Origin: Ginglymostoma cirratum
Taxonomy: Eukaryota
Length of the DNA: 64,000 nt
NCBI GenBank assembly: GCA_024137785.1
Contig: JAHRHZ010000075.1
Coordinates: forward strand, 4,949,068 to 5,013,067
Reading direction: 5' to 3'
Part shown: in pieces, positions 1-64,000 of the stretch
How positions within the stretch are numbered: position 1 is the stretch's first letter
Layout of the letters: each line of letters begins with the position of its first letter
Notes under the pieces: model-generated
What the model saw: only the letters and a program-made list of their open reading frames with translations
Databases searched by the model: none
Told to the model about the DNA's origin: nothing
Program-made: the position numbers and the translations under genes

Positions 1-407
1 AACCAATCATGCTTGTGCCTGTTACTTCAATCAACTATCAAATTAGTCCCAATCCTGTGCTCTTTTCCCCATGCAAAGTTTTGCATTTCAGGTATATGTC
101 CAATTTAAAAGTTATATTAAATCTAATCCCACTACCTTTCAACCGTGCATTGCAAATCATAACAACTAGCTGCATCACTTAAACATTAAGCAATCTTAGT
201 GCTTTCCCGATGACAAGATGATCATCATTCCTCACTAGTTTTGGTCCCTGGCCAAACAAAATCAGTATGAATTAACTGCAAGATTTTAAATTCCGAAGCA
301 CTAAACTTTCATCTTCCCAACAGTAGTATACCAATAGAAATCTTATTAATGCTCTAAAGTGCGATCTGTCCAGGAAAATTTAGCTGGTCAGTGGCCCATA
401 GGTGTCT

Positions 408-545
408 CGAAATAGATGGGTCCTTGATGAGTAAGTGGATCAAAGGCTACAGGGAGAAAGCAGGACAATAGGGTTGAGAAACAGATCAGATATGATCAAA
501 TAATTCATGGGCTGAATGGCCTAATTCTGCTCCAATATCTATGGG
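408..545 (+). mobile_element. CR1 LINE 3' end fragment
   Basis: '...gggctgaatggcctaattctgctcc...' 3' UTR motif also seen at 24760-24805 and 50450-50485. Confidence 0.65.
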
Positions 546-639
546 TCAAATGGTAAGAGTGAGCAGTGGAACTAACTTATTAATTGGAGAAGACCTTAAC
601 ACCATGAGACATATTTTCCATTAATGCTGCTGATTATCT

Positions 640-742
640 TAATCAAACTTTTTGGACATATTAATAACATACATCAGGGCATGTGGGACTTGAGCACAAA
701 CTTTGATCCAGAGATAGGGACTATATCACTGTGCCTTAAGAT
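640..742 (-). mobile_element. Short tRNA-derived SINE-like element (degenerate)
   Basis: Reverse complement resembles copies at 2415 and 6078 (gtgggacttga = B box on minus strand). Confidence 0.5.
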
Positions 743-764
743 TTCTAGCCATTATTGCTGCTAG

Positions 765-880
765 GTACTTTCCAGTCAACCTGTGCAAAGATGTTATTAC
801 ACATCTCTGGAACAGGTGGGACATGAACCTGGGTCTCCTGGCTCAAGAGGTAGGGATACTATCACTGCACAACAACAGCT
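765..880 (-). mobile_element. Short tRNA-derived SINE-like element
   Basis: Minus strand reads tgcagtgatagtatccctacctcttgagccaggagacccaggttcatgtcccacc, with A-box/B-box-like motifs. Confidence 0.6.
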
Positions 881-1026
881 GAGCTCCCTCCACCCTGACC
901 TCCAACACAATCACCCCCGCCCATTGATTATTGTTGTTATAGCCCTTCTGGATATAAACCACAGATGTCCACTGTTACTAAACTTGGCAGAAGACTTCAA
1001 AGACAAAGCCTAGGTCTGTATTTGAA

Positions 1027-1105
1027 TTAAAAGCAGAACTTTCTGAGGAAACTCAGGAGGTCTGGTAGCATCTGTGAGGAGGGAAACAGAGTGAAGGTTT
1101 CAAGA
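1027..1105 (-). mobile_element. Penelope-like element 3' terminus fragment (family 1 tail)
   Basis: aggtctggtagcatctgtgaggagggaaacagagt matches the reverse complement of the tail at 38530-38605. Confidence 0.65.
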
Positions 1106-2059
1106 ATGGTTCTGTATTTGACTGCAGGGTTATTGCCAATACACAAGGTGATTTTTTTTTTTAGAGGACAAAGCCTTTATCATGGAGCAAGTTGTCCTGT
1201 TAGGCATGCAACAGGATCCAAAATCTTGAAGCAGCAAGAATTTTCCATTTACTGTGACAGGGTCTTTAGCAGAGGTACGAATCTTAATAATATTTAAATT
1301 AAGCTTGTGTCAGTATGAAATGTGCTGGCTATTGTACTGATTATATTAGATGTGTAAAAGCCCCTCCCTGACCAACATTTGGATTAAAGCCACCAAAAGA
1401 CAAAATCTCAGTCTAAAGCTGCAGGAAATATACTTCAGTTTTTCCATTTCTTTTTCTTTATTATAGTATCATAACCTGTGGAACGCTTCTTATTAACTGC
1501 AGATGTATGAGTTCCACTTTCATTTAAAGATTTGCAAGTAAACAAACATAAATGCCATTTTTTTTCAGAGTGCAAAACTCAGTGCCAAAACTAGAAAATT
1601 TAGTTATTTTGTAATTGATTAAGTATTTTCTTAGAGTCTTTAAAAAGAAAGTGCTTATATCTTTTACAGACACTCCAGTTTATGACTACCATACCATAAT
1701 TGCTGCAGTCATTTTTTCTCCACATTAATCGCACTGAGCCTTAGCTATAAGTGTGAACAATATGCAGTTTAAAAAAGTCATAATTCACTATATTGTTAGA
1801 CCAAGTTAAATTCAAGTCTTTTGCCAACAATTTCCCTTTGAAACGTCCTTACCGCTTCAATGCTAAATGGCACCAAAACTCAGTTCATGTGACTAGACAA
1901 CTTTGCCTACAAACCTTCAACAAATGTAGCAGAACGGAAATGGTGCAGAAGATTGGGAACAGATTCTGAGGACATATGAGAACCGAGTGAGGTTTAAATA
2001 GTAACATTTGTAAACTTTCAGAACAAAACTTAGCATGACAAAACATAATGTTTCGGCGA

Positions 2060-2330
2060 CGGTTCATTTGATAAGTGGAGCTGCCTGCTGTGAGCACTGT
2101 GCTGTACAGGTGGGTTTCAATCCTAAGTGTGTGCTGAGTAAGATGAATTCATCCAGGGCAGTGATAAGAATGCTGCATTTGACTTTTGTACATGTGGGTT
2201 AGGGAAGGAAGAGTCAGCCAAGATTTAAATTCTTGAGCCTATGACTCTTGCTGAGAAGTACTCTTGAGCATAGAGTAAGGATGCGATTGGAATTGGATCA
2301 GATTTTGATACAATAGACTCCTTTCTTTTC
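2060..2330 (+). mobile_element. Ancient SINE relic, AmnSINE2-like (family name from memory)
   Basis: gggtttcaatcc B-box-like motif followed by gtgtgctgagtaagatgaattcatccagggc...gggttagggaaggaagagtcagccaag...tgactcttgctg. Confidence 0.4.
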
Positions 2331-2414
2331 CAGTTGATAGTTCAGTAACATCGTACCCAATTAGGTCTGCAGCTGCAGTCAGTTCTTTTCTGGTTTGCTG
2401 TGTCACTATGCTGG

Positions 2415-2532
2415 GGGTCTTAAGGCACAGTGGTAGTGTCCTTACCTCTGAGCCAGGAGGCCTGGTTCAAGTCCCACCTGCTCCAGATGGATGTAATAAA
2501 GTCCCTGAACAGGTTTATTAAACAATATTTTG
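2415..2532 (+). mobile_element. Short tRNA-derived SINE-like element
   Basis: A box-like ggcacagtggtag, B box ggttcaagtcc, short body ending ctgaacaggtttattaaacaatat. Confidence 0.7.
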
Positions 2533-2959
2533 TTGCTCTCACCAGCTTTTACTGTGTTACTATTTTGAATAACACTGACATCCCTCTTGGAGCACTTAAC
2601 ATCTGCTGGTCACCTCTGCATCATGGTGTTGGGGTCATCTGCTTAATTTTAATGTTCAGACCTGATTGTCAAGTTGCTTAATTCCTGACAAAAATAATGG
2701 GATAAGCAGCAGAAAGTGGCTGCCAGGCTAATTTCTGCCAGTTGAGTCAAGTTAAAATCATCTCCATTGTGTTAATAATTAGTTGTGGTTACCATTATTG
2801 GAAATTATAGCGCATTTTGATAAATGGTACATTTTGTTTTAAAGTAAATACAGCTTGTGTTCCAAGAGTTCATTACTATATGCTTTCACTTGGTTGGTTG
2901 GAAGCCTATAACGGAAGTGCAGGCTTCGCCTGCAGAAGGAGCAAATGATTCAGCAAGGA

Positions 2960-3075
2960 CCTTTTCTTTTAATCTATTTGTTAAAGATGTTATTACAGCT
3001 CTGGTGCAGGTAGGACTTGAACCCAGGCTTCCTGCTCCAGAAGTAGTGAACACTACCACTGCACCACAACAGCAA
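2960..3075 (-). mobile_element. Short tRNA-derived SINE-like element
   Basis: ggacttgaaccc (B box, minus) and cactaccactgcacca (A box, minus). Confidence 0.7.
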
Positions 3076-4431
3076 CTTAGCAAAAGACCTTATGGTGTTG
3101 TGGAAAGCACGTAGCAGGTGAGTAATGTTTTCCTGTCTATTGAAAGTGTTAGACCATCATTAATTTGTTTACTCCTTTGACTGCTGATTGCAGTCCCATG
3201 TCCTCATGCTTTTGGGAGGGAGGTTGACTGTTCACCTCCTCTTTGTCATCAGCGGTTTCTGGAAGCAGCAAGTTATTGTTCATTGTGACTTATGTAAGAA
3301 GCTACGATGAATCTTAAGACTTTTGCTGGGTTATATTGCAAGGTGCACCAGACCTATCCAGGCATTTTATACTGAAACTTGGTACTGCCAGTAATTGGCC
3401 CATAGATACTTGTTACCAGGCATTAGATCCATTAGGGTGAACCTGAACTAAAACCAGATGGAACAGCTGAAACTAGATTGAACAGGGCTTAAAATTCAAC
3501 ATGAATACTTGCCACTTGTTTTCCATCCACCAGCCATTTCAACAATGATGTTACCATGAGTGGGTTGAGGCACCTGCCTGAAACTGGGCTTGTATGTCAC
3601 CAGGACCCAAATACGTTTGTAACTGCCCATTGGCTCAAGTCTATGGACACCCAGGGAAACCAAACAAATGTGGAGGTGATTTATGTGACTTATAGCAGTT
3701 TTCACAGGTCAGGAGGTGCAGGAATCCATTAACAATTCTAACTTGGTATCCCATTCAACTCATATACTCTCAGTCTGTTTTAATAACTTCTGGCCTGCCT
3801 TCCTGACATTATTCAGGCTGCTCCATAGCCACAAGCTTGATGTGTGCTAGTCTATTATGGGCTTGACTTAAAATGGACCCAGCTTGTCACTACAACTCCT
3901 GAAAGGGTGCACCATTGTTTCCTGAATGGGACTTAAAAATTCCCGCATGTGTTGTGCCCCAACATCTCTACTGTGCTGTAATCAAAGGTATTGTTGCACA
4001 TAGATTTACTCACCTCTGGCCCATCCTGATGTATGCTTAACTTATGAGCATTAACATGATGTACTTTTGCCTGATAAAAGTTAAATTACAACCTATAGGT
4101 GTCTGACATTGGTATATAGTGCAATATGTGACATTGCATGTAGCTGCACACTATTAGAGTGAAAGCCTTTTCTACATATTAAACTGAGGGGCTTGTTATA
4201 TCAAGCATTGAGTGAGATATATATATTGCAATAATCGTTCCTTGCATCGACAGGACACCTTATGTTTTCTCTTTCTCTCAGGTCATCTGCTTTTCAGAAG
4301 TATATGAATGATATAATGCAGCTGGACATAATATTCCTGACCTTGATGTAGTGTTGAAGAAATATGTACCTATGTAGCGAAGGCCACCCCTTATTCTCCC
4401 TGGAAGGGTTCTGTTTCAAAGAAGTCTAAAG

Positions 4432-4895
4432 TACAACAAATTTTTTATTAGCCGGCACCGAGGGACCAGGAGTGTAAAGGTTGGTCAAATATCCTGGGGT
4501 TGATCAAGAGGTCCACATAATCAATGTAAAAACACACTAAGTAATAGAAATGTAATGCACATCACTGTTATACATTATTTACAGCATAAATCATTTAAAG
4601 AATAAAGCAACTTTGCCTTAAATAAAACCTAATGGCACCTCTTCACTCGCACCCTCAATTGGCAACTCGGACATTGTGGTAGATCACAGTATTTGAGGAG
4701 AAATTGACTCAACTGTTGTCATTTCATGTGGGCATTCGATTGAACAAAAAGTATTTACATTGGGATAAAAAAATAAACTATTATAATTGGACAGAATAAT
4801 ACAGTAAACCTTGCAGTAATTGAGGTATATATTTTTTGCTGGTTTATTGAGAGTGCCAGTTCATCAGGTGTTGGTTAAACTAAAGTTTGCTATGT
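4432..4895. mobile_element. Possible Tigger/pogo-type non-autonomous DNA transposon relic
   Basis: Degenerate terminal inverted motifs: tacaacaaattttttattagccggcacc ... ggtgttggttaaactaaagtttgctatg. Confidence 0.35.
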
Positions 4896-5149
4896 TGTTA
4901 ACCATGACTGCTACATAAAATGATGTTCTCCTGAGAGAAGTTAATTACAGATCTTTAAGCAGCAGTTGGCATATTTCCCCAGTAGCCTCTGGGATGATGG
5001 ACTAAGTGTAGACTTCTGAGAAACTTACAAACAGAAGACCTCCTTGGTGTGTGTTGATATGTGTCAAGGGAAGAGATTGGTATGCAGGCTAATTAGCTTC
5101 AATCCTGTGCCACAAAGTGATGTCTCAATGTGGCATTTCTGGGCATTTT

Positions 5150-5400
5150 TCTTTGCATTTATTCATGGCATGTGACCAATGCTGCCAAGGATAGTATTTA
5201 GTGACTATCTGTAACTGTGCTTGAGAACTGGTAGTGAGTTGCCTTCTTGAATGACTGCAGTTATCTGATGTAAGTACAACAAAAGTATTGGCGGGATGTT
5301 CAAGTTTTCAGATTTCCAGTTTTCTGGACCGCAACAGTGAAGCAATGGCAATATAGTGCTGGATTTTGTGTTCTCGTGACAATAGGTTTGAAGGTGACAG
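5150..5400 (-). mobile_element. CR1/L2-group LINE 3' end, highly diverged
   Basis: Similar to 13225-13430 and 58875-59090. Confidence 0.5.
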
Positions 5401-6077
5401 TGTTGTAAAATCCATTGGGTGGCCATCCCTATCAGGTACACACTCAGTCCTACCCCCACTGTAATAATACCAGCTGCAGGGTATTGTATAAGGTGGCCTG
5501 CCAGCTAGTGGACCAATTGATAGTCTTCAGTGAGCAATTAATGGACTTAACCGGCAACAAAAGTGGTGGTAGGCCATGTCCGAGTGGAGGTCGAGCTTCC
5601 CCCTTAATGGACCCCTCGGGCAAATTGCCTATTAATAGCTGCTAGTGTTCCCTTTGGCAGTTTTTCCTCCCACCCGCCTATTAAACTTCTCCTTTTGATG
5701 CTGTAGAAAAGTATACGCACATCTCTATTTTTGATTTTTTTGTGTAACTATATAAGGTTTGACCATAGATAGTAAAGCTGTTTTGGCATTTCCTCTTCTA
5801 AAGAACTGAATTGATTGTATCGAGAGTCTACCAACAAGTCACTATGGTTGCGATGTCTAAAATGTCCAATGATCAAACTTTTGAATAAATTTCTGCTTGC
5901 AAGAAAATTGAACAATTCCTCTAAACCTGTGAAATGGGAGGTGTCTTCCCATCTGTACAATGAAGAGTTGTTGGACACCAATGTAATTAACCTCAAGTGA
6001 TGTATTCTTATGTTTCCGCTCAGAAGTGGGAAGCAGTGGTTTCTGATGTTGTAGTGGTTTCTTCGCTTTAAGAGTAA

Positions 6078-6185
6078 GGTCTCTTATGGCGCAATGGGTG
6101 TGTCCCTATCGCTGAGACAGGAGGCCTGGGTTCAAATTCCACCCTTGTGTTAAAACCTGTCTGAACAGGCTGATTGGAAATTATT
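6078..6185 (+). mobile_element. Short tRNA-derived SINE-like element
   Basis: tggcgcaatgg A box, gggttcaaattcc B box, ctgaacaggctgattggaaa tail. Confidence 0.7.
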
Positions 6186-7029
6186 TTAAGTGTACATTCA
6201 GCATGCTTTTGATCATGAGTCTCGATCTTGAATCTGCCTGCACTACTCTGTCATAAGATTTCATTTTTAACCTAGGACTTTTTTTCACATAATGTAGCAA
6301 GCAGTCACCCTACTGTGAAATTTGTAATTAGCTAAGTGACCATTAAGTTGTATGATCTGTGTAATATAGATGAGTCATCTATTAGCTCTAAGAAAAGTTG
6401 ATTCATATCTTCCAAACATTGCATATCATCACATAATATGATCTAATGAAGGTTAACCTTGATATTCTGGGTATTCTTCCAAAGATGTTTGCTGCAAGAT
6501 GTTAACTAGTTTGTACACATTAGCATTATTTAATTTTGTGGCTGAATGATTGCACAAGGGTCAAAATCATTCTCTGATACTGTGCAACTTTCTCACTTAA
6601 GTTGAACTGATGCGATAATGTTGAACATTGTTTTATTAGCACGACACCTGGAATAGTACCTTCTCAAAAACAAGAGCTTTAAAACATTTTGTTTTAGCCT
6701 GTTATGTTCATGTGGTTTAAGATAAAAGATCAACAGGCCACCACTGGAGATAACTCCAGTGTTGCTGACTCACGTTTTCTGATCTGAGAGAGAGAATGGC
6801 CAGAGGAGCTTCATACAGATGGAAGGGGCATATGAGCTGAGGGGTTGTCAAAGCAGCCTCTACACAGTCAGGGCTGGGAGAAATCCTGAGAAACTTAGAA
6901 GTCAATGGTAAGAAAGCTCCAGAGGCAAAAAACTGTGAAGGGGTCAAAGAGGAAGACATCCTAACAAGGTCATTGAAGACATATGTTTTGGGAATTTATG
7001 CTAAGTAACAATTGAGCTTAGTTAGCAGC

Positions 7030-7155
7030 TATTTCAAAGATCTTGGGGATAAACATCAACTAAGGAAAATAGCATTAAGTGAATGCACACTAAATTACAA
7101 AAAGGAATTTAGCTACTACCATGCAACTGAAAAAGAAATCTTAGCATGGAGATAG
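7030..7155 (+). pseudogene. Possible Ty3/Gypsy RNase H relic
   Basis: Translates LRKIALSECTLN...YHATEKEILAW, resembling the Gypsy PIAFASRTL...Y-TTEKELLA motif. Confidence 0.35.
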
Positions 7156-7199
7156 GGTGACTCCTCCTGATATTTGAGGGATATTTAAGGTTATTACAT

Positions 7200-7668
7200 T
7201 TTTCCCCCTTTATTCATTAATGGGATGAGGGTGTTGCTGGCTAGGTTGCGTTTATGGCCCATCCCTAATTGCCCACAGTGTAGTTCAGAGTCAACCACAT
7301 TGCTACAGTCATAGGTAGGCCAGACCAAGTATGGATGGGGGTTTCCTTCCCTAGAGGACATTAGTGAACCAGATGGGTACTTCCCCAGCAATGGATTCAT
7401 GGTCATCATTAGATCCTTAATTCGAGGTATTTTATTGAATTCAAATTCCACCATCTGCTGTGATAACAAGGTTTAGAGCTGGATGAACACAGCAGGCCAA
7501 ACAGCATCAGAGGAACAGAAAGGCTGATGTTTCGGGCCTAGACCCTTCTTCAGGAAAACAAAATCCACCATCTGCTGTGGCAGACTTTGAACCTGGGTCC
7601 CCAGAACGTTATCTGGGTCTCTGCGTTAACAGTCTAGCAATAACACCACTAGGCCATTGCCTCCCTCG
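7200..7668 (-). mobile_element. tRNA-derived SINE interrupted by a Penelope terminus
   Basis: tRNA-like head (tttgaacctggg, B box on minus) near 7585-7665; body ccatctggttcactaatgtcc (minus); tail shared with the LINE at 13225/20970; same family as 26332 and 56280. Confidence 0.75.
7463..7563 (-). mobile_element. 101-bp Penelope 3' terminus (hammerhead + tail) with 16-bp TSD
   Basis: TSD tccaccatctgctgtg at 7447-7462 and 7564-7579; minus strand CTGAAGAagggtctaggcccGAAAcatc. Confidence 0.85.
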
Positions 7669-8109
7669 GCTGGAGGGAAAGGAATTCATCTTTGTTTCTG
7701 AGATTGTCCCAATAATTCTTCCTTGGTGTATAATTCATGTTTTGCCTTTGTGCAGTAAAAATTTGTGTTATTTTGTTAAAAGTACATTGGCAGTCTTTTG
7801 TGAATATGTGCAGTGACTGTCCTTCATGGTAGACAAAAAGAAACGTAAAACACATGGTTTTTTAAGTCGGGTTTCAATCTGGGATCTGACTTGTCCCTAT
7901 CATCAACTGAAACCATAATAAAAGATACATTCACAATTTCCCGACAGGAACTCTTTCTTTTTTCCCCTCTTTTTATTGTAGGATGGCTATGCATTTCATA
8001 GAACTGAATTTTTAGTTTTCAGGTTAACATTGACTAGATGAAATGCACACCACTGTTATCATCTAATAAGAGATAATGGGTCCTACTGTTGCTCACCATC
8101 TTACAGTTG

Positions 8110-8215
8110 ATAAAATCAGGAGAAGTGCCTGGACTCAAGATGCTAACTCAGTTTTCTCTCCATAGATGCTGCCAGACCTGTTGAGTTTTTCCAGCAATTT
8201 CTGCTTTTGTTTGTT
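8110..8215 (+). mobile_element. Penelope 3' terminus fragment (degenerate hammerhead)
   Basis: ctctccatagatgctgccagacctgttgagtttttccagcaatttctg tail. Confidence 0.7.
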
Positions 8216-10390
8216 TATCATCGGTCTTCAGGTGACTCTGCTATCAATAAAAATGTTTACTGTCATGCTTAAAAATGAAAACCAATTCTCTTTTTAAAAG
8301 AAAATGGATACTAGTTGACAGGAACAGCAAATGTACTTTGAAGATGTAAATAAACTGTTGAAATTATCTGCAGGCTTGACAGTGCCTTCTTAAGAAATCA
8401 AAGAAGTCTGGGCGCCACCTCTTTGTAACAGGTACGAACTCTGGTTCGATACATTTTTGCGCTTACAGATCTCTTGATCTTTTTTAATCCAGTTGTCTGA
8501 AATAGTTGACAATTTGATCATGTTTTTGTGTGGAAATGTTACCTCTAAAAATAGATAGAAAATCTGCTTTGAATATAAGTTCAAGATGGTAATAGTTTTC
8601 CTAGCAGTCATCACAGTGTAATGTTATATTGCCAACAACTGGTTTTCATTTGTTTAAAATCTATAAAACCTTTATGTTTAATTCTGTGAAACGACCTACA
8701 CTCAATCTAGTCTGTGCTGGAGTAGTACAGGAGCCAGGATGAAAAGATCTTGACATTTTATTAACAACACCAACTTTATGATTCTATGGTGTTCAGATCA
8801 CCATTAACTCTTAAAGCACCAGTCACAGGGAGAAGACTGTTATATGTTATGCATCTTTTAAAAAAAGTCAACTCTTTGATTTCATTCCATGTGTGGAGAT
8901 CTTTCCCTTTATTATTTGTTTCCTAGTCTATGAATTAAAATTAATAAAATGCTTTGAGCTTATAGACTTTTTAAAGGACCAAACCTTTAATGTGGCCTGT
9001 GCTTTGTTTTGGGGACCGGGCTTTGCAAAACAAAATATCAATAGTATTGAATTAGTAAAAAAAAAGTTTCCTTCTGCTATGGTAAATTTGATCGGAAGGA
9101 TGAGGGCAAGAAAGTCTTACATCAAAGGAGCTGGGTATTAAAGCAGCTTTTATACCACAGTCCTGAGAAGAGACTGGATGTTTTCCAACACAGCGGAAGA
9201 GAAAGTTGGAGGCATAGTTACCACAGTCAATTATGAGGTCTGACAGATGTCTTGGACTAGAATTTGCCATCAAAACTTTTAGTTTATGGAAAGCTCAGAG
9301 ATCTAAAAGTTACGAGAGAATGTGCATTCAAAGAAAAAACACTGCTTCTATTTACAAGTTGTTATTAATCAATCGTTCATTGTAAATAACCACACTCTTT
9401 TGTATTTCTCCCTAAAAATGCTGTAAAGTAGCTGTAAAGATCAAATTCAATTGCAGTATTTTTGTTCCTTTTCTGTTAACTGGACGTTCCTGTTTTAATG
9501 GTTAATGCAACCTACACTCAGTTACTAAAAAACAATATCATCTCCAATCCCTGATGCGCAATGCAATTACATCATAATTGACAGGCTGTGATTGAGTACC
9601 ACAGAAATACAAAGTGATTGTGATAAATTCAGTCCAGGAGGCTCTTCAGTTTAATATCTCCAGAAGTAAAATGTTGCTCATTATTTTTTCAGCATCTACT
9701 TATTTATTCAACAGTTGCTACCAATTTTAGCTAAGACAGGTCAGACTGTGGGAACCTCTGAAGCATTCAAGTCATTACAAAAACCTGTTTGATATGTCAT
9801 ATATTGAATGGAATTCAGTTCAAACGCAGAAGCCTCGAACCGCTACTAAATGCAAGAACATACATGCTTTCAGGCATACAAATTAATTAATATTCAAATA
9901 CCTAAGGAGCAATTAGGGAATTACTACAAAATTTTGAGAGATTTCAATACCTGAGAATTACAATGTCATAAATTGAATACCTAATTTAGTGTCTTTTTTA
10001 AATCAAATGAGGTTCAGCTGTAATAAATTTGTCTCTTGAAAGAAAAGGTTTGTGTTAAGTCTGACTGTAAGAAGTGAGTGCACATTCTAAGCTGCCTCTT
10101 CAGTGCAGTATTGAGAGAGTGCGACATGGTTGTCATGCTATCTTGTAAATATGATATTGGGCTGGGTTTTCCGAGAAATAGTAATCTCATGCAGCTTGTT
10201 ACTCGTTATGAAAGAAGAGATCTCCGTGTTTCTGACATGAGATTTCAATCAAGGCTTCTTCACTTCCATGCTGACGGTTCCTTCACAATGCATAACTGTC
10301 AGGGGATGGAAAACCACAAACCCCTTCAATGCAGTCAGCTGCAGTATTCTGACATTTGAAGGTCCAGAATCACAGGCAAGGAACGACTTG

Positions 10391-11542
10391 TTGGGGTTTG
10401 GACATGGTCAGAAGTCAGATATTTGAAATTGCAAGCTTTTGGGTGTTGCCCCTTCATCAGGGGAAGTGCGAGAGAGAAGCACACAGACAGAGAATTTATA
10501 GGCAGAGAGATCAATGGGCATAGAGATCAAAAGATCATACAAATGGTGTGAGAGGAGTGTCGGCAGGCTGATTAATGGATCTCTGCAGGTGATCAAAAGT
10601 GTCAGATGGTGTGAGTAAAGTGTAATCACCTGAATAAGGAGCGAAGGGCTGACCTATAATCCGATTAAATGAGGCAGAGAGATAATTACAAAAGACTAAA
10701 AATAAGATGGTGCTGAAGACAAACCAAAAGACTGGAATAACATAATAGGTGTAACAGCCGCATGCCAAGGGTCTGACCAAAGTAGTAACTAATCCAAAAC
10801 TGTACAAACTAATTAAGGTAGAGAGATCATAACAATTTATCAAGGTGATGGTATCAAAACAGGACTGTGAGGAAGATTTTACAGGTACAGAACAGTGGTG
10901 GGGTCACATGTAACGCGATATAAACCCAAGATTACTGTTGGGGCCGTCTTTATTGTTACTGAACTTGGCTATCGGTTTCTGTTCGGTGATTGTGCGTTGT
11001 TGTGTATCTCGAAGGCCGCTTACCTGAAGGTCAGAGGCTGAAGGTCCTTAACCACTGAAGTGTTTCCCCACTGGGAGGGAACATTCCTGTCTGGCAATTG
11101 TTACACAGTGTCCATTCATCCATTGTCATAGTGTCTGCGACCTTTTGCCAATATACCACACATTAAGGCATCCTTGTCTGCAGCGTATGAGATAGGCAAC
11201 ATTGGCCAAGTCACATGAGTATCTACTGCGTACATGGAGGTTGGTATGTCCACATCTGATGGCAATATCCATGTCGATGATCTGACATATTGATACGGCA
11301 GGATTGTATGGTGTTGAGGCCAATGTTGTCCTGAAGGCTGGGTAGTTTGCTGCGAACAATGGTCTGTTTAAGGTTTAGTGTTGTGGAGGAGGAGGGGAAG
11401 ATCTTGGAGAGGTGCTCATTGTCATTGATGACGTGTTGAAGGCTGCAAAGAACATGGCGTAGTTTCTCCATTCCAGGGAACTACTGGACGATGAAGCGTA
11501 CTGCATCAGTCATATTCTGTGTGTGTCTTCTGAGGAGGTTGT
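10391..11542 (-). mobile_element. Penelope-like element (family 3), left arm of inverted pair; GIY-YIG remnant
   Basis: ORF 11126-11359(-) contains ANVAYLIRCRQGCLNVWYIG; terminus with CTGATGA core at 10454-10460 (minus). Confidence 0.85.
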
Positions 11543-11544
11543 TG

Positions 11545-12545
11545 CGACCACAACACCACACAACCCTGTCATGGCAACCTCTGCAAGACATGTCAGATCA
11601 TCGACATGGACACTACCACTACATGTGGGAACACCATGTACACAATAGATGCTCATGTGACTCGGCCAATGTTGTCTCTCATATTCCATAGGAAAGGATG
11701 CCCTGAGACATGGTACATTGGTGAAACCACACAGATGTTACGACAACAGATGAATGGACACCGTGTAACAATTACCAGATAGGAATGTTCCCTCCCAGTG
11801 GGGAAAATCTTCAGTGGTCAAGGACATTCAGCCTCAAGCCTTCGGGTAAGTGTCCTACAAGGCAGCCTTCAAGATACACAATAACGCAGAATCACTGAGC
11901 AGTAACTGGTAGCCAAGTTTTGTATCCATGAAGAGGGCCTCAACCGCGATCTAGGGTTCATATCACATTGCATGTGATCCCACCACACTGTTCTGTTTCT
12001 GTAAAATCTTCTTCACTGTCCTGTTTTGATGCCATCACCTTGATAAATTAATTGTTATGATCTCTCTACCTTAATTAGTTTGTACAGTTTTGGATGACTT
12101 ATTACTTTGGTTAGACCCTCAGCATGCAACTTTCACAACTATTATGTTATTCCAGTCATTTAGTTTGTCTCCAGCACCACCTTATTTTTAATTGTTTTGT
12201 AATTATCTCTCTGCCACAATTAATCAGATTATAGGTCATCCTTTCGCTTGTTATTCAGCTGTTGACACTTTAGTCACACTGCCTGACACGCTTGATCATC
12301 TGCAGAGGCTTATTATTCAGCCTGTTAATACTCCACTCACACCATTTGTGTGATCTTTTGATCTCTCTGCCCTTGATCTCTCTGCCTATAAATTCTGTGC
12401 CTGTGTGCTTCTCTCTCACTTCTCCTGACGAAGAGGCACCTTTCCGAAAGCTTGTGATTTCAAATAAACCTGTTGGATTGTAAACTGGTCTTGTTTGACT
12501 TCTGACTTTGTCCACCCCTGACCAGCACTGACACCTCCACATTAT
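11545..12545 (+). mobile_element. Penelope-like element (family 3), right arm of inverted pair
   Basis: Encodes PCHGNLCKTC linker and WYIGET GIY-YIG motif; reverse-complement match to about 10391-11330. Confidence 0.85.
12418..12458 (+). ncRNA. Minimal type I hammerhead ribozyme motif (family 3)
   Basis: CTGACGA 12425-12431, GAAA 12446-12449, palindromic AAGCTT helix III; stem II degenerate. Confidence 0.6.
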
Positions 12546-12979
12546 TGTTTGGACTGGCACATTTATGACTGGCACTTCTTCTTATTTGTCCTGGTGAGCT
12601 GGGCCCAGACAAACAGAATAAATCCAGGCACCGGGATGGGGGATACCTATCTCTTTGTGTTCTTTGCGCTACTTTTAATTATTTGGAATTTGTGTCAATT
12701 ATACAGATCAGGAGATGAATTCATGATTAGAAATTCCATATTTTCTGTTATGTCCAGTCTGCCATGACTTTTTTTCTGTCAGTCTTCTGCTCTTCCCCAC
12801 AGGTATGCAACTAACCTCTTTGGGACCCTTCTCATGCTATTGTGCTGCAGTTGAGGCAGAAGTGCTCACCACTGCTGAGATCTGCAGCATATACATCACT
12901 GGCATCATATTTGAAGCTCAGTTGTACATGGATTAAGAGGCTGCAAATCAAGCACGACCTCTTGAACGTTGGTGGTCAT

Positions 12980-13085
12980 TCCAGATGACCAACTACATGG
13001 CCCAGAAATGAAAGTTCACGCTGTGGACAGGAACTTGGCAATACTGATGGATGAGATGGTGGAAAGGTGGCTATGCAAGTGTAGG
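12980..13085 (+). pseudogene. Possible Harbinger Myb/SANT-like ORF relic
   Basis: Translates ...DRNLAILMDEMVERW, resembling the Myb/SANT-like first helix; similar relics near 15510 and 32660. Confidence 0.25.
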
Positions 13086-13224
13086 TGTCACTATCAGCTC
13101 TCTGCTAAGGACCACCACTGACTTGAATTCTGCCACTCTACATGCCTCTCACCAGCACACATGGATGACGACTGGCACTATTGCATACATTTTGTCCATG
13201 CAATGACATTTTTTGTACTCACTC

Positions 13225-14215
13225 ATGGTACATGGGTGTCACTGGCTGGTCAGCATTTATTACCTCTTCCCTATTGCCCTTGAGAAGGTGGTGGTGAGAT
13301 ACCTCCTGCTGCAGTCCACATGATGTAGGTTGACCCACAATGTCCCTGGCAACAGTGAAGGAATGGCAATATGTTTCTAAGTCAGTAGGATGAGTGGCTT
13401 GGAGGGGAACATACAGGTGCTGATGTTCCCATGAAGCTGCTGCTGTTATCCTTTTAGATGGAAGTGGTCATGGGTTTGGAAGCTGCTGTCTAAGGATCTA
13501 TGGTGAATTTCTGCAGTGTGTCTTGTAGATAGAGCACACAGTTGCTATTGAGTGTTGGTGTTGGAGGAAGTGGGTATTTGTGAATGTAGTGCGAATCAAG
13601 CATGCTGATTTGTCCTGGATGCTGCCTGGTTTCTTGTGTTGCTGGAGATGCAGTGATCCAAGCAAGTGAGGAGTATTCCATCACACTCCCTATTTCTGCC
13701 TTATAGATAGTGGACAGGCTTTGCGGAGTCAGGAGGTGAGTTACTTACCACAGTATTCCTAGCCTGTAACCTGCCTTTGTAGCCACTGTGTTTCTGTGGC
13801 GAGTCCAGTTGGATTTCCAGTTTATGGTAACCCTACAACGTTTATAGTAAGGGATTCAGTGATGGTAACACCATTGAATTTCAAGAGGCAGAGATAAGAT
13901 TGTCTGTTAGTGAGATAGTCATTTCCTGGCATTTTTGTGGCACAAATGTTACTTGCCACTTGTCAGCTCTAGCCTGGATACTGTCCAGATCTTGTCACAT
14001 TTGACATGGACTGCTTCAGTATCTGAGGAGTCATGAAACTTCTGAACATTGTGTAATCATCAGCCAACATCCCTACATCTGATCTTATGATAGACGGAAG
14101 ATCACTGATGAAGCAGCTGAAGACGGCCGGAATTAGGAGTTCTGAATGATGCTGAACATTGTGCAATCATCAGAGAACATCCACATTTCTGACATTATGA
14201 TGGAGGCAAGGTTTC
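13225..14215 (-). mobile_element. CR1/L2-group LINE, 5'-truncated (RT C-terminus + 3' UTR)
   Basis: ORF pieces FSCFISDLPSIIRSDVGMLADDYT and MEYSSLAW on minus strand. Confidence 0.85.
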
Positions 14216-14454
14216 CATGATATCCTCCAAACCATGAACCATTCTTGTCCTCTGAGCTCCTACTCAGTTATTGAAAACACCTCACTACTTCTGCTAATGA
14301 GTCAGTACTAACTACTGTTTCATCCACTTCCAACACACTCAATCTCTTCCTCCTGTTCTCATTGGAGGAACCCCACAACTGGGCTAAGACTAGTGGAGGG
14401 CATTACTGGTGGCAGACATCAAGCTTCCGATCCATTAAGCTCCTTATTAGAGCA

Positions 14455-14850
14455 GAAGACATAGCAACAGGAGTAGGCCATTTGGCCCCTTTAACCTGCT
14501 CTGCCATTCAATAGGACCATGGCTAATCTGACATTCCTCACGTTCACTTTCCTGCCTTATCCTCATAATCCTTGATTCTCCTACTGATCAAGAATCTATC
14601 TCAGCCCTAAATATACACAAGGACTCTTCCCCCACAACTGTTTGTGGCAAGGAGTTCCAAAGGTTTAGAACCCTATGACAGATGAAATCCTTCGTCATTT
14701 CAGTCTTAAATTAAATTCTCCTCTTAATTCTGAAACAATATCCTCTGGTCCTAGAATTTCTCGAGATGACAAACTCTCAGCATGTACCCTATCAAACACT
14801 TCCAGAATCCTAGGTTTCAATAAGATCACCTCTCATTCTTCTAAATTATG
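14455..14850 (-). mobile_element. CR1 LINE 3' fragment
   Basis: gaagacatagcaacaggagtaggccatttggcccc tail and ggagttccaaagg (WNSL motif on minus). Confidence 0.75.
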
Positions 14851-14967
14851 GGGAGACAATTTCACAGGTAGCTGCTCATTTGGGGATAGGGAAACCTCGA
14901 TGGCCAACCAAGCCATTAATCCTCATTGTGCTGAGTTGCTCCACTCTCTTATTCCCAACATTCCTAA

Positions 14968-15070
14968 ATCTAAACAGAAAGAGCAGGAAAAAAATCAACA
15001 GGCCTTACAGCATCTATGGAGAGAAAAAAAACAGAACAAATATTTCAAGTTCAATATGACTTATTTGGAA
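14968..15070 (-). mobile_element. Penelope 3' terminus fragment, degenerate
   Basis: acaggccttacagcatctatggagagaaaaaaacagaac matches the family 1 tail in reverse. Confidence 0.55.
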
Positions 15071-16941
15071 CACTCATTCTTAATCTGCACAAGCCTTCAT
15101 CCGTCTTACACAACTATTTTCCTTTCTTCTCTTATCCAGGCACTAGTGACACCCAATGAACCTCCACTAGGAAGAAGCCAGCACTGGAGATCTTCTGATC
15201 CATTCCCCACCTGTGGATTCACTGACAAAGCTTTCATCTACATCCTCCAGCAGCTCAGTTTCAAATTGGTGGGTACTCTATCTCAACGCAGGAATGCAAA
15301 ATGCTCAAACAAAATGCTTCATTCTATATCACAAACCAAGTCCTTGCAATCTTACAATTCTGTGCGTGAATGTGACAGCTGCTAAGCATTATCTTCCAAT
15401 GTTAGCTATAGAATGGGAAATGGGAACTTCAGGTTCCACATAATAGTGTCTGTTTAATTGCAGTTGCTTTGCTGACATGATGAGGAGGAAATTATTGTGC
15501 ACACTGTGATGCTCCAGATTACTTGAGGATGAGTTTCGCATTCTTGTAAAAGAAATGACAAACTGATTTGGTTCAGAGTGAAGTCAGATGGAAGGCATTA
15601 CTGTATCAGTGGAAGCACAATGACTGCAATTGCCCCTAGCAGAGCATCCATTTCCAAGAATTTTACTCCATCCCTGCGTCAGAATTTTACTCCCTCTACC
15701 CACTTTGCAATCCATGCAATCCATTTTGTTCAGTTATCGCACGGTTGACTTTCAATCTGAAATGGCAAGGTTGCAACCTTGTGAGTGAGTTGCAGGGTCT
15801 ACCTGAGACATAAGGTACTCCCCCATCTTTCACATTGTGTTGCTGCTCTCGTAACTTCTGTAACTTTCAAACTCACCCCTTTTATTTGGGTTAAGTCCAT
15901 TGGTATTACTACAAATATGCCCACTTTATTATCAGTTATCTCACTATGTAGATGCCAGAGTGACTGTGACCTGGGAAAAACCCCTACCCCAGAGCTCGAA
16001 GTCCCCCTTCACACTTAGGTCCCCCCCTCTATTTAGAAATGGTCCTATCACATTAATGGTTCCTTCAGCAACCCACTGCAATGAACAGCATCTCAAGATT
16101 TGAACTGTCCAAGTCAAGATTTGTCACAACTCCATGGACTGCAGCTTGATGATTTCCTTGATCATACTCCCAGGACTGACGGACAATCAACCCTCGAAAC
16201 TGACTTAGCAGGACATCCTGATGTGAGCCTGATGAACCTACCTGTATTCCTCAGATTGCTTGCATGTTACTTGCAGGACTGACCATGCCTCAATCTTCCA
16301 CTCTAAAGTGGAAGATATGGATCCCTGGACATTGGTAGGATCACGTGCCTGACTGACAATAGCTAATTCCCTGTACTGTAATCAGATAAGCATCAAGACT
16401 GACTGTGGCACTATCCACAGGCTGACTGTCATCTACCTTGACTCCACTAAGGACCTGCTCCCCTTTGACTTTGACACACAGCCATTTGCTTGAAGTGCAT
16501 GCTGTGTATTTGCCTAGTAAGCTGATGGCACACACAGAGAATTTGACATTGACATGGCGCACTGCCATACAGTGACATGTCCATCACTTTGACAGTTCAG
16601 CACTCACCACCGTGACAAGCTCCCTGTCCTTTCCTCAGCATTAAAGGAAATTCAAGCCATAGAAGCTGGCAGCCTATAGCTGGGCACTGAATGCCAAGAA
16701 ACCACACCAGAGGCTGGCAGCCTATATATCTAGGCTAAAATCAACGAGTGTGCCCTTATAAAGCAGTAAGCAGTGTACACAGTCTGGAGCCTCCAAGTAA
16801 GTGCTAAGTGAGTGAGCACTAAGAAAGCAAGCCAAGAACCATGAGGTGCATCCTCTCTGGAATAATAAAATGCATTTGAGTTGCTGCATGCAAAGTGACC
16901 TGGCAAAAGTGTCTGAATCATGGCAATAGCTATTTTTTTTA

Positions 16942-17145
16942 TGGGCGACACGGTGGCTCAGTGGTTAGCTTGCAGCCTCACAGCGCCAGGGACCAGGTTT
17001 GATTCCACCCTTGGGCAACTGTCTGTGTGGAGTTTGCAAATTCTCCCCATGTCTGCGTGGGTTCCCTCTGGGTGCTCCAGCTTCCACCCACAGACAAAGA
17101 TGTCCAGGTTAGGGGGATTGGCCATGCTAAATTGCCCATAGTGTC
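16942..17145 (+). mobile_element. V-SINE (HE1-type) with tRNA-derived head
   Basis: A box tggctcagtgg, B box ggtttgattcc, V-domain tgtgtggagtttgc...ttctccccatgtctgcgtgggtt. Confidence 0.85.
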
Positions 17146-20100
17146 TCAGGAGCACGCAGTAACCATGTTCTGAAGAAGCAGTTGGATGACAGCTGAGGCA
17201 AGCCAGTGATGAGTTGCAGCTGCCAGGTAACTGCTCTGATTTACATGTTGGGAATTTGCAGCATCAATTGTCTCGAGGAAGAAGAGTAGAACTAGAAAAG
17301 GCACTCAAGTGATTTGGGGTATTAATGAAATGTAAGCACATGGGAAATAAGGTAGTCACCATTAAATAGCAAGATTCTGAAGTTGTCACTTGAAGATTGA
17401 GGGGAAAGTTGCAGAACATTTTCTTGACTTCAAGATTCCAATATTTTTTCAACCTCATCATATATTTCTCAACACTGTTCATACCACTTAAGACCTGTGG
17501 ACATTCTGCCCATTGTCTCTACCAAAATAGATGCTTGTGGCAGACCGTAATTTTTCTGCCTTGCACCTAGGTACACACATTGTCTGGATACAGAGCAGAA
17601 GGAATATATTTGGAGACCCAATAAACTGATTTTCCAGATTTTCCAGACATTTATTTTTTAATCCATTAATCAGAGAGTATATTAAATGCTGGAGAACACT
17701 GACACATTTGCACTGAGAATTATGAGCACATGCTTACCTCTACATTGGTTACAGACTCTAGTCCAGCAAACAATCTTGAGGAGCCATCTTGACACTTCAA
17801 GGCAAACCACAATTAAGGCAGCCCTGCCTTGAATTTATGGCAATCCTTATTGCAATAGGTACTATTTTAATACCGAACTGCTTATCACATATATTTCATG
17901 AATTAATAATTTTACTTATGAATCCAAATGAATTTCCAGTAGTTAGCAAGCCACTATAGTGTAGCTCAATTCAGTAGCTGATTTTGTATTCACTTTACAT
18001 TCATGATGATTTCTTTACTAATCCCATGAGCACACCTACAAAATGTAACGCCCTTAAAAGGTCTTTCTGTCAGCCCTCCCTTGAATCTGCTTTAATATGC
18101 TCAGTTGGTACAAAGACTTTCACTATGTAAATCCTGCTTTGAAATAATAAAGTACTTGTTTATTGGTGGCACTACAGAGATAATATCATGAAACAGCAGG
18201 ACCCCACTGGTGGCTATCAGCAGCATTTGTGATGAGTTGCTTCTATTTATGTGCATTTCAATCAATCTCTTTTTCTCCTGTATTCAAATTCAACAAGACT
18301 TTCTTTTTCTAAATGATATTTTATCAGTTTGTTAAGTACTTCCTTGCTTTAGTTTACAGATTCTAAATCCCTAAAGCTTTCTGCTGACTGACAAAATTTA
18401 AATGAGATTATGAACAACAAGTCATCAACACCCTATCACCCTACTCCATAATTCCAGTGGTTTCCAGCTTTAAATTATATTCCATCCACACCTTTGGACA
18501 TCTGTGATTCTATTACAGTCCTTAGAATCAAATAAATACATCACCAGCTGGTGCATTTAAACCCTCTAGCTCGATTTTTTCCTTCAGTTGACATGGTAAC
18601 AATTGTGAAGCCATCTCTTGGTAATACTCTTAATTGATAGTATAAATTATTTCTGAGATATTTGATTACAAAATGATGTACTGAAGCTATTTAGTGATCC
18701 CAGATCAGCTTTTTTTAGATATGAAATTGCAACTGAGCTTCCACTGTGTTGCAGGTAGTGCTTCAAACATGAATTGTAATAACTAGACATAGTGCTTTTT
18801 GAAAGGCTGTGTTTTAGCGTGAAAAGCATTGGAGTACTTATATTCATGTGAAGTGGGCTTAGTGTGTGATTATAGTGGTTCTGATGCTTTTTTCTGCATG
18901 TGATGCTATGATTTGTGCATTTATGTCTACACAGTACTATTCTCCATTAGAGAACAATCTTCATTGTCATGCTGAACTGATTGTTATATATATATATGAC
19001 TCATAACAAAGGCACATGGAGCTCTCATTTTGGAGTAGACAAGCTGGAAGGAAACCTGCCAAATTAGATGGTACAAGCATGCTTCCAAAATCTCAAACAT
19101 TAAATCAAATCAAAATTACACAAAAACCTAATGCAGGAGATTCTCAGCAGCTGAGTAGCCAAGCATGCTAACTTTAATGTTGAAACATTGGTCATGATCA
19201 ATTGCAGTGCTACACTAAACCCCATACCAATACTATGTAATTATAGTTGAGTGCTTGGAATTCTGCCAGCATAAAATTATAAATGGTTCTAAATATGCAT
19301 ATTCTCAATGCTTTTCTGATATGTACTCAGCACTGAGAAAGCATACAACTCTTTGTGATTAGTGTGACTTTATCTCACAAAATGAAAATTGCAACTGCAA
19401 AGAGGTTGGGGACCCTGTGATTCTGGGCATGCTAGGAATATAAATTTTAAAATTGGGATCTTTTTCGAATGATAATATACATGATGCTTAACAGTGAAGT
19501 GTTAAAGTCATCCTATTATTTCAACTGGGCATTGTTAAACTGTTTATTTTCTGGCCGAACTCCAGTTACTCAACTATAATTATGTGGCATTGTACGAGCT
19601 TCCATGGAAGTGTAGCAATTAATAAGATAGCATACATTGCTTGCCACTCATTTTGCTTTCCAGTTGCATTGCTCGAGGTCACTAGCTTCACACCACAGTA
19701 AAGGAGGCAACATGCACACCATTTGGGCAGAATATTGGCCTTGTGGTGAAAGGTACCTGGCAGAGTAACTTTGTGCAATAAGTGATCTGACTAAGGTCAG
19801 AAAGAAGATATTGCTAATTTCCGATCTGGTTTGTTTAATGCTGATAACAGAGTGGAATCAAAGGCATATGATGTGGCCAACAATTTCTATGCTTTTGACA
19901 CCAAAATGATAAGCAACTTGAACCTGAAGCCTACTTTCCACTTACACACTGGTCCTGTGGAGGTAATTTCAAAGAAAAGGAAAATTGATAGGTGAAAGCA
20001 GTAGTGGTTTCTTCAGTATAATTGATAGTACATGATACAATATGAAGTTGAACAGGATCATTGGATTACATTCATTTGTACAGCATACAGTTATGTAATT

Positions 20101-20149
20101 CAATTGGTAACGATAGTCATATGACATCATGTATCCAAAGCAAAATTGG

Positions 20150-21032
20150 AGTTAATGGGAATTGATGGAGAGGTGCAACTGTCTGCTGGTTAGAGACATA
20201 ACTAGCACAAACGAACATGGATGTGGTTTTGAAGGTCATTCATTTCAGTTTCACATCTCTGCAGGAGTTCCTCAAGGTAATGTCATAGGCCCAACCATCT
20301 TCAGCTGCTTCATCAATGACCTTCCTGACATCATAAGGGTAGATTGGGGATGTTCATTGATAATTACATGATGTTCAGCATCAGTCGAGATTCCTCAGAT
20401 ATGAAAGCAGTCACACAAGTGCCAGGCAATGACCATCTCCATAAAGGGGAATCTAACCATCACTTCTTGATATTAAAATGCATTCTGATTACTGAATCTC
20501 ACCCTGTGAATATCCAATGAGTTCCCGTTGACCAGAAACTGAACTGGATCAACCATATAAATGCTGTGACTATAAAAGCAAGTCAGGGGCTAGGAATCCT
20601 GCAGCGAGTAACTTACCTCCTGATTCCCCAAAGTCTGTCCACCATCCACAAGGCACGAGTCAGCAGTGTGATGGAATACTCCCCAACTGTTTGCCACACC
20701 TTCGTCATACACTTCCTCCAACATGCTTGCACAGTGGCAGCAATTCTCCTCTGACATCATTTTCCAACCCCTCGAAATCTGCTACCTAGAAAGATAAGGG
20801 CAACCGATGCATGGGGACATCAACACCTGCAAGTTCCCCTCCAAGCCTCCCGCCATCTTGGCTTGCAAACATCACTGTTCCATCACTGTCTGTTTTCGAT
20901 CAAAATGCTGGAACTCCCTTCCTAACAGCACAGTGAGTACAACCAAGGACGACCCTTGTTCAACAGGTATTTCACGACCAATTAGGGATGGCAAGAAATG
21001 CTGGCTGCCCACATCCCATGAACAAATAAAAA
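20150..21032 (+). mobile_element. CR1/L2-group LINE fragment (RT + 3' UTR)
   Basis: GVPQGNVIGPTIFSCFINDLP and SVMEYSP motifs; tail cccacatcccatgaacaaataaaa. Confidence 0.85.
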
Positions 21033-21294
21033 GAAAATATTTGGTTGGTGCCACTATCTGATAAATCCAGTGTTGTTTAACATTAACAGCTGAAGAGATC
21101 CTTGGGCTTGAGCTCTTCTTAGGGCTATTTTAGATTCATTTTAGGACAGTACTGGACCAGTTGATAGATTAAAATATGTCATTAAGGTTTATTGCCTCAA
21201 ATCTTCCATGCAACACAGCATCTTTATCCCCTTCTCATAAAACTGAGTTCTGTTTAAAATCCAGCAGAAACAAGCCACATTTAACACATAGGCC

Positions 21295-22400
21295 ATTGAA
21301 TTGTAGAGTGGTGTAGAATCAAACAAGGCCATTCAACCCATTGTGCCTATGCTAGTTCTTTTGTCTTGTTATCCGATAAAGTCAGATATATCTCATATCC
21401 CTGGCTGTTTTGTTTCTCTTTATCATTTATACATACCTCTTTTGTATGTTTCTATTAAGTCTGCTGTGACTACTCTTTCAGGCAATGCATCCCTGACAAC
21501 AACAACTGGAGGTGTTAACAGAAATGATTTCTCATCCCTAGTATCTTCTGGTTACTGACCATACTGCCATAAGAAACAATTTCTCCATGTTTACTCTACC
21601 AAAGCCATTCATGAATATCTCTCCTGAATCTTCTCAAACTTCTGAAGACGAAGGAGAAAAACCCCAGTTTTTCTAGTCTCACCACATTATCACATTCCTG
21701 GTGACATTTTAATAAATCTCTTCTGCACACTTCTAAAGACATCGATATCCTTCTTAAAATGTGAGGACCAGAACTGAATATAGTACACCAGCTGAAGCCA
21801 ACTCAATTATTCTCTTAGTGCCTCTGAATATACTGCCATATTGACAGCATCCTTTTTCCCAGTGAAAACAGATGCAAGGTAGTCAGTATTCAGAATTTAG
21901 TATTCAGCCATGCCTTCTACCTCTATAAGATCATCTCTTGTTTGGTTACTAATCTGCTGTACACTTCCTTTAACAATCTTTTCACTACTTATATATTTAT
22001 GGAATGTTTTTGTATACTCTTTTATATTAACCGCTAAACTATTTTCATTCTATCTATGACTTTCATTTCCTTTTCCAGATCTCCTCAGCACTATCTATGT
22101 TTACCTTGATGCTTTACTGTACTGTGAATCTTACAATTGCTCTAAAGTGAGAAACCTTCACCAAATTGAGTATTCCTAGCTACTAGTTTCTCCTTCACAG
22201 ATGCTGGCAGACCTGCTGAGCTTTTCCAGCACCTTTGTTTTTGTTCTAGCTACTACTCTTGGCAAATACCTTATTCAATCAGCTGAGGCTGTTTGCTCCT
22301 GGGGAATCGACATATGCCTGTACATGTATGAGCATCTCCCTCAGGATATGTTGTACATGTTCTGCTTAGTTTTTTTTCAATTCAAGTGACTACTCAAGTG
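21295..22400 (-). mobile_element. Old CR1 LINE fragments
   Basis: ggccattcaacccatt tail; ccagaactgaatatagtac (YCVQFWS on minus); internally deleted. Confidence 0.6.
22186..22245 (+). mobile_element. 60-bp Penelope tail insertion with 10-bp TSD
   Basis: ctagctacta at 22176-22185 and 22246-22255 flanks cacagatgctggcagacctgctgagcttttccagca. Confidence 0.75.
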
Positions 22401-22407
22401 ATTCAAT

Positions 22408-23018
22408 TGTATCGATATGTGCCTTTAAGTGGGATTTGTTCTGTCTTGTCTCTCTCGAAGAGGAGCGTTGTCAATCTGGAGACAAGGTGTTGCTCCATGG
22501 AAAGCAGAGTAAATAGCTGTTTCTTAAAAAGAAAAGCAAAAGAAACTTGAGTGGATCAGGCTCACAGACTAAGGGTTTTAATTTTGCTTCCAGTTGTTGA
22601 AGTTGGAGTTTTGGAGTTGAAGCTGCTAGATACAGCTCTGTCTTTGCTACAGCAAAATAGCTTGAGTTTTCTCTCTGCTGCCAGATTTCTTCTTTCAGTA
22701 TTTCATTCTGCTGGACTAGAGTGAGAAGACAGCATGCGAGCAAATCTATTTTGGTGAATTTGTCTTTGCCAAGGCTGTGTTTATATGATACTACTATATT
22801 GAAACAGTCGATGAGCAGTAGTTGAATAATATATTATTTTTGTAAAAGAGTTAAAATTGTGCCAATTCATCTTTCTTTTTGTTTGTATTTAAGTGTGGTG
22901 TAAGAATAAAGTGTGTTTTGCTTAAAGCCTAGTAATGTGACCAATCAATTCACTTCTGGAATGCAGAGCTTTATTTCCTCTCCTCGTTTTACCTCTTGAA
23001 TACTTAAGGTCCATAACA
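22408..23018 (+). mobile_element. Solo LTR (probably Ty3/Gypsy)
   Basis: Begins TGT, ends TAACA, 4-bp TSD caat (22404-22407 / 23019-23022), AATAAA at 22905-22910. Confidence 0.7.
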
Positions 23019-23029
23019 CAATTCAATTT

Positions 23030-23155
23030 CAAGAGGGTTATAGCTTCAAAATATTAAATTTTGCTTCTCTTTCCTTTGATGTTGCTTGACCTGCTGAGTA
23101 TTTCTATCAACTTCACTTTTTATTTCAAATTTCCAGCAGCTACAGTATTTATCTA
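23030..23155 (+). mobile_element. Penelope 3' terminus, degenerate
   Basis: gatgttgcttgacctgctgagtatttc...atttccagcagctacagtattt. Confidence 0.6.
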
Positions 23156-24049
23156 TTGTTCTCCAGTGGCCCACAGTCAACAGAGGCCTAACCAGTAGTA
23201 CTGAAAGATCTGGAGGCTGTCTAAGAATTGGTGGTTTTTTGTGTAAAGTGTTTGCCTGTTGAGCTGGAAGGAATAGGAATGCTCCTGTTGATTCTATTAT
23301 ACTACTGTGGGTCACCACAGGAGAAGTGTATAAAACAGAAGGCATTGCCTTGAAACATCACATTCTCACAACTGGGTTTGTACAAGACGTCTTGTGACAT
23401 AAAGTTGATGAAATGGGAGAAGCTCTGAAGAATTCTCAGTCCTTTTGTTTCACTATGTTTATAGTCTGCAGGATTAAAAAGTAATTTAGAATCCTGACTA
23501 TAAACTAATAACAATGGAATGTCTGGAGCTTTCAATGACCACACACAAAATGAGATGTTTTTCAATTGTTTTACGTATATGAGACTTGAAATAAATAAAA
23601 TCTTAGAGGGGGACAAGAAGGAAAAGGAAGAACGTGCAAAAGGTTTAATATTTTAAAAGGTTATTGCTTTTTTCCTTTTAACATTCATATACAGGAGGGC
23701 ATCACTTAATGTCACTTGCATGAGAGTGAGTGGGTGGTGTGGGCTGTTGTATCAGAGAAAGAAGTGGGGGAGCAGAAAGGCAACAGAGTGACATTGGTCT
23801 AGATATTCCGATTAAGGTTTAATACCCAATTTCTGTCCCTGATTGGGTTAAAACTTACCCATTTAATTTCAGACGACTTTTGCACTGGAGATTCCAGTGT
23901 CAAAAGACACTAATAATATTACAAAATTATTAGATATTCAAGAGGCAAAATGAGGAGATGAAATAAGCAAATAACTACCAGTATAGAAAAAGTGCTAGGG
24001 ATTTTGATGAAACTGACAGAATACTGAGAAACTTGGATAAAGCGGAGTA

Positions 24050-24810
24050 TTAAAGTAGTTTGTTAGTCAGATCACACTGGTCAGATCACAGCTGGTATAC
24101 TGTGAACTATCTTGGGCTACTTATCGAAGGAAAGATCTATTGGCTTTGGTGGCAGTCCAGAGAAGGTTCACCAGGCTGATACCAGATATATTCGGACTGT
24201 TGTATGAGTAGGTTTTGTTCATGGATTCCTGGGCAGGTTCCCAGAATGTAATTTTGGCGAAGGGTCGCAGGACATGAAATGTTAACTCTGTTTTTCTCTC
24301 TTCAGATGCTGCCAGACTTGTTGAGTCTCTCCAGCACTTTCTGTTTTTGGTTCAGATCTCCAGCATTGGCTGTTCTTTGTTTTATCTCTGTAGATTGGGC
24401 CTTCAATAATTGGAATACAGAAGAATTTGAGGCAACCTTATTCAAACATATTAAGTTCTTAGAGGACTTGACAAGGGAGATGTCGGGAGAATGTTTCCCC
24501 TTGTGGGCGAATCTTAGGTCAAAGGGCATAATCTCTGAACAGGAGGTGGCCTATTTAATTCAGAGATAAGGTGGAATTTCTCTCTGAAGGTTATGAATCC
24601 GTGGAATTCATTACCACAGCCTACTGTTGAGGTCATTAAGTATAGTCAAGGCTGAAATAGATGGATTTTTAATAAGTAAGGGAATCAAGTATTTTGGATA
24701 AACACAGAAAAGTGAAGTGAGGATTATTGGATCAGCCATGATCTCATTCAATACTACACTTGATGGGCTGAATGGCCTACTTCTGCTCCCATGTTTTATG
24801 GTCATATAGA
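24050..24810 (+). mobile_element. CR1 LINE 3' portion, interrupted by Penelope terminus
   Basis: gtccagagaaggttcaccaggctgatacc (VQRRFTRLIP); 3' UTR gggctgaatggcctacttctgctcc. Confidence 0.75.
24255..24388 (+). mobile_element. Penelope 3' terminus (family 1) inside CR1
   Basis: gaagggtcgcaggacatGAAAtgttaactctg followed by the full tail. Confidence 0.7.
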
Positions 24811-38390: not shown

Positions 38391-38428
38391 CATTTCTGAT
38401 GAAGGGTCTAGGCCCGAAATGTCAAGCT
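38391..38428 (+). ncRNA. Minimal hammerhead ribozyme motif (family 2)
   Basis: CTGATGA 38396-38402, agggtctaggccc, GAAA 38416-38419, tGTC. Confidence 0.7.
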
Positions 38429-38644
38429 TTCCTGCTCTATGATGCTGCTTGGCCTGCTGTGTTCATCCAGCTCTTCACTTTGTTATCTCTCATGTTCCGA
38501 GGTACCATCAGTTCTAAGGAAGGATCACTGGACCCAAAACATTAACTCTGATTCCTCTTCACAGATGCTGCCAGACCTGATGATCTTTTCCAGCAACTTC
38601 TGTTTTCCAAACAATTTTAGAAAACAGGTTTACAAACAATGCTC

Positions 38645-39560
38645 AGAGATAGCAAGAACTGCTGATGCTGGAGTCAGAGACAACACAGTATGGAGCTGGA
38701 AGAACACAGCAGGCCAGGCAGCAAGAGGAGCAGGAAAGTTGACTTTTCGGGTCAGGACCCTTCTTCAGAAATGGGGTAGGGAGCTCTGAAATAAATAGAG
38801 AGAGGAGGGATGGAACTGGGGACGGTAGGTGGGATGGTGATAGGTGAGTGCATGTCGGCAGTGGTGGGGATTGGTCAGTGAGGTGGGAGAGGTAGATAGG
38901 TGGGAGAGAAGATGGACAGGTTGTATCAGGTCAAGGAGGCGGGGATGAGAGGGAGAGTTGGTCATGGGATGAGGTTGGGGGTGGGGAGATTTTAAAACTG
39001 GTGAATTCCATGTTTAGGCCATCAGGCTGTAGGGTGCCGAGGTAGAATATGAATGTATCAGATAGGGTGGAGAAAAAGTGTTGGTTGAGGTTGTGAATCC
39101 ACCTCAGGACCCTACAGCCCGCTGAGGTGGATTCACAACCTCAACCAACCCTTTTTTTTCACCCTATCTGATACATTCATATTCCACCTCGGCACCCTAC
39201 AGCCTGATGGCCTAAACATGGAATTCACCAGTTTTAAAATCTCCCCACTCCCACCCTCATCCCACATCCAACACCTCCCCCATCCCTGCCTCCTTGACAT
39301 GACACAACCTGTCCATCTTATCTCCCACCTATCTGTCCCTCACATCCCACTGACCAATCCCCACCACTGCCTACATGCACTCACCTATCACCATCCCACC
39401 TACCTTCCCCAGCTCCATCCCTCCTCTCTCTATTTATTTCTGAGCTCCCTTCACCCTCCCCCATTTCTGAAGAAAGGTCCCGACCCGAAATGTCAGCTTT
39501 CCTGCTCCTCTGATGCTGCCTGGCCTGCTGTGTTCCTCCAGCTCCACACTGTTATCTCTA
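38645..39560. mobile_element. Palindromic Penelope insertion (two ~440-bp arms, termini outward)
   Basis: Arms 38645-39107 and 39122-39560; 14-nt loop; hammerhead cores at 38738-38770 (minus) and 39467-39494 (plus). Confidence 0.9.
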
Positions 39561-39974
39561 AATCTTGTTCCTAAAATAGGTGCAAAACAATGGTTAACAT
39601 ATAAACTGTAATCTGGAAATAGAACGATACCTCCTTAATTTCAAACACAGGCACACTCACAAAACATAAAAGCTAAGTATCTGCTGAGACAATTTTATTT
39701 TTTAAAAAATAGAGGAAACATGGTTTTGGGGCATGGCTTGAAAGCAAAGATACGAAGGTGGAATTTGATAATTGCTCACGGTATACCGTCTATCTTGTTG
39801 ATGAATTCCAATTACTGACTGATATTCTGATGCAAGACTTTCAGTTCACATTGAAATCAAGCTGGATCCAAGCAAGTCTTCGTTAAATAGCCTTGGTTCG
39901 GCTTTTCAGGCCTTATAAGGTAATCAAAAACTTATTGGAAACTTTATCAGGTTCCCAAAAACTTCTCAAATAAA

Positions 39975-40100
39975 GATAAAAAACTGCTCTAAATCTGAAA
40001 CAAGAACAAAGAATGCTGGAGAAACTCAGCAGGTCTGGCAACATTTGTGGAGAGAGAAACGAAGGTAATGTTTCAAGACTGGTGTGACTTCTTCAGTTTT
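39975..40100 (-). mobile_element. Penelope 3' terminus, degenerate
   Basis: gaatgctggagaaactcagcaggtctggcaacatttgtggagagagaaac...gtttcaagactggtgtgacttcttcag. Confidence 0.7.
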
Positions 40101-40629
40101 TGAAGTTTTGATGAGTTTGTTGAATTTTGTTAATTTTTCTTTTGCTGAGTTTCTGCAGTATTCTCTGTGCTTGTCCCAAAAGCTTCTGAGAGAAAAGGGG
40201 GACAGACTTGCATCTCCTGGAGTTTCTTCCTTACTGGCTGCTCAGGTCTATAAAATAGGAAACTAATGGTTTTCTAGACAACCATTAGCATTGAGACCCT
40301 ACACTCTTTTCAAATCCAGATTTTCCAGTAATTAAAGCCATAAACTCCATCTCTTATCTGCCTAAAATCCTTTGCTTGTCATTTCTCTAAAGTCCCTTCA
40401 CATTCTGTGAACAGCAGGTAGACCTCAGCCTTTGTTGAAGTGTTGACTTCATTTCCAAGACCCCATATGAAATAAGCCCTTTTCAATCCAGAGGATCTCT
40501 AAACAGTTATGTAGCGTCCAGTTTTTCACATAGTTCATAAAACAAAATATGTTTACCCAAGTCAGCTTTTGGAGGCTTATGTCCTGTAAATATATTGTCA
40601 GGAAAGATTTTCATCGCTCTTGTTTGATG

Positions 40630-43600
40630 GGAGTCCACATAGGGAGATAGAAGAGAGAGAAACAAGGGGAAAAGCAAATGACAGAATGTGAAATAAGAAA
40701 AGTTATAAGCAGAGAATTCAAGGACAAGAATCACACAGGGCCATAGTGCAAAATAATACAAATGGCACTAAAAATGTTAAAAATTCAAGCTTTTATCCCC
40801 CGTGTCTTAATGCCTGGAGCATTCACAATGAAGTGGATGAATTACTTGTATAGTTAAACATGAATGATATCACTGGAATTGTGGAGATGTGGTTGTCGGG
40901 TGACCAGCGATGGGAATTGAGTATCCAGGAGTATTCAGTTTTTAGGAAGGACGGACAAAAAGGTAAAGGATCTGGGGTAGCATTGCTGTTTAAAGGGGAC
41001 ATTAAAGCAGTAATGAGGAAGGAGATGAGCTCCAGTGAAATGGGGTCTGTGTGGCTAGAGCTTAGAAAAACCAGAAGACGATAGTGGGGGATGTACTGAG
41101 ACTCCCAAAGTGTAATGGTATGTTGGGGAAGTCATTAAACAGTAAATTAGAGACAGTATCATAATAAAGGTACAGCTGTAATTATGGGCCACTTTAATCT
41201 GCCTATAGATTGGGCAAATCAAATCAGTAACCGTACTGTAAGGGAGGAATTTCTGCAGTGTGTGTGGGATGGTTTTCTGGATCAATAAATTGAGGAATCA
41301 ATCAGAGAACAGGCGCTCCTAGAGTGGCTATTGTTTAATGATCCAGGAATAATTAGTAACTTACTTGTGTGAGACCCTCGGGAAGAGTGACCACAATATG
41401 ATAGAATGTTTCAATTAAGACGGAGAGTATCTTAGTTGATTCTGAAAGTAGGGTGCTGAATCTAAATAAAGGAAACCATGCTGGTTTGCAGCATTAGGTA
41501 GCTATGATAAATTGTGGCATGGTACTGAAACAGATGATAGTGGAAAGGGCAATGGCAAACATTCAAAGAGGCACATGGAGGAATGGGAACAATTGTTTCT
41601 TCATGTCTGATACAAAAGTTAAACAGGAAAACTGACTCAACTATGGCTAACAAATGAAATTAGCGATAACATTATATTCAGAGGAGGGACATATAATTTG
41701 GCCAAAAAAAGCAATAGACCTGAGTACTGGGGACTGTTTAGATTTCAACAAAGGAATTGATTAACAGCAGAAGAACAAAGCACAAGAGTAAGCTTGCAGG
41801 AGGATACAAATTAGTTGTAAAACTTCCATAGTCATGTGAAGAGAAAATGATTGATGAAGACAAGTGCTGGTCCCTTACAGTCAGAAACAGAGAAGTTACA
41901 ATGGGGAACAAAAAGATGGCAGACCAATTAAGTACGTATTTTGGATCTATATTCACAAATGAAGACACAAATAATTTTCCAAAAATGTGAGGGAACACAG
42001 GGCCTACTGACAGGAACAGAGTGAAGGAAATCAGTATTAGAAGGAAAATGGTGTTGGAGAAATTAATGGGATTAAAGACTGATAAATCCCCAGGCCTCAG
42101 TATTCTACATCCCAAAGTACTTAAGGAATGATTCTGGAAATAGTGGATATTTCCAGATCATTTCAGAATTCTATAGGTATTGGAATCGTTCCTATGGATT
42201 GGAGAACAATTAAAGTGACCCCAGTATTTTTTAAAAAAAGAGAGATAGTAAACAGGGAATTGCTGACCCGTTAGCCTGACATTGGTAATTGGGAAAATGC
42301 TAGGGTCTATTCTGAAAGATTTAATAGCAGAGCACTTGGAAAACAGTGACAAGATTGGATAGAGTTAGGGTGGATTTATGAAAAGGAAATCATGCTTGAT
42401 AAATTTGCTGGACTTCTTCAGGGATGTAACTTGCAGGAGTTGATAAGGTAGAAACAGTGGATGTGCTATACATGGAGACATAGAGTCATAGAGTCATACA
42501 GCACAGAAATAGGCCCTTCGGCCCAATTTGTCCATACCAGTCAGGCTTCCTAAACTGAATTAATTCCTCTTCCTGGAGTTTGGCCTGTATATCTCTAAAC
42601 CTTTCCAATCCATGTACCTGTCAAAACGTCTTTTAAATGTTGTAATTGTACCCACTTCTACCATTTCCTCTGGCAGCTCGTTCCACATACTCACCACCCA
42701 CTGCGTGAAAAAGTTGCCCCTCAGGCCCCTTTCAAATCTTGCCTTTCTCATCTAGTTTTGGACTCCCCTACCCTGGCAAAAAGACCTTGGCTATTCAACT
42801 ATTCTATACCTTTCACGATTTTATAAACCTCTTTAAGGTCACCCCTCAGCATCTTACGTTCCAGGGAGAATAGTCCCAGCCTGTTCATCCTCTCCTTATA
42901 GGTCAAACATTCCAGTCTCGGTAACATCCTTGTAAATCTTTTTTGCACCCTTTCCAGTTTAATAACATCCTCCCTATAGCAGGGCGATCACAATTACATG
43001 CAGTAATCCAAATGTGGCCTTACTAATATCTTGTACTGCTGTAATAAGACATCCCAACTCCCGTACTCAATATTCTGAATGATGAACCCAAATGTACCAC
43101 ACACCACCTTCAACTCCCTGTCTACCTGGTCGCCACTTTCAAGGAACTGTGAACTTGCATCCATAGGTCTCTCAACATCACTCCCCAGGGCCCCACCATT
43201 AACCGTTTAAGTCCTGCCCTGGTTTTGTCTTACCAAAATACAACACCTTGAATTAAGGTCATTTGTGATTTCTCAGCCCATTGGCCCAGCTGACCAAGAT
43301 CCTATTGCACTCTTAGATAACCTTCTTCATTTTCCATGAAGGCCTTTGGTAAGGTTCCCCATTAGAGATTAGTATGTAAAATTAAAATGCATGGGATTGT
43401 GGCTAGTGTACTGATATGGATCAAGAACCAGTTGATAGACTGGAAACAAAGTGAAGGAAAAAACAGGACCTTTCCTGATTGGCAGCCAGTGATTAGTGGG
43501 GAACCATAGGGATCAGTGCTTGGACATCAACTATGCACAATAAATGTTAATGATTTAGAGGAGGGCACTAAATTTAACATCTCCAAAGTTTGCAGAAGAC

Positions 43601-44305
43601 ACCAGTTGTGTGACAGAGTGAGCTGTGAGGAGGATCCAGAGATGCTCCCGTGTGGTTTGAGCATGTTGAGTGAATAGGCAAATGCATAGCAGATGAAGTA
43701 ACAATGTGGATGAACGTGAGATTGTCAACTTTAGTAGCCAAAAACAGGAAGGCAGGTTATTATCTGAATGGCAATAGATTGGGAAAGGGGTAGGAGCGGC
43801 GAGACTTGGATACCCTTGTACACCAGTCACTGAAGGTAAGTATGCAGGTGCAGCAAACAGTGAAGATGACAAATGATATGTTGATCTCCAGAGTGAGAGG
43901 ATTTAAGTACGGGAACAGGGATGTCTTATTGCAAATGAACAGGGTCCTAGTGAGCCTACACCTGTAGAATTGCACGCAGTTTTGGTCTCCTTTTCTGAGG
44001 AAGGATGTTCTGACTATGACAGGAGTGCAAGAAGGGTTTGCCATACAGATTCATAGGGTGGCAGGACTAACATATGAAGGTAGTCTGGTTCAGCTATAAC
44101 TATACTCACTGAACTTTAGAAGAATGATGGGGATCTTACAGACTCCTGTAAAATTCTAACAGGATTATACAGGGTAAATGCAGGAAGGATATCCCTGGTG
44201 ACTGGAGAGACCAAAACTAGGGCTCACAGTCTGAGGACATTTTTTTTCACCCAAAGGGTGGTGAATCTGTGGAATTCCCTGCCACGGAATGTGGTTGAGG
44301 CCATA
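40630..44305 (+). mobile_element. Degenerate long CR1 LINE ORF2 (APE endonuclease + RT), split by a nested CR1
   Basis: ITGIVEMWL...FRKDGQKGKGSGVALLFK (EN); DKSPG; gccagtgattagtggggaacca...ggatcagtgcttgga (V-SG-PQGSVLG); tttgcagaagacacc (FADD-like). Confidence 0.9.
42475..43335 (-). mobile_element. CR1 LINE 3' portion nested antisense in the older CR1
   Basis: NFFTQWVVSMWNELP; tail (catagagt)n at 42479-42500. Confidence 0.9.
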
Positions 44306-44879
44306 GTTGATTTTACGGTGCTGACATTATCATTATGAGTTATGTGAATGCCTTTCTCTGTTACCAAATTAATTAGCATTGCCAGAGACATAGTATGTGT
44401 TAAGTGCTTGCCACCCATGTAGGGAAGCACAAACAATGTTAGAGGAATGACGCTTCTCAAATTGAGAAGAATTAACCTGAGAGGTTCTGCAGCTGATTGA
44501 CACAGCCACATATTACATAGAAATGCATTTATCTTACAGAAAAAAGATAGATATCCAGTCAAGTATTTAACAGAATCACAGAATCATTACAGTGAAGAAT
44601 GAGTCCATTCAGTCTATGCCTGTTCTCCAAATTAGCATTTCACTTCATACCATTCTCCAGCTTAGTCCCAGTAGCCCGACAGTTTGTTCCTTTTCAAATG
44701 GCACTCTAATTTATTTTAGAATGCATCAACTTACTTGCCTTTATCAAAGGTTAGAGTTATTCATAGGCCACCAAATAGTAGTGGTAGTGTAAGGCATGGT
44801 ACTAAACAGGAGATGAGAGAAATATGTAGCATGTAGCATGGGCAACACAGTAATCATGGGTGACTTAAATCTGCATATA

Positions 44880-46860
44880 AGAATATAAAAACCAAGAGCA
44901 AGAGGAAATAAATCAACCCCTCAAGCTTGTTCCGCCATTTAATATGATCATGACTTATCTCATATCAATCTCAACACCACTTTCTTGTCTGCTCCCTAAA
45001 GCCCTTTAAACCATTATTAATTAAAAATCTATCTCCTCCTTAAATTTAATCAGTGTCCTGGCATCCACTACACTCTGAGGTAGTGAATTCTACAAAATCA
45101 TGACCCTTTGAGATAAGTAATTCCTCCTCATCTCTGTTTTAAATTTGCCACCCCTTAACCTAAAACTATGCTCTCACATTCTGGATTGCCCACAAAGGGA
45201 AACAAATGGTATACATCTTCTTTGTCAATCCCTTCTAGCAACTTATACACCTCAATTAGATCTCTCATTCTTCTAAACTCTCGTGAGTACATAGTTGGGT
45301 AAACCAATGAAACACTTCCAAAAATTTGGCAACCAGAACTGAATGCAATATCCCAGTTGCTACATATTTCTCTCAGCTCCTGTTTAATACCATGCTGTAC
45401 AATTCCACTATTATTTGGTGGTCTAAGAATAACTCCAAATTTTATATATAGTTTGAATTTAATTGCTTTGCTTTCCTATTCTCTATGGCCAGGTTTCTGT
45501 ATGCTTTATGAGGCACTCTCTCAAACTATCCTGCCACCTTCAATGATTTATGCATATACATATTTTCTAAAAATGTTTCCTGCAGTACTCTTAGCATAAT
45601 ACTTTTTACTTTTTTCCTCTGCATTCTTTATGACAAAATTAATCACTTTATACTTCTCTGCATTAATTTTCATCTGTTACATATCTATCCATTCAACAAA
45701 TTGACTGTGTGTTTTTGAGATTCTGTGCTATTCACCTCATTGTTCACAATACTTCTACATTTCCTATCGTTCTCAAATTTTGAAATTTTTGCACCCTGTG
45801 TACCAAGCTCCAGGTTATATATACCAGGTGGAGAAGAAGTTCCCACACCAGTTCTGGGGAATGCCACAGTAACTCTTGATCCTGCCTGAAAAAACAACCA
45901 TTCATCACTACTCTTTAATTACTCTCATCTGGCGAATTTTGTATCCATTTTATTACTATCCCTTTTATTCCATGAACTTCAACATTGCTCATAAATCTGT
46001 TGTGCAATGTTTCAACAAGCGTTTTTTGCAGGTCAACAACATCACCCTCATCATCAATCCTTACAATTACCTTGTCAAAAACCCAAACGAATTAGTTGCA
46101 AATGATTTGCTTTTAACAAATCCTGGTTGATGTACCTCAAGTAAATAAAATTTGCCCAGGTGACAATTCATTTTGTGTGGAATATCGTTTCTAAAATCAG
46201 CCCTACCACTAAGGTTAAATTAACTGGAATGTACTTGTGGGTTTGCATTTAAACCCCTTTCTGACTATTTGCAACTTTCCAGTCCTCTGGCACCAGTCTA
46301 AGGAAGATTGGAAAAATATTTCCAGTGCCTCTGCAATTTTCACTCTCAGTTCATTTCTTATCCTTGGATGTATCATATCCAATCCTGGTGTCTTATCAAC
46401 TTTAAGAATAGAATATCCAAAAGCTCCTACTTAACAATTTTAAACCTTTCAAGTGTCTGAAGACTTTTCTTTTTCACCATGATATAAATATCATCATCTC
46501 TCTTGAGAACTTATAAATGATTCATTAAAAATCTTTGCATTCATGCAAAAATCCATCTTTTGGTGCCTAACTGATTCCTCTCCTCCTCTTACCACTTTTT
46601 TTTACTTTTCTTTCCCTATAGAGACTCTGGAATTCCCTTTTATGCTAGCTACCAATCTCACCTCCTATTCTCTCATTGTTTCCCTTATTTGCTTTTTCAA
46701 TTCCCCTCTGAACTGGTTCTCAATTGTATTACCCACCTAATATTTAATAACACATTCTTTTTCTGTTTCACCTTAATCTCTAATTCTTTTATCATTCAGA
46801 ATATTTTGGATTTGAGCACCTTACCCTTCCCATTCAAGGGAATATACTTGATTGTGTTTG
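44880..46860 (-). mobile_element. Cluster of old antisense CR1 fragments
   Basis: Tail at 44880-44950; ccagaactgaatgcaata (YCIQFW on minus) at 45333; further diverged ORF2 pieces to 46860. Confidence 0.65.
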
Positions 46861-46934
46861 TTCACATACTAATCTTTAATTCTAATTTATCTAGGCCAGA
46901 ATGTTTTTAATTAGAACTTAATTAGGAACAGGTC

Positions 46935-47200
46935 GGATTGGTGTTTGGGAGCTGGAGCGTTTGGGAGTTGCTGAATGCCGAGGTGATCCACAGTGAATAC
47001 ATCTGTAGTAAGAGTGTGCAACTAGAGCAACTTTTGATCCAAATTGAGGACCTGGAGACTGACCTGCAGACATTGCACTGCATCAGGAGGGTAACAATTG
47101 CTTGGACATTTTGGTCTAGGAGGCAGTGTCACCACTTCAATTAGCCAATTCAAATAGTCTGTAATCAAGGACAGGAGGGTGTGATGGTATATGAAACAGG
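46935..47200 (+). mobile_element. CR1 ORF1 (zinc finger/leucine zipper) relic
   Basis: WELLNAEVIHSEYICSKSVQLEQLLIQIEDLETDLQTLHCI, paralogous to ORF 52489-52686. Confidence 0.6.
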
Positions 47201-47852
47201 GGACCCAAGGACCAGCACATTATCTAAAAATGACAGATTGCAGTGATCTGAGATTCAGAGAAATCCGTGTGTCCTAGTGTATGAATCACAGAATATTACT
47301 GTGTGTGCACAGAGAGCAATCAGGCAATCTAATTGAATCTAATCTCTTCCAATTCCTCCTACTTCCTACAGACAAAGGGGGTGGCCATGGGTACCCGCAT
47401 GGGCCCAAGCTATGCCTGCATCTTTGCAGGTTACGTGGAACAATCCCTCTTCCGTACCTACACTGGCCCTAAACCCCACCTCTTCCTCCGTTACATTGAT
47501 GACTGCATCGGCGCCGCCTTGTGCTCCCACGAGGAGCTCGAACAGTTCATCCACTTCACCAACACCTTCCACCCCAACCTGAAGTTCACCTAGACCATCT
47601 CCAACACTTCTCTCTCCTTCTTGGACCTCTCTGTTTCCATCTCGGGTAACCACCTAGAAACAATGTCCATTTCAAGCCCACTGACTCCCACAGCTACCTG
47701 GAATACACCTCTTCCCACCCACCTTCCTGCAAAATGCCATCCCCTATTCCCAATTCCTTCGCCTCTGCCGCATCTGCTCCCAGGATGAGACATTCCACTC
47801 CCGTACATCCGAAACATCCTCATTCTTCAAGGACCGCAACTTCCTCCCCACA

Positions 47853-48572
47853 GTGGTCGAGAACGCATCCCTCACTCCCCGTCCCCACAATACTAACCAA
47901 AAAAGAATCCCCCTCGTCCTCACATACCACCCCACCAACCTCCGGATCCAACGCATCATCCTCCGACACTTCCGCCATCTGCAACCAGACCCCACCATCA
48001 AAGACATTTTTCCCTCCCCACCCTTATCTGCCTTCCGGAGGGACCACTCCCTCCGCGACTCCCTTGTCTGCTCCACACTCCCCTCCAGCCCCACCACACC
48101 CGGCACTTTTCCCTGCAACCGCAGGAAGTGCTACACCTGCCCCCACACCTCCTCCCTCACCCCAATCCCAGGCCCCAAGAAGACTTTCCACATCAGGCAG
48201 ATGTTCACCTGCACATCTGTCAATGTGGTATACTGCATCCGCTGTACCCGTTGTGGCTTCCTCTACATCGGGGAAACCAAGCGGAGGCTTGGGGACCATT
48301 TTGCAGAACACCTGCGCTCAGTTCGCAACAAACAACTGCACCTCCCAGTCGCGAACCATTTCAACTCCCCCTCCCATTCCTCAGATGACACGTCCATCCT
48401 GGGCCTCCTGCAATGCCACAGTGATGCCACCCGAAGGCTGCAGGAACAGCAACTCATATTCAGCCTGGGAACCCTGCAGCCCAATGGCATCAATGTGGAT
48501 TTCACAAGCTTCAAAATCTCCCCTCCCCCAACCGCATCCCAAAACCAGCCCAGCTCATCTCCACCTCCCTAA
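47853..48572 (+). CDS. Penelope Cys-linker + GIY-YIG endonuclease reading frame (part of a disrupted pol)
   Basis: PCNRRKCYTC linker; NVVYCIRCTRCGFLYIGETKRRLGDHFAEH; LGTLQPNGIN. Upstream RT has a stop at 47591 and a frameshift. Confidence 0.85.
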   Translation: MVENASLTPRPHNTNQKRIPLVLTYHPTNLRIQRIILRHFRHLQPDPTIKDIFPSPPLSAFRRDHSLRDSLVCSTLPSSPTTPGTFPCNRRKCYTCPHTSSLTPIPGPKKTFHIRQMFTCTSVNVVYCIRCTRCGFLYIGETKRRLGDHFAEHLRSVRNKQLHLPVANHFNSPSHSSDDTSILGLLQCHSDATRRLQEQQLIFSLGTLQPNGINVDFTSFKISPPPTASQNQPSSSPPP

Positions 48573-48822
48573 CCTGTTTTTCCTCTCACCTCAAGCCACA
48601 CCCCCATCTCCTATCTACTAACATCATCCCGCCCCCTTGACCTGTCCATCCTCCCTGGACTGACCTATCTCCTCCCTACCCCCCTACCTACACTCACCTT
48701 TACTGGCTCCATCCCCGCCTCTTCGACTTGTCTGTCTCCTCTCCACCTATCCTCTCCTCTATCCATCCTCTATCCGCCTCCCCCTCGCTCCCTATTTATT
48801 TCAGAACCCTCTTCCCCTCCCC

Positions 48823-48860
48823 CATTTCTGATGAAGGGTCTAGGCCTGAAACGTCAAGTT
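48823..48860 (+). ncRNA. Minimal type I hammerhead ribozyme motif (family 2)
   Basis: attt-CTGATGA(48828-48834)-agggtctaggcct-GAAA(48848-48851)-cGTC-aagt; stem I attt/aagt; predicted cleavage after 48855. Confidence 0.75.
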
Positions 48861-48968
48861 TTCCTGCTCCTATGATGCTGCTTGACCTGCTGTGTTCATC
48901 CAGCCCCATGCTTGTTATCTCGGATTCTCCAGCATCTGCAGTACCTTTTATCTCGAATCTAATTGAAT

Positions 48969-49590
48969 GTTATGTTTTGTTGTGAGGTGAATTGACTGCA
49001 AGAGTTGGGAGATTATGCTTTAGTTATGCAGGGATTTGATGAGAACACATCTAGAGTGCTGAGTACTGGTCACCACACCAATGGAAGGATGTTAAAGCAT
49101 TGGTTTACTACAGTGACACCTGGAACGAGCAGATTTCCTTATGACAAAAGGCTAAACAAGCTCGGCCTCTTCTGAAGATTAGAAGAGACAGGGTGATTTA
49201 ATTGAAACATAGAAGATTCTGAGGGAACTTGACTGGATGGTTGTCGAAACGATGTTTCATCTTGCCGGAGAATCTAGAACTAGGGATCATCTTTTAAAAA
49301 TTAAAACTTACCTTTTTAAGGCAGAGATAATGGGAAGAAAAGTTCTCTCTGAAAGTTGTAAGTCTTTGGAATTCCCGTCCTCAAAAAGCATGTAGATGTA
49401 GATGTGGATGTAGAGCCAGTAAAAACTTTTAAGGAAGACATCGATCTTGATCATGAAGGAGATGAGTGATTATTGCTCGTATGCAGGAATGTAGAGTTGA
49501 AGTTTAAGTCAGATCAGCCGTGATTTTATTGAGTGGTGGAGCAAGCTCAAAGGGCCAAGTGACTTCGTCTTGTTCCTGGTTCATATGTTT
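48969..49590 (+). mobile_element. Old CR1 3' portion (host of the Penelope insertion)
   Basis: Degenerate RPHLE, LFSLE and WNS motifs plus 3' UTR; continues from about 47280-47338. Confidence 0.7.
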
Positions 49591-49649
49591 ATATCAGTAT
49601 AGGTAGTGATAGGGAATGGAGAGAGTTCGGATAAAGGGGGTATTTTCAG

Positions 49650-50490
49650 GATCGCACCCTGTAACTGATGAAGTGCCATAAGCATCAGTGCTGGGGCCAA
49701 AATTATTTACAACATGTAGTGATGACTCAGATGATGGAAGTGAATATACTTCTTCAGAAGATTCACAAAATGAAGAAGGCTCACTGGACTCAAAACATTA
49801 GCTCTGCTTTCTCTCCACCGACACTGCCCAAGTTGCTGAGCTTTTTCAGCATTTTCTGTCTTTGTTTCGTATTTTCAGCATATGCAGTGCTTTCTTTTGC
49901 ATTAAAAAAAAGGGAGGCCTTGCTAAAATTGCACAATACCCATGTCGGACCATAGGTGGAATGTTGTGACCAGTTTTGGTTGCCTTATCTAATGGAGGGC
50001 ATTCTGGCGTTAGAAGCAGTCCAGAGAAGATTCACGAGGCTTATCCCATGTATGAAGGAATTTCCTTATTTGTGTGGTTGAGTAGGTTGGGCTTATACTC
50101 AGTGGAGAATGAGAGGAAAGCTTATTTAAAACATACCAAATTCTTAGGGACTTGACAGGGCAATTGTAGAAAGGTTCTTTCCTGTTGTGGGAGAGTATAG
50201 GACCAGAGGGCATAATTAAAAGAGTCTCCCATTTAAGGCAGAGACAAGAAGAAATTTCTTTCTCTCAGAGGGTGGTGAATCTGTGGAATTCTGGATTGAG
50301 TTCTGTGAAGGCTGGGTCATTAAACATATTCATGCTGAGGGAGACAGTTTTCGAATAATTAAGGGAATCAATGGTTATAGGCATAAGGCAGGATAGTGAA
50401 TGTGAGGACTATCAGATCAACCATGATCTCATTCAATGGCAGAGTGGACTCAATGGGCTGAATAGCCTCCTTCTGATCTGATATATGTTT
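49650..50490 (+). mobile_element. CR1 fragments with Penelope terminus at about 49770-49900
   Basis: gtccagagaagattcacgaggctt; ttctttctctcagagggtggtgaatctgtggaattc; family 1 tail in between. Confidence 0.75.
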
Positions 50491-50764
50491 GTAGACCCAT
50501 TCTTAACTCTTTGAAGCAGACTTCCCCCACTGAGTGATTCCTACTCTGGTTTGCTCCTTTTTCTTTCCCTTTGCCAAATCAAAACTTATGAAATTATTAG
50601 TGTCTGCTGGAAATGTTCCCTTATTAAGCTTCCTACCTCATTTGACTGGTTTACACTGCTGTCAAAAATTTTCCTCACTACACTCAAGAACACTTGTCCC
50701 TCCTAGCCCATTACATTACCACCATTCCAGTCTACACAACTGAAAGTCTCCATTATAACCAGAT

Positions 50765-51570
50765 TCATAGAATCATATAGCAAGGAAACAGAGCCTTTGG
50801 TCCAATTCGTCCATGCCGACCAGGTTTAATAATCTGAACCAATCCCATTTGCCTACATTTGTTCCATATCCCTCTATACCTTTCTTATTCATGTACCTTA
50901 ACAAATGTCTTTTATATGTTGTAATTGCACTCGCCTCTACCACTTCTTTTGGCTGTTGTTCCATATGTGCCCCACCCTCTTAAATCTTTGCACTCTGTAA
51001 TTTCCTTACAAATTTGTACCTCTACAATGTTCCCAGTTATTGGTGCTCTGGACTAAATCGAGCAACGTAATTGCATGTTTTTGTACCTCAGCTTCAACCA
51101 GTTTCAGACCTTTACTTCTCTGGGATATCGTCATTCCAGCAGTTATAGTTCTCCTTAATCAATAACCCCTTTCTTTCAGTTCCTTTCCCCTTGAAGAGCT
51201 TGCATCCAAGGATGTTTAATACACAGTCCTGGTCTTTTTTGAGCCAGGTCTCAGTCATTACTACAGCATCACATTTCTTGTGTTTACCTGCATCTGTAAC
51301 TTGCCAATCTTTATTACCATTCTCCCTGCATTCTCATTGATATACATTAAACCTAATTTACACTTTGTTACTTTTCCTGGTATACTGAACCTAATTTATC
51401 ATTACCTGTTCTTGTACTATCTGTCTCTTCCAATATTCCTACCTTGTTATCCCTCTCTACAATTATCCCCGATTCCATATTATTGCCAAATTTGTTTAAA
51501 TCCTCCCAACAGCACTAACGAATCACCCTGCAATGAAATTCATCCTTACTCTGTTTAGCTGCAACGTGTC
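50765..51570 (-). mobile_element. CR1 3' end (50765-50980) plus older antisense CR1 5'/EN fragments
   Basis: catagaatcatatagcaaggaaacagagcctttggtcc tail; gagccaggtctcagtcatt (ETWL on minus). Confidence 0.65.
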
Positions 51571-52224
51571 TAGCTAATATTAATAATTACTACAATTAAC
51601 ATCTTTACTTATTACAATTGAAGTTTTATTCACACTCCAGTGAATCACTGATGTTGCTAATATTGTAACAATACTAAGTCATTTTGTTTCATTGAACTAA
51701 CAGTACAGTCTCCAATCCAGTCAAATGTTCCTTATTTCTTTCTCTCAACCAATGGCCAGTACTCAGTTTCACAAATTCAGGAGTGTGATACTTCAGGGAT
51801 AACATGCAGAGAAGCTCTGTGAATCCACTGGAAACCTCAGGAGAGCAGAGTGGATCAGTGTTTACGAAAGTACAGAAGAAGAGACTGAGTTCCATAGGTC
51901 AGTGTGGACTAGTTAGACTAAAGGGTCTGTTTCCATGCTGTATGATTCTATGCTGGCTATTTAAAGAGGGGATGGTCAACATGTATGTTTATAGCTCCCT
52001 TCAACAGGCGGAATAACAGGTGTTCTGTGGTAATGCTGTTCATAATGTAGCAAAGATTTATGCAGAGATTCAGCACCATAATCCACATCTGATTTTTTAA
52101 TAAGTTTTGTGGTTCATGGTTTTTTTATTCAACATATTTCTGCTGAAATGCATCTATTCTCCTCATCAGTATGATGCCTGTTGTTTTATCAATTGATCAA
52201 GGAACAAGTGAAACAAAGATCCAG

Positions 52225-52966
52225 TGGCAGTCAGCGTCAGCTTAAAGAGTGAGTGAAAGGAAGACACAGAGACTGTGTGCTGGTAGTTTAGAATTGCATC
52301 TTCCTCTACTATGGGTAAAGCAGCAAGCTGTTTGCTGAGTATCTGGTGTGTGGTTAAGATCTATTCTATCCCTAACGTTTAAAATAATATAGCAACTGGT
52401 AGTAAGGTTCATGAATTATATAAAACAGGGGGAAGAATAAGGATTATTTAAGTAGTTAATTGTGTAGTTAATAAGGCTGGCAAGATAGGTGCTGTGTCAT
52501 GGCTGCAGTAGGTTAGAACTTCTGGATGCCATAGCAATTCAAGATAAACAGGCCTACAGTGAATGTTCAAAGCTCAAACAGCTTCAGCTCAGAGTTTATG
52601 AGCTGGAAACTGAACTGCAGATATTGCAACACAACAGGCAAAGAAAAGCAACCTGGATAGTTTGTACCAGCTGTTACATCCTTTAGGACAGGCTCATCTG
52701 ATTTTGAATGTGGTAAGTGAAAGGAGGGCGTGACTGCAAGTGAGGCCATTAAGAGGGATCCAGAGGGCAACAGTCAGTTTTAGTGAATGTCCATTCTGCT
52801 TGCTTAGATGTGAGTGCAGGCTGGAGGACGATTGAACCAACTAACCATGGAACCATGGGGAAAATGAAATTATAGAATTATAGTGCCAATAGGAGACAGT
52901 ATAATAATGGGGATGCATACTGTTCTGTGCAGCCAAGAGTGTGAGGCCAGAGGGCTGTGTTGCCTG
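52225..52966 (+). mobile_element. CR1 5' region: ORF1 zinc finger/leucine zipper and SGNH-esterase relic
   Basis: CHGC...ECSKLKQLQLRVYELETELQIL; IGDSIIMG...LC...GLCCL (GDS esterase motif). Confidence 0.7.
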
Positions 52967-53350
52967 AAACGAAAACAGAAATTGCTGGAGAAACCTGACA
53001 GATCTGGCAGCGTCTGTGGAGAGAAAGCAGAGTTAATGTTCCAGGCCGAGTGACCCTTCATCAGAACTGATTGCAGCTCCACTACAAATCCATTGACCTC
53101 CACAGTCACCTGGATTATACAACCTTACACCCATCTTTCTGTAAAGAAAGTCCACCTTTTTCTTCAACTGAATATCCCCACGACCGTGGTTGACAGGGCA
53201 GTCAGTCGCGTTTGATCCATCTCTCGCACTTTGGCCCTCACCTGTTCTCTTCCTCCACAGCACTGATAGGGTCTCCCTGGTCTTCATCTACCACCCCACC
53301 AGCATCCACATCCAAAGGACCATTGCCACCATGATTTCCAATCGCCTTCC
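52967..53350. mobile_element. Penelope inverted terminus (minus, 52967-53070) + plus-strand thumb fragment
   Basis: Minus CTGATGAagggtcactcggcctGGAA; DRVSLVFIYHPTSIHIQR. Confidence 0.8.
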
Positions 53351-54849
53351 CCCCGTACTTCCTGCAATCTCTGACTGTCCTTGCATACATGCCATCTACA
53401 CCTCTATTGTTTTCTTATACCAGCAGGCAGCCTCCTGGCTTGGATCTTAATAAAGAGGAAGTGGTCCCAGGCCTCAGCCTAAAGTTTGAAAAACTGAGCT
53501 ACTTTATGTCTTGGCAGGCTACAAAAAAGAAAAGTTCAAATTCTTAAAAGTTGCAAGGAGAAGAGGAAAGACAAGGTGAATAGAGCATCTGCTCTTTTAC
53601 ATTTTGCTTAAAATTGTATTTGAAATGTTTGCCTAAGTTATTATTTGGGTATTTTATTACTGAAATATATTAGCTGCTTCTGTGTCAATCTATAGGCAGG
53701 GCAAAGTTAAAAACTGCTCGTTTCCTTGAACTTCCTATGAGTCTAAGGGTTAAATAGATAGCAACATACTCAAGTCTGTATGTATGAAAACCTATTATTG
53801 TTCATATAGCACGTAGTGTTGGTGAAAGGCAACACTTTTTCCATCTCAATCTATTGAATACGACAGCAGAATTCTATTGTGGTTTGACATTGAGCCATCT
53901 CGTTATGACAGTGTAGGGGCAGCCAAGTATTTATGCTGTCACTGAATGCAAAATGCAAAAGGCACTACATTATTCAGGACAATTATCTTAATGAATATAT
54001 GTCCTTGCTTTTTGGGTCCATCTGTTTTTTTCTGCTGCTATTGGTATCACCTTATCAAAACATGCATGACATGGAGTAATGTTTCCTGGCATTCACTTCA
54101 TTATTGATTAAAGGAATGTACAACCAAAATCATCTGTTGATATCACTATAAGAGTAGGGCACTGAACTCTATTAAATAGACACTTTCAGTATGACTGCCC
54201 TCAGAAATCACTTTGTCCACCGGCTGAAGCTCTGTCAAGAACCCCATCTGCCTCTTTTATGGAAGGCCTGCCAATTAAGTTGCATTTAACCACTTTGCTG
54301 GACAGTGGTTAACAATCCCTGGGAAAGATCCTGGAGATGGAATCCTTACTGTCAGTAGGTGCTGGCAGTCAGAGGCTAGCAGCTTTATTGACAACCATGT
54401 TGCTGGGATGGTGGTGGCTGCTGTTGTTGTGCCACCCAGCTCAGGCCTAGGATCACAGTGGGTGAGAACATTGGGATGGGAGTCATGGGAGAATGGTGTG
54501 AGAGGGTGTGGCAGCAAGGCAAAAGGGTGGCTTTCATTGAGTGCCTTTGATTAAGTAACTACCAACAACCTCCCCTACCCTGCACCCCAACTCCACCAGG
54601 AGGGCACAAACAATCCTGCACAGGTTTGCTTCTTATCCCACTTCATGCCAGGTCTTCCACACGGCACAGAGTTAATACAAGCAGCCTCTTAAGAGGCTGA
54701 AAGGATAAACCATGGACTTCCCTGTCACTGACTATATTAAGATGGAGGCAGGATCCCAGGCACCACCCTCCCACCTGATTAAATGCCCCCTGACAAGAAA
54801 CTGGTACAGAAAAGGAATTCAATTCTATCCCATGTTAAAAAGGCATCAG

Positions 54850-55180
54850 CCCTAGTAAGACTTGGCATCTAGTTATTCGGAATCTCAGAAGAGATATATT
54901 GGCCACCAAGAGAAAGCTGTAGTCATTCACCAGAATAATAATGGAGGCAGGGTGCGTGGATCCTACTTGTATTCCTGAGAGTTTAGAATAATTAGGTATA
55001 TTTTAACAGGTTTCAATTTTTAAAAGGAATCAGTAGAATAGACACAAAGAACCTGCTTCCTCTTGTAGAGGAATCCAGAATAAGGGGGATACAATCTTAA
55101 AACTGAAATTCAGCTATTCAGGAAGCAATTTTCTCAAATGGTTGTAGAAATCTAAAATTCTTTTTCACAATAAACTGTTA
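54850..55180 (+). mobile_element. Old CR1 fragment
   Basis: ccctagtaagac...; gagtttagaataattaggt; gaggaatccagaataagggg. Confidence 0.5.
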
Positions 55181-55514
55181 CAAATACAGTAGAGCCATAA
55201 AATTCAGTCAGTTGTACCCAGACTTTTGGTTGAAATGGTGCTGTTTCAATCAAAAATTACATCCAAGCAGGCTGTGCATACTTTTGGCATTGGACCCGAT
55301 TTCTGGTAGGTTCTTAGTGGGTGGACTGGAAATGTGTGCCAGATGTAGGCAGTGTAGGCGTCACTCAGCTTGGAATGTAATTTGATTCTAGCAGTGCCAT
55401 TTTCAACCTGACTGCTCCAATGACTGCCCTCTCTCAACTTCATGGACCTGAATATGGACTCAGCAGCAGGAAGACCTGCCCCACCAGAGCTATCCAGAAC
55501 GTCAACTAGAGCTT

Positions 55515-55712
55515 AAGCAGCATCTGCAGTGAGAGAAACAGAGATAACACTTCCAAGTCTGATATGATTCTTCTTCAGTTCCGAACAGCAGTCATACCAG
55601 GCTCGAAATATCGCTCTGCTCCTCTCTCCACAGATGTTGCCAGACCTGCTCTGTTTCTCCAGCATTCTCTGTGTTTGTTTCAGATTTCTAGCAACAGCAA
55701 TATTTTAGTTTC
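55515..55712. repeat. Degenerate head-to-head palindrome of Penelope termini
   Basis: Minus tail 55517-55578 abuts plus terminus 55576-55712 at the hammerhead core. Confidence 0.7.
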
Positions 55713-56279
55713 AGACTAAAGGCTAGTTACCGACTCTGGCTGAGTAAGCAGAAACGTTTGGAGGTATGCTTAGGTTTTGGATTTGGTGAAGTCAACAAGA
55801 GATTCATATACTGAAGGCATTGATTCCAACTTCAAGGGTTCTGCTCAGACTACGTGATCCAAATCATGCTTGGATGTTGTTTCTATACCCTTCAGTTTGC
55901 AGAGAAAATGACAGAAAAGGCAACACCAAGAAGGACAAGCAGTTCAGAGAGGGAAGTGGAGGTGGGGGTGGGGGTTGAAAATGCCCGCATAGAGAAAGCT
56001 CATATCTACCCAAAGTGAATGGCAGCTATTCATGATCCTTCATTCATGCCTCCTCTAGATACAGCTTTTGTTCCTTTTTGTTTGCATCCATCATTAGTTC
56101 CCTTGGACTTTTGCTATCAAGTCTTTTCCTATTTTATCTCTTCTATTCTCCTGCCTTTAACAATCCTTTTAATTTGTGATTCCGTGATTCTTTATTATTT
56201 TTTCTTTTTTGTCTCACTCTTCATCCTTTAATTTACTCAAAACCGAACACATTTCAACTTTATTCCAGCTATGACTTTT

Positions 56280-56475
56280 TAAAAAAAAATTCACTCTTGG
56301 AATCTGAGCATTGCTAGTCTGGACCAGCATTTGTTGCCCATCCTTAACTGCCCAGAGGGTGGTTAGTGTAAACCACATTGTTATGGGCTGTGAGTCACCT
56401 GTAGGCCAGACCAAGTACATATAACAAATTTCCTTCCCTGAAGGGACATTACTGAACCAGATGGGATCTGAAACA
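56280..56475 (-). mobile_element. SINE 3' half (family of 7200/26332)
   Basis: gtaggccagaccaag...ttccttccctgaagggacattactgaaccagatggg. Confidence 0.75.
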
Positions 56476-57479
56476 TCAAGACTGACATTGACAATCCCAA
56501 TATCCATAATGAGCATGGATTCTTCCATGCAGTCAAGACCATTAACATCCCAAATGCCCAAGGACCTATCCACTGAGAGCTAAGAACTGAGCCGCAGAGA
56601 GGCATCAGCATTGGTTGTGCTGAAGACAGCACTTCAAAGTTCTATTTAACCAATCTTCAGTCCTCAATATGGATGTCCTCAACCACATCCCACAGCATAC
56701 TAATATAACCCCCGTACTAAAATACAGCAGACAAGTGCTCTTAACATAATGAATATGTTACATCATTTGGAGGGAGGAGCTGCAACAGTTGTAACTACCT
56801 TTAAAAAAGGAGATAACTTTAGAGGAGTGTCCCCACTGGCTGAAGTGCCCCTACCAGAATCACAACGTGGACTCTACCCATCACAAAACACCTTTAACAC
56901 CTGAAATTACCCATATTGAATGCCTCCCTCCTTAATCCACTGGCTGGCTTTAACTGGGCACCTATGCTGGTTGAGTCCTCTTAATTGGATGTCCCCCCTG
57001 AGCGATTATACCAGCTGCCCCACTCTTGCAATGACCAAAAATCCTGTAAATCCAATATACCAGAGGAAAAAAAATCTAAACGAGCAGGACATGGTGATCT
57101 GACATCCTGCGATCAGCCACAGGCACACCCAATAAATTCCATCCCCTTAGATAATGACTGCCAATAACTTCATTAAGAAGCTCATTTGACTTCCATTACT
57201 GTTAGACAAGTTGCTGAGAAATGTGGGAGGAGGCAGGATCACATCAGTACCCCTGTCTGATGCAATTTAATTTTCGTCTCCAACTCTGCCCCTGTCTTCA
57301 ACAGTTTCATACAATCACTGCCCCTGACAATGCTATAGTGGTGTTTTCCTTGGTTGATTGACCTCTGCATACAGCTTCTACTGGAGATATCAAGATACAT
57401 CTGTCTGGTCCACAAAGGCAGAAGTATAAACCTATATGTATTTCTTGCTATCCAGCTAAGTAATTCAAGTGAAGAGTAA

Positions 57480-58620
57480 AATGCGAAAGAAGCTTCTATG
57501 ATTGCATGGGAAAGTGCGATGGGGAAGCGAGGAAGTCTTTGGAGTGAAGGAAAAGTGAACCAGGATGTCACAGAGGAAATAGATTGCTGACAATGGAGGG
57601 AAGGGAAGATGGTTTTGATGGTGACTTCCTGCTGAAAGTGCCAGAAATGGTGGAGAATGATTTTTTGAACGTGAAGACAAGTGGGGTAGAAAAGGAAGAA
57701 CACTTGTACATTCACCTCCTCCCTCCTCACCATCGAAGGCTCCGAATACACCTTCCAAGTCAAGCAATGTCTTTCAGTCTAACCTTTGGTACTCATTGCT
57801 GACAATAGAGTCTCCTCTACATTGGTGAGAACAAACATAAACTGGGTGACCGTTTTGCGGAACACCTCAGCTCTGTTTATGGGAATGACTCTGACCTCCT
57901 AGTTGCTTCCCATTTCAATAAACCCCTTTACTCTCATGCTGAAGTTTCTGTCTTGGGCCTGCTGCAATGTTCCAAGGAAGCACAGCGCAAGCACAACACT
58001 TCATTTTCTGCTTCGGCACATTACAGCTTCTAGGAGTCGATATTGAACTCCACACGTTCAGAGCCTGACTTCATGATGTTTATTCTCCAATGTTTTTTGT
58101 ATTTTCTATCCACCAACACCCCCATCTAAACTCCCCCAACCCCACCACCCAAGGATCCTTGACCTTCCCTACGCAGCCTTGTCTTTTTTGAGGAAGGGTC
58201 ACTCGACCCTTAGTTAACTCTAATTTCTTTTCGTAGATGCAGCCAGACCTGCTGAGCTATCCCAGCAATTTCAGTTTTTCTTCTTGTCTTCTTTGTGTCT
58301 GGTTTTCTTTGCTCTTAGCAGAGAGGACATTCTCTCCCAATTTAGCTTAATTTGCACCCTTTTTACATCTCCATTTCTCTTTCACCACAATTAACAAGCC
58401 TTTTGTTGTTTTGCATTGGGCCTCCACATCATATATTCTTCCCACTCCTCCATCACCTCTGCCAGAGGTTCATAAAAACATTTATAATCCTTTCAGTTCT
58501 GACTGAAACATTAACTCTGTTTTTCTCTCCACAGATTTCTCTCTCGCACCTGCTGGGTTTCCTCAGCGTTTTTTGTGCTTGTTTCAGATTTACAAATCTG
58601 CAGTATTTTGCGTTTATTTG
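57480..58620. mobile_element. Old Penelope insertion: minus fragment 57480-57705, plus GIY-YIG + terminus 57710-58620, extra terminus 58188-58285
   Basis: FYPTCLHVQKIILHHF (minus); ctctacattggtgagaacaaa (LYIGE) and gcggaacacctc (AEHL) on plus. Confidence 0.8.
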
Positions 58621-58874
58621 AAAGAAGCTGAATTTGGTGGCGATGATATCAGCAGCTATTGGCTGTAAATCAGCTCATTTCAAGATAAGGGATTTAATGA
58701 ATGAGAAAGGCAGTTGTACGCTGTCTGCAGCTTAAATAAGTTCTGAACATCAGACACTCAATGTGCATTACGAAGGAGCCACCAATTTGATTGAAATTTT
58801 TTTCCTACAATAACTATGTGTGTGCACAGTCTTTCAGCATTGTTGGTGCTTCCTAGTAATTTTGTTTTAATTAC

Positions 58875-60010
58875 TTATGGAACCTGGGCATTGCTGACCA
58901 TCTGTCGTTGACCTTGAGAAGATGCAGAGCTACCTTTTTGAATTTCTGCAATGTGCTCTAGGTAAATCCACAATACCAGTAGGGAAAGAATTTCAGGATT
59001 TTGACACCATGACAGAGACGAAACGGTGATATATTTCCAAATCAGGATGGTGAGTGGCTTGGAGTGGAATTTACAAATGGTGGAGTTCCCATTTATCTGC
59101 TGCCCTTTTTCTTCTAGGTTGAAGTGGTCATGTAGGAGGTGCTGTCTAAGGATCTTTGGTGAATTTCTGCAGTGCACCTTGTAGACAACACATGCTGCTG
59201 CTGAGCATCAATGGCGGAGGGAATGAATGCTTTTTGATGTGGTACTAGTCAAGTGAGCTGCTTTGTTCTGGATGGTATCAAGCTTCTTGAGTGTTGATGA
59301 AGCTGAACACTCCAGGCAAGTGAGGAATATTACATCACATTCCTAACTTGTGACTTGTAGATGGTAGACAGGCTTTGTGGAGTTAGGAGGTGAGTTACTC
59401 ACTGCAGGATTCCTGGCCTGAAACCTGCTCTTGTAGCCACTGTATTTATATGGCTAATCCAGTTCAGTTTCTGGTCAATGGTAATCCCCAGGATGTTGAT
59501 AGTTGAGGGTATGTAGTGATGGTAATGCCATTTGAATGCCAAGGGATAATGGTTAGATTTTCTCTTGTCAGTGATGGCCATTGCCTGGCATTTGTGTGGC
59601 ACAAGTGTTACTCACCACTTTTCATTCTAGCTTGGATATTGTCCAAGTTTTTTTTACATCTGGACATTGATTGCTTCAGTATCTGAGGGCTTGTGAATAA
59701 TGCTCAACGTTGTACAATGATCATCGAACATCCCCACTTCTGACCTTATAATGGAGGGAAGGCCATTGATAAAGCAGCTGAAGATGGTTTATCCTAGGAC
59801 ATTACCTTGAGCAATTCCTGCAGAGATGTTCTGGAGCTGAGATGACTGACCTCCAGCAAACACAACCTTTGTGCCAGTTATGACTCCAATAGGCAGAAAG
59901 TTATCTCCCTGGTTCCCATTGAGTCCAGTTTTGCTTGGGCTCCTTGACGCCACACTCAGTCAAATCGATGTCAAGGGCAGTCACTCACACCTCACCACTG
60001 GAATTCATCT
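58875..60010 (-). mobile_element. CR1/L2-group LINE fragment
   Basis: PHKCQAMAI, INILGITIDQKLNWISHINTVA; same family as 13225 and 20150. Confidence 0.85.
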
Positions 60011-60979
60011 CTTTAACATGCTCTGTGCACCAGCTGGTAATGTAATGTGTCCAATGTGCATCACTGCAGGGACTGGCGATTATATTGCTGAACCCATACT
60101 TGGACTATTAATTAATATTCTAAATAAACTGAATTGTTATTATTAGAAAGAAACAAACTTCCGCTTAAGAGGTGCCATAACTTTTAATTGTCTGCAATTA
60201 ATTTTATTGGTTTAATGTTTAGGTTAAATTTATATTACCTTTTGTCTTAATTTGTAGGTCTTGATAAATTTCAGTGATGTGCTGTATTCATTTGTGGATT
60301 ACTAATTCATCCCTGAACAGGATTAGTAGGAAATCAATTTCAATGTGTTCACTTTTAGAGATAGCAAATTAAGTCATAATACTAAATATGAGAATATTAT
60401 TTTGTTATTGGTCATTAGGGATTTAAGATTCACTGAATAGTCAAACAAATACCAGATTCTGAAAAGTTTGGTTCCTAAAGTGTTTTCAGATCAATTTTCA
60501 GTTATAGGACAGTTTCATCTTTATAGAGTAATCATTAACTTAAAAGTACCTTATGGGTTTCTGAACTTCCCAGAGATTCATGCTGTGTTGATTAATTGCT
60601 AATGAATGCTAATGAATGAATGAAGAGAACATATACTAAGATGTACTTAAGAAATGATTGATTTGCCCTAACTATATGCTGTCGCAAGAGAATTCAGTGC
60701 CCCAACATGCAAGCACCTGCATATGACTCCAATACGCCAGTATCAATTACTGTTCCTCAGGTCTTAAAGTAACTATGAAGACTTTAAAATCTTAGGTGTC
60801 CATTGTCATAGCATGAACTGAGCTGTTAGCTGCTAAAGAATAGGCAGGTGCTCTTTCCATCAGAACCCAGTTCAATTTAACATCTGCGCCACATTATTTT
60901 AATATATGGGGTGACATCTTTTGTGAAGAAGACATTAGTTCCATTATCAATGCTGAGCCAAACCACCTGAGATGGGTAT

Positions 60980-61092
60980 TTTTAATCAAACTGTCCAGAT
61001 GTGTTATAACACAACTTTGGAACATGTGGGACTTGAACCCAGTCCTTCTAGCTCAGAGATATAAACACTACCATTGTACCACGGGGACCCCC
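60980..61092 (-). mobile_element. Short tRNA-derived SINE-like element
   Basis: gtgggacttgaaccc and cactaccattgtacca. Confidence 0.7.
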
Positions 61093-61339
61093 AAATCGCT
61101 GGAGGTAAAGAGCTGAGGTCCATCCTATCCTCAATGAAACACAAAGCAATTGGTGGAACCAGGGACAATGACCTATGTTCTCCTAATATAGAGGCCATCA
61201 GAGCAACTATGCATCAAAAGTGAATGTTTTGACCAATATCTTTCACAATTTAATGGGCTATCTAGATACAACAATAATCAAAATGGTAATATTTTGTGTT
61301 GACTAGAAGAACAGTAGGATAGTGGAATGCAGTTTTACA

Positions 61340-61670
61340 AATCTTTGAAGGTGGCAGGCCAAGTTGATAAGGGGTTAAGAAAGCTTCAAGGATCCTTGGC
61401 ATTATAAACAGTTTATTAAATACAAATTCAAGAGAGATATGTTGAAGTATTGTCTTCAATTTGGGGCAGCATGCTTTAAAAGGATTCCTAGTTTTGGAAT
61501 AAGTCCTGAGGAGGTTTAGCAGAATAATATCTGGGATGAAGTGATTTAGTGAAGTGGAAAGATTAAAGAAACTGGAATTGTTCTCTTTAGTACAGACATG
61601 GTTGAGGGGAGACCGAGCAGAGATATTCAAAATTATGAGGATCTTTGCCAGAGGGAGTAGGGAGAAACTA
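61340..61670 (+). mobile_element. Old CR1 fragment
   Basis: ggaattgttctctttag...gttgaggggagac...atattcaaaattatg. Confidence 0.65.
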
Positions 61671-62199
61671 GACTAATATCAACAAGAAAGTTAGGTGGTA
61701 ATGAATCAACCCAAAACATTCAAATAGTTCAGATGTGAAAACAAAACAATGCAGAACATCGGACTTATGTTTAGTTGTATTGGAGGCAGTAAAACTGATC
61801 CACAAGTCAAAGTTTAAACTCGACTCATCTCTTAAAAAGTAGATTTTCAGTTACATATACTGTTCAAAAAACAATTACAGGCAAGGTTGTATAAATGAAG
61901 CAGAAATATTGGCTTTGTGAGTGGATCATTTTAAGGCAAACCATTTGATTGACACCAGTTCAATATACGACCATATGGGATAATTCACAACAATGAATCG
62001 CTGCTTCATCATTGTGTAGATGAAAAAGAAGAAAAGTCCAATGTTTAAGTTATAATGGTTATCTGTTATGTAAGGTCTTTTGTACTGAATTTGAGAAGAA
62101 CTGTACTTGGTATTCATTATGACAGTGAGTTACATGAAATGACCTTATTTTTTCTATATATTAGTTACTAATATTTGTCTAAAATGGATAGTCTTTTTT

Positions 62200-62365
62200 A
62201 ATTGTTCATGAGATGTGGGCATCTCCGGCAAGGCTAGCATTTATTGCACGCTCTCATTGCCCTTGAAGGAGGCATTAGTGTGCCACATTCTGCACTTTGA
62301 ATGATGTTACACCCATGAGATTGCTGTCAAGGGAATTGGAGGATTTTGATCCAACTGCAGTGAAG
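62200..62365 (-). mobile_element. CR1/L2-group LINE 3' tail
   Basis: gatgtgggcatctccggcaaggctagcatttattgc. Confidence 0.6.
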
Positions 62366-63039
62366 ATAACATAAATACCCCTCAAACTACACTTTCAGTT
62401 CATGTTACTTCTCAACCGTATCAGATAACTGCCTTTTACTAGTGTCCCGAAAGAATTTAAATCCTATATGTGTTTGATGCTAAGAGTTGGCTGCTTTAAT
62501 CACATGACTGTGTTGAACAACAACCATCCAGGAACTTCTCAGAAGTCAGAGTAAGCCAGACAATCAACAGCTCATACCTCCTAATATCTCAGTTAGGGAT
62601 CTGCATGGAAAGCATTTAGGCATTCTCTCAGTTGTTATTCTGGTTTGCCTGCCCACCTGGACAGCGGGTTGGCCGCAGTCAGTCTTGAGGGTTTGTGTGA
62701 TGAATGTCAGAGGAGAGGCAGCAGTATCAGGGTACACTGTTGTGGAAAGGAAGTCAGGCCAAGTCAATGTTGCAGATTGGAGGGAGCAACATGGGAATGC
62801 TGAGGGGACATGGGTGGCGAAGACAGAAAATTTGACATATAAGAGGAAGGGGGAGACAGTAGTGCATGGGAAGAGATGGGATCCCAATACGCATTGAGTT
62901 ACATTCCATGATATTTTGACATATAAGTGCATTCTGTGAATCACAAATAGCTGTGGCCACCCCTGGAGTTTGGCTGCTTTCTTTTCTGGATCACAAGGTG
63001 GGTCCACTTCTGAGTGACAGGAGACCCTTCAAGTGGCAA

Positions 63040-63700
63040 TTACATCAATCATCCACTTGTAGAGTACAGATTGAAGAGATTTGGTGTTATATCGTCATGC
63101 ATGTGAAATGTGCATTTCAGGTGCGATTGGTCTTTGCATTTGGCAGTAAAATATCTCTGTGAACTAATCCCAGGCAAACTTAAGGAGGCACCTGTGGGCC
63201 ACAAAGTATAATGGTAATGCAAGAACTGATAGGTTGCACAGGGACACGGAACTGATTCTCTCTCAACTTGCGCAGTAATTATGATGTAAAATGCTCTTGT
63301 ATCCAATGATACTTTTGATGGTGATGTGGGACTGGGAGGAGAAGGGTTCAGTACTCATGTACCATCTGCAATGTCCTACTGTCTCTCTGAGTCACTCATC
63401 AGAGTCCCACTGTACGGAACAGTGTGCAAAGCTCTTATTTAAGAGTGGTGCAAAAGCTGAATGCTCATATGACTAAGGACTTGTTTAGTTTCTTACATTC
63501 CCCACGCAGGCTCATTGCAAGTAAGAGTGATGGATCCAGCCACAGTAGGTGTTACAGTCGCAGTTGAAGATGCAGGAAAAAATGGAAGACGTGTAGATGC
63601 ACCAGAAGCCCAGAATTAGCAGCAACCTGCAGTGATGCTGAGCGCAGAAAGACACCATAGCTGAACATCCTCTCTGGACACACGGGAAAAATGAAAGAGT
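63040..63700 (-). pseudogene. Possible PIF/Harbinger DDE transposase relic
   Basis: Minus-strand traces in expected order: SHITIK (cf. THIAIK), RAFYIIITAQV (cf. KGFHSLNVQLV), LKCTF (cf. LKMRF). Confidence 0.3.
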
Positions 63701-64000
63701 CAGAATTTGTTGTCCTCTATGTTATCTCCCCTGGGTGAGTGCATTGCTGCAGACTGTGGGTGTGCACGGACCCTATGGGTCACAAAGTTATGCTAAATGG
63801 TGAAGCGGAACCTGCGACCTGAAGGAATGGATGGCCGTCCTGATCCAGTAGCTGTCAAGGGCTGTTACCCAATGTCATTTTATGTCAGATTACACTGCTT
63901 CACCTCATTTCCCTGTGACAAGGATGCAGTAATAGGCTTTACCAATGTTACCGGTCTTGCCAAGAATACCTTCCAGCAATGTTTAAAGTGTACTGCTGAA

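Follow-up and report, generated by a model that had tools for sequence, protein, structure and literature searches.

The window, which is the whole 64,000-nucleotide stretch of Ginglymostoma cirratum DNA analysed here, contains a SINE that is split by a 101-bp insert at positions 7463-7563 (Table 1). The insert is enclosed by an exact 16-mer that is found only twice in the window. To describe the site before insertion, copies of the host SINE were taken from 160 random 10-kb stretches of the genome and from the window itself. Among the 28 copies other than the focal one that span the insertion site, 23 carry the region of the 16-mer once, which is the clean empty state; the remaining 5 have deletions, and none has the insert. 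Because 23 of the 28 other copies are cleanly empty and none has the insert, the 16-bp duplication is genuine, and the insert with a clean target-site duplication that an earlier note on this DNA had described holds as it was given. A chimeric SINE-plus-ribozyme family was also considered and is ruled out, as the insert is absent from all 28 copies. The head of the host SINE has what we take to be A-box-like (7656-7646) and B-box-like (7593-7583) motifs, and its body presumably resembles shark Deu-SINEs such as SacSINE1, a family described in PMC5499810. As for the orthologous site, the pieces listed from the contigs of four sequencing runs cover the unique flanks, and none of them bridges the site; the joints in these contigs derive from other repeat copies. 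Among relatives, no sequencing run was found to contain half of the words of the focal locus, and the search listed no RNA run with it.

Table 1. Features of the split SINE, of the insert and of the long parent copy in the window.
Feature	Positions	Strand	Description
Host SINE body and tail	7200-7446	-	Outer boundary approximate
Target-site duplication, left copy, 16 bp	7447-7462	+	16/16 identity with 7564-7579; single in 23/28 other SINE copies
Leader/tail of the insert, 63 nt	7463-7525	-	Ends at about +94, the first of two frequent 3' end points
Minimal hammerhead core, Penelope family A	7526-7553	-	CUGAAGA, helix II, GAAA, degenerate helix III
T-rich 5' junction, 10 nt	7554-7563	-	Takes the place of the helix I 5' arm; no template for it in the long element
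Target-site duplication, right copy, 16 bp	7564-7579	+	Exact match to the left copy
Host SINE head, tRNA-type	7580-7665	-	From sequence; repeat boundary at 7665
Parent family A open frame, 295 aa	47685-48572	+	C-terminal part of RT, CX4CXXC linker, GIY-YIG endonuclease
TATA-like box in the parent 3' UTR	48793-48799	+	31 nt upstream of the putative start A
Inr-like motif	48822-48828	+	Its A (48824), 4 nt before CUGA, lies within the 5'-end peak
Hammerhead plus full tail (+1 to +128), long parent copy	48828-48955	+	82% identical to the insert over 96 nt

Element positions are counted from the first base of CUGANGA, which is +1 and in the insert lies at 7553 of the window (minus strand); the preceding base is 0. 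Read on the minus strand, the insert has a 10-nt T-rich junction, followed by the core, and extends to +91. CUGAAGA begins 10 nt in from the duplication; 28 nt 3' of its first base is the predicted cleavage site (7526/7525, or +28/+29). The insert is thus a hammerhead core with a short tail (7463-7553), as first described. The earlier note also had the insert start about 10 nt before CTGAAGA; while this position is confirmed, the ten nucleotides turned out not to be element sequence, as long copies have a C-tract plus AUUU at this place, unlike the focal insert. As the junction lies outside the element and 7 of its 10 bases equal those of the host continuation, the element may contribute only 91-94 templated nt. 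All three mismatches to the host continuation are A-to-T on the element strand, and the junction looks as if an A-tailed cDNA end had been patched against the target.

By sequence, the catalytic core (CUGANGA...GAAA) and helix II are present in the insert. Helix I is missing (its first position is C-A), and the palindrome of helix III is broken by a G-to-A change at a CpG. Because there is no helix I, the focal ribozyme is predicted to be inactive. Rfam scans of the whole window at the gathering score and of positions 7150-7750 at E<=10 returned no hammerhead or tRNA match, and the two scans gave two chance hits only; the hammerhead call therefore rests on the motif itself. Single-strand folding produced no hammerhead fold for any copy tried, which is expected for dimer-type motifs.

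The core and tail of the insert also terminate a long copy at 47.5-49 kb of the window. The 295-aa frame of this parent copy matches PF01541 with E=0.003 and 18.3 bits, which is below the curated cut-off of 22.6. The linker is located at residue 144 of the frame, and an FLRYIDD motif lies upstream, near 47470. A CX2-5CXXC linker is a trait of the Neptune clade, and the linker of the parent is of this type. Judged by these features, family A is an endonuclease-bearing Penelope-like element (PLE) with a Neptune-type linker, and the Penelope origin proposed for the insert is borne out by the joining of the same terminus to an RT/GIY-YIG frame. The insert is a very short piece of a Penelope-like element and not an element of its own. 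Four other termini in the window (24255, 40100, 49770 and 58188) had been listed as starting immediately 5' of the core like the insert. They do begin at or near the core, but they belong to a second, older Penelope family (B), and only the one at 58188 has a candidate duplication, of 8 nt. Other PLE remains in the window are a family B copy with an RT fragment and an inverted terminus (25001-26160), a family B palindrome (27053-27301), a family A inverted pair spanning a 400-N gap (37166-38489), and decayed Penelope-like RT/GIY-YIG frames on the minus strand (34974-36704), two of which were scanned without a Pfam match at E<=0.01. Elsewhere in the genome, short family A copies appear by eye to lie inside the same SINE family at different positions (L129:2766, L285, L301 and L228), which probably reflects the abundance of this SINE.

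To see where copies of the element begin, we collected family A from a random sample of 160 stretches of 10 kb (1.6 Mb), of which 679,666 bases (42%) read N, and obtained 122 arms. The end of an alignment can be off by about 3 nt, and arms with an N-reading or cut-off flank were all counted as long, which is the worst case. The 5' ends fall at -6 to +2 in 32 of the 73 arms at risk (0.061/nt), compared with 1 of 41 at -7 to -46 (0.0006/nt). From the rate of about 0.009/nt in +50 to +3, 4.6 ends would be expected in the peak (Poisson p 7e-17). Counted by insertion event (n=99), 30 end in the peak, 21 extend upstream, 17 are censored and 31 end further 3'. With a tail-only query (29 loci), 18 of 23 arms at risk end in the peak. 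In family B (98 arms), the peak holds 38 of 60 arms. The bin of the predicted cleavage site holds only 1 of 97 family A arms and 2 of 85 family B arms. Thus, the sharp peak just before CUGANGA that the earlier note had expected is present, it is not at the predicted cleavage site, and the distribution is not the smooth one of ordinary truncation.

The pile-up was also seen in exact, alignment-free matches across the 4.36-Gb genome. There are 62,373 exact 18-nt cores, and requiring 3, 5, 9 or 16 upstream bases reduced the number to 53,459, 32,113, 23,616 and 19,741, respectively. The steepest loss is at -3/-4, and most ends are at -2 to -4. Taking the last counting step as the mutation baseline (0.975 per base), we estimate that about 52% of the cores, some 32,600 copies, end within 9 nt. 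Taken together, the 5' pile-up is sharp and real, and it is likely that the shared stopping point marks the start of the element RNA.

The sequence around the peak has promoter-like motifs. An Inr-like motif with A at -3 is present in 58 of 64 long copies of family A and in 9 of 13 of family B. Upstream of this A is a TATA-like box, at a distance of 31+/-1 nt in 58 of the 64 A copies and of 27-30 nt in 10 of the 13 B copies; these counts are two families' worth of evidence and not 77 independent cases. Families A and B are otherwise different upstream, yet the spacing of TATA and Inr is common to both. The bases around -3 fit what we take to be the initiator consensus, and a DPE/MTE match at the presumed canonical spacing is unconvincing by eye. 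The A at -3 (48824 in the parent) is the putative transcription start. Short copies have no upstream TATA-like box.

At the other end of the element, the 3' ends of family A lie in two clusters, near +94 and near +127, with about 33 nt between them. In the random sample, 44 of 122 arms end at +89 to +100, and 65 of 122 end at +123 or beyond, on a reference sequence that stops at +128. The focal tail ends at about +94, which is a putative RT start site. Inverted pairs account for 46 of the 122 arms, and tandem arrangements are also present. By hand count, the two arms of an inverted pair differ in 3'-end type in 21 of 23 pairs (p=3e-5). These head-to-head pairs (L031-L220), with +94 in one arm and +127 in the other, suggest that priming uses one RT start site on one nicked strand and the other site on the second. 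L005:1505-1669, a short copy that begins with the ribozyme and has a 12-bp duplication, shows a third, less common 3' end at about +164. At four independent loci of differing subfamilies (L221/L028, L228, L238 and L249), a front-end segment is joined to a short unit at about +203; this is a possible third RT entry or jump site, the position being partly biased by the end point of the query.

Arms that span the ribozyme and continue into the 5' ORF region (n=18) are provably front-end copies. Seven of them start at -5 to +3, 6 read through from the upstream 3' UTR, and 5 start at +8 to +19. Because 6 of the 18 continue from the 3' UTR and 5 start at +8 to +19, read-through RNAs also act as templates. 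Within 3 kb per locus, no full-length copy was found among 30 loci with 5' ORF-region sequence, which include one duplicated locus and the query's own. The junctions themselves are varied. Of 5,828 matches, the first 100 listed include 47 with a G just before the start. Inspection of 20 of 40 such G loci found 9 inverted pairs, 1 mutated long copy, and an unexplained G in about 4 of 10 solo or tandem loci, so that in these 20 loci the excess G is mostly accounted for by inverted partners, templated joins or re-copied ends. Telomerase-like re-copying of the end was seen in 4-5 of 10 selected solo loci and was not enriched in an unselected set (2/50 vs a background of 111/1965). At L285, L293, L297, L299, L143, L261 and L201, the first 7-12 nt are directly re-copied at the 5' junction, reminiscent of telomerase-like realignment.

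We consider it fairly probable that the RT primes on the first repeat of the element RNA and runs off at the transcript start. The copy left behind would have no promoter, and its ribozyme is predicted to be inactive. The RNA would be started by Pol II at the A four bases before CUGANGA, from a promoter that lies in an upstream copy's 3' UTR. It would hold the internal RT start sites twice, in its leading 130 nt and once more behind the ORF. A cDNA of 95-130 nt that ends at the RNA 5' end, often with slipped or untemplated T's at its junction, would result from priming on the first repeat; priming on the last repeat would give the long, ordinarily truncated copies. In both cases the template would be RNA that is not cleaved by the ribozyme. 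The run-off product, having neither the TATA-like box nor helix I, is predicted to be a dead end. The share of short copies (about 52%) is near the 1:1 expected from two priming copies. The two-repeat RNA, its start at -3 and the run-off are what we infer from the positions of the ends and motifs. The short cDNA would be like retroviral minus-strand strong-stop DNA, which is a short cDNA extending from an internal primer to the RNA 5' end. Unlike retroviral strong-stop DNA, the proposed run-off product would be target-primed and integrated directly, with no tRNA primer and no strand transfer shown.

Less likely, with a modest chance of being right, is a block by structure or protein. The RT would prime on the last repeat and halt at the 5' edge of the ribozyme, as at a telomerase-like template boundary, or a 5'-to-3' exonuclease would trim the RNA to a protein-bound ribozyme. 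The peak does coincide with the 5' edge of helix I, which has 4 pairs in subfamilies A1 and B. In A1 and B the start A itself pairs in helix I, and the run-off and block explanations therefore overlap in position. In addition, a 6-7-bp hairpin between about -26 and the core is predicted in family A, the PLE RT is telomerase-related, and the Anolis ribozyme is described as protein-assisted in an excerpt of PMC11167929. However, the 3' arm of helix I would be met first by the RT, so that helix I would already be open when the peak is reached. In A2, where the inspected long copy L011 has only 2 helix-I pairs, short copies are as many as long ones or more (16 short to 10 long). Families A and B, different upstream, nevertheless share the TATA and Inr spacing. 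Beyond the peak, ends are rarer by a factor of about ten or more, which points to two classes of template. Since helix I would already be melted, the 2-pair subfamily peaks equally and the TATA/Inr frame is found in two families, a run-off at the RNA 5' end is likelier than an RT stop set by the ribozyme fold. The fold-set stop was one of two explanations offered in the earlier note.

A further possibility, somewhat more doubtful than the block, is that the short copies are stranded strong-stop intermediates of the normal cycle. The RT would always prime on the first repeat and make a strong-stop cDNA to the transcript start, and this cDNA would have to jump to a 31-nt terminal redundancy at the RNA 3' end, as in retroviruses with R, the redundancy being defined by hammerhead cleavage. 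Successful jumps would give long copies and pseudo-LTRs, and failed jumps would give the short ones. Long copies have clean junctions in 47 of 51 cases with no excess of chimerism at the junction (4/37 vs 3/38 within the tail), which argues against jumps between different RNAs. These results are not evidence against jumps within one RNA. If true, strand transfer would give the PLE ribozyme a job and would account for the pLTRs.

The other explanation of the earlier note, a non-autonomous ribozyme mini-retroposon, is improbable. In this case the short copies would, as SINEs or retrozyme monomers do, give rise to transcripts of their own and be moved again in trans. The estimate of about 30,000 short copies would fit such a unit, and duplications of 8-15 nt were found in 9 of 27 solo-class short copies (a class that includes unrecognised tandems and inversions), compared with 1.6% of 702 mismatched controls. 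PLE-derived non-autonomous elements have also been described (excerpts of 10.64898/2026.07.22.740005 and PMC8557442), and many independent masters would give no single clade. Nevertheless, a tree of 30 short and 26 long arms had 18 label changes, compared with 19.0 after shuffling, and 182 of 500 shuffles were as low; the tree (56 rows, 93 columns) is poorly resolved and left out arms with N-reading flanks near the core or with other end points. Same-label nearest neighbours were 0.51, compared with 0.49 after shuffling (p=0.43), and all four motif-defined subfamilies contain both short and long copies. The short copies, which were to be checked for a clade of their own, are thus interspersed with the long ones, and a mini-retroposon lineage is therefore not supported. 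Nor was a lineage apart from its autonomous parent, as expected of a retrozyme, seen among these 56 rows, and the tandem units of retrozymes, each with a complete ribozyme, are absent: the insert is a single unit inside a duplication. The short copies have no TATA-like box either and, judging from the Anolis element, would also be without the downstream protein-binding region. Their 5' junctions are variable and not common to the copies. The one-extra-C junction of the focal copy is rare and heterogeneous, and an 'extra C' subfamily is ruled out: there are only 406 exact matches, 12 of the 30 inspected are T-to-C changes in long copies, and a related pattern with a long upstream sequence and an inserted C has 3 matches.

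Slightly weaker still, and very unlikely, is an RNA 5' end made by processing, either by splicing at the ribozyme 5' edge or by self-cleavage of the ribozyme. Splicing at this edge occurs in D. virilis (excerpt of PMC4209133), and family B has a pyrimidine tract and a CAG ending two bases before the core. On the other hand, there is no AG at the family A peak, the short copies listed have no shared upstream exon, the duplications often abut the start, and the cleavage bin is almost empty in both families. Finally, an alignment or masking bias imposed on ordinary smooth 5' truncation, for which the uncertain alignment ends and the N-reading bases might speak, is hardly credible, as the peak persists under worst-case flank counting, in alignment-free genome counts and in a second family.

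Family A was compared with known systems through excerpts of the papers cited. EN+ Penelope-like elements (PMC8557442) and family A are alike in having an RT with a C-terminal GIY-YIG and a CX2-5CXXC linker, a hammerhead in the pLTR, heavy 5' truncation, and tandem and inverted copies; their optional 30-40-bp tail at one end matches the two 3' clusters of family A. Truncation of these elements is high with no fixed 5' stop given in the excerpt, whereas about half of family A copies end within 9 nt at a point framed by TATA and Inr. The Anolis Poseidon element PAc showed internal RT initiation in vitro at two sites on uncleaved RNA, and no RNA-seq reads begin or end at its cleavage site, according to the excerpted text of PMC11167929. 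Like the putative ones of family A, the two internal RT start sites of PAc are 3' of the hammerhead and match genomic 3' ends; the sites of family A, at about +94 and +127 from the core, differ from those of PAc, and the same text of PMC11167929 describes no run-off copies or 5' pile-up, unlike what is seen in family A.

Minimal PLE hammerheads (excerpt of PMC4209133) share with family A a core without a helix III loop, the palindromic 15.2-16.2 and an extra base before helix II. They are mostly single dispersed motifs, 'probably related to truncated PLEs' (PMC4209133). The focal copy differs from them in having lost helix I and the palindrome, and the circular templates proposed in PMC4209133 are not required by the ends in family A. 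Non-LTR retrozymes (excerpt of 10.64898/2026.07.22.740005) resemble the insert in being short, hammerhead-bearing, pLTR-derived and non-coding, with dispersed monomers. They have tandem units and complete ribozymes, while the insert is one unit within a duplication, its ribozyme is broken, and the short copies form no clade.

In the Penelope pLTR of Adineta vaga (excerpt of PMC3846280), an Inr-like sequence likewise follows a putative TATA box at a distance of about 20 bp, and this element has 8-10-bp duplications and a 31-bp optional tail. The Adineta promoter was a motif guess from few copies, whereas tens of thousands of ends align here. Penelope of D. virilis has an internal promoter with a 5' intron (excerpt of PMC2377424), unlike the layout of family A, and the promoter layout is therefore not universal. 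Neither a fixed 5' stop nor run-off Penelope copies came up in the literature searched, mostly outside subscription papers. As far as the excerpts go, truncated PLEs are a known source of single hammerhead motifs (PMC4209133), and retrozymes derived from PLEs, monomers included, are known as well (10.64898/2026.07.22.740005). The insert itself is an ordinary, probably inert copy, a by-product of a known class and not a new mobile unit.

For Penelope-like elements, the questions at stake are where the RNA starts, where it ends, how it is copied, and what job the hammerhead has. If run-off at the transcript start is true, tens of thousands of short insertions would be an in vivo map of where the transcript starts and of both RT start sites. 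Uncleaved RNA would be the usual template, and the internal initiation seen in vitro would be extended to a vertebrate genome. Dispersed 'retrozyme monomers' or 'ribozyme SINEs' could then be by-products and not mobile families.

Follow-up and report, generated by a model that had tools for sequence, protein, structure and literature searches.

Minimal hammerhead ribozyme motifs at the ends of Penelope-like insertions in a 64-kb window of the Ginglymostoma cirratum genome

The type copy and the insertion that carries it

The window, the whole 64,000-nucleotide stretch of contig JAHRHZ010000075.1 that was analysed, was found to contain a 5'-truncated Penelope-like insertion of family A with a minimal hammerhead motif near its 3' end, taken here as the type copy. 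The insertion and its parts, all on the plus strand, are as follows.

47326..47338: left target-site duplication, 13 bp, A+T-rich, an exact match to 48956-48968
47339..48955: 5'-truncated Penelope-like insertion, family A, with the type copy (from ORF homology, target duplication and contig depth)
47343..47650: reverse transcriptase (RT) C-terminal remnant (GVAMGTRMGPSYA...RYIDD), followed by a stop and a frameshift; Pfam RVT_1 E 0.007, below the curated cut-off
47685..48572: RT thumb, C-X4-C-X2-C linker and GIY-YIG endonuclease, open for 295 aa
~48114-48140: C-X4-C-X2-C linker
~48225-48437: GIY-YIG domain, Pfam E 0.003, below cut-off
48793..48799: TATA-like TATTTAT, putative promoter, 31 nt before an initiator-like CCATTT with its A at 48824
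48824..48827: helix I 5' strand AUUU, with the putative transcript start at 48824
48828..48855: minimal hammerhead, type copy (CUGAUGA, extra A, stem II, GAAA, helix III word ACGU, C17)
48856..48955: helix I 3' strand AAGU and tail, with the short-tail end at ~48922 and the long-tail end at 48955
48956..48968: right target-site duplication, an exact match to 47326-47338

The RT and C-terminal GIY-YIG domains are colinear but lie in a broken frame (47343-48572); homologues have both domains. The best protein match of the 295-aa frame is from Stegostoma tigrinum (zebra shark) at 80% identity, with further matches to RT+GIY-YIG proteins at 36–48%. Residues 144–152 of this frame form the linker CNRRKCYTC, which marks the element as being of the Neptune/Nematis type by a published linker criterion (C-X2-5-C-X2-C; PMC8557442) rather than by a tree. 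The zebra shark protein model continues through the 3' region to a C-terminus ...SLMKGLRPKRQLLCS, which resembles the translated hammerhead region of the window, so that the motif is probably found at the same place in that species. From one public DNA run, 40,349 contig records map to 48360-48990 (631 nt) and the depth drops ~90-fold after 48953; family A is very abundant and its long-tail end is fixed. GIY-YIG-type ORF remnants also adjoin the ends of other hammerhead families. An earlier note, made from the letters of this DNA, had placed the motifs on Penelope termini, and this was borne out, as every well-kept copy lies at the terminus of a GIY-YIG element or of a short fragment from that terminus.

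The hammerhead of the type copy follows the RT-GIY-YIG frame, the stop of which is 255 nt upstream. Positions C3 to A9 read CUGAUGA (48828-34), followed by a single extra A (48835), stem II (48836-47, GGGU/GCCU with a CUAG loop), GAAA (48848-51), the helix III word ACGU (48851-54) and C17 (48855). The predicted cut between 48855 and 48856 is the one given in the earlier note. Helix I has 4 bp, one of them a wobble, while the 10.1-11.1 pair is G-U, with C there in most of the mapped contig depth. The absence of a loop III, together with the palindromic 15.2-16.2 word, bears out the earlier classing as minimal type I hammerheads, in which helix III can form only in dimers (PMC4209133). Stem II and its CUAG loop (48836-48847, and in other family A copies) are self-complementary over 12 nt, so stem II pairing between two such RNAs is predicted. 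The folding energy of this duplex for the type copy is -30 kcal/mol vs. -1.1 kcal/mol for the modelled homodimer, and in these models the stem II-stem II duplex is likely an inactive trap or a dimer nucleation site.

Other repeats were also noted in the window. ORF pieces at 27555-28130 (-), 40854-41081 (+) and 51115-51333 (-) presumably belong to CR1/L2-type LINE reverse transcriptase and endonuclease, which they resemble (Pfam Exo_endo_phos E 0.024 for 40854). Short repeats at 778-879, 2418-2527 and 2983-3073 are probably tRNA-derived SINE heads, a weak tRNA-like Rfam match being found at 3002-3065 (E 1.8) and none by ARAGORN. A candidate SNAD1 match at 15171-15440 (+) was rejected as probably due to chance (Pfam E 0.0026, below cut-off; 0 homologues among 382 candidates).

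Census, core conservation and decay of the copies

A minimal type I hammerhead copy is present at all 13 places listed in the earlier note. The minus-strand numbers given there are low ends, with C3 at 7553, 10460, 25151, 27190, 34742, 37292, 38768 and 53064 (the last being confirmed as a minus-strand copy). A pattern scan, with 60 dinucleotide shuffles of the window as the chance baseline, gave 9 matches for the exact core with a stem II of at least 3 bp vs. 0.42±0.69 in shuffles (maximum 3), and 3 vs. 0.02 (maximum 1) when a palindromic helix III was added. One strict match, 25658(-), has another layout, lies within an element ORF and is probably a chance match. That the motif as a whole is such a chance match is an explanation of vanishingly small probability. 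It is favoured by the relaxed scan with one mismatch, which gave 11 matches vs. 3.5±1.9 in shuffles (maximum 9), and by an Rfam scan of the window at E<=10, in which the hammerhead family was absent from the 9 matches (the best being MIR6462 on the 38644-39559 fold-back). However, against it stand the strict scan, the constant position of the motif behind GIY-YIG frames, and the extra A and G10.1-C11.1 pair, which are common to the copies though the descriptor left both free. The hammerhead pattern had 0 matches in viral contigs and 1 in metagenome contigs. The latter (contig L001, 117-145, minus strand) matches the window copies in core, stem II start and ACGU word, with an apparent GIY-YIG end upstream and an unrelated tail.

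BLAST with 12 seeds returned 30 rows, comprising 26 tail copies and 4 rows that were ORF matches or a duplicate. The density of one motif per 4–5 kb claimed earlier is thus too low, at ~1 tail copy per 2.5 kb, while the occurrence on both strands holds. Recurrence of the core was found in part, as 10 of the 13 listed copies have all 11 core positions and three are broken (GAGA at 27201, GGAA at 53064 and AAAA at 10460). Core and stem II are both kept in 8/13, and core, stem II and a palindromic helix III in 3/13 (48828+, 37292- and 34742-). Among 18 scored copies, the type copy included, the complete core CUGANGA...GAAA...UH is present in 10. All five stem II variants quoted earlier, with the stem kept and the loop changing, occur in the window. 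Three helix III words (AACGTT, ACGT and AAGCTT) had been proposed, but AACGTT and AAGCTT take in core A14 as well as base 17 at the cut site, which leaves two words, ACGU for families A and B and AGCU for family C. Helix III is therefore a 4-base word and the six-letter forms make no 6-bp helices. AGCU is seen in both family C copies and ACGU in 4 of the 16 A/B copies, the remainder being mostly CpG decay. The extra A between A9 and 10.1 is invariant in 15/15 aligned rows, and the 10.1-11.1 pair over these rows is GC in 9, GU in 5 and other in 1. Helix I has 4 bp with one wobble in family B (AGUU/AACU), 2–3 bp in other A copies and 1 bp in C.

Across families A, B and C the core is identical at 11/11 positions, whereas ungapped 40-nt flanks agree at 8–16 of 40, as would be expected if the core were more conserved than its surroundings. 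In the covariation alignment, made up of 15 related rows drawn from three families, pairing reaches 92.5% in stem II and 73% of cells in helix I. The covariation score of 0.314 was reached by 4/500 shuffles and fell to 0.02–0.11 when the pairing was slid, but double-sided changes were not above shuffles (73/500). Within family B, departures from consensus are as frequent in the core (13/109) as in the tail (90/603; p 0.46). In family A they number 0/66 in the core and 37/374 in the tail (p 0.003); this difference could mean retention, though the copies were found via the core and the tail count includes subfamily differences. The helix III CpG is kept in 4/16 A/B copies and lost in 12/16, with CpG transitions in 10. 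The simplest reading of these patterns is selection in active lineages followed by neutral decay after insertion.

Architecture of the insertions and the putative transcript start

The further insertions discussed below are the following, with strands given for each core where two arms are present.

7463..7558, minus strand: solo short copy that starts 5 nt before C3 and stops at the short-tail end, within a 21-nt duplication (20/21)
10420..12545: family C inverted pair, cores 10460- and 12425+; AGCU; stem II decayed; right end approximate
25017..26146: family B pair, in which the short arm (25151-) is fused to an arm with a truncated ORF and the full 3' end (26045+)
27053..27301: family B pair, two short arms head to head, cores 27190- and 27201+; 14-bp duplication with 1 mismatch
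34611..38608: family B tail-out pair, cores 34742- and 38514+; long decayed minus-strand ORF; 14-bp duplication
37166..38490: family A tail-out inverted pair, cores 37292- and 38396+, with an N gap between; 16–17 bp duplication
38644..39559: family A2 fold-back pair, cores 38768- and 39467+, arms 14 nt apart
52964..53071, minus strand: short family B arm, core 53064 (GGAA), start 7 nt before C3, joined to an opposite-strand ORF remnant

The element end is present twice, tail-out, in six insertions, to which 10 of the 13 listed copies belong. Target duplications were found in four of the seven insertions tested (that of the type copy and three of the six pairs), being 13–21 bp overall, and their clear presence around inverted pairs indicates that each pair is one insertion event. 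A duplication was also found at 2/13 short copies. All six pairs have one long-tail and one short-tail arm (ends of 25151/26045 and 10460/12425 read by eye), with long tails ending ~+125 to +137 and short tails ~+92 to +100 from C3, a difference of ~30 nt. No full-length or tandem element is present within the 64-kb window, and the dimer expected to act in element RNA is accordingly not seen in it. Same-sense copies of one family are nowhere closer than ~1 kb and the pairs are inverted, so the layout of tandem retrozymes is not seen. Inverted repeats, a 30–40 bp tail at one end and target duplications are known for Penelope-like elements (PMC3846280; PMC8557442), and two internal RT starts, with both DNA strands nicked and extended, have been described for an anole element (PMC11167929).

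The 37166-38490 pair was inserted into the 34611-38608 element, in whose right arm it is nested. With its duplication (37149-37165/38491-38507) it splits the family B TATA-like box from its hammerhead, and at its centre lies a 400-N assembly gap (37637-38036), as is expected where fold-backs hinder assembly. The ~2 kb decayed Penelope-like ORF at 34989-37040 (-) is the longest in the window, and its 3' part was compared.

In families A, B and C a TATA-like box lies 28–31 nt before an initiator-like A, which itself is 4–7 nt before C3. TATTTAT and CCATTT are presumed to be TATA-like and initiator-like from the consensus motifs. Short arms begin at -5 (7553 and 25151) and -7 (53064) relative to C3, the duplication at 7553 having a score of 18 (p 0.005 vs. 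400 random places), and fold-back joints at 48821-48825 were seen in a few DNA contigs. That short copies begin near the putative start and not at the cut site suggests that uncut RNA may be the insertion template. Against such a start site, 11/13 short copies have no detectable duplication fixing the 5' end, 58188 begins near +3 and the old copy 22150 has no clear hammerhead remnant. A TATA box and initiator were noted earlier in Penelope-like repeats (PMC3846280; PMC8557442), and for the anole element unprocessed RNA was the main template in vitro, with cleavage being protein-assisted (PMC11167929). Of the contig sets mapped at 82%, one from DNA and three possibly from RNA, the latter three have greater depth 3' of the cut site, a rise to be read with the tail being common to more subfamilies and with contigs being unable to show RNA ends. 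No position at which many molecules begin or end was listed, the listing covering 40 of 104 variant rows and 15 of 33 joints, and this mapping bears on neither cleavage nor splicing.

In the consensus fold, the 5' half of the core (48828-48835) is pairable with the tail (48893-48901) in all six family A copies. This helix has 8 pairs with one double-sided change, at N7; it is absent from the family B consensus fold and variable in single-copy folds.

The tails of family B (24305+, 53014-, 1072-, 58534+, 55633+ and 15014-) have a branch-point-like UUAAC over the cut site, a pyrimidine tract and CAG. When 8760 AG sites were ranked in a crude scan, such tails accounted for 6 of the 16 best acceptors, and in sense transcripts they could be used as cryptic splice acceptors; family A is without the AG. 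As regards a retained intron, a stretch resembling a branch point and acceptor lies directly behind the cut site in B and not in A, GT..AG was present in none of the 15 joints listed of 33, and RNA starting at helix I has no good splice donor for an intron around the hammerhead.

Competing explanations and comparison with known systems

The motifs are very probably terminal-repeat hammerheads of at least three Penelope-like families, now truncated and often back-to-back insertion debris, which likely act only in element RNA. Two tandem copies in element RNA would pair via ACGU and cut that RNA, likely helped by an element protein. A TATA/initiator-like promoter in the repeat may start RNA 4–7 nt before C3, and reverse transcription would start at two internal sites, ~95 and ~125 nt behind C3, with both DNA strands, once nicked, serving as primers. 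Where it is primed in the front repeat, synthesis would run off the RNA 5' end and give short copies of 100–130 nt; as these hold the whole hammerhead, their RNA template would be uncut. After insertion, copies would decay without selection, the helix III CpG first.

The earlier note had further supposed that dispersed same-sense copies in one long transcript dimerise through helix III and cut host pre-mRNA appreciably. To make a double hammerhead, two copies must pair through helix III, and the front of one must form helix I with the back of the other. There are 16 same-strand pairs with both cores intact; helix III is fully pairable in 6, and helix III with at least 3 bp of helix I in both halves in only 2, namely 38396/48828 (10.4 kb apart) and 25151/34742 (9.6 kb). 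The 26 tail copies, a density above that claimed, would help such pairing, as would the sharing of ACGU by families A and B and the mutual complementarity of the CpG-decayed forms ACAU and AUGU. Tandem hammerhead retrozymes are moreover reported to be depleted in Xenopus introns (preprint 10.64898/2026.07.22.740005), by which a cost to the host stays possible; however, that depletion is not strand-resolved and concerns tandem arrays. Fully intact copies are but 3 of the 18 scored, cross-family helix I has only 2 bp (37292/34742), and each of the two workable pairs, at those distances, has a member predicted to be locked by its antisense arm. Since the pairs are tail-out, the antisense arm is transcribed before the sense hammerhead from either strand. 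The duplex with this arm is predicted at -43 to -105 kcal/mol in 7/7 arms tested vs. -0.5 to -12 for the active double hammerhead, and stem II had a predicted probability of 0.00 in 5/5 fold-back folds; these are nearest-neighbour equilibrium models which ignore core contacts and proteins. With paired copies folded onto their antisense arms and the lone intact 48828 left without a free partner, host cutting is predicted to be negligible. Published dimer activity is low as well, metazoan minimal hammerheads being inactive as monomers and weakly active as dimers (PMC4209133), and the anole hammerhead was cleaved only with the element protein, RNA-seq ends at its cut site being absent (PMC11167929). 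No host exon was found in the window: 6 candidates from a crude splice-site scan were not gene-like by eye, and Pfam searches of 8 long ORFs, 146 of 369 unmasked ORFs (>=45 aa) and the RT remnant gave sub-cut-off matches only, a result compatible with a long intron. The claim of pairing in cis and pre-mRNA cutting was therefore not upheld, and appreciable cutting of host RNA by dispersed copies is considered highly improbable. It would be a real surprise if true, but the evidence points against it.

It is also conceivable, though unlikely, that the hammerhead is a hitch-hiker or a structural signal (in folding, protein binding or translation control) that does not cut in vivo even in element RNA. 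Insertions do retain the sequence either side of the cut site, and the contigs list no site where many molecules end. Naiad elements thrive without hammerheads, with parasitism having been raised by the authors (PMC8557442), while mutants of the anole hammerhead still insert in vitro and RNA-seq reads never end at its cut site (PMC11167929). However, three families whose flanks are unrelated all keep the 11 catalytic positions, G10.1-C11.1 and a self-complementary helix III word, most simply through selection for catalysis, and protein-assisted cleavage was demonstrated for the anole element (PMC11167929). That the short copies are instead a separate non-autonomous SINE or retrozyme family, spreading via its own small or circular RNA, has a lower probability again, somewhat above that of host cutting. 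Many copies of 100–130 nt do have similar 5' ends, and retrozymes were reported in one chondrichthyan genome (preprint 10.64898/2026.07.22.740005), but the short copies have no upstream TATA-like box and are not tandem, their sequence is the element's own end, and they form one arm of insertions with an ORF in the other (25151/26045 and 53064).

Within the preferred reading of terminal-repeat hammerheads acting in element RNA, a more specific role can be put forward tentatively, as a rather unlikely possibility. The hammerhead would be the first 35 nt of the element mRNA and serve as a protein-gated self-decapping switch, with a tail segment (UUCAUCCAG in family A) shutting the core until the element protein binds the tail. 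The short copies, thousands of them in the genome, would then be cap-to-priming-site run-off cDNAs, recording that uncut RNA was copied and cut RNA withdrawn from insertion and translation. No earlier report of this mRNA-opening and run-off cDNA reading was found in the literature searched, a body outside which most subscription papers lie. If true, it would explain the abundance of lone minimal hammerheads in vertebrate genomes and make ribozyme function testable from genome sequence alone. In print, the function of Penelope-like element hammerheads is still open (PMC8557442; PMC11167929). With the very large sample that shark genomes provide, the uncut template and the host cost could be tested, through short-copy 5' ends and through strand bias within introns.

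By sequence, the hammerheads here belong to the known class of Cervera and De la Peña (2014; PMC4209133). As in that description, they are of type I with no helix III loop and a palindromic 15.2-16.2 word, and have an extra base between 9 and 10.1, G10.1-C11.1, a helix I that is short but of a length varying between copies, and a terminal-repeat location. They likewise occur mostly as single truncated copies, with opposite-strand pairs 100–700 bp apart and many families per genome. Stem II is 4–5 bp here vs. 7–8 bp in Schistosoma, and helix I is 3–4 bp vs. 4–5. The host also differs, the term shark being not found in two searched supplementary files of that paper. Neptune/Nematis-type elements share with those here RT followed by a C-terminal GIY-YIG, the C-X4-C-X2-C linker, 5' truncation, an inverted end at the 5' side, a one-ended tail of 30–40 bp, target duplications and a TATA box and initiator in the repeat (PMC8557442; PMC3846280). 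However, their targets are microsatellites rather than A+T-rich unique DNA, and the window has no tandem or full-length copy. PAc, a Poseidon element of the anole (Frangieh et al., 2024; PMC11167929), is similar in its repeat hammerhead, two tail ends ~30 nt apart, A+T-rich targets and insertion from uncut RNA, the last of which is inferred here. It differs in belonging to another clade, in an ORF demonstrated to start in stem II and in its measured activity, the hammerheads here being known from sequence. Non-LTR retrozymes also have a type I hammerhead, derived from Penelope-like repeats (preprint 10.64898/2026.07.22.740005), but are head-to-tail tandem arrays, whereas those of the window occur singly or head-to-head, with remnants of element ORFs attached. 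A described Penelope-like feature is thus extended to very abundant shark families, with its local density reflecting insertion debris.
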